From: Adineta vaga
Taxonomy: Eukaryota > Animalia > Rotifera
NCBI GenBank assembly: GCA_021613535.1
Contig: CP075493.1
Span: forward strand, 9,610,001-9,674,000
Length of the DNA stretch: 64,000 nt
Direction: 5' to 3'
Of the stretch, positions 1 through 64,000 are shown piece by piece. Positions within the stretch are counted from its first letter, which is position 1; every line of letters begins with the position of its first letter. Made by a program: the position numbers and the translations under genes. The notes under the pieces are model-generated. The model did not search any database. It had not been told where the DNA came from and saw nothing but the letters and a program-made list of their open reading frames with translations.

Positions 1-17
1 TTTCTTTGTGCTTTTAG

Positions 18-1474
18 AATTCTTAAAGGTCTTGTTCATAATAATAAAGTATCGAGTTCGATTCAAGAACGACTTATTCCATTAGTACAATCGATTCTTG
101 AAAACAATTCTGCATCATCAACATTACCGCGTATTGCACCAAGTTTAGCCTTTTCTGTCCTTGATCTCTTAACAACTGTTCTTCGTTCATTAAATCCACC
201 AATAAATTCTAATTTATTACATCAAACATTTCCTGTTGTTGTTCATTTACTTTTAACAAGTGATGATCAACAAATTTTAATCAATGGTGGAGAATGTTTA
301 TGTGCATTTCTTTCATGTGTATCCGTCGATTTATTTCAATGGACAGATCCAAAAACGAATATCTCAAGTATCGAATATATTTTACAAATTCTTGCAAAAT
401 TTCTCGATCCAAAAACACCAGAAAATTGTTGTACATTTATTGGAAAATTAATTCGAGGTTTCATTCGAGAAATCAATAAAACCAATCAACCAAGTTTACT
501 TGGAGATACACTAGGACAAATACTTAAAGCAGTTTTAGCAAAACTTCAAAGTAAGAGTTTTGCTATGGTGAACAAAAACAAAATGATGTTTTTTTTTTTG
601 CATAGGTTCTCAAGTTCTTAGTGTGCAACAAAGTTTAATTGTTGTATTTGCACATTTAATTCAAAATAATCTTAATGATGTAGTAAATTTTCTTAATTCT
701 ACACCTGGACCTCAAGGTAGTAGTGCATTTGATTTTGTTATGTATCAATGGGTTACGAAACAACATCTTTTCGCTGGTCCTTATGATATCAAAGTCAGGT
801 AAAGCTTCGTTTTGTTTTTGTTCGATTTTTAACAGATAGCTTTGCAAAGAAAATCATATATCTATTTTAGTATTATTGCATTAACTGGTTTATTAGAATA
901 TGCAATGACCAATAATGATGTACGTTTTCAAACTTTAATTGTTCCAGGTGATCAAATTGTTTATCAACAAGCAGGTCAATCGATATCTCATCGTACACGT
1001 TCGAGAACATCGAAACAACCTGAACAATGGACGCGTGTTCCATTAGTTGTCAAATTATTTAAAATTCTTGTTCTGGAATTACAAAATCAAATCAATACAA
1101 GAAAAGAACTTGAAGAAGATATGAATTTTGATGATGATGACGATGACGATGAAGATGCGGATAATGATGGTAATGATGATATTACAGTAGAAAAAGAAGG
1201 TGATAATGAATCGAATCTATTGAAAGCAACTGATGATGAAACAACAAAATATCTGGAACGTTATGATAATTTACTTGATGATGTATTTGATTATGAATTT
1301 TTTCAAGAAAAAGATCCCGATGCATTTCATGATCCATTAATGCAAGTCGATTTACTTGATTATTTAAAAGAACGCTTACGTTTATTTGCTACACATGCAT
1401 GGTTTGCCATATTTCAACAACATTTGAATGTTATTGAACGTAGTGCATTACAAAAAATCACGGTACTCCCATGA
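18..1474 (+). CDS. IPO9: Importin-9, C-terminal exons (gene starts before the window)
   Basis: Spliced translation (exons ~18-550, 606-798, 871-1474) gives QERLIP..., INGGECLCAF, LDPKT, SVQQSLIVVFAHL, PGPQG, RTRSRTSKQPEQWTRVPLVVKLFKILVLEL and an acidic loop, matching the importin-9 C-terminus. Confidence 0.9.
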
Positions 1475-1612
1475 TATGAACGAAACGAAAAGTAAACAGT
1501 GAGTTTCATCATTCCAACAATTTCCTTTTCTTTTTCTCTCATTCACATTTTTGTATTTTTTGTAAACTATTAAAAATAGAATTGAATTCTTTGAATATTT
1601 TTCTTTTGTCTT

Positions 1613-3171
1613 TTATTTTGTAGAAAGAAAATACGTAGAGAAACGATTCAAAAGTAGATAGAGTAATTCGAGAAGTTCGACGAAACCGATGAGACTTATA
1701 CCGATCCATAAACCTAAAATAAACATGAGAAGAAGTTTAATTCGATACATTCTTTTCGATAAATGAAACCTGTTTGTCCTCCGATACTTGATATGAGATC
1801 AATCCATGTATAGACAGCAGATTCAGTTAAGATTTCTGTTGGATAAGGACTTGCCGTAATTTCTACAACGAGAATATTATCACGTATTAATGACTGTTGA
1901 AATTTATTGAAATAAGTATTCATCTTTTCATTTCGACGGAAATGCTTTTGAACGCGTTGAAAAACGTTTTTATATGAGTTGATATTCGGATAATTTGCAT
2001 ATGAGGATTGAATTGAATATTGAACGATATCGCATTCTGGTAGACATTCTCCGCATAATTTTCTTGAATCTAAATAAATCTGCGAACTATGACATGCATT
2101 ATCGATTGAACATAAGCTTATATTTGAAAAATTAGAAGTAGTATTGATAAGATGAAAAAATTTGTAGAACATAGCTAAGGTCGGTTCGATACAGTGACAA
2201 TGTTGTTCGATAAAACGTTGCTCACATAATTTATAACATAAGGCTTGAGTATATCGTACAGGATAATCTTGAAAGATTTCTTGCATATGTTCAGTTAGAT
2301 TAGTTCGACATTGTTGAGTAAATTTCATGATTCGTTGAGAAAAACTTAATTTTGTATATCTATTTGGTCTTAAAAGTACGCTATTTTGAGATAGAAGAGG
2401 TATTTCATATTTTCGATGAATAAATATTCGATATGCCGCTCGAGTCTCAGAATAACTTCGATATTCTGGTTGATGAAGAAATAATTCGAGAAGTAAGTGA
2501 TAATCATTATCTCCATTAAAATCCTCAGCTGACCAATAATGAGGAAGATCTTGTGTGTCTTCTGGTTGTACATGATGCATATTATCAAATGTATAACAAA
2601 TCCCATAAGTTGGATGAAATATTTGAGTTAAATTTTGATAACAAAGTCGTTTATTGAAAAAACATCGAATAAGAAAATCGTTTAATTGAAAACTTTGTTG
2701 AATAAATGCTTTCGATTGACTATTGACTTCAGTAACAAGAATTCGATTTACATAATTAAAAACAAATTTTTGATATTCTTTTTCATTGATAGAACTTCTA
2801 TTGGACGTTTCAGATTTTCGCATATCTAGAAAGATCTCATCTTCTAGTGCATTCATATTACCTATAACAGAAATGTTTTTCGCTTAAAAATTCATATAAT
2901 TTTCCTTACAGAAAGTAATCGATGGATAATCACTGGGTTGAGGATTTTGTTCAATACTTAGATGAATTTTTGTTGGATGATTTATATATTTGATAATAAT
3001 CGAATAGATAAAAGTGCTCATTAATGATGTTGATAGCCAAAAAGTAAACGCCCAAAAAATTCGAGTAGTAATTGTTTTTGCTCGACCAATTCGTCGAATT
3101 CCATGTGATGGAGAATTTAAAAGACATTTCTTAATAATCTCACTTGCATTTTCATTCATCGATGAAGACAT
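1613..3171 (-). CDS. DEG/ENaC (ASIC/FaNaC-like) amiloride-sensitive sodium channel subunit
   Basis: N-terminal HG motif (SPSHGIRRI), TM1, YPSITFC|NMN, GICYTF, Cys-rich thumb (CYKLC..HCHC..CLPEC), then ISSIGGQTG|LWIGISLIGFVELLEL (TM2 with GxS filter) after an intron at ~1714-1769. Confidence 0.9.
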
Positions 3172-3305
3172 TTTGATAACTAAATGATTTGGAAAAGAAG
3201 TATGTTTTAATAAATTTTTCAATATTTATTCACATTAATCATAGAAATTTAATAAAACTAACATTCTATTCTAGATTACTTTTTAATAAAAGAAGAAAAA
3301 AAACG

Positions 3306-5776
3306 ATGTCTACAACTCATTTTCAAGCACCGGTTGTTATTGAAAATAAAGATGGTTGGGGACCGACAGATGAGACTTTTCAATATAAAGACATGCCTTA
3401 TCAACCTTATTCGAAAAGTGATCAAATAGGCAAAGTATGACATTGATTGATCATATAAAAATGGAGAATTTTCAACTATTTATTTCTCTTAGATTGCCGA
3501 TTGGACAGGCACTGTCTATGGTGATAAACGAAATTATAGTAAATAATTAAATAATGAACAAAGATAAATGTAGATTATTTTATGATTTATTTTAGATCGA
3601 TATCGATCACAATATGGTGCCGGAGTTGGAATGTATCAATATATTCACGATGATGATGAGAATACATTTCAAATTGTTGATTCAACTCGTTTACCGAAAC
3701 CAGCTTTTCAAAAACGATCACGTTATCAACAGAATGTAAAGGAGACAAACAAATTGAATGAAAATAAAGATCGATATTTTGTTTTTATTTCTATTTAGCG
3801 TTTTAATTCTCAACAAAATCAAAATCGTTTTTCATCAATGCAAACAGCATTTGCAGGCACACAGAAAAAATCTAAAACAATGAAGAATTTGGAAATGTAA
3901 GATGATTTTTTTTCTCTTCATTCCATCTTAATATAATTCGATGAATTTTAGGGATCAAATGCGACAAATGAGAAAATGGAAAAAGCAATTTGGCAATCGC
4001 GCTGATCCACGTCAACATGTAAGCATTTACTCTCTATCAATATCGTTATACTATGAGATTCTATTTTGATTTAAGCAACAAGCTAAACAACGTGAACCAT
4101 CTGTACGTGTACGAGAAGATTGGCAAGTTATTGATGAAATATCATTTAGTAATCTGGCAAAATTAAGTTTACCAAATGTGGGTGAACCCGAAGAAATGTA
4201 AGTTCATATGAATTATAAATGAATTCACAAAAGAAATAATAACATAGGAGTGTTTGTGGTTCACTTGAATATTATGATAAACGATATGATCGAATTTCAA
4301 CGAAGAGTGAAAAGAAATTGACAATGGTCAATCGATTAATACATAAAATTACAACAACTAAAGATCCGGTTATTCGACAAGTAAATAGAATCAAAGTATT
4401 TTCAAAATAACATTTTTCTTTTCTATTAATTTAGATTTGTAAAACGTATGGCAATGTATTTGCTACGGATGCAATCATTTCTACATTAATGTCTTGTACA
4501 CGATCTGTTTATCCATGGGACATTGTTGTTGATGTAAACATCTAATTTTAAACTTCACATTTCTTTTCTAATCTATATGATACGTTTTATCTATTAGAAA
4601 ATTGGTTCACGATTATTTTTTGATAAACGAGAAGATTCAACGATTGGTAAGAGAGAAAAAAAACGATGGAATACATAGATTTTGATAATGATAATTGATG
4701 TGTTAGATATGTTAACGGTAAATGAAACAGCAAATGATCCTCCACCAGAAGATGGTACAATGGATTCAGCAAAAAGTTTAGGCATGGAAGCTGTTTTTAT
4801 TAATCATAATTTTGCCCAACAAGTTCTTCGAATGGTAGATGTCTTTTTATTTTGAATAGAAATTCTAACTATCATCAATAATATCTGTTTAGAATGAAGA
4901 ACGGTATAAATTTCCAAAACCAAATCCATTTATTCAACCAGATGAAGAAAATGAAGCAGCATCTGTCGTTTATCGTTATCGTTCATGGGATCTGGGCAAT
5001 AATCTAACTATAGTTATTCGTTGTGAACAAGATTGTATTCAAATTGGACCCAATGGTGAAGAACAATTCGTTAATATAAAAGCATTAAATGAATGGAATC
5101 CAAAGGTGAAACTAAATCTTCGATAGTTTTCATTCTAACGTACTTCTTTTTTTCCACACATAGGCCGGTAGTAATCTTGATTGGCGAACAAAATTAGATA
5201 TGCAACGAGGTGCAGTTTTAGCTGCTGAATTACGTAATAATGGATTTAAATTAGCAAAATGGACAACATGTGCTATATTAGCTGGTTCGGATCAAATCAA
5301 ATTTGGTTATGTTTCACGACAAAATTTCAAGGATGCATCACGTCATACAATACTTGGCATGCAAAACTTCAAACCTCAAGAATTTGCAACACAAATGGCG
5401 TTGAATATTGATAATGGTTGGGGTATTATTCGAGGTATATTGGAAGAAAAAAAAGATTTGATTGAAATCGATTGAATAAATTGTGTTCTTGTTTAGCATT
5501 AGTGGATTTATTTATGAATAAACCTGATGGACGATATTTAATTACGAAAGATGCAATGAAGGTAAAAATTGAAGTTTATAGTAATTTTAATCATAGTTCT
5601 CTTTTTCTTTTTTTCTTTTAGCCAATCCTTCGAGTAAGATAAAGAATATAATCAAGAAAATCATTTTTCGTTTGATGTACTTTTCTTTTAAATAGATTTA
5701 TAGTGTTCCGGAAAATTCATTCGATAGTGAAGAAGAACCCAGTGATGATGAGAACGATCGACAAGAACAGAAATAA
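3306..5776 (+). CDS. EIF3D: Eukaryotic translation initiation factor 3 subunit D
   Basis: GWGP...[16 protein letters not shown]|[61 protein letters not shown], acidic C-terminus; more than a dozen short exons including a 12-nt micro-exon (~5622-5633). Confidence 0.95.
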
Positions 5777-6042
5777 AAAAACAAATACATCATAATCCTA
5801 CTTTATTGTTATATTCGTTCGTCTTTTCTTTTGTGTTGTGATGACTATCTATTTCATGTACACGTTTAAACAAATAAGAAAAACGAAAGAAAATTGATGT
5901 GTTCACGTCATGATAAATGACAACAAGAAAAGAATAAAGATGGAAACTTGATTGTCTAATTTTAGATGAAAAATGTGAAAGAAAAAGTTCGTTTCTAATT
6001 AATTCTTTATCTCGTGGAAGTTTAATGATATAGATATATTAA

Positions 6043-7503
6043 ATGGCTTTTGACATTGAGGATATCTTGCCTGATCGTGAGAGCGGTAGGAGATTTTTGA
6101 AGAAGATGAAGATGATTGATTTTTGTTTGTTTTCTATTTAGCTCAACAATTCTACCAAAAATATGACCCTAAAGAAGTTCTTGGACGAGGTTTATCATCT
6201 GTTGTACGAAAATGTGTAGAAAAAGCGACAGGAAAAGAATTTGCATGTAAAATTATGGAATTTAATGACGATAGTGTCGAAGAACGTGCTTCAACTTTAC
6301 GAGAAATTCAAATATTAAAACTAGTTGGCGGACATCCAAATATTATCGATATATTTGCAACATTTGAAACACCAAATTATGTCTTTATTGTTATGGAATT
6401 ATGTCCATATGGTGAACTTTTTGATTATTTAACAAAAGTTGTACGATTATCAGGTATGAATGTAATGTTTTAATTTGATAATAATACAATAACGATTTTC
6501 TACTTTAGAAAAACGTACTCGTCAAATTATGTCAAGTATATTAGTTGGTGTTAATCATTTACATTCTCATCGTGTTGTTCATCGAGATTTAAAACCTGAG
6601 AAGTAAGAGATGATAAAATGAAATCTCTTTTTAGAATTGTTTTTTTTTGTGTTTCGTTCAAAGTATTTTAATGGATTCAACGATGAATGTTAAAATAACA
6701 GATCTTGGTTTTGCTGTTCAAATATCTGAAGGCGAATCATTATATGATCTTTTTGGAACACCCGGTAAATAATTCTATTCTTTTTCTTGTTCGTAAACTA
6801 AAAATCATTTATTCTTATATCTAAGGTTATATGGCTCCTGAATTACTCCGTTGTTCTCAAAGTGATGAAGCACCCGGTTACGGTTTACCCGTTGATCTAT
6901 GGGCATGTGGAGTTATTTTATACACACTTCTCAGTGGTTTACCGCCATTTTGGCATCGTAAACAACACATGATGTTTCGTATGATTGTGGAAGGACAATA
7001 TTCAATGACTGGTTCCGATTGGGATGATGTATCTGAAACAGCCAAAGATTTAATTCGACATTTATTAGTAACAAATCCAGATGAACGTTTTACAGCTGCA
7101 CAAGCACTTCAACATCCATTTTTTAATAATGATCGTACACGACGACGAGATTTCATGGCTAAACGAACTTTAAAAGCACATATTATTCTTGTTTGGTCTA
7201 TACATCGTCTAAGAACATTACACTATCGACCACAACCGATTCGTGGAAAAGAATTACTTGGTAAGAATTCAGTCTATTTTTGTTGTTTTTGAAATTAAAA
7301 AAATTTATTTTCTTTTAGAAAATCCATATCGATTTAAATCCTATCGAAAGATGATTGATTCAACTGCTTTTCTTCTCTATGGACATTGGATTAAAAAAGA
7401 TGAACATCTCAATCAAAACCGTGCGACTCTTTTTCAAACAGAAGAAAAATTTGATCTTATTCGACATGAACAACTCTTATTAAAACAACCAATTTCCACT
7501 TGA
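6043..7503 (+). CDS. PHKG: Phosphorylase b kinase gamma catalytic subunit
   Basis: FYQKYDPKEVLGRGLSSVVRKC, GELFDYLTKVVRLS, HRDLKPEN, PPFWHRKQ, and the C-terminal IDSTAFLLYGHWIKK..QNRATLFQ calmodulin-binding region typical of PHKG. Confidence 0.93.
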
Positions 7504-7976
7504 ATCTATCCTCAGTACCGATTAAGAGAAACCATGAGCTGGTTCGATTACTTTTATCTTTCCTATCAAATAGAAATAGTACCCTTCTTTTGTTTAGTCG
7601 ACTTTTCTATTTTCTTATTTCTTTATCAAAAATTCATTTCGATTTTAATTTAAAGAAATACATTTCTAATATATATATATATATACAAGATATATCAGAT
7701 GTGTATTGATTCTTATACTCGGATACATGAATTGCAAAGAGATATTGATAGCACAACAAGATCCAATTGGTTTATAGAGAAATATTAATTTTTGATAAAA
7801 GTCAGGAATACGATTTCGAAAATAAGTTAGAAAAGATTATTTTGTTGAAAACAGTCTGTCAAGTATGGTACTCATGTTTAATCACGAAAAAATGCATATT
7901 ATAGGCACTGGAAATTAAAATTAAATGGAAAATAAATGAGAAGAAGAAAAAGTATCAGCTCAGTAATATGTTGAAC

Positions 7977-8816
7977 ATGCCTTCTGTTTTGCGGACGTTT
8001 TTTCCTAATTGGTAAAAAAAGTATCCGCAAAGTAGAAACTGGGGGAGAGAAACTATCTGCAATGTGGAATCGAGGGAGAGAAATAGAGAAACAATATGAT
8101 AACATTATAAAGCAAAAGAAAGTTTATTTTACCAAAAATAAAGAAAATTTTTTTATAACAGATAATTGAGTGACGAATTGTCCTTTGGTTCATAATCAAG
8201 ATCGTCTTTTTCATTAGCATCAAACACCTGGATATATCGATAAGGTTCTTTATCGATTCTTTGTTTGATAGATTGAATACATTCATATACATTGAAAGAC
8301 ATTTTTGGTGGATGTTCATAATCATGGATTCCGTCTGGGTTAATATATTTCATCTTGATAATAGAAGATTCCTGTGTTTTGATCGAAGCTTTGCATAATT
8401 TCTTTGTACAAGCCCACATTTTGCTTCCATCCATGTTTTTTCGTTTCAATCCAAAATGATAATCTTTGAAAATAATGCCTTCCTTTTCACGTTGCGTGGT
8501 AATAACAAAAAAGTTATCCGAATTCATGCTTGATGTTAATTATTATTCGATATGCTTTCTTGCCTGTGGCTTTAAATAGATGCAAGGGTGATGTTTTCTC
8601 TTTGCCACGGTTACCCTGGTTGGATAACATGCAATATCTATGTTCACTTAATTCAATAATGTAATCATCATTGTTTCTCTATCTCTCTCCCTGAATTCCA
8701 CGTTGCGAACACTTTCTCTTATGCAGACATTTTAGGTTCTCCCCTCCCCGTGTTTCTATTTTGCGGGCATTTTTTCTTAATTGGTAAAAGAGAGTGTCCG
8801 CAAAGTAGAATTAGCC
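7977..8816. mobile_element. Non-autonomous Mutator-like (MULE) DNA transposon
   Basis: Imperfect ~130-160 bp terminal inverted repeats (7977-~8110 and ~8655-8816), exact 9-bp flanking direct repeat ATGTTGAAC (7968-7976, 8817-8825), internal FLYWCH ORF. Confidence 0.8.
8153..8527 (-). CDS. FLYWCH zinc-finger protein (truncated transposase, no DDE domain)
   Basis: GIIFKDYHF...KMWACTKKLCKASI...GIHDYEHPP fits the FLYWCH pattern W-x-C-x4-C...H-x-H; lies inside the TIRs. Confidence 0.7.
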   Translation of the reverse strand: MNSDNFFVITTQREKEGIIFKDYHFGLKRKNMDGSKMWACTKKLCKASIKTQESSIIKMKYINPDGIHDYEHPPKMSFNVYECIQSIKQRIDKEPYRYIQVFDANEKDDLDYEPKDNSSLNYLL

Positions 8817-9037
8817 ATGTTGAACGCGTTACAAAATAAATCGATTTTGATTCAATTATTCATTATATTTATTTCATATTTAAGATGTTTCTTTTAAAAG
8901 CTTTTTCAAACATTGCAAAAACTTCACGTAATTCTTTGACAGACGAACTTTTGTGATTTGCGGGACCGATTAGCGATAATTACAATCGTGGCAAACACAT
9001 ATACGAGAAGTAAAAAAGAATTGATCATTTTTTAACA

Positions 9038-9562
9038 TCATCGCCGACGTCCAACAATGCCCGATCGCCATAATCCTTGTGACAAGGAATTTTGTTGTTT
9101 AGACGGTCCAGACATTACATGAACATTCTTTTCATTTTCGTCCTTATTTGCGAAAAGCCAGAAACGTTTGTCTCGAATATGATCCATTGTATCTAATAAA
9201 TCAAATTATAAAATACAATAGACAATGATAATGTTTTCATCACTTACGTTCTAATTTTCGAGATACATCAAAATGTCCTTTTGCCAAACGAAACTGACGG
9301 TTTTTCATTAACACAGGATTTTCTTTATTTATCATTTTCTTGAATGTCAGGTATTGGTCATCAGAAGATGGTATGTAATCATGTACACGAGGTTGATGAA
9401 TATTATCAGTATTCATTTCATAATCACTATTTCGAATTGAATAGGTGTTACCTATACAGTCGTAGATACTTAGACATTGTTATACTAATCAAATGATTAC
9501 TTACCAGCACAAATACAAATGAAAGTAATAACAAGAAGAACAGAGATATTGTTTGTTATCAT
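9038..9562 (-). CDS. Secreted neuropeptide-like precursor, 138 aa (absent from ORF track)
   Basis: Three exons (9562-9505, 9451-9248, 9192-9038; 417 nt) with GTAAGT donors and TAG acceptors in consistent phase. Signal peptide MITNNISVLLVITFICICAG, a KR site, C-terminal G-RRR-stop. Confidence 0.75.
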
Positions 9563-10889
9563 TATGAATGAATACAATCAATGTAATATATTGAAATGCA
9601 ATTTATCAAATGGCAAACATATATATATAGTCAAAAGAGCTATTTCTAATTTGAAGCTTCTTAACTCTGAACGAGCTTCAATGATTCTTTTGGCACATGA
9701 CATCTGAAATTGTTAACGCTATTCTTTTTTTTCTCTCTTTAAAGCAATGTTCGCATCACTAATGAAACGAGACAGACGGTTTGCAGTCTTTGCACACAAC
9801 ATATAAATGTAGGTGTTTACTCATATTAGTTAGCTTTCTTTTCTTTTTCTTATTGTTTGACTAAAATCAGGATTCTTCAACACTGAACAATGATGCATAA
9901 ATATATAAGTAGTGCAATACATGATTTTCTAGTACTGTTAAAAAAGTGTAGTTGGTATTGAAGCTGTTTTTATCAATGAGGAAATCACGCTTATTAAACT
10001 TTTTTCAATCCATTTATTTCATTAGGAAAATCTCGTGATGTCTACTTGTCGAAAATCATAATACAGAGAATACTGTATCATCTGTTTCTATACATAACAG
10101 TTATATATAGATACACTTAACAGCAGAAATGTTGATATTTCTTTAAGAATAATGATCGTAAGTTGCAAAATCAATGTTAATTCTCTAATATAGAACAATT
10201 TTAATCTATTCTCATACATGACATTGAATCTATACACTTAAAAAATATGTTATTTATAGTTTTCATGAAGGAAAAAACAATAAATATACGTAGACATATG
10301 TAATAACGATATGACTTCTCTGCTTAATAAGCAATAACTTAATCATTTGACAACAGACCTTGATTTTAATTTGATCTACGGATGAATAAATCATTTCTAT
10401 GCGACTAACACATTAAAAAAAAATATATTTCAATAACACTGATCATTAGAGACATCTGTTTGAAAAATTTTTCTCTCAATTCATATATTCACATGTTGAT
10501 AAAAATAGTCCATACTATTTTTTTGTAGTTATTTTTTAAAAAAGAAGAAATAATTTAATTTAATTGATTTATTTTTCTTATTTTATTTATCTATCCAATA
10601 TCATCCATACTCTACTTCACTCACGCCCTATTTACTCACCAACGGTCAACTCAATCACATACTTAGATTATTTGCATTTGTGTCATCAATTTCTCTATTG
10701 ATTGAATCGTGTCATCTGCATTACGAAGAGAAATTTCTTACCTTTTCTTATTGAACAAAACGATTGAATCATTCTTTTTTTCTTCTTCCTCTGCACGATC
10801 TTAATCGATATTTTATGATCCTATTTCTCACACACTCTCTCTCTCTTTCTATTATAGATTCAAGTACATATCAAACAAGATTCTCAATC

Positions 10890-11437
10890 ATGGCCAACAG
10901 TTCGGATGAAATGCGTCAATATCGTGAAGCCTTTTCACTTTTTGATAAAGATCATGATGATATCATTGCACCACAAGAATTAGGTATGAATAGATCTACA
11001 TTGAAAGCGAAGAATTAAAATATTTTCTTTCTTATTCTAGGCGTTGTTCTTCGTTCATGTGGTTTATCACCATCAGAAGCTGATTTACAAAAAATTCAAC
11101 AACAAGTTGGTCGTAAAATTGATTTCAATACTTTTGTTTCAGTTGCACAAAATTTCAAAGCAAATAATCGTGAAACCGAAGATGATATTCGTGAAGCATT
11201 CCGTGTTTTTGACAAGGATGGAACGGGTTATGTTAGTGTTGCTGAACTTAAACATGCTATGATCTCATTAGGTGAACGATTAACAGAAGAAGAAGTTGAT
11301 GAATTAACACGTGAAGCTGATATTGATGCTGATGGACGGTAAGAATAATAGAAAAAGATCTTGTAAAATACGCTTTTATTTCGATTAGATGCAATTGTGA
11401 AGACCTCGTACGAATTTTAACAAATAAACAACGTTAA
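10890..11437 (+). CDS. Calmodulin-like / myosin light chain-like EF-hand protein
   Basis: [11 protein letters not shown]..., [51 protein letters not shown]; introns ~10984-11040 and ~11339-11388. Confidence 0.88.
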
Positions 11438-11717
11438 TATATCTTCAAAATATGAACAAAAATTATACATTCCGACTAACTATTGCTCTTTGTTTAATCA
11501 ATGTAACTAATTTATGCATTCCTTCTCTTCGTCTTTTGCTTTCCATCGTACGCTTTGCAATGTCTGTAATCTCTTTTGTTCTCCCAAAAGCTCTTTTTTT
11601 ACTCTTAACTTCAAATATAGTATATATTGACATCTGAATGATATAAATAAATATCGACATATACATTATAGTAAGACACGTATGTATTCTGTCATGTGAC
11701 GAAAACTTTGCATTGAC

Positions 11718-12189
11718 ATTGTTTTTTATGTCATATTGCACTGATATTTCGTAAAGATTCTTATTTGTCAAACGAAATCTCTCATAATCCACAAAGTTGA
11801 AGTGTACAATTTGAAAAAAAAACTCTGGCCTACTTCAATCTATGCTGTATGTTAGAAATTACAATAAACATCCTTTTTATTTTAAATATAGAGCCTTAGG
11901 CAATGTCTCTCTGTATCTCTCGAACTACAGTTTAGTTTTGTGGTGATAATTAAAAGTGACGACAGAGTAGTAATATTAATACATTAGTTTTGACTATTAT
12001 AAAACACGTAGGAAACTCTCTGTTTTGTACATCAATAGAAAGAAAATCTGCATCATCCTTTGTACATTTATAAAAGTTGTGCTCGAAGACTTTTTATCGT
12101 TGTTAAGAATTATTCTGAACTATTCTTTAGAACAAAAAAAAGAATCAAGTTCTTACGAAATGTCAGTACAATATAATATCAAAAACATT
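11718..12189. repeat. Degenerate inverted repeat pair (possible old MITE)
   Basis: TGTTTTTTATGTCATATTGCACTGATATTTCGTAA (~11720-11754) matches the reverse complement of TTACGAAATGTCAGTACAATATAATATCAAAAACA (~12153-12187). Confidence 0.5.
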
Positions 12190-13621
12190 TTTATAACCTT
12201 TACCGTTTTCTATGAAAAAAAGCTGACATTATATTCATATATTATCATTGATGTTGTAACCTTATGATCTCATATCATTCTCGATTCTGACGAAATCAAT
12301 ATATTTAAACAAAGTAATAAATCTAAGTTTACTTCTTCCTTGTATTTCAGGATACCATTGCATAAAATCACGTATCTACCATTCTTGCAATCATAGATAA
12401 TCTAGTATTTCTTGAGAAGCTCTTCGGAAATGTTGAAAATTCTATTTCCGTATAACAGATCTGAATTACATAAGTTTATCTCAAGAAAAAAAGATTATTT
12501 TTATGAAATGTGATATTCAATATTGATATACATTGATGTATCTGATAACATGAAGGAAAACGCTGTCATGTGGAATATATATTTTATCATTAAAGAACGC
12601 GTTTTCATGCTAGCAGTATGTCTATCGATGATTTCATCCTTTCAAAAATTGATCAGAGATATTTATTCAATTGTTCTGTAGTTTATTTGCATATAGGATT
12701 TGTTACTAACAGTGTATCAATTCGGTTGGTAAGACAAATAAATGTTCGCCGTTAAGTTTTGATTAAATATCAACAAATATGTGAGAAAAAAAACCCGCTT
12801 CAATTGTAAATGATTTCTTTTTATTGCATCAATCGTTTGGAATGGTATAGAAACAATTAAATGCATTTGTTTTTCTGCTCCGCTTAACATCGTTATGGTA
12901 AATAGATTATATGGCATGAATGCCTTAGTTTTCTTTTTCGTTACTTTTTTTAATAATCTTTTATACATCGACGAGTTGGAGTGTAAAAATAATCTATCCT
13001 CTTTCCGTATTTAGATTGTTGTCAACTTAAGTGTATATACACATAGATGAAGATAGTTTTTTTTAACAACGCCATTCACGGAGTTGCGCTAAAAATACTA
13101 ATCATCTTCATCAGATTGCTTGTTGTTTTATGAAGAGATTATATTATTGTTGTTGTTATTATTATTATTTTTATAGATTGAAACGTGAAGCAGAGAGAGA
13201 GAGAGAGAAACAAGCAGAAGAAGAAGGCGAAATTACGCCTTTCTTCGTTCTTGTATTATTTTTCTTGCAGTTTATTACTCTTACCGCCAATATAGAACAT
13301 CAGTAGACACGTGAATACATGCTCAGAAAGGAAATCAAATGAGAACATAGAAGAAAGACGATGTAATTCATCTGCATCATCTTTGGATTTCATTTATTCC
13401 TACTTTTTTTTTCTTTCGGAAAGCATAATTAAGCGAATTTCTGATGATTATTAATATTAGTTAAAGGTATTTACATTCTTTTTTCTCCGTATTTATGTAA
13501 ACATACTTTGAACTCCATGTCATTGTTGTTGCCGCGTTCAGTTAGCTTTTTTTTTCCTTTTTTTAGAAATAAATTGTCAAATGAAGAATCAAACGGTAGA
13601 AACACAACAACGTCAATCACT

Positions 13622-16600
13622 ATGCGACGACATTCATTAGATCCTAATAATATACGACGACAGATCAAATCGATCTTTTCATCACCCTCACGAAAATTAC
13701 GAAATTTAACAAATCATAATCATCAACATGAAAATATTACGAATACTAGTCGACAATCACGACGTTTTAGTGTTCCAGATAGGAAATATTCTGAGAGAAT
13801 GGATTTCAATGTTGATCTTGGTACTATTAATGAAGTAAGTAAATCAATATGCATGCTGATGTCTGCTTTGCTGCAATATTGTTTGTGTGCACGCATAAAA
13901 GTAATAAAAAAAGTTTTCGTTAACTTTTTCTTTTTTTGCTGTAATGATTGTTGGGGATTGGAGAGAAGAAAAAAAAAGAGAGTGACATCAGCTGGTATGC
14001 GAAGCCTGGATGTCGACTGATGTGCGTAGAAAAAGGATAAATGATATAATATCAAGGTTAACGATCTTCGTATTATTCTTTTCAATAGAATAGAAAGGAA
14101 GATAAATGGTCATTGATCTGTATGATTTTATTTAAATTTTTCTCGAAGTCGTGCTTATCATTTTTGGCATCATACCAATTTCTGTTCAATATTTTTTTTT
14201 CTTGTTTCCTTGCTTTGCTAGCTATTTCCGATGCAATATGATTATCATTTGCAGTCAATATTGATTAGACTGATGACATAGAATGACAAACGGAGAAAAA
14301 ACACAGAATTATTCAAAGAAGGTTATAGGAAAGAAAAACAAGTGCTTGATAGAGAGATAGATTGGAAGATATAGACAAAAGTGTTAAAAGAACAATTTAT
14401 GCACACTCTAGAAAAACCTACGGCATTACATTCATATACTTACTAATGTCGTTTTATTACCGCCTAACATAATTTCTTCTCTTTTCTCTGTTTGTCTTCT
14501 TCTTTTTGTTCGTTTTCTTCTTTTTTTTTTTGAGATAAAAAAATATAACGATAGCAGCGATGACAACGACGTCAGCAGGCAACGGTTCTCGCCTCATTTA
14601 AGTGTTTGATAGAAGTAGCGGTTGGGTGTGGAAAGAGAGAAAAACGAGAGAATAAGGTGAAAGTACTACATTATTCAACAAAGACGATCAACACAAATTT
14701 CCATACACATGTTTATATTCGTGTAAAATCAAGTATGTTTTTTCACCAAACTCAAAACATTTACTTTTGTTCTTTATTAAAATATTTCCTCAAGATCGTT
14801 GAAATTTTTTTCATCAATGACATGTGATAAACGTTGTGTCTTTTCTACACCAATAAATACATTTAATTTTCCAGACACTGGTCGAGCTCGTCTATTTTCA
14901 TCACCTGAAAAACAAGATCTTGAAACAATCTACGAGGTAAAAAAAAAAGAATACATCGACTTTCTCGCTCATTTGCTCTCGCTCATAATTGATTGCTCAT
15001 TTGAGCATAAAATCATATTAATTCTTCGAAGTGAATCATAACACATGCTTTCGTTCATCAATAGATTTAATTATATAGATATATTTTCTATGTCATCGAA
15101 GAATCTCTTTCAATACATTTTCTTCGGACGTTATCAATTTGTAACGCTTATTTATATTGACACATTTCGAAATTACTTCTATCATAGTCACCTGATACAA
15201 AATACGTATATTTTTGTTTTCTTTTCTTCTTAGTAAGAAATACGTTTCATTGTGTGTGTGTGTGTGTGTTATAGAATTTCAATGCATATTATAGATGTTT
15301 CTTTCTGTTTTCATTCTATAAAATCGTGATGCATTTCTATTGAACTCACTCATATCACATAATTTACTTCGATGTCATTTTAACTTCCGTTTAAAAGATT
15401 TTGCACGAAATCATCGTAGTTTTTATTTAGAAATGATGAATTGAGGCAAATTTATTTCCGTTTAATCTAAATGTTTCGTCATTAAAGAAGATTTCATCTA
15501 ATAATAGATGGTTGATTAAACTCAAAAGAAGATGTCTGTAAATAATTAGACGTTTTGTTGTCAAATACTTCTTTAATAAACTCTTATTTAAGAAAAAGAT
15601 TATTTACCAATTGAAAACAATAAGCTCGTTTAATGTAATGTAAAAAGTTCTCGAAAACTATTTTTAGATTAGATAAGCATGAATTAGAGTGTATTGTACT
15701 TAGTGACAATTGTAAAATAAAATATTGCAATGGAGACGAATGTTCGAATTATTATAGTTATATTATGAATCATATACATATCGATTTTTTCTCTCATTTT
15801 TTTCCGCATGATTGATTTTCTTCATCAAATCTAATCTCTCTGTTTTTCTACTAATATATAATATTGTGCCTGTGAAAGTTGCGTTGCTTATTTGTTCGAA
15901 TATTATTAAACGTCGTACCAATCGATTTCAAAATGTTAAGTGTAACTCAAGTGAGTCATTTTTCTTCTTCTTTCTTCTTTTTTGTCTTGTTATTCTCAAT
16001 CTTGCAAAGGACGTAGAAACGTCTTCTTGTCGTTTGTTAGATAAACAACAGAAGCTCATGACGACATGTAGATAGATGCATATGTAGTACTTAATGCCAA
16101 ACAGAGACGAGAAGGACGAGATTTTTCTTTTCCAAAACATAGATTTTCTTCTACGGAGAACGATAGAAAATATCTCTGCATCAAGAATACTCAATTAAAC
16201 ATTTTCGTTCATTAAAATCACTAGGGAATTAAGCGCATAGATCTCTTTAGACTGGAATGTCTATGTTTTAGCTTGGAAGTATTGAAATCAAGAACGACGA
16301 AGTGTATATTTATTACATACAAACGAGTGTTTAATAGAAGAAGACGACAACGACGTACGAAGACGAAAAAAGAGAGAAATATACATAAACATATCATATT
16401 CTTATGTTCTTTTCCTCGTTTTTCTATATGGTCGCAAGTATTGATGTTACATATACACAACATAACTTTTTCTTCTAAAGAAAGAAAAAAAACATGAGGA
16501 CATAGTAGTATATTATTTCTATCGAATAAACATACATAATATATTCCCTTTTTTCTCTTCTTCTTCTTCTTCTTCTTTATTCACGAGAAGTAAAGAAACA

Positions 16601-19600
16601 CGAGTATCCAAAATATGACAACAAGTGATCAGTCAAGCCGAACATCAGGTTTACTCGATACAGTCTATGAAATGGTGAGTCAAATAAATATGCGAAAAAT
16701 AACATAGAGAGGATAGAATAGAATAAAAATCAACGTGTAGTTATTTTTTGTTTCACAAAAGATATCACACATAAACACACACACACCATTTAGAATGAAG
16801 CCAATTCTACAGGTGGTGATTTAGCTAGATCTCAGTCACCAACTAGGACAACTTCTGATTCAACATCAAAACGAACACGTATACAAGCTGTATTTTCCTC
16901 ACGAAATAATACCAATGAAAAAAAACCTAATGTTATATTGGCAAATTCTGCTGGAGTGTTTTCTCAGACAACAAACAATACGTCTGGTCCTGGTGGTGGC
17001 GGTGGTGGTAGTGGTACTAATAATATAATAAATGAGGATGCGACACAGCCAGATGTTGTTGCTGCTCTTGCTCAACATGCAAGTGCAGCTTCTCCTGTTG
17101 CTTCCATGAGTTTACCATCAGGTAAAACATCGGTGATAACTACAAATTCTTTAATACCATCAACGAAACAATCTCTTAGTCGCCGTGTTCGTTCTCGATC
17201 AAAAACTGATACACAATCAGTTACTGATAAATCACTTTTTTCACGATTATTTTCAAAGAAATCGAAAAAACCAATGGGAACATTAATAACAACAACAACG
17301 AAATCTATTAATTTAGATGTACCTAAAAAACGAGCAAATACGATTAAAGCATCATTATCACCAGGTGAACAACGATCAACTATTGTCGAACAAGCAGAAG
17401 CTGGTTATGGTAATGATGATGATGATCAATTTGATGGTCGAAATCTCTCAACTGGTTCTCTGTCAGATACGGAACATCTTGATGAAAAAGATGATGATGT
17501 AGATTTTAATCACAGTTTAATGACAAGTCGAGGAGGAAGTCGAACGAATAGTGGACCTGGAAAAAAATCGAATATGGGACAAAATTCTATTCCAACATCA
17601 GATTCACAATATTATGCATCATTATCATCCGCACCTACTGGTTTTTCTATTTCTTATCATAAACGTATGGCAAAAGGAAACGATGGTCTTCGAATTCAAA
17701 CTGCCTTAACTCGTCTTCAACAACAGCAACTGAATAAGAAAGGAACTGGTGGAGGTACAAGTCAATTGACGGTATGTCTTTTATTATATAGTTATTCAGA
17801 TAAATTCTATTTTCAGCATGATATACATTTCTTATACTATTTTCTTTCTTTCTTTCTTCCTTTCGTTCTTTCTGTCTTTCTATCTTTCTTTTCTTTTCTT
17901 TATCTATCTTCCGTTCATTGTCTTAGTTTCAATGGTTTGCAGACTTTTATCGCATTTGTGTGCGGTTGGCATCGATCCAACATGACACCATAGATTTAAT
18001 CAGAAAAGAAAAAAAAAGGATGGTTATAAACGAGAAGAAAAACAGCTTGCTTTGTTGTGCTTGCTTATATTCATTATTTGTCATCTAATCTTATTGACTT
18101 TCCTTGAAAAATATTTTCTTTATTTAAATTTTAGTCCCTTTTCCAAGATCCCAAACGAAGTGGTAAGTTTCAATCAACAGAGATTATTTAGTACAAATAT
18201 TTAATCTAGGTACCCAAAGTCCAACACCAATGAGTGGAACAACGCGAGTTAAAACATTTTCTGGTCAAACCATAATTACTCGGAATAATTCATCATCAGA
18301 TCGGCCATCTACATATTTCATTCGACCTACAGTTCGTATATAGAAAACTAGTATAAAAATATCATTGAACTTTTTCTTACGTGTGTTTTCTTCTTCTAGT
18401 CTATGTCTCCTACACATGATGCTGATGAAATATTCGGTAAACATCTTTCGACAAATATTGTTCTCATTGTTATATTTTCATTTCTAATTTAGTTCCTGAT
18501 GAAGAAATCTATATACATTTTATGAAATGTCATACGTGTTATGATATTGTACCGAAAAGTTCTAAACTCGTTGTATTTGATACACAATTAGCGGTTAAAA
18601 AAGCATTTTTTGCTCTGGTTTATAATGGTGTACGTGCAGCACCATTATGGGATACAAAACGACAGAAATTTATTGGTCTACTAACAATTACAGATTTTAT
18701 TCTTATCTTACAGAAATATTATAAAGAACCACATGCAAAAATCGAAGAATTAGAAGAACATCGTATTGATACATGGCGAGAAGTTTTACGAGAATATGAA
18801 AAACCTCTATTATTTATTAGACCAAATCAAAGGTAAACAAGCAGATTGTTTCCATCAACAAAATATAATTCCTATATTCTTGTTTGTTTACTGTAGTTTA
18901 TATGACGCTGTTTGCATTCTATTGGATAATCATGTACATCGTTTACCTATTATTGATCCAACAACAAATAATGTTGTATTTATATTAACGCATAAACGAA
19001 TTTTAAGATTCTTCTATTTATATGTAAGATATTTGTTTTTCTTTTCATCCTATGGATGTTTCATGTTTTATTTTTAGATCTATGATTGGCCACAACCTTC
19101 ATTCATGTCGAAAACATTAGAAGAATTGAATCTGGGTACTTACAATGAATTGCATATGGTATATTGATTATGAATAATACTGATTTATAGAAGATATTTT
19201 CATTGATTTATAGATTGAAGAAAATTCAACTGCCATTGAAGCATTGAATTATTTTGTTAAACATCGTGTCTCAGCTTTACCTGTTGTTGATAAGAATAAA
19301 AAATTAGTAAATATTTATTCAAAATTTGACATTATTGTAAGTTAAAATACATATTTCTTCATTTGATTTTCTATAAATGTTCTTTTTTTCTCAATAGGGT
19401 TTAGTTCCAGATAAGAACTATCGAAATTTAAATATGACAATCAATGAAGCATTGTCATATCGTAAAGAACGTTTTGAAGCAGTAGCTAAATGTTATAAAC
19501 ATGAAATATTATCCACATGTATTGAACGTATTATTAAAGCTGAAGTTCATCGTTTAGTTATTGTTGATGCTGATGAACATGTTATTGGTGTACTTTCATT

Positions 19601-19703
19601 ATCTGATTTATTAGATTTTCTAATTGTACATCCACCAAAATCTGAACGTTCATTATCAGAACCAACATCTGTGACAAATGAACCAGTTGAACAACTACCA
19701 TAA
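13622..19703 (+). CDS. PRKAG: AMP-activated protein kinase gamma subunit with long N-terminal extension and alternative N-terminal exons
   Basis: CBS core [68 protein letters not shown]. Large low-complexity exon 16794-17771. Alternative upstream coding exons at 13622-13834, 14817-14936 and 16615-16674. Confidence 0.9.
15252..15268. repeat. (GT)n microsatellite
   Basis: tgtgtgtgtgtgtgtgtg run visible in the sequence. Confidence 0.8.
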
Positions 19704-21691
19704 TTAGTTTATTAATCCCAAACCGGTGATTAAATTCGAAAAAAAAACAAACATATCGTTTGGTTTAATTATTAACAAAATGTATTTTTATTAAATGCGT
19801 AAAAAGTTTATAGAAAAAAAAAACACAAAGCATAGTTCTTTTTTTTTCTCTCTTGTATTTGTTGATTGTCTTTCAATTTTGTATAGCGTGCTTGTATGAT
19901 TTCCTTCTTGATGTCTTTGTCTGTCGCAAATTTTATTATTAAAGACTTAACAATAAATGAAAAATTTATTGTTTATCTTTTTAGACGGAAAAATAGAATA
20001 AAAATGAAATTTTGAAGATTGAGAAAAAAAGGAAATCTTATCATTTATAGTTCTATTCAATATATATATATAGAGATCGTTAATCTTCAGCGAGTTCAAA
20101 GGTTGACTTTCTCATGAATAACATATTCAACCTTCGAAACAAAAGACAGATGTTCGACCTTCCAACCGGTGAGATCTAAACAAGACATTGACAAGAAGCT
20201 CTATAAGTGTCAAGGATAACTGTGATTCTTTTAGAACTAGTCTCTTAAGAACAAAAAATAACATCTTGTTCTACCTTTGCATGTTCAAGTATCATTCATC
20301 GTACAGAAACGAGTAGCAATGCTCTAATAAACAAATGATAATTTCATTCGAAAACATCATTGACACAAATGAAATTGTTTCGATTTAGTACTTGAAAAGT
20401 ATATTTCTTCAATATGATTTCAAATAATCTAAGGATTTTATAATCAATGCAAGTTTTTCATTCATCTTTATTTACTATCTACGAGATGTCGTGATTCATG
20501 ATGAAAAAAACTCACTATAACATAACTAAGTATGTCCAAGGTCGCTCTTTCCATAACAGTATGATTACTATTTATCATTAGAAAAGTTTCTAATAAGATT
20601 AGAACTCTTTTCCGATGCACCACATTGATTTCAAAGAAGTAAAATGAGAAAACTCTCATCATTATACTACGCTTCTGTAAAAAATCTTTTAATCAACATT
20701 TCATCCTACGCTAAATCGTTCAGATGAGTATCGCCTTGATATGAACAATTAGTAGATCTGATATCTCTTAGTTCTTATATAATACCTCCCACTTTCTAAT
20801 TCATTTCTATTACGCATTAAGCATCATTGAGTTGATCATCAGCAGAATTATTTTTATTCTTAAATGCCTACATAAAAATCTAACGCACTTTCGAAGTATG
20901 AATATTTTCAACTGACTTCATCGTGTCAATTATTTTCCTCTCGAATTTTACATGTTTTATATATATATATATTTATATATAGAAAAAATCTCTTCGATCT
21001 GCTCGAGAGTATTTCATGGATAATTAAATTGAAATAAAACTTCATTGTTAAACATGTTTCTTTTGCTTCATTTTTAAAGCAATAAAATAACTCTTCTTTT
21101 TTTTCTTTATTACATTCTATTTTTTGCATTTAACATATGCGAAGAATATCAATGAAGATATATTGCTTCCTGAGTTTTGCATGTATAATCAGCGAGAAAC
21201 TAAGCATCTATGCTGAACATTATATATATTTCGAAATTATAGCCGAAAGCTTGTCCGGACTTTTCCTAACAAAGCACGATTCTTGTCTTTTAAACTTATG
21301 TAGATGAGATAACAAGTAATAAAACAGCAGTTTCCTTTTTCAATCAGTATTCATATTGCGTAGGAGAATTCTCTATCATCACGCGTAGGTGAAAGACAAA
21401 TTCGATAGATACAATTTTCAACGCCTACTAGAAAATAACTCTCTTTTTTATCCCCTAGAACATAGAAAAAAAGAGAATCATAGTGAATCTAAATATAATA
21501 AAAACAAATTGTTATTGATGTTTATATTAGATAATTGAATAGGAAAACTAGTTATTAAGATTCCTCTTTTTTCTGCTGTAAGTATATGACTTGAAGATCT
21601 CCTTTCATTAAAAAGATATAAAGTTTTATTAGTTTTCGTTTTTCCTATAAATCTGTTATCTTTTTAGGAGAATAAAATCGTATATTAAACG

Positions 21692-22196
21692 ATGAACTCA
21701 TTTTTATCACACTTTCTTAGTCTTCTAATATGTACTGTAATTGTCATTCAATTAACATCATCTGCTAGTTATCCTGATCCACCACCACTTCCACCTCCTG
21801 ACGCATCACCTCATGATTGGGCACGTTTTTGGAATTTATTACATGGTTATTATGCTATTATCGCACGACCACGGTAAATCATGTTTCATATGTAAAAATT
21901 TTCTTCAATCGTTAGTCTTCTTCGAACAGATTTGGTAAACGATCTGAATTAAGAATGATCAATTCGAGACCATCATTCCTCTATGAAATTCTCACTTCGA
22001 AACCAACATCTTCATTATCATCATCTGAAAATGACATCATTTATATGCTCAGTGGAAATAGTCACAATGGTAAGGGATAAAATTTAAATGGAATCTATTT
22101 TATTCCTGTTGTTGTTGTTGTTTAGCTAATCAAGATGGACAAATGTCTACTGATGATATAAATACGTTGATCTATCCCGTTCGAAGACGACGATAA
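21692..22196 (+). CDS. NPF: Neuropeptide F / NPY-family precursor
   Basis: Signal peptide, polyproline N-terminus, ...LHGYYAIIARPR|F-GKR. The intron splits the last Arg codon of RPRF, the conserved NPY/NPF intron position. Exons 21692-21873, ~21930-22069, ~22126-22196. Confidence 0.93.
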
Positions 22197-22376
22197 AATT
22201 CTTGTTAATATACTGAATTGTCTTTTTTTCCCGGCGTCAATATTTCTAAACGCAACGTTTTTTTTTTCATTAATTGACAAGAGAAAAAAGAATACGAAGG
22301 AGAAAACAACGTATTTATCAATGTGCTGTTTAAAAATATAATAATAAACAAAACATCTTTTTTTCCAAACGAATTT

Positions 22377-22979
22377 TCAAGTTCGAGGATGAGCAGCATC
22401 ATAATGTCCTGAACCATATTGATTGTAAGCTAAATAAATTGTCTTCTGCGATGAAGAGTCAGAATGCATTCCATTCTCTGGTTTTATATCAATTCGAGAA
22501 AGATTGGAAACAGAAGTAAATATAACAATTTTAATATTCAATACATTCGCAATAGTCAATGGTACAATATCACCTAATGATGAATCTGAAACACCAGTTT
22601 TCGAAAAGTTTTTTACTTCTTTCAAAAATGAAATACGTTCAGTATTAACAAATTGACTATAGTATTGTTCATTTAATTTCCATTGTGTTACACATATTTG
22701 TCGTAAAGTTTTAGCAAAATCTACTAAACCAGAATGAATTTTTAAACCAAATGTTTGTAAGTGCATAGCAAACTGATACGGATCATTTGTCATTTCATGA
22801 ATAAGACCTTCCGCAAGTGCATAGAAAAGACAATTACCATCTCCATCAACGTGCAAACGTTGAATATTATGATCGGTTAAATTCCAATTTAATTGTTGTT
22901 CATGAAATTGAAAATCTTCAGTCGATTGTTGAATTTGATTTCGATGTGAACATGAACAAAATGGATTGAAGAATTTCAT
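22377..22979 (-). CDS. OTU-domain cysteine protease (deubiquitinase-like), single coding exon
   Basis: VDGDGNCLFYALA (catalytic Asp/Cys) and IYLAYNQYGSGHYDAA (catalytic His). Confidence 0.85.
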   Translation of the reverse strand: MKFFNPFCSCSHRNQIQQSTEDFQFHEQQLNWNLTDHNIQRLHVDGDGNCLFYALAEGLIHEMTNDPYQFAMHLQTFGLKIHSGLVDFAKTLRQICVTQWKLNEQYYSQFVNTERISFLKEVKNFSKTGVSDSSLGDIVPLTIANVLNIKIVIFTSVSNLSRIDIKPENGMHSDSSSQKTIYLAYNQYGSGHYDAAHPRT

Positions 22980-23865
22980 TGATGATCGTTTTACATTCGG
23001 CAAGAATAAAAATTCCACAAATTTGCAATAGGGATAGACATTTGTTAAATATATTTCATTTTCACTTTTTCTCTGAAATTCGGTTTACAACGGCTGACAT
23101 TTCAATTAGAATTGAAAGAGAAAAGGAAAAGATGATTGTTAGAGAGTGTTACCATTGTTACACAATCAACTATCGAATTATTTTGTTTCTTTCTTTCTTT
23201 CTTTCTTTTCATTGATAAAATACAGCATTGAAAGACGAAAAAAGAATTTCGACTTACTTTTTCTGTCTGTCAATCTGTTTGAATCATCTGAATTAATAAC
23301 TCGAATAATTTATACAATTATATTTAAATACAACGAATTCTAGACGAGTTATGTTTACTAAAAATATAGTAATTAATCAATATTATATTCATTATAATTG
23401 ACCTTATACGATGAATCTTTCTGTAGTTCCTTTTTAAAACTAGCGGAATCATAGGAACTTTAATTTAGATGTCTATATATATATGGTTTCTAAGATTGTT
23501 TCGTCTCGTAGTATTGGAAATGAGTCACCTTCAACAATAGAGGTCAATTGTTCTGTTGTTTATGAATAATTAACAATATGAATAACATTCACGCTTACAA
23601 AGTTGGAAATTTCGTCAAAACAATTTTCGGATGAGAATATTTTCATGATAGATTGGTAAGGTTCACAAATGATAATTCATTTACTTAATCAAAGGAGTAT
23701 ATCTATATATATATTTATAATATGAATCAAGACGTTCTGCTATATAAGAAAAATAAAAGCAAAGATACAGTTTTCTCTATTAGACGTGTATGTTTTTATT
23801 CATTCGTCCTTCTTTCTAATGAAGGAAAAGAAGAACTTGTTGAATCTAAACTTACAATATATATC

Positions 23866-25171
23866 ATGAAACATTTTCTCATCGATACATCATATACAAT
23901 AGTGACAAATCGAAATGAATATTTCTTTTCGTAAGTGTTCCTAGTTGAGAAGAATTAAACTTTTGTATTCATATGTTATATGCGTTAGTTTCAGATAAAG
24001 CTTTAGCAGATAATAAAACAGAAGAAAATTATACACATAATGCTGGTGTATTTACTTCGATCTTTGTTGCTTTATTATCCTTTCTATTTACTTGTGTTAT
24101 CAATGGATATGCAGCCAATGGACCTAATCGTAAAGAATTTTGAAAATGTTATTTAAAATAAAAAGATTTTTTTCTTTTATAGGATTATTTAGAAAATCAA
24201 CAGCACAAGTGAGTAATGAAAATCTGACGGAATTTACTCCAGCTAAACTAACATTTTCTCTCTGTGGTCTGATCTATATCTGGCAGGTAAGAACAAACTG
24301 TTTAAAAAGAAAAAAGGAAATTTAATATTTGAAATAAACAATTCTCTCTTTAGTTAGCTTTTCTTGTCTATGCTATTGTTAATATCTGGCGAAAAACAGA
24401 TGATGGTTATTTATATATTCATCTGTATACATTACATGTGGTTATCTTTATACTCTTTACTATAAATATGTTTTTAAATTCGTTCTGGTTGATCCTTTGG
24501 GATAGACTAGAATTTGGGGTTAGTATTATTTATTGTAGTTGTATACTTAATCTTATATGTTTAGTTTTCAACTATGATACTTTACTCGATGTTGGCAACA
24601 ATTATTGCTGTCACTGTTTTCGAGCATATTCTTCTATGGCAAACAAGATGGGATTTTATTCAATTAGATATGTGAGCTATAAAAGATATTACCTTCTTCT
24701 TCTTCTTCTTTTTTATATCGTTTTCCGTATGATAGTTCGATTGATATATGGCTAATGCGTTTTATTGTGTTGAATGGACATGCAATTTATTCCGCTTGGT
24801 TATTGATTGCTTCATCATTGAATCTTGCTATTTGGTTGAAAACAAAATTACCGTTGAGTAATGAAGGTTGGGCAACAGTTTTGTCTTTAATTGTATTGAC
24901 TATTGGTATTGTTGCTTATTGGATATTGGAAAATTTTATATTTCCTTCACAAATGGCTTATACTTGGTCTCCATGGTTCGTGTGGTTTGTTGGTTTAATC
25001 GGAATTCTTAGTAAACATTGGCAATTACTTAAAGACAAAGGAATTAATCAATTGTTTGTACTAGCAATTTTAATACTTTGTGTTATTTTATTTAGTGTTC
25101 GAATTATTCTTTTTGTTGTTAGATATGAGAAGTTAGAAATACCTACTGGTTCATATCCTATTGGATTATAA
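23866..25171 (+). CDS. Multi-pass membrane protein, TspO/MBR-like
   Basis: Spliced exons give TEFTPAKLTFSLCGLIYIWQ, FLNSFWLILWDR, LNGHAIYSAWLLIASSLNLAI and several hydrophobic helices. Start codon uncertain. Confidence 0.6.
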
Positions 25172-25538
25172 ACCGATTTTTTTTAATTTGAATAAAGTGT
25201 CATGCATGCAATCAGATGAATATGTTCAGTTATCTTGGAATATAAATCAATCTTTTTCGAATCGATCTATTCATGTTCGTTTTTAACGCATTCACTAAGT
25301 TATACAGATGTCGTTCGTTGTCGAGTAATGATTTGTTTCTTTCCTTTTGAAAGACGAACATTTGTATGTATATAGTAGAGGTTCTTTACAATCCGTGGTT
25401 TATATCTTCAACTTTCTTATTAATGGACTATTTGGATCTTTTTCTATCGATCTTCATTTATGTTTATATGAATTTTATTGAATTGTTTTCTTTCCTTTTT
25501 AAGATTGATTTACTTCTCTAGTTAGTACCGCTAGAAAA

Positions 25539-26249
25539 ATGACAAATCCAAAAGGTTATCGTCGCGGTACGCGTCATTTATTTGCACGCGATTTCAAGAA
25601 AAATGGTCGTATTCCTTTGGCTACCTACATGAAAATCTACAAACGGGGAGATATCGTCGATATTAAAGTATATTTAACTCTTATATTAACAAGAAATTTA
25701 CATGATTTGTGTTTTTTTTTCAATTCTTCTGTTTCTTAGGGTAATGGTGCTGTACAAAAAGGTATGCCACATAGATACTATCATGGTAAAACTGGTCGTG
25801 TTTTCAACGTAACTCGACATGCCGTTGGTATTATTGTTAACAAACGTGTTCGGTATGTCTTCTAGGACTTATTTTCTTTTGTTTTACTGATTTCATTGAA
25901 TATCTAGACATCGTATCATTGCTAAACGAATCAATGTTCGTATTGAACACAGTAAGTTGTTTTTCATGATATTAATTGAAACGTTTTGTGCAGTTAAACA
26001 CTCAAAATGTCGTTCTGATTTTCTTAATCGTGTTAAACTTAGTGAAAAATTAAAACGAGCAGCAAAAGAATCTGGCAAACCTGTACCACTTTCAAGTATC
26101 AAACGACAAGTAATTTATATTCATTGAATTATACATTTCTAAATGACTATTTCTTTTAGCCCCAAGGTCCACGTAAACAACATTTGGTTCGAACAGGCGG
26201 TAACAAACCACAAATTGTCGAACCAATCCCATACCAATTCGTAGCTTAA
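25539..26249 (+). CDS. RPL21: 60S ribosomal protein L21
   Basis: [15 protein letters not shown]...KRGDIVDIK|[24 protein letters not shown]...EPIPYQFVA. Confidence 0.97.
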
Positions 26250-26481
26250 AAAAAGAAGATTCAATTTTTTTTTTGCTTTGCTACTCTTGTTTTTTTTTTG
26301 ATCACGTTAATCGAACAGCGTGAAGAAGAATAAATAAAACAAACCGGAAAAAAGAACGATCGGAAATGAAAATAAATTAAACATCATTGTTTCATTCTGA
26401 ATTTCATGATTGAACTTAATACATATTAGAATAACGATTAGTCAAAGTCAATAGAATCTTTTTGATATTTTTCAGATTGAT

Positions 26482-27420
26482 ATGGCGTGTCGACCATTCA
26501 TCAAAAATGGTTTGTTTTTTGATTAATAATATCGTTGATTTTAAGAATTATTCTTACAGGTTCACGTCTCTTACGACCCATTCTATACAGTCGAACAATA
26601 GTGAATGGTACACAAGATAAACCGCCTTTCCCTAAAGTTCTACGTATGTTATTCAAATCATTTCATTTTCCAATCGATTGATCGTTTGTCTCTTCTAGCT
26701 GTTGGATTACCTTTACAGAATGAATTACCCGAAGTTCAATATGTTCCCGATACACCACCAAATCAACAAAATTATCCAAATATGTCTAGACGATTACTGC
26801 AATGTCGCGGTGTAGAAACAGTTCATGACAAACTCATACATAAACAATATGGAATTATGGTATGTTGTTCTCTTCATTAAAATTGCTCGTGTGATTGATC
26901 AGAAGATACTTCGACGATAGAAATGAGACTTTTGTTTTTCAATGATTCTTTAGGCATTGGCTCCTGGTCTGATGAAAGAAAATCATTTTAATTCTATTCG
27001 TGACATGATTAATAAAAGAATTGATATGGAACGATGTTTTTCAATATGGCGTGTTGATCCTCCTTGGCATCCATGGTATTTCAAAGGTCTAAATAAAAAA
27101 CGTGGTGCTGGTAAAGGTAGTATTGATTATTTCGTTACACCAATTAAAGCTAATCGAATGATAATCGAAGTGGGTGGAACATTATCATTTGATTATCTTT
27201 ATCGTACACTATTAACCAAGCTGAAGTTTTACCATTTCCAGCAATACCTGTTTCACAAGAATTACTAGATAAATGGAATGCTGAAAGAGAAGAAATTCAA
27301 GAAAAAAATATCAATCCATTTCGATGGGAATATTTACTACGGAATAATTTCTTAAATTGTCATCGATATGCGGATTTTTATGATATTGAATTTGCGCGAT
27401 ATGGACCGAAAATTCGATAG
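26482..27420 (+). CDS. MRPL16: Mitochondrial ribosomal protein L16 (apparent 1-nt frameshift near 27213)
   Basis: RGVETVHDKLIHKQYGI, WRVDPPWHP..KGLNKKRGAGKGSIDYFVTPIKANRMIIEVGG; the C-terminus LPFPAIPVS..NINPFRW continues in a shifted frame. Confidence 0.88.
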
Positions 27421-30400
27421 TATTTTTTTTCAATATACATACACATTTTTCTTTGTTTCTGTTAGTTTTTGTTGTTTATATTATAACAAAGGAAAACGAA
27501 ATTCTTATTTTGCTCGTTTATAACTTCAATGAAAATATGAATTAGTATCTTATTATTAAAAATAATATATAAATCAGTATATTGATCACAAGAATAGAAA
27601 GATTAGTTATTCTTTCTTTCGAAGACTTCTAGACGGTAGATATTAATGTAGACGTATAAGATTTATTTTGATGCAAAGAATTAATTGGCGTCATTCCCAA
27701 GCGTATTCACAATAAATCTGGAAATCATAGATTTGATAATAATTAAAAAATGTTTTAAACAAAAAGTATTCACCATCCAATTAAGTCTATCGCAAGTTTT
27801 TTCCTTTGATATCTTATCTGAAGAAATAAGGATAAAAGAGTGCTTTTACTATTGAAAAATATTCTTATCGATGAGTATATATGTATATAAATAGATCAGT
27901 AATTACATAGATCTTATTCTTTTTTTATTCACTTTGATATTTTACACTAGATAATTTCCGCTTATTCTATCAGATCTAATAGAAAATCATTTTTATTTAA
28001 AATAAAAACTAATTAATATGAGATTATTGAGTTGCTATTCTACTCTTCATGCTCTATATTTATAATTGAATCATTTTATAAAAAGTCAACTGGTAAGAAG
28101 CCAAAAAGAATGTTTTACTGACACTTTTATTAAACGGATTTGACAGTTATCAGAATTCCACGGTCATATAAATTCTCATATGATTACGAATAAATTATAT
28201 TAGATTGATCTTGTATTGATGTCTAGTCTACTTGTATGAGTCAATGAAATCATTATGTATATCGTTGTATTTATCTTGTACACATCATAGAGATAGAAAG
28301 AAAGCAGTTGAGTGATGACAAATGTGGAAAGATGATATAATGAACGAGAGAAATCATTATTTCCGTTGTAATAAAAATTTTCATTGATAGTATTTGTTTT
28401 TTTACGTAACCTATCAATGTATGTTAAAAAAAAAAGAAATCAAGTATTAGAAGTCAATTCTTTTTGATTGTGATCATATCTGTGCATGACAACATACGGA
28501 AGAAATAGACTTTGCTTTATGTCTACTTCTTTGAATACTGCGTATAGTTCATCTTTATATTAAAGAATGCGTCTTCCGAGTATTGCGTTAGTCGAAAGAG
28601 AATTCTGTCATATCTTTTTTTTTACATCTATTTTTGTCCGTGATTTTTCTGCGAGTCATCATCAACAGTCTTTTATTATTGCACGTCGATTACATTTTAT
28701 GTTCATCAAATGAAAGAGTGAGAAGAGAAAAACAAGAAAGAAATTTCTTTCTTTTAATACGATCAAAATACATTGACGATTCTTTCGGCTTTTCTTTTCC
28801 ATTGTTGTATTCAACGAGTTACTGCTTTTGTAAGTATATTATATATTGAAATTCTCTGTGATAACTACGTGAGAAATATGAAAACAAATTCTTTTGAAAA
28901 GAGAAAATTAATGACAACTGACAAGATTATTTAGATTGAAATGAACACGCATTTGTCAATTGCAAACATACTTAATTGTCAAGCACATCCTATACAAAGA
29001 TTTAGATAGCTTGAGAAAGGTTTTTATTGAGAAGAAAATGTAATATTAATTAACAACTACACGTAAACAACTAGACAAACACTTGATTTTTTCAAGAAAA
29101 TACATTGCAGACCGGAAGTGCATTATCAGAAGGAAGAAAATCACGTTTACACTACTAATATTCATTTGAAAAAAAAACATAAATATATGAATATGAAACA
29201 TGTAAAAAGAGATAATAAAAGAGATGAAATGCAATATCCGTTTACTTTAATCAAAAATCAGTAAGTACAAATGCTTTTCCAAAGATATCTATTCATCGAT
29301 AGAATAGTTCGAAAAACAAGTACATCATATGATATTTGTTTCTACAGAATAGAGTTTCAATCGTAAGTTCTACACTCTCTTCTTTCTTTCTTTCTTTTGT
29401 TGTTTACATGGCGTTTATATTAAATATAAACCTAAAGTACTCTTCATCTTTCCTTATAACATTTCAAATTAAACTATAGTTTGCTTTCTAAATTTGAGAA
29501 TACTTCAGAATAACAAACTATATATTATTCGATTGAATGATGTTTAATATAGAAATAAAAATATCATTTTTCTAAAAAATACAAGGAAACGGAATTCTAG
29601 AAAAAGAAGAAAGAATTCATTTTATGCTAGTTAGGTTTCTTCTTTCCATTTCAGTGCATTTTGCCACCTACTTGTCTCTATATGTACCTAGGCTAACAAA
29701 TAGAAAACTATAATGAGCAATAGAAATTAATGATTATTAAATGAGTGCGGTTTTGACCTTCTAGAATTGAAGATCCTTAGAGATTTAAAGATAGAGATAA
29801 AAAGTTAATCATAAAGAAATTTTCTTTGATAAAGTCTAAGTAGTTATTCTGTTTCGTTATGTATTTTCTTGATGATAAAAAATAGACTCTTATCTTCGCC
29901 TAAATAGATCAAGCGGTGCAAATAATAAAAAGGTTTCAATTTATTATTTTTTTTCCTACATTAACAAAATATGTTTTCGACATCATTAGAATATGAGATG
30001 TCCATATCGACTTTGGTTTTCTTTTACTTCTCATATAAACATTTACGATTATTTACACGATTCATCATAATAGAATCAGGATGGTAAATCTGACGCAGTT
30101 GTCATGCGAGGCGTTCTTTCTTCTTCTTTTTCTTCTTCGTCTTTTTTCTACTTGAGGAAATTAGTAAAAAGAAAGAAGATAGATAAGATGTTCAATGCAT
30201 AGAGATCAAATCAAAACCAACTACATAACACATTATTTTTGTTCAGAACAAAATAAAAGGAAGAAAACATAACGAGTAGCTGTATGACTTAACTTTTGGT
30301 TTTTCTTTATCAACAATAACCTTTTTTTCTAATGAATAATAATAATAATCTATACATAATTAAAAGAATTCTTCTCATCGAGTCTTTCCTATTCAACCTC

Positions 30401-31124
30401 AAGCATAAAATTATCAGGGTAGTTTATTATCATTAACCTTGACATGGTTTAAAACCATATAAATAGTAAGATAATATGAAAGAACGCATTTAAAGTGTGA
30501 GAATAGTATATTAATTCGTGGATAAAAATATGCTTTTCTTTTTCTATGAAGTTCGTAATTGCATAGAAATATTTAGTTTTATGAATCGATGAAGAATATA
30601 CCACTACTTAAGTATTTATCATATTCATTTTTGATAACAGCTCCTTTTTTTATTCTCAAGAATCTACTTGAGAATCTCCATTATCTTCTTTAACTATTTC
30701 CACTTTGACAAGATGTACTATCCACTTATTCGAAGATTTAATTGGTTTATAGCAATATGCTTTCATCTTATTTTCTTCCTCTTCTCACTCTCTCAAATTA
30801 CATACAGACCAAACATGCAAATGTTTCTCATGCATATCTATCTTCTGCTATTCTGTAGGTGTCATCACCGTTGGCTTTATTCATATTTAGTTGAGTCATG
30901 TAGAAAAAAGATGAAGTCATCAAACTAACCTATTTATTCATTCTATTATTTGATTTTTTTTCTTACTCTTATTATAAAAAATATCATGAATCATATCATG
31001 TTAGTAATTCATTATACCCTTCAGTATTCATTTTCTACTTTAACCGTAAAGTCAAGAAGTTTTCGGTGACATATAAAACAATGAATAGATTTTGTAATTT
31101 TCATTCATTTCTAGATTAAATATC

Positions 31125-32573
31125 ATGAATACAACTGTTGATTATAAACACGATGATACGAATGGAAGTCTTACTGATGATTGGGAAAATTATAAAGGTT
31201 ATACAAGATTTTATTATTTGACCGATGAAGTGTTTCTATATGCTAATCCAGTATTAATACTTATCGGTATGTTTATTGTTGTTTATATGTTTAAAATAAG
31301 GGTTTCTTTTTCTCCAGGTATTCCAACTCATGCATTATCAATGATGATTTTTCTTCGAAAACGAATGTGTCGTTATCCTGTCTCTGTTTTTATGGCAATG
31401 TTATCGTTAACAAATATTCTTATTCTGGCTGGTCCAGTTACTATGCAATGGCTCAATCATACAGTTTTCATAGGTTTTGTCGTTACTGGTTCACGTTTTC
31501 TCTGTGCATTTCATGTTTATATTGATTTAGTTGGTTCATCGATTAATTCTTGGTTAATATTAATGATTGCTGTTGAACGTTATCTATCTGTAACGAAACC
31601 TTTTCTAATTCGAACAAGTTTTAATCGTCGACAAGCATGGATCATTGTCTTTAGTGTTTTTCTAGTTGCACTTATAGCACCACTTGGTCTCGCTATTGTT
31701 GCCTCAAAAGTTGATGGGTGCCTTCTATTTTTCTCTCGAACATATCAAATTATTGGTTCGATTCAAATCTTTTTTATTTATGTTTTACCATCGATATTTA
31801 TCATAACATTAAGTATAATTACAGTACATAAACTACGTAATCGAATACGTTCAAGTGGACCACGACGTATACATATAAGTGTGATGTTAATTGGAGTTTC
31901 CTTTTCATTCATAACATTTACCATGCCATATCAAATCTCTTGGTATTGGTTGTTTTCTACTGCTATAAGTCGTGTAGAATTAAATCTTAAACTCAATATA
32001 ATCAATATTGGTTTACGTTATTTAGCATTGACAATACGAAATTTAAATTATACATTAAATTTTTTTCTGTACTCATTAACATCCACTGTTTTTCTTAAAG
32101 AAGCATTTGTCATAGCACGATGCAATTATTTTTTTAATCAACGATTTATCGAACATAATCCTACATTCAATGGTTTACGACGTTTTTTTACTTCATCGGA
32201 TGAACAGCGTGAACAACAACAAATTCATGGTCTTATTAATCAAGAAAATCTTGACAATGAGCTCAATCAAAATTATCAAACATTTTCCAAACAGATCAAT
32301 TTTCAAGAAAAATTTCTACAAAATGAAACGAAAAGTCACCTTTTAAATGGACATTTCAATTCCAATGTAACTCATACAGATGTTTCAATTAATTTAAAAC
32401 CATTAACAACCAAACCTAAACAGAAGAAGATTAAATGGAATTTAAAACCAATGAAACAAACATTATCATCACATCATCTACATCTACATGATGATGAAGA
32501 TGAACTTCAACAACAAATATCATCGAATCAAACTTCAACAACGAATATTAGTGAATATAATAACAAAAATTAA
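31125..32573 (+). CDS. Rhodopsin-class GPCR, FMRFamide/peptide-receptor-like
   Basis: Seven hydrophobic segments, AVERY, FTMP, NYTLNFFLY, long C-tail. The ORF reads through a 51-nt GT-AG intron (31267-31317). Confidence 0.88.
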   Translation: MNTTVDYKHDDTNGSLTDDWENYKGYTRFYYLTDEVFLYANPVLILIGMFIVVYMFKIRVSFSPGIPTHALSMMIFLRKRMCRYPVSVFMAMLSLTNILILAGPVTMQWLNHTVFIGFVVTGSRFLCAFHVYIDLVGSSINSWLILMIAVERYLSVTKPFLIRTSFNRRQAWIIVFSVFLVALIAPLGLAIVASKVDGCLLFFSRTYQIIGSIQIFFIYVLPSIFIITLSIITVHKLRNRIRSSGPRRIHISVMLIGVSFSFITFTMPYQISWYWLFSTAISRVELNLKLNIINIGLRYLALTIRNLNYTLNFFLYSLTSTVFLKEAFVIARCNYFFNQRFIEHNPTFNGLRRFFTSSDEQREQQQIHGLINQENLDNELNQNYQTFSKQINFQEKFLQNETKSHLLNGHFNSNVTHTDVSINLKPLTTKPKQKKIKWNLKPMKQTLSSHHLHLHDDEDELQQQISSNQTSTTNISEYNNKN

Positions 32574-33875
32574 CAACGACAAAAACTATTTTAGTCATTC
32601 TTTTTCTTTTCTTTTCGTTTCTTTTCTATTCGTATAGTCTGTCTTTGTATCTTGATACAGAAAAAAGAACCATTTGATAGAAACATCTCTGGTGTTGGTC
32701 CTCTATCTCTTCTAGACATACAAATAATCTTCTTTCAACAAACTAGTATCAATAAAATATCTTTCTGCTCAAATCACTGCAGATTTACAATAAGTAAAGA
32801 TGAATATTAGCATTGGCTTATCAATTATCTTTCTATTGAAAAAGATAAAGAACGATCGAGATAATTTTTATTTTTGGATTCTTTTAAACATAAGTTTTGA
32901 CATAGAAACAAATTAGCATTATTTTCTATTTTTAAACATAATTTTTCTTGATTTATTCAGTCGAAAGAAAAACATACTGAATATTCTACTCTCTTTACAC
33001 CATATAAACTATGTAAGTGCAAAAAAGATGAGTTATTCATAGAATGTTTTTTAATATGGGATTGCTCCATTTGATATAATACAATTTAATGAAATTTTAT
33101 TATTTTAAAGAACCTTTTGATTTCTTCTTCAAGGTCCTTAGTTACCAAGTGAATAAATAAGGGGAAAAAAGGAAATACCACCTCTGTATTTACTTGGTTG
33201 AATAATTAATCAGCAATAAAAAGACAAATACAAAGTGATTATTTGCCCTTAGGTAATAATAAAAAACAATGTAGTTAATGCTTTACGAAGTCAAAAACTA
33301 ATTGACAAGTCTTCATAAGAAAACATTTCCAAGATTGAACTTTTTAGTATAAACACATTGAGTACAATTCAACGCATAATCATTTCTATGAGAATTTGCA
33401 TAACAATGATGTTCTGAATATGAATTCCATCCACTCCTTCATAATGCTTCATTTAAAACATGCATTTTGGATTTATAAACATTTTTTATAGTATTTCGTT
33501 ACTCTATTCTGTTAAATTTACATTTGATCATTGTGCACCTCGAATATTATCAATACCATAACTCATTTTCTTGAGGCTCATGATATCTTGTCAAAGAACA
33601 AACGAAATACTAACTTCAGTCGATCGAAAAGTTTTTGAAAACTGACTTTAGTTATTTAGATAACTGCTTTGATTGTCAATATCTATCGTCAGTTAGTGAA
33701 TAAATAATAAAACAAAGATCAAAATACAGAGGTCACTATGGATCGGATATTTTTATGATATTATTCTAACCAGTAAAAATCTTCTCCAGAGTTTATTATT
33801 GATCCATATATTTTTCTAAATGATCTTGATCAACCACCAAAGAACATTTTTCTTTTAAACTTTATAAATAATACC

Positions 33876-34417
33876 ATGCCGAGTTATCAATTATTATGTA
33901 TTTTCAAGAATTTGCCAAAGGTATTGATCTGTTCCTCTTCAATCTATCGATTAGTTTCATAGCATTCTATGTTTTTTAGCCTGAATTAATGACAGGAATA
34001 AAAGCAGCAGCATCCTGCATTTTAGATCATAATGGTACTATCAAGTCATTTGAAAATCTTGGTTTACGTCGTTTACCGATTCGTCTATTTGGAAATGATA
34101 TGCAAGTGTATCGCGACGGACAGTACGTATGAATATAGATTTGTTCTAACTATATATACTATTTCTTTCTGTAATTTAGTTACGTATTCATTAATTTTAT
34201 TGCTGGTACAACAAAACTTTATGAAATGATGGCTGCACTTAAACGTGAAGGTGATATCTTACGACGCGTTATTTCTAATGATGATGAAGTGAATGAAGAA
34301 CATGTTTGTCATTGTGATAAATATGGTTATTTCGTCACAGATATTGTCGATTATACCAAACCATTAACTGTTTGGAATAAGAAGGTTACAGATCCATTGT
34401 ATAGAAAACGTCTATGA
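33876..34417 (+). CDS. MRPS6: Mitochondrial ribosomal protein S6
   Basis: MPSYQLLCIFKNLPK|PEL...ILDHNGTIKSFENLGLRRLP...GH|YVFINF...LKREGDILR matches the bS6m pattern MPxYEL...ENLGxRxLP. Confidence 0.85.
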
Positions 34418-34586
34418 AGACATATATCTGTCATTTTTTTCTGTTTTGTTAACAGTAGATTAATAAAAAACGAATTGTCCCGTTCTGATTCAATTTCTCT
34501 CTGTCATTGCACAATTATGCGTCATTGTCAAGAGAAAGAAAAGTATAAATATAATTGATTCACCAACATGTCATCTCTAATTGATC

Positions 34587-35360
34587 ATGACTACAGATAC
34601 GAATATTATCAAACAGAATATCGTTTTACCAAACGAAGCAGATGAAGGCAAATTAGCATTCGTTTTATTGAATGTTTTTACACGAGAAGAATGTCAAGAA
34701 TGGATTGAAATATCAGAGCAACACGGTTATAGTCCAGCTTTAATCAATATGGGTCAACAACAAGTTCTTCGAACAGATGTTCGTAATAATCATCGATGTA
34801 TGATTGATGATGTTGATATGGCAAATATTCTATTCGATCGAATCAAAGCATATTTACCAAATTTGTGGAATAATGATCATATAGTTGGACTTAACGAACG
34901 TCTTCGTTTCCTTCGATATGATCCTGGACAAAAATTTCAACCACATTTTGGTAAAATATATAACTTCATCGGTATATTTCTATTACTTATTCGTGTTTTA
35001 TTTTATAGATGGTATATTTATTCGTAATGATGAATCAATGGAACGAAGCTATATCGTAAGTTTACACAGAAAACAAATAATCTATCTATTATCGTATTTC
35101 GATTTTTCTAGACAATACAATTGTATTTGAATGAAGGTTTTGAAGGTGGAGAAACGACTTTTGTTCATCATACTAAATCGAGTCAAAATGTTCCATGCAT
35201 ACCACGTACTGGAATGGTATTAGTGTTTGAACATAAACTATTTCATGAAGGTTCAGCATTAATCAAAGGTCGTAAATATACAGTTCGTACAGATGTTATG
35301 TATCGACCTGATAAACACAACAACTCCGCACAAAACGATGATGATGATGATGATAACTAA
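34587..35360 (+). CDS. 2OG-Fe(II) oxygenase (prolyl-4-hydroxylase-like)
   Basis: GLNERLRFLRYDPGQKFQPHF|DG (HxD), QLYLNEGFEGGET, HEGS and KYTVRTDVMY; two introns. Confidence 0.88.
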
Positions 35361-36060
35361 ATTTTTGAAACGTGAATTTTCAAATAAAACAAATAGGGTA
35401 CAATATCTTTGTTAGAATGTGTTGACAGGAAGTTTGATTATGAATATTTGCAGCACATATTACTTTAGAAATCTAAATTGGAATAGAGCGACATCTACAA
35501 AAGTGTTTTTGTGAGAGGTTGATGACAAATATTTTTTGTAATCATGGCTTTAAAAATCTGCGCAATAGACGTTACTCTTTACATTTTCTCAATATTTCTA
35601 GTCTTATTGACTTGTTTCTCATGACTCACAAAATTTCATAAAGAGGTCATCTTTCTCAGCTGTAATTTTTTATTCGTTCTTCTCTTCTCCTTTCCACAAA
35701 CGCGTCGGTCCATATTAACGGTCGATCGCTAGTCATGTGACGTTACATTCTTCTTTTTCTCTGCGAATGTCCTTTCTTTCATTTCATATATATTACCCTC
35801 CCCTCTTTTTTTTTGCTTTCTAATCCGACGACATTGTCATTGTTCGTTCGGTCGTCAGAAGGTAAGCACATATATAGGTAGGGAGAAACGAAAATATTTC
35901 ATCATATCACAGTCAGCAGACAAGCAAAACAGAAGAAAACATTGGTTTTGTGCATTGTTTTATATAGCCAACTGATTCATCGAATCTTTATTTGTAGATA
36001 AATTAATTTCTAGTTTTCACACTGTTTATTCGTATTTCTTTGATAATTAATTTTTAAATC

Positions 36061-36515
<455 letters not shown>

Positions 36516-37156
36516 ATATGTTAAACAATCAATTTAAACATTGATATTTGCTAATTCAAGAAGTTTCATATTGTACATTTCTTTTCTCTGATTTTTCTTT
36601 CTATGTGTGTGTGTATGCTTATTTAAACCATCATTTAAAATGCGATAAGATTGTTAACTAATGTCTAAAGTGTATTTATCAATGTAAAGAGAAGCATTTT
36701 TTGTCGCTGGTTTCTAGATCGTGTAATAAATATGACACCTTTTCCTTTGCTCTTATAAAAAAAACAACGTCACGTTATAGTTTATCAGAATGAGAAAGAT
36801 CACATGTATGGATGATATTCTTTTCACTGTTGTGATTCCGGAATTGTTATTGTGCGTTCGTAGAAAAGCTGACAAAATATCGTTGGGTAAAAGGGTTTCG
36901 ATAGGTAGGAACGTGCGACAAATTTCAACATTCATGAAAATTTATGTAACATGTAACAAGTCATTTTGGATATACGAGAATATTCTTATCGCTTTTGTTT
37001 GCATTGATTACTAGCACACTACATTCGTCATACAGACTAAAGGTAGTTGTATTATAGCAATGACTTTATCTAAAGTGTAGATTCTGATTCATTTTCATCT
37101 AGGTGAATAGTATTAGGTAGTAGTTTTGTTACGAAATATTTTATCGTTGGAATTGA

Positions 37157-37928
37157 TTAATATGAATGTCGACTTTTTAATGCGACTGATCGAATATGCA
37201 CAAAAGGTTTGGTTTGTTTTTGTAGAATGAAATAACATTGTTTTGTATAAAACCAAACGAGACATCTCCATAAAAGTGTGAGAAAGTATAGAATACTTGA
37301 ACATTTCAATAAAAACAATAGAATAGGAAGTTGAAGATTGATTTTATAGAAATGACACTCTTGTTGTTTTTTTGTCATAAATGTTGAATAAAAGATTAAC
37401 ATCAGTATTTTCTTATAATTCTTCGTAGGTAATGAATCCTCATGATCACATTGTCGAATGATCAGAGATATCAGAGGTTCTTCGAACTGTTTCCATAGAA
37501 AATCCAAATAATAGAGAAGAAATAGAATGATGCATAAAAATGTTTTAATCATGTTACTGTAGTAATTATTGCCTTTGAAAAAAATCGCCGATAATCAATT
37601 GCAATGTAGATATAAATATTATAGAATTGAAAATACTGATAAATTTATACAATAGAACAATTGAAAATGAATAATGAATTTCATCACACGTATCAAATAA
37701 ATATTTGTTAAAAAAGGTTAATAGTTGGGTGAAATATGAAGTATTTGATTCAAATTTATATGACCATTGTGTACGGGATTGGAATCGTGTGTAACAACGA
37801 CGGTAAATAATTGTAAATAGTTTTGAATGAGAATTATAGATTTGAGTAGGATAGATAAAATAGAATGAGAGAAAAAAAGTAATGATAGATAGGACAATAA
37901 GCTGCTGATAGTTATGATAGAAAGGCAT
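37157..37928 (-). CDS. Orphan multi-pass membrane protein; two ORFs joined across a T7 run
   Basis: Hydrophobic ORFs 37566-37928 and 37157-37552 become one ~256-aa frame if one base is removed from the homopolymer at ~37578-37584. Confidence 0.5.
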
Positions 37929-38146
37929 TAGCGCAAATAATTTTTAAATTTTATTTGCTTAGATACAATGTTCCTGAGAAAAAAAATTGTTAATAAGTTA
38001 AAACCGAAGAAGAGGATCTATGAATACTCAAAGGCATTTATAGATACTGATTATTTATTCTTTGGAAAATAGTTTTTATTGTAAAAGATCATGCGTTCAA
38101 CATCTACGAATACACTGATAGAATAGATGAAGAAAAAACATGAGAG

Positions 38147-39317
38147 TTATTTCAATCGTTGACGGAGTTGATCTGCCTGATCTTGTTTTAAACCAATGTA
38201 TAATTCCACTTCATTTGTTGATGTTGGTAAAATTAAAACCAATCCATCCCATCGACCAGGTGGCAATGCAATACGTAGGTGGTCCTTGTCCAAAATCAAT
38301 TTGATAGGCCGGAAAACGAGACCAATTTGTGAAAGATAAATCTTTTCCTAAAAATGACTGAAAACCTGGATAGATTTTGGTTGATGCTTTTTGAATCATG
38401 GCAAGACCTGATGTGTAATCCTTTGTCATACGTTGTTTCTTCTCTTTATTAATTTGTTCAGCTAATTCATTGACAGATTTCGTTGCTAGATCATTCATTT
38501 GAAATTGAAAACAAACAAAGAAGTTACAGTTACCAAAGTAATCTGGACTAAGTCCAAATTCATCACGGCCATTACTTGCCATACCAACATTAACTGTCTC
38601 ATCTGATGATATTCCACGTATTTGACTAATGGTTTGAGTTAACCAAGCAACTAGAACATCGTTGAATGATAAATTCGTTGTTGTAATTTTTAATTTATTG
38701 AATAAATCTTGTTTGTTTAATTTTACCACTAGAACATCCATTGAGGGCATTTCAGTAAAAGAAAATGTTGGTGGTTTGGTTGTATATTCAATATGATCAT
38801 AATGAACATCCGTTCCTGGTTGTAATAGTGATCGATTGAAATCAAAAGTTTGTATTTTAGAATTATCTTTTTGTAAGAACCATTTCGAAAATTGATCGAT
38901 TAATCTAAAAAATCCATGTCCATCGGAGAAATGATGATGAACGCCAAATGCTAGTAATGTTCCATCCTGAAGATTGACTTGATGAAGAAAAACCAATGGT
39001 GATATATCTGTTGGTATAGCTGAATATGGAAATATGTTGAGTTCTTGAAAACTACAATCAATATAATGAGAAACAGATACATCTGGTTGTTCAGCTCGAC
39101 TGAATACCGTATTCGAATCTGTAGTTGATTCGATTAATTGACCATAGTTTGGTTTATTAGGATCATAAATAATTTGACCAAATGCAGTTGGACAAAATTG
39201 TTGAAGAAAATCAATGAACGATTTTTCTAAGTCATCAATTTTATAATCATATATCCATACTACTCGTGTATAACATTTTGGAATTACAATATCATTTAAT
39301 GAAAGATCTTGTGGCAT
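38147..39317 (-). CDS. BAHD / Transferase-family CoA-dependent acyltransferase, intronless (frameshift near 38276)
   Basis: HxxxD motif (VHHHFSDGHG), YFGN, FTNWSRF and DFGQG (DFGWG-like). The C-terminus ..WDGLVLILP..EVELYIGL lies in a shifted frame ending at 38147. Confidence 0.88.
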
Positions 39318-40754
39318 TGTGTTAGTTGAAAATAAAAATGTTATTTTTGAAACTAAACGACACGTCTATTTATCAAGGCTTTACTCGACATATGTCATGT
39401 AATTGCGTAAGATTTTGGCTAAAAAAAAACTTTTACTACCCATGTGTTTGTCGATTGTGATTTTATCATTGTTGTATATTTCGACAAGTAGAACGAAGCA
39501 TGTTACAAAAACCCTCTAGATGGCAACAGTCACCAAATGACATGCAATTCATTCGATTTTGAAATTGCGTAAATACGTGACCTTTTAATATCAAGATTAC
39601 TTAACAAAACGAAAAATTTTATTGAAATCTTACCTAATATAGACGAGATTTCATGCAATAACATTTGATGATAACATGTTAAGATAATCGAAAAGAATAG
39701 TGATGAATGTGTTAAGATACGGGTATTGTATATTGTAGTAGTATTAATGACAAACGACGGTATATTTCGACAATGAATTGTTTTTCTAAAATTAATCCAC
39801 TAGGAATTATTCTTATTGATGATTTTCAAAACTGAAATTATGAATGCTATTACTCAGTGTATAATATCATTTCATTTTGCCTACTATCTTAGCTTATATG
39901 GATCGTATGAATTATTTGTAGAACAATATATTGTTTTTATTAGAATGAACGTGATCGAATAGTCAATGAAATGCGCTGTTTAGCATCTAAATATCATTTG
40001 AATTACAAAATCTCGTAAAGCTGTTCGTTCATTTCTTCAAACATGGACTCGAAATCTTCTTGATGTAGTTATAAATATCTTTCCTTTCGTCTAATATCTT
40101 CATTGATTCTCGAATAAACATACAAATCTTTTCAAGAACGAATATGACAATGATAGAAACCATCAATATTTAGTCAAAAGGGCATTTCATGTCTTGAATA
40201 ATTAGTATTATTCATTTCATTCATGTCAACTTCAATCTCTTATATGATACTATTAACTATAGTTAGTCTTATCGACAAATGAGACATTTCATCGATATTT
40301 AATCGTATCAGTATTTTTGTTCGAAAAAATTCAATTCTTTCTTCTAACGAAGCCATTTATGTACAACATCAACCGACATGTTCCTGCATGACATTCACAA
40401 ATAAATCGTCAATTAGAAGAGAAAACATTACTCATAAGAAGTTTATACATTGAGTATTTGTTTATGTATGTATTCATAATATTTAAATGCGTACATTTCA
40501 ATAGTTTAAGGTAAATACTACATATACATGTTTATGTAATGACATTTATCATAGCTAATTTATTTTTTCAGTTGTGAACGTGACTGCCATTTAATTTAAG
40601 AAAACAATACTTAGATGATTTTAAATCAGTCGTTATTCCATTATAATATTATTTCAAAGGAATGTACATAAAAAGAAGAAGAAGGAGAAGAAGAAAGAAG
40701 ATTATGGACGGAATTGAGCTTTTGTTCGCTGATAGAAAAAATAGTTTGATAAGA

Positions 40755-41403
40755 TTATAATAAAACACAATGACAAAAGCATTTTTTATGTGACTTTTTA
40801 TCTAGAGCAACTTTAGCTGCATATTCAAACACTTCTCGTACACCTTCACGTGTTTTTGCTGAACATTCAAGATAGTTTTTTGCACCAATTCGTTTTGCAC
40901 ATAGTAGTGCATCTTCTGTTGTAATAATTTTTTGATTTTGATTTCTAATACGTTCATGTACATTAGGATCATCACGTAGATCACGTTTGTTAGCAATTAA
41001 AAGTATCGGCACATTATGACAATAATGTTTAATTTCAGGTGCCCATTTATCTAATACACACGTTAAACTATCTGGTGAATCGAAAGCAAAACAAATCAAT
41101 ACAACTTGAGTATTTGGATAACCGAGAACACGTAGTCTAAAAAGAGAGATATAATTCAATAGAATATTGAAAAAGAATCGTTTTTTACCGTGCATATTCT
41201 TCTTGACCGGCAGTATCGATTAATAATAATTCAATACGTTTATTATCAATTTCAATAACATGTGTATTGCCTTCGAATAATGTTGGAACATAATCATGAC
41301 AAAATCGGTTGTCTTTAAAAGCATAAAGCAAGGATGTTTTTCCGACATTTCCATTACCGACAACGACTAATTTCTTCCGTACAAAATCGATATCAGATGT
41401 CAT
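40755..41403 (-). CDS. Rho-family small GTPase (RhoA/B-like, divergent)
   Basis: RKKLVVVGNGNVGKT, YVPTLFE, DTAGQEEYAR|LR, NKRDLR, ECSAKTREGVREVFE, CAAX CVLL. Confidence 0.92.
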
Positions 41404-42774
41404 ATTTTTTTGACATGGACCTTTGAAAAAGAAAAATCTATTTGAACAAGTAACAACAAATGACTTAATCAAAACATATTCTTCAACACATCTCATGTTA
41501 AAAGGAAGGATGAAAAAGAAAAACAACATTCGGAAGTTTGATTCTCCTTTTTTCATGATGCTCATCATTCTCATTCACTTATACATACCATAAAAGAAAA
41601 TTTCGTCGTTTTTTATGATTAATATTGAACTTGAGATCAGATAAATTGTCGTCAATTATCTATGTCAATAGTATAATAGTAGGTCGTTATTTGATCTTGA
41701 CAAATCCAATTAGATAAGACACCAGACTGTATATGTCTCTATTCTCGGTTCAATCAACTTTTCTCTGTTCTTTTTTTGTTCTTCTGTCTTTTCTTATGAC
41801 TTTCTCACCCTTCTATATTCTTGATAAATGAAGAATGAGAGAGAAAGAAGAAAAAAAAAGATCGATACGGATCTTCAGCAGATCGACGATGATGAGTGAT
41901 GCCAGAAATGGAGAAAAAATGACAATATAAAGCTATTCTCATGAGTGTCTTGTTATTGTTATTCTTATTTCTAATAGCATTTGATTGCACAGGACAGAAG
42001 AAAAAAAGAAAAATTCGAGACTAAAGATGATTCATTTTCAGAATCGGTTTCTCCTTCTTTTTTTGTAACGATTGGTAGATGTAATACAATTCGTATTTTT
42101 TCTTCAAATCTTACCTCTCACCAGTCATCATTAATTGATAGCTTCATACGCCCTTTTTTCTCCCGATTTTATGACGACCTGTTTATAAAAATGACTCTTA
42201 CCGAGAGCTGATGTCGATTTTATCATTGTAAGTTGATTGACAATACTTTATTTTATAACATGTATATATATATAGATTTCAATGATAGCAATAAGTACAG
42301 CCAAAGAGAGAGAATCGTATGTAAAAAAGAACATTAGATATTTTATTATTCATTGGAAATGGACGTTTAAATAATACATCTACTCTTGCCATTCATTCTT
42401 TCATTTGTATTTCAAATCGAATCATTTGTCGAGATCAATACACTCGATTTCTTTGTGTGTCTATTAAGATTTTCTGGTTTTGATAGTTATAATAGAAACA
42501 GTATTTTTCGCATGGAATATCAGAAGGAAATAGATATTGATTGAAAGTAAAGCTATTTCGCTTGATTTAATCTTTCCATTTTAAACTATTTGTATGAAAA
42601 ATAATAACAGAAAAGAAAGACAAAGTTCTATTTCCATGATTAATTTATTTTCATACATATTTCTAAAATAGTGACATAGTATATATATATATACACACAC
42701 GCGATTATATATGCATTTCAATAACGAATAAAATAAGAATACGTATATCTGAACAAGAATAGTTGATATTCATT

Positions 42775-44070
42775 CTAAGCTTTATCTAATTGCACCATTA
42801 ATAAACGAAAACTAATTGATGATGACGATAGAATTCGATTGCATTCTTGTGAACTAATCGGTAATTTTAAATATTCTGTTTCGGTATTATTTTGATTGAA
42901 TTCAAAATGATAAATAATCGGTTGAATCGGAATATTTGCCGGATCACCATGTGGTCCTTTGAGAATGAAAAATTTCAAATCAATAGTTTGACTAACTTTC
43001 GATTTCAATACTAATTGATAACTTAATGAACGTGTAACTGTTGTATGTGGATGTGGAATATTATCATTAATACGAGCACGTACTTGCCATTGATATTGTA
43101 AGGCTGTAAAACGTGAAGTTTCAAAATAAAGTTTAGCAACAAAATCATCGGTTCGAAATGGTTTTAAAATTAAATCTAAAATCAGATATTTTCTGTTCAC
43201 TTTATTCTTCATACAAACTTATCAACTTACCACTAACGCTAATTTGATTAAGTGAAAGTAGATCAACAACTGTTTCGAGACATTTTTTTTCTTCATCATA
43301 TGTTTTCTTATGTGCTTGAATAGTACTGATTAATTCAGAGCCGTTTTTTCTCGGATATTGACAAGCAATTAAATGGGATGCTAATTTATGAAAAGAACCA
43401 TTCCATGGACATCCAAGTAATACATAATCACAAATAGTTGGTCTAAAAAGAAAGAATAGAATTGATATTTGAATGACCTTTTTTGAATTCATACCGATCA
43501 AGACAATTTTCTGTTTGATGAATTTTAATTTCGGATCGTAAGAATATCTGACGACAATAATGACATTCAATCGGTAATTCAGAAATGGTTTTTTCTGCAG
43601 CTAAATTTCTTATACAATTTGATTTCGATATTTCACAACGACAATTCGGACTAAAAAGCAAAACAAAAATCAAATTTAATCGAAGAATGCAAATACAATT
43701 ACCATGTTGTTTGTTCATCTTTTAATTTACAATCGGCTAATAAATGATTAAAACAAGATGCACACATAAGATGACCATTGACACACTAAAAATCGAACAA
43801 AAAATACTTTCATCATTCGAAAGAAAGAAATTCTACTTGAAACATTGCTAATGTTGAAAGATCCAAACATATACAACATGAAAGAATCGATCCAATTCGT
43901 TCTTCAAGTAAACGTGGTTTATCAGTTGTTTGATTTTTAAATCTCTTTGCTAGTGGTTCATTGATTTCAGTTGAATTGATTGATGACAAATCTGTTGTCG
44001 TTGTTAATGATGGCGTTTCATTATCAGGATTTTGTTGAACATCATTGATCGAAATTGTTGCTTCAGCCAT
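42775..44070 (-). CDS. CYHR1: Cysteine- and histidine-rich protein 1 (RING + TRAF zinc finger)
   Basis: [84 protein letters not shown]. Confidence 0.9.
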
Positions 44071-44461
44071 AATCATAAAATCACAACAGAACGAAAAAAT
44101 TTCCACGTGAGCGACGCGTTCAATCAGGTGACGTCATTTTGCCATTGATTGGTTTATCGTGTTAAGATAATGAATTCTTCTAAACCCGGAAGGAATTTCT
44201 TGAATTATTAAAATAAAAATTGAATTTAAATAGATTTTTTTCATGCTCTTAAATATTTTTCGTATATCGAAAACTTCATTAGAATTATATGATTGGTTAA
44301 TTGAAATAACCAATAGAAATACAGGCCGATTATTTCGTCTGGATTTCATAATGTCAAGATAATCACAAAGTAGATTAGATTAGGACAGACGTAGTCTGTA
44401 TTTTCTATATCGTTTTATTTTCTTAATGATTATTTTTCGTCGTTTTTTTTCCAAACTCCAG

Positions 44462-45040
44462 ATGACTAAAAAACCATTATCAATTGTTGTAGCATTAGAT
44501 GATTGTAATGGTATTGGACGTGATAATACACTTCCATGGCATATTAAGAATGATCTGAAATTTTTTCGTTATATAACAACAAAGAAAATCGATTCAACGA
44601 AACGAAATGCAATTATTGTCGGACGAAAAACATACGAAACATTTCCAAAACCATTACCAAATCGATTGAATATTGTTTGTAGTCGAAATCAATCATTACC
44701 AAATATAAATTATCCCAATGTAATTCGTGTTGATACATTCAATGATGCTATAAAATATGCAATAGAAGATGCAACAATTGAAAATATATTTGCTATTGGT
44801 GGTGTTTCGATTTATGAAGAAGCCATGAAAACAAATCTTGTTAAACATGTATTTTTAACTCGAGTAAAAGGTGATTTTCATTGTACAGCGGTTTGGTCAT
44901 CATTTAACGTATCGGATTTCAAACGTCTGGAACCAATTCCTGATGAATATCAACAATTTTTTAATCAGTCCGATGAAAATCAAGAGGAGAGTGAAAAAAC
45001 ACCGGCATATCATTTAGAAATTTATGACCGAGATATTTGA
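44462..45040 (+). CDS. DHFR: Dihydrofolate reductase, intronless CDS (possible upstream in-frame start at 44426)
   Basis: IVVALDDCNGIG..NTLPWH...DLKFF, NAIIVGRKTY, KPLPNRLNIV, IGGVSIY. Confidence 0.95.
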   Translation: MTKKPLSIVVALDDCNGIGRDNTLPWHIKNDLKFFRYITTKKIDSTKRNAIIVGRKTYETFPKPLPNRLNIVCSRNQSLPNINYPNVIRVDTFNDAIKYAIEDATIENIFAIGGVSIYEEAMKTNLVKHVFLTRVKGDFHCTAVWSSFNVSDFKRLEPIPDEYQQFFNQSDENQEESEKTPAYHLEIYDRDI

Positions 45041-45100
45041 AAACTTTTTTTTTTTCTTTCTTCTTAAACTCAAGTTTTATATTTTCTGTTAACTTTTCAG

Positions 45101-45557
45101 ATGACATCTAATGAGTCAACATCGACAACTGCTGCTAGTAATGCTAAAGTCACATTTAAAATCACTTTAACTTCAGATCCAAAATTACCATACAAAGTGT
45201 AACTATGATTTGATTTGCTTATATAATCGATCTCATCGATATATTCTAGTTTGAGTGTACCAGAAAATACACCATTTACTGCTGTTTTAAAATATGCAGC
45301 TGAAGAAGTATGTGAATCAGTTTAATCAATGAATAGATTGGAATTTCTTTGTATATTTAGTTTAAAGTACAAGCAGCTACAAGTGCCATTATTACGAATG
45401 ATGGAATTGGAATCAATCCATCTCAAACAGCTGGTAAGATAAATACGACACTATCATTCTGTGAAGATAGATATATTTTGTTATTGCAGGCAATATTTTT
45501 CTGAAACACGGTGCCGAACTTCGAATTATTCCACGTGATCGTGTTGGTTTTTATTGA
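45101..45557 (+). CDS. UFM1: Ubiquitin-fold modifier 1 (absent from ORF track)
   Basis: Four exons: [18 protein letters not shown]|[19 protein letters not shown]|[24 protein letters not shown]|[22 protein letters not shown]. Confidence 0.97.
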
Positions 45558-45681
45558 TATCATCAAAATCTAAATTATTCGTTTTGAATATTTAATCTTT
45601 TATTTTAAATAAATAAATATAAATGTTATCGTTATTTCAAGTTTCTTCGGACAAGCATTTATATTCTTCTCTTTTGATTAG

Positions 45682-46567
45682 ATGTCATCTTCTCCTTCAC
45701 AATCTACACTACCAACATTACCAAAATCAGACTTCGATGCAAACCATCTCGAAGAAGAACATGTGCATAAAGTTTATAATAATATCGCTCATAATTTTAG
45801 TGATACTCGTCATAAACCATGGCCACGTGTAGTCGAGTTTCTTCGTTCATTTCCTAGTGGTTCACTTATTCTTGATATTGGTTGTGGTAATGGAAAATAT
45901 ATGAATATTCGACATGATTTAATGATGGTAAAGATTTTCTTTTTAGTTTTGATAATGGATTTTCTTTCTATATTAGATTGGTTGTGATCGAAGTGAAGGA
46001 CTTCTAAAGATATGTCGTGATCGACATTTTCAAGTTTTTCTTTCTGATTGTATGAAAATTCCTGTTCCAACCAATATGTTCGATGGTGCTATTTGTATTG
46101 CTGTTCTTCATCATATTAGTACGGAAGTAAATGAAAGAAAAAAAAAGCGGAATTTTATAGTTTTATATTGATTCTGTTTCTGATATTAGAATCGAAGATT
46201 ATTAGCTTTGAAAGAATTCGTTCGATTATTAAAACCAGGTGGACAAGCATTGATTACTGTTTGGGCAAAAGAACAAGAAGTTGAAAATAAAAAGAGTACA
46301 TATATTACGAAAAATGCTAAATCATGTCCGATTCATCAAAAACATGAGCAAACTGATGAATTAATTATTCATACACCTCGAACAGAATTTCAACGATCTG
46401 ATTGTCTTGTTCCATGGAGTAAACCCGATGAAAAATTATTGAGATATTATCATGTATTTGTTCAAAATGAACTTGAACATATATTGAATCATATATCTGA
46501 AGTGAAAATTTTGAATTCCTATAATGATGATGGAAATTGGTGCATTATATTTATGAAAATAGTTTAA
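45682..46567 (+). CDS. Trm9/ALKBH8-type tRNA wobble-uridine methyltransferase (stand-alone MTase domain)
   Basis: LEEEHVHKVYNNIAHNFSDTRHKPWP, LDIGCGNGKY, IAVLHHIST, ALITVWAKEQ, VPW..RYYHVF..EL, GNWC. Confidence 0.9.
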
Positions 46568-46598
46568 ATTGATATTTGTTTTACTTTTCAGATAGATC

Positions 46599-47252
46599 AT
46601 GTCGGATGTATCTATTCCATTTCTTTTTCAAAAGTCTGTAGCACTTAGTTCATATCGTGATCGACAATTTCGAGTATGAGAAAATGTTCTTTTTTCTTTT
46701 TCTGTTTTACAAAAATTCAATCTTTTAGGGTAATGAAGGAGAACAAGATAAAAAATTATTACAAAGTACAACACTTTATGTGGGAAATTTATCATTTTTT
46801 ACTACTGAAGAACAAATTCATGAATTATTTTCACGTGCTGGTGATGTCAAACGTATTATTATGGGTTTAGATAAAACAACAAAAACACCATGTAAGATTT
46901 TCTCATTCGTAGATTGTGAAATGCAATTTCTTTTAGGTGGATTTTGTTTTGTTGAATATTATACAAGAAGTGATGCTGAAGAAGCAATGAGATATATTAA
47001 TCAAACTCGTTTGGATGATCGAATTATTCGAACGGATTGGGATGCGGGATTTATTGATGGACGTCAATTTGGTCGGGGAAGAAGTGGTGGACAGGTTAAT
47101 CTTTTTTTTTTTCTATTTCGTTATCGTTTTTTGTCATTGAATTAATCTAGGTCCGTGATGAATATCGAAAAGATTATGATCCAGGCCGTGGTGGTTTTGG
47201 CAAACGATTTAATCCTGGAATGGAAATGGAAAAAGGAAGTGGTCTTGTTTAA
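46599..47252 (+). CDS. NCBP2: Nuclear cap-binding protein subunit 2 (CBP20)
   Basis: [76 protein letters not shown]. Confidence 0.96.
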
Positions 47253-48644
47253 TTTCTTGACTGTATATTTGTTCTTTAAAAGCAAACAAAAACAATAAAT
47301 CTAGAAAAGTTCTTTTGTGAATTAGGAAAAAAAAATACGATATTTTCTTTCAAATCCATATTCTGATAAATTATAATATGAGATTTATCGGAAAGTTAAT
47401 TTCTAAATACGGCAAATATAGAGCTGATCTTATGAAAGACTTTTTTGTTTATTGAAAACGATAATGAAAAAAAACTGCGACGATTATTTTCTCGGCACAT
47501 ACATTGATGTTTTTGAGTAAAAAAAAGTAATTTAACAGAATCGTCAGTCGGAAACACAGTCGAGCACAGTTTGACGTTCTGTAAAAGAGTTAAAAACTCC
47601 GAGTAACAATTTTGTTCATTTCACAAGAATTAATTTTTTTGTAATTAGAATTGTTGTCGTTATTGTTTAGAACATTTCTCATGACATGAAATGTGCGCTC
47701 TCACAAGCGAATTATTATGAAATAACAGACTTAACGCTTCTATATAAGATCTCCTGGACGATAAGCATACTATTTAATTGAATAATCTACAAAATACTAT
47801 TAGATGATTAAACTAATCAAGTTTTTATTGGAAAAATTATTAATATATAATTTAATCTTTCTAAACTCAATGACTGTTTTTTAATACAAAATTTTTATCT
47901 AATCACATACAGACTTAAACCTAGAGTGAATAATTCAACCGGATATTTATATTCACAATTACTTATAGACATTCTATATTAGATATTTTTGCATTGATGT
48001 CAGTTATTGAAATGCGTTAGAAGTACGAAGTCCTAAAGCTTGTTATGTCTACAAAATACAATAGGTTTAAAAAAAAGCCAGTTATGATGTTCCTAGCGAT
48101 GATAATTGATCTTCAATGTCAAGCATCTCATGTCATTCACAAGTTCGTTTATTACTAAAAAAAGTACTTATTTGATTGTCATATAAATGTCCATAGACTG
48201 CGTAGTTTATATCACTATTTATAACAACATGTGCATGTTTAAATAGAGTAAAAGATAAAAACAGATATCTTAATTAATTGAACGCCTACGACTCTAGATT
48301 ATGTCGTTTTCTATGAATATATCATGATAGAAAGAAGTTTTTTTTTAATATAAATTCTATTGATATCTCGTCACAAATTTATTTCGATGTCTATCAGTAG
48401 AATTGTTTTTTTATTTAAGAAGAAGAGGAATAAAGCACTCATACAATCAATAACTATACAAAAGAAAAAGGTAGATGCATGGATAAGAAATACACGCCCG
48501 AAAAACAAAATCATTTGAAAAACAAAACAACGGAATGTGATGGCAAAGAAGAGAAAGAATTAAAGAAACAGAGATATATGTGTACACGTAACTAGTCATC
48601 ACTGGTTTTGTTTCGAGAAAGAAAAATAAAATGAGAAAAATAAT

Positions 48645-50798
<2,154 letters not shown>

Positions 50799-53700
50799 TT
50801 TTTCTTTAAAGCAAAAAACAAATAAAATAAAATCATCAACGAATCATTTCAATGGGAGTATCAAGTCAAAAATATTAAAAAAAATACGCAGTAAAGTCAA
50901 TATTGACTCGCATAAAAAAGATTAGAGAAAAAAACGTAAGAGGAAGAATGCGAGAGTATGAACGCTTCATAATGAAAAGCGTTAATAAAATGCGTAAAAA
51001 GAGTTGTATGTCATTAGTCTTCAATGATTAAACAAGATGTAATTGTGTTACAATGAGAGTAGCCGAGCAAAATCGTTGTCTCACTATGCTGACAAGGTCG
51101 TCTTCTGTTTCCTTCTTTTACGTCTTCTTTTTTTTTGCAGCACAACACCAAACATGCAAACGAGGGCGTACAGAATGTGAAAGGACAATAACACGTGCGT
51201 TTTCATCCTTTCCTTTTTTGCCAGTCGACTAGTAAGCCAGCCGTACAGCATGCTTAGACTATTTCTCTCTCCTATTCGTTCTGCCTGCGTCTTCGCTTCC
51301 TATTCTTCTTCTTGTTCTTCTTCTCCGTCTAACATCCTATTGCGTTTTGCTACAACCATTAGTAACCATATAGAATTGAGAGTCTTGCTTTTTGATTTCC
51401 TTAATTTACATTTCTTACAGGCTTGTTTTAAGGCATTGAATTGAAAACGGGAAAAAAGTGATTGAAATGAAGAATACCGGACGTTCTTATCAAATCAACA
51501 GAAAGAAAGAAAAAGAAAGCTTTCTTAAAAAAATATTTAGACAACAAAAATGAATGCTGTTTCTGCTTACCCGATGATTTTATTTGTTGATCGTGTTTTT
51601 TCTGTAGTTTAAACATATGTCATTCTATATATTTCTGTAATAAAATGATAGCAAATAGAACTGCATAAAATAATGCTATTTCTGATGAAAGTCATAGCAT
51701 TTTAAGCAGTAGATTCTTATCGCAAGCAGATATCTTCTCTCTCTTGTCTCTGCTCTCCATATTTCTCTATGATTTGACTATATTTCTAGCATGTAATCTA
51801 TGCTTCATTCATTCTCTGATCTACAACAAGATCTTTTCTTTAAAAAAAATTCAATCAATAACGATAACTAATCGTCTTCGTCGAACATAATATGTTAGAA
51901 AACAAGAGAATGTGTATTTCTATAGAAGAAAATTCTATAGAAGATGAAATAAAAATCTCAATAGAATTGGCATTTAAGATATAGATCTATGTATAGAGAT
52001 GACGAAATCAACTTACCAAGCCACTTTGGCATATTTTCTACTGTTGAAAATTGAGATAAATTAATTACATTCGTCTATAAGTAATCTGAAACTTCGATCC
52101 AATCATTGACTTGTTCTGTCATTTTAGTCTGCGATCATATATCTCTCTCTCTTTTTCTCTCGACAACGAATATGCAAAAGTGAGCATATGTCATTCATTA
52201 GATATGTCATTATATTTATTCCTTGTTTATTAATGATAGAGAGATGAAAAAGACTAGATGCAAACTAAATAAGAAGATTCAGAAGAAACCAGAGATAAAT
52301 AGATAAATATATATTAGAGACGAACATCATAGTGTATGTAGTAATAGCATCTGTCATATTTTTCTTTCTACTCCGACGCCATTCGAATTAGTATTATTCT
52401 TCGATTTCTTTCTTTCTTTCTCTCTCTCTCTTTCTCCATCTCCGATTGATAATGCCTACAATTGATCTTTCTTTCGTGCTATATTAATTATATACAACGT
52501 TAATCGATAGAAAGTGTTTTAAGTGTATGATTGAAATCATGCGAATTCAGTTAGTAAAAAAACACGAATTAATCATAATTGTTTTAATTTAATCAATTTT
52601 TCTTTTACGTTTATATTATTTAATGAAAATAGTTTGTATTCCGAATCGATATTTATCAATAATTGCAACTGAATAAATAGAAACTACTCTTTGACGTCAT
52701 TTCGTCCGTATTTAAATAGTTGTGTCATCTGATTATGCCAATAAGATTGTCTTGATTCTGCCTAGTATTTATAGCGAACGGATTGGCAAATCATTGATAG
52801 GTTTACTACCATTCCATAGACATCAAATGAAGGAGAAAAGAACACTTTATTCTTGCGATTCTCTAGTAAATCCTATTTGATATGTCGCGTCTTTTCTCAG
52901 AGAGAAAATACATAAAAATAACTATTATCTTACGTCTTATTAATGTTGTTGCTATGGTCGATGATTATGTCTCTTCTTATGTCATGCAGCTTACAAGTAA
53001 TTATTCTGACTATCATGAAGTCTAATGCTTATGCGAAAGATGTATTCAAATGTCTGTATTATCTTAAATATAATTAGATAGAAAATTTTAATAGGAGAGA
53101 AACTATATTTCAAATCAAATGTTGATTTTTCGAAATAGAATTATATCTGAAGTAATTATATCAATGATTACAGAAAACAAGACGATCACTTACCAGTAGT
53201 AGAGAAACACATTGTTAACATTTCTATGCCAAATAAACTTTCGTTTTTCTTCTTTCTAAACACTGATAAGCTTGTCAAGATAATCTATATTTTTGAACTT
53301 TTTTATTATAATATCTTTTTTGAAGTGTGCGTCTCATAAGCTTACTCTTTATGAACTTCTGTTTCTCTTTCTTCTTCTCTTCTCATCCGTTTTCTGTAGG
53401 TCACATACAATTTCTATAATTTTCTAACAAAAAGATTCTACCATTAAGCAGAGAGAAAAAAAGGCGAATGACAACTAAAATTGCTCATCATATTTCTTTT
53501 TTTTTCACTAGCTAACAATACATAACTTTTCCTATTTGTCTACTTGGACAATAACGACAAACAAAGATTACAAACGGAAATTATTTCTTCAAGATTTCTC
53601 GACTGATTGAGTTAGAGTATTTATTATCGAATGAAAATATCAGTCTAACGCAATAAAATATTACATATACATATTTCACTTGTTGTTTTTTTAATTTTCA

Positions 53701-54541
53701 CTATACTGATATTGACATTTAGGTGACAAGATTTTTCTTTATTTGTTTTACAAGTTGTATCGTTGTTTTATTCATCATGAATATGACTGACGAAGCTATA
53801 GAACTAGTTATTAAAAACTATGCAAATAGATTCTAACTCACTTTTATTCTTTTACACAGTTGATCAAAACCTAATTCAATTTTATACTTTTGATTCGTAA
53901 AAAAAAACAAATATTTTTTAAAATCATTTGATGTATCTCTTATTGACAAGTAGTTATTTTAGTGGACTGATTGTCTAACTCAAATAGATAAGGAAAAACT
54001 TCTTTATATGTCTTCGGAAATGATTAGTACTTTACTTCTTTCATTTTTCATTTCCGAAATATATTACGCACATCCGAGTCAAATACACGAGAAGACATAC
54101 AACTAGTGTATCCTACGCAAAATATGAACTAGAAAACAAAACTATATTTTATGGTTAGATTAATGTCACATATATGCAAGTCGATACTATGCTGATTAAT
54201 CGAATCAGTCTTGGGAAAAAATAATATACATTTTGTTCTATGGAAATTGCAGTGTAAAAATATAACTTGACCGTAAATGATACGCTGTCAGTTTCAATTT
54301 ATAAATGGTTATGTGAGAATATCAAAATGTCTGCATTTTCTCTTCAGAACATTCTTTTGATTCAGAACGATGATCTTTATGTCGTAATTTAATCAGTATG
54401 ATGGATCATCGTTTATTTATGTTTTGATAGTTTATCATTGACTACGCGATAGACAATTATGAAAGTGAATGAAAATATTTTTTTTTGTATTAGTAAAAGT
54501 TATTTAAAAACTGATGAATGCGTAGAAAAAAATAAAAGTTT

Positions 54542-55589
54542 TTAGAAAAATACCATCAATATAAATGGTACCAGAAAGAATGATAATTTCGTGTTTGATC
54601 CGACTAGTGTATTAGCAGAATTCATCGTTTCATTCAACCAAGTTTGGTAAGCGGCGACGCGAGTATAGACACCTGACTTGCCTGCTTCGGCACATCCATC
54701 TCCATAACTAGTCAAGCCAACTAATACCCATTGATTGTTTGAATTAAACATCATTAGTGGACCGCCCGAATCACCTTGACACGTATCTACAGAAAAACAA
54801 ACGGAGATCAATAATCGATGATGACAGATATTATTGAAAGAAATCAATGATAAATACCTTTACCACCACCAGATACTCCAGCACATAGGTGTTTATGCCA
54901 ATCTGTAATAAATGGGCTACAAGCTGATGCCGTGTAACTCACTGTTTGTAGGGTCACCTGTTGAAGAGTTGTTGGTAATGAGCCACCGTCGCTTAATCTA
55001 CCCCATCCAACAGCAACAACCTAATTATGAAACTTAAAACTAGGTATTAACAAAGAAAAACACTCACGGTAGTGCCAGCTGCTGGCCATTCACCAGCGGC
55101 AAGTGTTGCTGAACTAACAGATGGTAGACAAATCGTGTTGATCGCAATATCAGACATTGTTAATGGAGTTGTTAGTTTTATCAAGGCAATATCATTTACA
55201 TAAGTATCTGTATCGTAACCGGAATGAACAATAATTTTTGATGCGACTCGAGTTTGAGTACCGACCCATCGTTGAATTGATCCTGCATAAATTATCACAG
55301 ACGATGGTGTTTGACCAATGACACAATGTGCTGCAGTAAGAACCCATGAATCAGATATGATTGATCCACCACAGAGATATGAATTAGCAATTGAAATCGA
55401 AACTGCCGATCCCCATGTTGCTGAACTAGCGGCTTCACCACCAACAATACGTGTTACGGTTGCTGAATTTTTGGAACAACCACATTTTGCAGTAGCATTA
55501 CATGTGTAAGAGACCTGATTACTTAATCCAATGGAACTTAATAGAATTATGGCTAATAATTGTATGTTTTCCCTCCAAAATATTTTCAT
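54542..55589 (-). CDS. Trypsin-like serine protease, copy A (hydrophobic GPI-signal-like tail)
   Basis: Signal peptide, R-IVGG, TAAHC, NDIAL, KDTCQGDSGGP; two introns; ends NSAN..KLSFFLVPFILMVFF. Confidence 0.92.
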
Positions 55590-56731
55590 TGTTCGGATCA
55601 ATAGTTTAAACTTTAAGACGAATATATGAGTCGAGCAAGAATAATTGTTTTGCAAGTTGTTTTTCGTTTCACTTTCTCTTATGTACTTTTTTTTCCCTAT
55701 ACTTTCATACTTCTGCACATTTAATGCACTTGCGTTCTTTTTGGTGAATTCTCTGCCTATTTTTTTATTTATTTAATCATGACGATATGATTTAGAAAAA
55801 GAACATTGTTACCGTCGTAAAGAAACCTGTATGTTGTCCTCTTTACTTTTGCTTTAACTGTTGACTGAGGTTAGTCATCAGTGAAGGAAGTAAAAAATCA
55901 TGCTATTTAAAGAAAAAGTAAACTTTAAATGCAAAATACGTATTGCGTTTTTTGGAAGAAACCGTCTTGTAAAGTTGAGAGCGAATGTTGTCATCGTTAC
56001 TTGGTTAGTTTTTGATTATGAAAAATAAACAACTATTCTTCTGCTTCGTTTGATTTTTTTTCACTCTCAAACAAATGACGTCTGGTGAAAGTTTCATCGA
56101 AAACAACACATAAATAAAAATTCTCTTCGAATAACGAGAACATTTTGTTAACCTCACTACGTACGACGAAAATTAATCGATATCTCCATAGCCATAGAAG
56201 ATTTATTAGTTCTAACATATTCCTTTAATAATTATTGATTATTAATAGAATGAAATACCTTTTATTCACTATTAAAACACTGTCAACAAACTTTGAGTTA
56301 TGTTCAATGGGAGAATTAAGTTGCTACATAAGTTATCAACTGGATTAAATGCAAATTGCACACAGTAAACATGAGATATCAAGTCTATATGACTTTGATT
56401 CATGCAAGAAAGAAGAAACTATAACATTTTGTCTATACAATGCTGTGCGTTATAATCAATAAAAATAAGTGATAAGGAAATGGGTACGTCAACATTAATT
56501 TGTCGTTCGATTGTCTACAACTAAGTAACTTAATCATGGAAAAAAACTATTAAATAATTTTCATTCGAAAAAATTTTTATTCGAGTAAGAACAGTATAAA
56601 AAAAGTGGCTTAGTTTGTTTTGAGAAATCTTTTGAACAACGAAATAAAGTCATATTTATATCGTCATTTAAATAGATTATTTCAAATAAATTGATTCACA
56701 TAATTGTATACATTGAAATAAACTAAACGAC

Positions 56732-58058
56732 TTAAAAAAACCAGAAAAATGGACGGCGGCGAGTTGTCGAAGTTGCACGACTAGTTGTTCTTAATGGAGT
56801 AGTGACACTATTTCCTTTAGTTGATGTAGATCGAGTAGTTGAGGTTGATCTAGTGGTTGACGGAGATCGCGTAGTGGATGTTGATCGTGTAGTTGAGGTT
56901 GATCTAGTGGTTGACGGAGATCGTGTAGTTGATGTAGATCGAGTAGTTGATGTAGATCGAGTAGTTGATGTAGATCGAGTAGTTGAGGTCGATCTAGTGG
57001 TTGATGTTGACCGAGTAGTTGAAGTGGAACGAGTCGATGCCGTAGACGTAGTAGTCGAAGAAGATACTGTTGAAACAGTACCATTAGTATTTGCATTTAT
57101 CCAACTAACATATGCAGCAATACGTGTGTAGATACCCGCATATGCTGCTTGAGCACAACCGATTCCATTACTAGTCAAGCCAACTAATACCCATTGATTA
57201 TTTGAATTAAACATCATTAGTGGACCGCCCGAATCACCTTGGCACGTATCTACAGAAAAACAAACGAACGTCAATAATCGATGATGAAAGATATTGTTGA
57301 AAGAAATCAATGATAAATACCTTTACCACCACCAGATACTCCAGCACACAGTTGTGTATGCCAATCTGTAATATATGCACTACAAGTTGATGCTGTGTAA
57401 CTAATTGTTTGTACGGTCACTTGTTGTAGAGTCGTTGGTAATGAGCCACCTTCAGTTAATGTACCCCATCCAACAGCAACAACCTAATTATGAAACTTAA
57501 AACTAGGTATTAACAAAGAAAAACACTCACGGTAGTGCCAGCTGCTGGCCATTCACCAGCGGCAAGTGTTGCTGAACTAACAGATGGTAGACAAATCATG
57601 CTGATCGAAGTATCAGACATTGTTAATGGAGTTGTTAGTTTTATCAAGGCAATATCATTTACATAAGTATCTGTATCGTAACCGGAATGAACAATAATTT
57701 TTGATGCTACTCGAGTTTGAGTACCGGCCCATCGTTGAGTTGATCCTGCGTAGATAGTAACTTTTGATGCTGAATAGCCATTAACACAATGTGCTGCAGT
57801 AAGAACCCATGAATCAGATATGATTGATCCACCACAAAGATATGAGTTATCAATTGAAATTGAAACTGCCCATCCCCATGTTGCTGAAGTAGCAGCTTCA
57901 CCACCAACAATACGTGTTACAGTTGCTGAATTTTTGGAACAACCACATGATGTCGTTTTATTACATGTGTAAACTGTTTGATCACTTGATTTGATTAGAC
58001 TGACTAGCAGTAATGCGAAAAGTTGAAACGTAGTTTTATTTAATGAAAAGCTCACCAT
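56732..58058 (-). CDS. Trypsin-like serine protease, copy B (Ser/Thr/Arg repeat tail)
   Basis: Same exon structure and catalytic triad as copy A; tail of STTRST repeats ending RRRPFFWFF. Confidence 0.92.
56819..57040 (-). repeat. Coding 18-bp tandem repeat, (STTRST)n, about 11-12 units
   Basis: Repeating gttgatgtagatcgagta-like units on the + strand. Confidence 0.9.
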
Positions 58059-59936
58059 AAGAGCTGATTGTATGTATAAATCTGAAATATATTTTTTTTT
58101 TCTAAAAACTGCAGGTTATAAATTATATTGATGATCACATTTATTTCTCATTATATACATTTATGATATGCAAACCTTTCAATAATACGTCAATTCATAT
58201 TTGATGTTATATACCACCTAATGTTTATAGAATGTTCTCATATTTTGCCAAATTAAATGTATAGTTCTATTGATACTGCGTCAATACATATGAATCATAT
58301 ATTCAAAGAAACACAGCAACAGTGATTGTAACAGTGAGAGGAAATATGTACTTTTTTCTTTTTTTCCACCGGTTACCTGACTTCATACATAAGAAGGTGC
58401 AAAAAAAGTAGCTTATTTACCACGTATTGACTGGGTTTTTTTCTAGAACTATTGTTGCCATTAGTTTGTTTTTAACATCAACAAGTGGGCTGTATATTCA
58501 TAATCAAACAAAAGCACACGATTTTCGAAGTCTGCACATTAAATGATCCTTTGCAGAAAGCAAGAAAAAAATTGTTTTTTTCTCACATATGTTTTATGTC
58601 TTAGCAATCAGAAAAAGAAGGGAAGTAGCGTGGTTGATTCAATGATTTAGAACTTAGTATTACTAATAAGAAAATACTGTTCACACCTGTACGTCATATT
58701 GTATGAGTAATTTGTTTAAAGTACATCAGAATTACTTTTTTTCTTCTTCCTACTGTACGTCACGATACTTCTCGAAATTTTCATTAAGACGATGGGTTTC
58801 TCTGTTGAGGTAAACAACATGAAAATTTTGAAGCACAATAATGTTGCTCTCTTCTTTTATATTCATCGTAGATGCTAATCATGTGCTGTCAATCGAGAAC
58901 AAATTTGACATTAGTTTCACTCAACCTAACATTCCAATAATTAATTGATAAAAAAAATTTCACTATTGATGTATATTTGTTATCTGTAACAGAAAACAAA
59001 AGTTATGTTGTTTGAGTATTTACTGATGGAAAATGTTTTTTTTTGCATAATCAAAGATGTTTTCAGTCTCTATTTATGTAAATTGATATACTGATACATT
59101 CTTACCTGTTTAAATATGAAAAGATATTTCAATAATGATCTTTTCGCTGCCTCTTAATTAGATTACTGATTCTATTTAGTTCCTACATTCTGTACGGAAC
59201 TCTATATTTGACTTTTAATGTTTTCCAGAAAATTTATTTTATCACAAATGATTCATTTCTATTTAAATAACTTCATTGAATCGAACAGTACATACTAAAT
59301 ATAAAACCATCGATCTGTTCTTAAGCTTTTTTTCTTTGTCATCTATGAAACCATATGAGATGTGTTACATGCATATTCGTGTTATCTTCTTCCCATATAT
59401 CTTCTGTCATTATGATTATCTTAACTATGGGAGAATTCTGTTGAGTTGGATAAACTCCCACTGTACAATCATTGGCATATAAATATACATACAATTAACT
59501 TATAAATTACAGATCTGATGCATTTTATCAAAAACACATATCTGTCATAAAACTTTAGCCTTTCAAATACCGTTATCCTCGAACTAAAGACAATCAGATT
59601 ATTCACTCTTTCGTAAGAAGATCGTTACTATATAATAGATTACATATATTCAGTGGATTCCGCAAAGTTGAACGCTAGCGAGAGTGATGCTTCGACTATT
59701 TTCTCTATGTTCGTATAGAAAGAAAGATTTGTCAGTATCCATGAGTTTAATCATAATGGTGGTTGCTTCGAGAACCTAAAGTAAATATATTTCTATCCAA
59801 TTATAACCTAAACTTCAAAGTAAACGATGATGGAGATGACTTTTCCTGAAATGTATGATGATATCTGTATATTTTATCATGTCTCTTTTAAGAAGTGTTC
59901 TATTAATATTGTTTAAATAAAAATTAACATTACAAT

Positions 59937-61561
59937 ATGATCAAATCGTGGTATCGCTGTAATCTTATAGTTCTTGCTTCTATCTACTTTATATTGCCGA
60001 ACTGTGTACTCGGTAATATCAAATGGCACGGAAGAAACTGGGCTATGGCGTGTGATTTTCATGGAAATGACCTTTCTAATGTTCGAAGTCCAGGAAGACT
60101 TTGTAGTACAAAATGTGCTCAGACTTCCAGATGTACTCATTATGCATGGAATAATTGGAACGGTGGTACGTGTTGGATGAAATCTGGACGTGTTTCTAAA
60201 AGTGATGCTTTCTCGAGTTCGGACCAAACTATGGTTTGCGGCGTATTAAGTGAAAATCCCAAAACAAAAGTATGCAATAAAAAAAGTAAGCAATTCTATA
60301 GTTTTAAATTCTAAATAGAAAATTTAAAAGATCTTTTCAGAGTTGTTAGGGTAGGGTACCAAATAAAATTTAGTTCGAATATATTTTTCTTCGCTTCTAC
60401 TTTTGTAACATTAACTCGACCATTATATTTAATATTGTTGTATTTAAACATAATTTAAGAACGAAAAAAAAACCTTTCATGTTTTATTTTAGAACCGAAC
60501 TTAAAAGGATGGCATCTTGTTTGGGAAGATAATTTTGATCAGAATGGTACCGTTGATACTGAAAAATGGGATTTTGATGTTGGTGGACATGGTTATGGTA
60601 AGTATTTTGAAGTTTTCTATTCAATATCATTGGTTTTTTGTATATGTTTTTCTTTTCATATTTAGGTAACAATGAGAAACAATATTATACAAATAATCGA
60701 TGGGAAAATGTACGTTGTGAATTATTTCCAGGTAATAGTACGAATGGTCGTCTTATCATTGAAGCACATAAAGTAGGATTAGATACAGAAAGTGTGCACA
60801 TTTATATACATCAAAATTTAGGAACCCATGGAAAACTCTGCTTATACTTCGGCTCGTCTTAAAAGCAAAGGTAAATGGACGTATGGTCGTTTACAAATTC
60901 GTGCTAAATTACCGGCAGGTCGTGGTTTATGGCCAGCACTTTGGATGGTATAAATTTTTATTCAATCTCATTCCATTTCTTTTCCATCTATATCTAATAT
61001 ATCATAGTTGCCTGAAAAATCAACTCATAGTAAGACGTATTGGCCAGATAACGGTGAAATTGATCTGATGGAACAGGTGGGTTATGAACCATCACGTATT
61101 CATTCAACTATACATACAAAGGCGTATAATCATATGATTAATACTCACATAGTGAATTCTGTAATTATTTCTGATGCTACATCAACTTTCAAAATCTATA
61201 CACTTGATTGGAATGCGAATGAAATTCAAACATATGCTGGAGATGATAATAATCCATTTTCTATAAATATTTTTTCTTATAAGAAACAAGGCGATTGGAC
61301 AAAATGGTAAACGAAATGAATTTTAAAACGAAAATAAATGAAACTTGTACGATTTCTAGGCCATTTGATAAACCATTCTTTGCGATTATGAATCTTGCTG
61401 TCGGTGGTAATTGGTAAGAAGAGAAGAAGATAGAAGTGTTGATATTTTCTAAAAAATAGATTTACCGCTTCTTTTCTAGGGGTGGCTTACGTGGTATCGA
61501 TGATAGTGTTTTTCCTGCTCGAATGGAGATTGATTGGGTACGCTTTTATCAGCGGCGTTAA
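59937..61561 (+). CDS. Secreted PAN/apple-domain + GH16 beta-1,3-glucanase (laminarinase-like)
   Basis: Signal peptide; CDFHGNDL..C...C....RCTHYAW...GTCWMK (PAN); WHLVWEDNFD, GNNEKQYYT, YTSARL, GRGLWPALWM, GEIDLMEQVG (intact ExDxxE), MNLAVGGNWGG. Confidence 0.9.
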
Positions 61562-62406
61562 ACCTCTTGATTAGAAATTATCTTTCTTATCTTTTTCATG
61601 TATCATTGTCATCATACATGTTTTCTATGTACTTCTAATAAAGGGAAAATTTAATAAAAGTAAATGAGAATTGAATAAAGTAATGAATTGCTGTCAGAGC
61701 TCTGCGAAAGAATCGACATGAAAGAATATATTGAAGTCATGATTCATTATTGCTTTATGAGTATCAACCGTATGATTTCAAGATCGATAAAAACGAATCC
61801 ATCTTACAACTAATCGTTAATGTTTTATTAAAGTTCGACCCTAACCTAGCGACACCTCCGACAGCAACATACGGATAGCAGTGTGTCAACAATATTCAAG
61901 TCGACTAATCAAATAATCGTTTGTCTCTTTTCTGCTTTTTGTTTCGTTTATATAAACGAATAATTCAATCACAATTTCTATACGTACAATCCTAAATCTT
62001 AAACAAAGACTTCAGAAATATCTTTCTTCATCGACATCTGAAAAGAAAGTGTTCGATTCGAACTATGTCATGTAAAATCAGTTGTTAAGAATAGAGCCAC
62101 ACCTTTTTTCTGTAACATTCGGGTTCGAGCGATAAAAGAAATGTTAATATTGAAGCTTATCAAAAATTCTTCCTACTGTTTTGTTTTGTTTTTCTTTTCT
62201 TTTCTTGTGAAACGCGCACGTGGTTACGTATCAATATATCATGCAATATCTCGAAAGACAAAGAAGTACTTGTGAAGATAAATCTATAGAGATGATGCAA
62301 TTCAAAGTAAGACAGAAATAGTTGCTTCCTAGACGAGTTTATCAGATGTAATCATTAAATTTGTGTTTTTGCTTAAAATATTTACAAAAATTTATATTCA
62401 TTTTAG

Positions 62407-64000
62407 ATGTCTAATCAGGACTCTATATCAAGTAATGTAAGAAAACGAAGAAGAATAATAATCATATAATATTAATCATTTTGTTTTGTTCGTCTAGGTA
62501 AATACACATGTAACAAGTTTATTTGGTCCAGTCGATGACGATGATGATTATGACGATAATGAACAAGTACCACGATCACCATTTGTTCTTACTGGTCTAC
62601 CACCAGAAGTGAGTTATACATACATTTACAAATTATTTTATCTGAAATATTATATTTTTAATAGCCACAAGAAGGTCATATTGAATATAAATTAAAACTA
62701 ATTGATCCACATCCAGATCGTCTTGAACATTTAATAACTCAAATGAATTGGCGATTACAAGAAGGACAAGGTGAAGCATTATACGAAATTGGCGTCGAAG
62801 ATTGTGGAACATTAAGTGGTGTTAGTCACGAAGAATTACAAGCATCGTTAGTAACATTGAAAAAAATGGCAGATAGATTAGGCGCATCGATTACAATTTT
62901 ATTTCAACGTCAGTTAGACAATGAAAGACATATTGTTGAAGTTCTCATTCGAAAAGTTCCTGATGATCAACATTTTATTGATTTACGTGTTGCTGCTTTA
63001 GGAACGGTTGATAGTGGTAAGAGTTCATTAGTGGGTGTTTGTACCCATGGTGAATTAGATAATGGACGTGGACGAGCACGATTAAATTTATTTCGACATT
63101 TACATGAAATTCAAAGTGGAAGAACATCATCTATAACACATGAAATTCTTGGATTTGATGATTTAGGAAAAGTAAGATAATGATTTGGACATCTTTCTTT
63201 CGAAAAGAATTCAAATGTCATTCGTTCTTTTTTCAAGAGTATTGATTATCGTACTTGTCAAACGGCACGTGAAATATGTGATCGATCAACTAAAAGTGAA
63301 TATAATCAATTTGGTTTTCTTATTATTTTAAAGAATTCTATGAACTTCTTTTTAGTTATCACTTTTACTGATTTAGCTGGTCATTCGAAATATGTAAAAA
63401 CAACTATTTTTGGTCTTTCGGCAAATGCTGCTGATTTTGCAATGTTATGTGTTGATGCGCCATCAAGTGTTGGTCCGTTCAATTGTCTTCAAATATGAAA
63501 ATCATTATTTTTCTCTTACCTTTTTAGTTGATACAACTCGTGAACATTTTTCTTATGCAATTACGTTAGATGTTCCTGTCTTCATAGTTATCAATAAAAT
63601 TGATTTATGTTCAGAAACAAGTATACAACAAACAATCGGATGTTTAACATATCTACTTAAACATGGAAATACATCGAATCAATTAGAACCTTTTATTATT
63701 GATAAACATGAAGATCTGATTAAAGTAGCAGAGAGATTCGTTCAGAAAAGTATATGTCCAATATTTACGATATCATGTGTAACTGGTAAAAATATTGATC
63801 TATTGAAAAAATTTCTTAATATTTTACCACCAAGATTGAGTAGTAAAGAACAAGAAAGATTTTCACAGTTACCAGTTGAATATCGAGTAAGAATTTTGTT
63901 GGTTTTCGTTTTTCGATTTATGGTCTAACTGTCTGCAATTGTATTCTAGATTGACGCCATTTATATAAACAATATATCAGGTTCAGCGATTATCGGCGGA
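62407..64000 (+). CDS. GTPBP2: GTP-binding protein 2 (translational GTPase), runs off the window
   Basis: LPPE|PQEGHIEYKLKL, QMNWRLQEGQGEALYEIGVED, DSGKSSL, LDNGRGRARLNLFRHLHEIQSGRTSSI, DLAGH, INKID. Confidence 0.93.

Follow-up and report, generated by a model that had tools for sequence, protein, structure and literature searches.

A probable operon of four housekeeping genes resolved by spliced-leader trans-splicing in the bdelloid rotifer Adineta vaga

Four co-oriented, unrelated housekeeping genes, encoding DHFR, UFM1, a Trm9/ALKBH8-type methyltransferase and NCBP2, lie head to tail in the bdelloid rotifer Adineta vaga, and our results indicate that they probably form an operon, i.e., one transcription unit that is resolved by spliced-leader (SL) trans-splicing. 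SL trans-splicing in bdelloid rotifers has been known since 2005; to our knowledge, operons have not been described so far in the phylum Rotifera. Each of the downstream cistrons (UFM1, Trm9 and NCBP2) opens at a pyrimidine tract followed by YAG, and these sites are conserved in the bdelloid relatives examined.

Results

Four genes are packed head to tail

The block lies in a 64,000-nt window of the A. vaga genome (contig CP075493.1, positions 9,610,001 to 9,674,000 of the forward strand), and all coordinates count from the first letter of this window. Gene models and Pfam matches bore out the co-oriented DHFR-UFM1-Trm9-NCBP2 array of the original prediction, whose stop-to-ATG distances of 60, 124 and 31 nt were exact on recount. 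The features of the locus are as follows.

42775 to 44076, minus strand: CYHR1-like zf-TRAF gene, the divergent neighbour; homologs with PF28124 CYHR1_TRAF_C in L013 and L014; three introns confirmed by RNA joints
44077 to 44425, no strand: divergent intergenic region, 349 nt, presumed promoter region of the cluster
44426 to 45040, plus strand: DHFR, cistron 1; single exon; in-frame upstream ATG at 44426, second ATG at 44462, stop at 45038-45040; Pfam DHFR_1, 4e-33
45041 to 45100, plus strand: spacer 1, 60 nt; T-rich tract and acceptor AG at 45099-45100; without AATAAA
45101 to 45557, plus strand: UFM1, cistron 2; exons 45101-45198, 45250-45307, 45361-45433 and 45490-45557; Pfam Ufm1 on exons 1 and 3; 3 of 3 introns RNA-confirmed
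45558 to 45681, plus strand: spacer 2, 124 nt; AATAAA at 45608 and 45612; acceptor AG at 45680-45681
45682 to 46567, plus strand: Trm9/ALKBH8-type methyltransferase, cistron 3; exons 45682-45927, 45977-46126 and 46190-46567; Pfam Methyltransf_11; introns RNA-confirmed
46568 to 46598, plus strand: spacer 3, 31 nt; acceptor AG at 46590-46591, 7 nt upstream of the ATG; without AATAAA
46599 to 47252, plus strand: NCBP2/CBP20, cistron 4; exons 46599-46673, 46729-46891, 46937-47094 and 47151-47252; Pfam RRM_1 on exons 2 and 3; introns RNA-confirmed
47294 to 47335, plus strand: terminal AATAAA (47294-47299, from a signal search) and poly(A) site near 47335 (end of an RNA contig of run X5)

All introns of the block are GT..AG, and each internal intron is backed by RNA contig joints. 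Homology searches used as queries single exons, an in-frame read-through of NCBP2 intron 2, or an intronless RNA contig from another bdelloid (L028). The Trm9-like gene corresponds to NCBI I4U23_003107 [Adineta vaga], a protein of 257 aa whose length is the same as that of our model, and its closest non-rotifer matches bear the names ALKBH8 or KIAA1456; homologs of NCBP2 carry the name nuclear cap-binding protein subunit 2. As predicted, the UFM1-Trm9 spacer is the only one of the three with AATAAA (45608, 45612), and a further copy lies past NCBP2 (47294). At the 3' end of the block, a loose end in the X5 RNA at 47335 consists of A's followed by adapter-like letters, and RNA coverage stops there.

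Gene order and downstream acceptors are conserved in bdelloids

About 12 bdelloid loci, among them that of Rotaria socialis, contain the block or versions of it without UFM1; the gaps are 0-158 nt, and at least two bdelloid families (Adineta, Rotaria) are represented. Across these loci DHFR is 60-79% identical; an acceptor is kept at all downstream junctions, and the spacers vary in sequence and length. Gene order and orientation are retained after UFM1 loss and also in A. vaga's own duplicate copy on contig 4. The original prediction had proposed a check of gene order in other rotifers: the order is kept in bdelloids (Adineta, Rotaria), and the surroundings of NCBP2 differ in the monogonont Brachionus calyciflorus. 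Contigs found through DHFR in Logan (L015, L017, L020, L030-L034) are genomic or undecidable, and they were used for gene order only. Searching for exact copies of the A. vaga DHFR protein hit no contig in a collection that may lack records of this genome. The flanking kinase gene is likewise syntenic in close relatives, so conservation of gene order by itself is no proof of operon constraint.

We scored an acceptor context, defined as at least 9 of 12 pyrimidines plus a YAG abutting the ATG, at all 2903 ATGs of the window. It was found at 7 of them (0.24%), 3 of which are cistron starts (44462, 45101 and 45682). For NCBP2, the AG (46590-46591) lies 7 nt ahead of the ATG; this site satisfies the same pyrimidine and YAG test, and an acceptor AG stands 7-26 nt ahead of the NCBP2 ATG in all 7 related loci that hold this junction. 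The acceptor of spacer 1 is kept in L014, L030 and L031-33, where the DHFR-UFM1 gaps are 86, 30 and 0 nt, respectively; in the last of these, the DHFR stop TAG doubles as the acceptor AG. Junctions between UFM1 and Trm9 measure 99-158 nt and contain AATAAA (5/5 spacers examined), and those between DHFR and the next gene and between Trm9 and NCBP2 measure 0-86 nt and are without it.

The acceptor contexts are as originally quoted, and the UFM1, Trm9 and NCBP2 sites are conserved; the case of the first gene is weaker, since the DHFR AG at 44461 is not kept in position. This AG lies inside a conserved upstream reading frame, and its position varies in relatives. The in-frame upstream ATG (44426) and the basic 12-residue peptide that follows from it (M-I-I-F-R-R-F-F-S-K-L-Q) are kept in all loci examined, and an acceptor-like site occurs within this N-terminal extension of DHFR in 8 of 10 loci. 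RNA contigs on DHFR begin at 44483 or 44513, leaving 44426-44482 uncovered.

RNA contigs bridge all three spacers

The RNA evidence from A. vaga consists of contigs assembled from four RNA runs, and an assembled contig is no proof that two genes lay on a single molecule. All three spacers are bridged, intron-free, by RNA contigs from two studies. The DHFR-UFM1 spacer is crossed in X1, X4 and X5 (contigs 44513-45198, which continue by a splice into UFM1 exon 2), the UFM1-Trm9 spacer in X1 and X4 (contigs 45489-45926), and the Trm9-NCBP2 spacer in X1, X4 and X5 (contigs 46367/46378-46673, joined by splicing to NCBP2 exon 2). The four runs gave no coverage over introns, over 44120-44407 (no contig in any run) or past 47335, which counts against DNA contamination. 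A joint at 46277->46354 (AA..AC) and loose ends at 46244 and 46277 came from the duplicate Trm9 on contig 4 and do not belong to this locus.

The Trm9 contig of X5 starts exactly at 45680, i.e., at the acceptor AG, which is where the assembly graph should branch if SL-joined and unspliced forms coexist. No SL letters appeared at any of the four sites in the assembled A. vaga contigs; assemblers that clip short tips would produce this result, but it is an absence all the same.

Mean contig depth is unequal across the cistrons (in X5, 39 for the Trm9 contig and 173 for the NCBP2 contig). Such depths are compatible with an operon, and they are also what one would see with separate promoters. Under the latter explanation, the genes would be tightly packed and independently transcribed from promoters inside the upstream coding sequences, SL addition at these acceptors would remove the short 5' stretch of each downstream transcript, and unspliced 5' sequence together with overlapping 3' UTRs would account for the bridging RNA. 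Contigs cannot tell this arrangement from a polycistron, and C. elegans operons are themselves known to contain internal promoters. The gaps of 0-35 nt in several relatives, however, provide no non-coding room for a promoter, and order, orientation and tightness have outlasted both gene loss and the deep divergence of bdelloids. Furthermore, no RNA start or branch was found within the upstream genes except at the Trm9 acceptor itself. We thus regard independent transcription of the four genes as unlikely.

A good 3' splice site ahead of every ATG could also be explained by one 5' leader exon near 44400 that is alternatively cis-spliced to all four acceptors, a possibility that the original prediction had raised. 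None of the 12 joints in contigs from the four RNA runs tied an upstream donor to 45101, 45682 or 46592, the contigs pass unspliced across the spacers, and the Trm9 acceptor of a relative carries the SL (L028, see below). The shared cis-spliced leader is thus disfavoured, and we consider it very improbable.

A relative carries the spliced leader on Trm9

The bdelloid SL, whose sequence we took from Table 1 of PMC3795323, is 23 nt long. Followed by a GT donor, it occurs in 58 copies in the A. vaga genome, compared with 0 for a reversed control. A single additional change is present in 16 of these copies, and one of the variants has an A at position 10. An Rfam match of an SL gene pair to MIR821 (127.8 bits versus a gathering score of 249) was rejected because it reflects a long hairpin in general and shows little identity in sequence. 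A passage in PMC1925144, citing Pouchkina-Stantcheva and Tunnacliffe 2005, reports that more than half of bdelloid mRNAs are trans-spliced, and Brachionus ESTs are described as being without the SL (PMC1925144).

Among the SL-bearing bdelloid transcripts that we found (L026, L027 and L028), L028 revealed an SL junction on a downstream cistron. In this intronless RNA contig from another bdelloid, CTTACCAAGAG, which is the last 11 nt of the SL, sits directly on the ATG of Trm9, and a 61-nt spacer and an intronless NCBP2 follow. Metagenome contigs scanned for the SL followed by AT yielded only two SL-bearing transcripts, both of them Rab GTPases and none from the genes of the block; a cluster look-up added no further RNA-derived members. 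The L028 junction also bears on the simplest account of the locus, in which the genes are plainly packed with overlapping UTRs, the AGs are start-codon context or chance, and trans-splicing plays no part. This account draws on the compactness of the genome and the lack of SL in A. vaga contigs, but it is hard to credit given the direct SL junction, the rarity of the acceptor context (just 0.24% of window ATGs) and its retention at all downstream junctions in divergent loci.

The presumed promoter region lies between CYHR1 and DHFR

The divergent CYHR1/DHFR layout is also found in Rotaria socialis, Adineta steineri, L016 and L020, and an RNA contig on the CYHR1 side extends to 44078. Within the region between the two genes, a CRE-like TGACGTCA at 44129-44136 recurs in L017, L018 and L020. 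It is absent from L013, L014, L016 and L031-L033, all of which extend 450 nt or more upstream, and 4 loci were too short upstream to judge. We dropped it as a conserved promoter mark because it was seen in 3 loci and was absent from 6 with enough upstream sequence.

Discussion

The polycistron resolved by SL trans-splicing, as originally predicted, is supported by bridging RNA, 58 SL genes, conserved acceptors, the lack of cis joints and L028; the DHFR acceptor at 44461, which is not positionally conserved, lacks such support. For the operon, we infer one promoter, the addition of the SL at each of the three A. vaga sites and the order of processing. Transcription would begin in the 349-nt divergent region common to CYHR1, and the 23-nt SL would then be trans-spliced at 45100/45101 (UFM1), 45681/45682 (Trm9) and 46591/46592 (NCBP2) to give monocistronic mRNAs. 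At the UFM1-Trm9 junction, a conventional AATAAA-directed 3' end of the upstream gene could form ahead of the acceptor. At the short junctions without AATAAA, upstream 3'-end formation would have to overlap with, and either compete with or be coupled to, use of the downstream acceptor.

This arrangement resembles both kinds of C. elegans operon. At the UFM1-Trm9 junction, about 70 nt separate AAUAAA from the acceptor, a layout like that of SL2-type operons (~100-nt spacer); unlike in those operons, we know of no operon-specific, SL2-like leader in bdelloids. The junctions of 0-31 nt are like SL1-type operons, which have no spacer and in which 3'-end formation and trans-splicing compete. The likeness to SL1-type operons, already drawn in the original prediction, is apt, since in one relative nothing separates DHFR from UFM1 (0 nt) and the stop TAG of DHFR itself supplies the acceptor AG.

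Tunicates (Ciona, Oikopleura) offer a further parallel: one major SL serves lone genes and clusters, gaps range from tens of nt to zero, the clustered genes are unrelated housekeeping genes, and the acceptor lies at the ATG or a few nt before it (general knowledge; PMC1488885, PMC7986045). The rotifer case differs in phylum and SL sequence and in that UFM1-Trm9 retains a spacer of ~100-160 nt with AATAAA, and its processing is read from sequence and contigs. The nearest phylum with documented SL-resolved operons is that of the chaetognaths (Gnathifera; PMC12460157). Operons of the chaetognath Paraspadella gotoi have no operon-specific leader and favour housekeeping genes (PMC12460157); likewise, no such leader is known in bdelloids, and the rotifer locus is made up of housekeeping genes. 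Chaetognath operons were, however, defined across the genome with SL reads behind them (PMC12460157), whereas the rotifer case concerns one locus, for which the support in A. vaga is indirect. The SL sequences of chaetognaths and bdelloids are unrelated, and PMC12460157 argues that operons arose independently.

Kinetoplastid polycistrons, in which trans-splicing and polyadenylation are coupled, are similar to the short rotifer junctions without AAUAAA, where only the pyrimidine tract and AG of the downstream gene are conserved as a signal. They differ in that bdelloids have AATAAA at the 3' ends of UFM1 and NCBP2 and cluster only some of their genes, and in that coupling in bdelloids is hypothetical. 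We speculate, with considerable doubt, that bdelloid operons combine two processing modes side by side and that trans-splicing also chooses between DHFR isoforms. Long junctions would use an AAUAAA-directed conventional 3' end; where the junction is 0-86 nt long and has no AAUAAA, the upstream 3' end would be set, as in kinetoplastids, by the pyrimidine tract and trans-splice site of the downstream gene. For DHFR, the acceptor-like site in the extension might select between a targeted form translated from the upstream ATG and a cytosolic form translated from the second ATG.

If the operon reading is true, this locus would be a clean first example of an operon in rotifers, including variants that are one gene short yet still tight. 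It would bear on whether operons arise wherever SL trans-splicing exists and, given the operons of chaetognaths, on the ancestral state in Gnathifera. The locus is also relevant to annotation, because one Adineta steineri gene model merges Trm9 and NCBP2 into a single protein.

The DHFR-UFM1-Trm9-NCBP2 cluster in Adineta vaga

Pfam searches, run one exon at a time, together with gene models and gap measurement bore out the original prediction of four co-oriented genes with stop-to-ATG gaps of 60, 124 and 31 nt. The Trm9-type gene is I4U23_003107 among public A. vaga proteins (257 aa, the length of our model), and a CYHR1-like gene is the divergent neighbor, separated from the first DHFR ATG by 349 nt of upstream sequence.

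Genes of the cluster
44462-45040, +, DHFR; one exon; Pfam DHFR_1 (4e-33)
45101-45557, +, UFM1; four exons, GT..AG; Pfam Ufm1 (exon-wise)
45682-46567, +, Trm9/ALKBH8-type methyltransferase; three exons, GT..AG; Pfam Methyltransf_11 (exon-wise)
46599-47252, +, NCBP2/CBP20; four exons, GT..AG; Pfam RRM_1 (exon-wise)

RNA contigs bridge all three spacers

RNA data came from four A. vaga runs in three studies, all as assembled contigs rather than raw reads. These contigs derive from RNA, with ten of ten internal cluster introns and three CYHR1 introns removed. The DHFR-UFM1 spacer was bridged by sequence covering 44513-45198 and then spliced to UFM1 exon 2 (runs X1, X4 and X5), the UFM1-Trm9 spacer by 45489-45926, with spliced UFM1 exons 5' and spliced Trm9 exons 3' (X1 and X4), and the Trm9-NCBP2 spacer by 46367/46378-46673, then spliced to NCBP2 exon 2 (X1, X4 and X5). 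Contigs from the four runs covered neither 44120-44407 nor anything past 47335, and DNA contamination is an unlikely origin of the spacer coverage because introns and flanks are empty. One X5 contig terminates at 47335, ~40 nt 3' of an AATAAA, with extra A's and then letters resembling adapter sequence. Loose contig ends and a non-canonical 76-nt skip at 46244-46354 represent the transcript of Trm9's contig 4 duplicate, which is 65% identical; the alignment of its RNA contigs there shows that this duplicate is expressed.

The cluster is probably one transcription unit that is resolved through spliced-leader (SL) trans-splicing. Transcription of the whole cluster would start in the putative divergent promoter region, and SL trans-splicing would separate the cistrons. 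The junction after UFM1 would be of the conventional AAUAAA type; at the two AAUAAA-less junctions, upstream 3'-end formation would have to overlap the downstream acceptor. The main rival, which we consider rather unlikely, places promoters within the upstream genes and has each gene's 5' stretch trans-spliced; the contig data are compatible with it. The original prediction had also offered a shared leader exon cis-spliced to the acceptors, and this is very improbable because none of 12 joints in the four runs ended on 45101, 45682 or 46592. The X5 Trm9 contig begins exactly at 45680, at the acceptor AG, which is the assembly-graph outcome expected if two AG-ending sequences precede the Trm9 ATG. 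No SL letters were seen at cluster sites in the four runs, in contigs that are poorly suited to SL detection because a 23-nt tip common to thousands of mRNAs is usually clipped during assembly.

Acceptor context is rare

The pyrimidine tract plus YAG described for the cluster starts proved accurate. When all 2903 ATGs in the window were scored for at least 9/12 pyrimidines and a YAG abutting the ATG, seven passed (0.24%), three of them the cluster starts 44462, 45101 and 45682; the NCBP2 acceptor, 7 nt 5' of its ATG, passes this test too. That the acceptor pattern arose by chance is scarcely credible. As predicted, AATAAA occurs among the spacers solely in the UFM1-Trm9 gap, the other cluster copy lying 3' of NCBP2.

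Gene order is conserved among bdelloids

Contigs fetched through DHFR, NCBP2 and Trm9 homologs revealed the four-gene block in Rotaria socialis and in locus L030, and partial versions in other bdelloid loci.

Gene order in compared loci
Rotaria socialis: CYHR1 (-), DHFR-UFM1-Trm9-NCBP2; gaps 86, 123 and 38 nt
L030 (more distant bdelloid; DHFR 62% identical): all four genes, order kept
L031-33 (DHFR 60% identical): DHFR-UFM1-Trm9; first gap 0 nt
L015: DHFR-Trm9-NCBP2, without UFM1; gaps 20 and 22 nt
L018: DHFR-Trm9-NCBP2, without UFM1; gaps 34 and 30 nt
L034: DHFR-Trm9-NCBP2, without UFM1; gaps 33 and 44 nt
Adineta steineri: DHFR-Trm9
A. vaga duplicate, contig 4 (C4:2515400-2517000; L025:6401-7965): UFM1-Trm9 only; 158-nt gap, AATAAA, acceptor abutting ATG

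A pyrimidine tract and AG precede the ATG at all downstream junctions of these loci, and the remaining spacer sequence is not conserved. The acceptor abuts nearly all UFM1 and Trm9 ATGs (in Adineta steineri it is 32 nt upstream) and lies 7-26 nt 5' of the NCBP2 ATG. At L031:2370-2420, and likewise in L032 and L033, the DHFR stop TAG abuts the UFM1 ATG and doubles as the acceptor AG, with the pyrimidine tract inside DHFR coding sequence. AATAAA is present in all five UFM1-Trm9 spacers; the short junctions hold no AATAAA, the lone match being an ATTAAA in L034, 3' of the acceptor.

In the monogonont Brachionus calyciflorus, the NCBP2 neighborhood differs: NCBP2 (L029:6001-6426) appears intronless, a phosphofructokinase gene rather than Trm9 lies upstream, ending ~1.3 kb away, and Trm9, UFM1 and DHFR are absent within 6 kb upstream. 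The contig 4 duplicate lacks DHFR and NCBP2 and has a CYHR1-like gene ~5 kb off; the sole other DHFR-like match in the A. vaga genome is on contig 3 (35% identical). A public Adineta steineri model (P0182, 381 aa) joins a Trm9-like methyltransferase and the NCBP2 RRM as one protein, probably an annotation artefact of a very short spacer.

An upstream DHFR start is conserved

An in-frame upstream DHFR ATG (44426) is kept in 10/10 distinct loci (L013-L018, L020, L030, L031 and L034; window equivalent 44426-44461). All ten encode a basic, hydrophobic extension of 12-15 residues that looks like a short targeting presequence; it reads MIIFRRFFSKLQ or a variant of it, and some of the nucleotide changes are synonymous. 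The predicted acceptor context is present at 44462, and its AG (44460-44461) is not positionally conserved in relatives. Because 8/10 loci have a pyrimidine tract and AG 0-10 nt 5' of the second ATG, within the extension frame, use of that site for trans-splicing could eliminate the upstream start. No RNA contig from the four A. vaga runs covered the DHFR mRNA 5' end.

Trm9 is trans-spliced in another bdelloid

Nematodes, tunicates, flatworms and chaetognaths have well-established SL-resolved operons, and bdelloids are already known to use SL trans-splicing. An SL-resolved operon would be new for rotifers, since a 2021 survey gives operons as unreported for them and our literature search found no published report; it is already known in other phyla.

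L028, a 1482-nt Logan contig from run SRR5248432, is RNA-derived because its Trm9 and NCBP2 are both intronless. Its nearest proteins are bdelloid, and its Trm9 best matches that of A. vaga (74%). The contig starts with CTTACCAAGAG followed by ATG: the leader's 3'-terminal 11 nt are fused directly to the Trm9 start codon, so at least one bdelloid does use the Trm9 acceptor for trans-splicing. After the Trm9 stop come a 61-nt spacer, with an unspliced acceptor (tttctag) 10 nt 5' of the ATG, and then the entire NCBP2. RNA spanning the Trm9-NCBP2 spacer thus exists in this bdelloid.

The published 23-nt bdelloid leader (Table 1 of PMC3795323) followed by GT occurs in 58 copies in the A. vaga genome (100.8 Mb, six contigs), and the reversed control in 0. 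Sequence 3' of the leader folds more stably than 200/200 shuffles (z -3.2). The SL RNA genes cluster on contigs 2, 5 and 6, mainly as divergent pairs with 5' ends ~131 nt apart (e.g., L001:1495-1690). Sixteen copies carry one extra leader change.

SL leader variants
Position-10 A: 8 copies
ACAAATT: 3 copies
TACTT: 2 copies
CGAAGAG: 2 copies
AAAAGG: 1 copy
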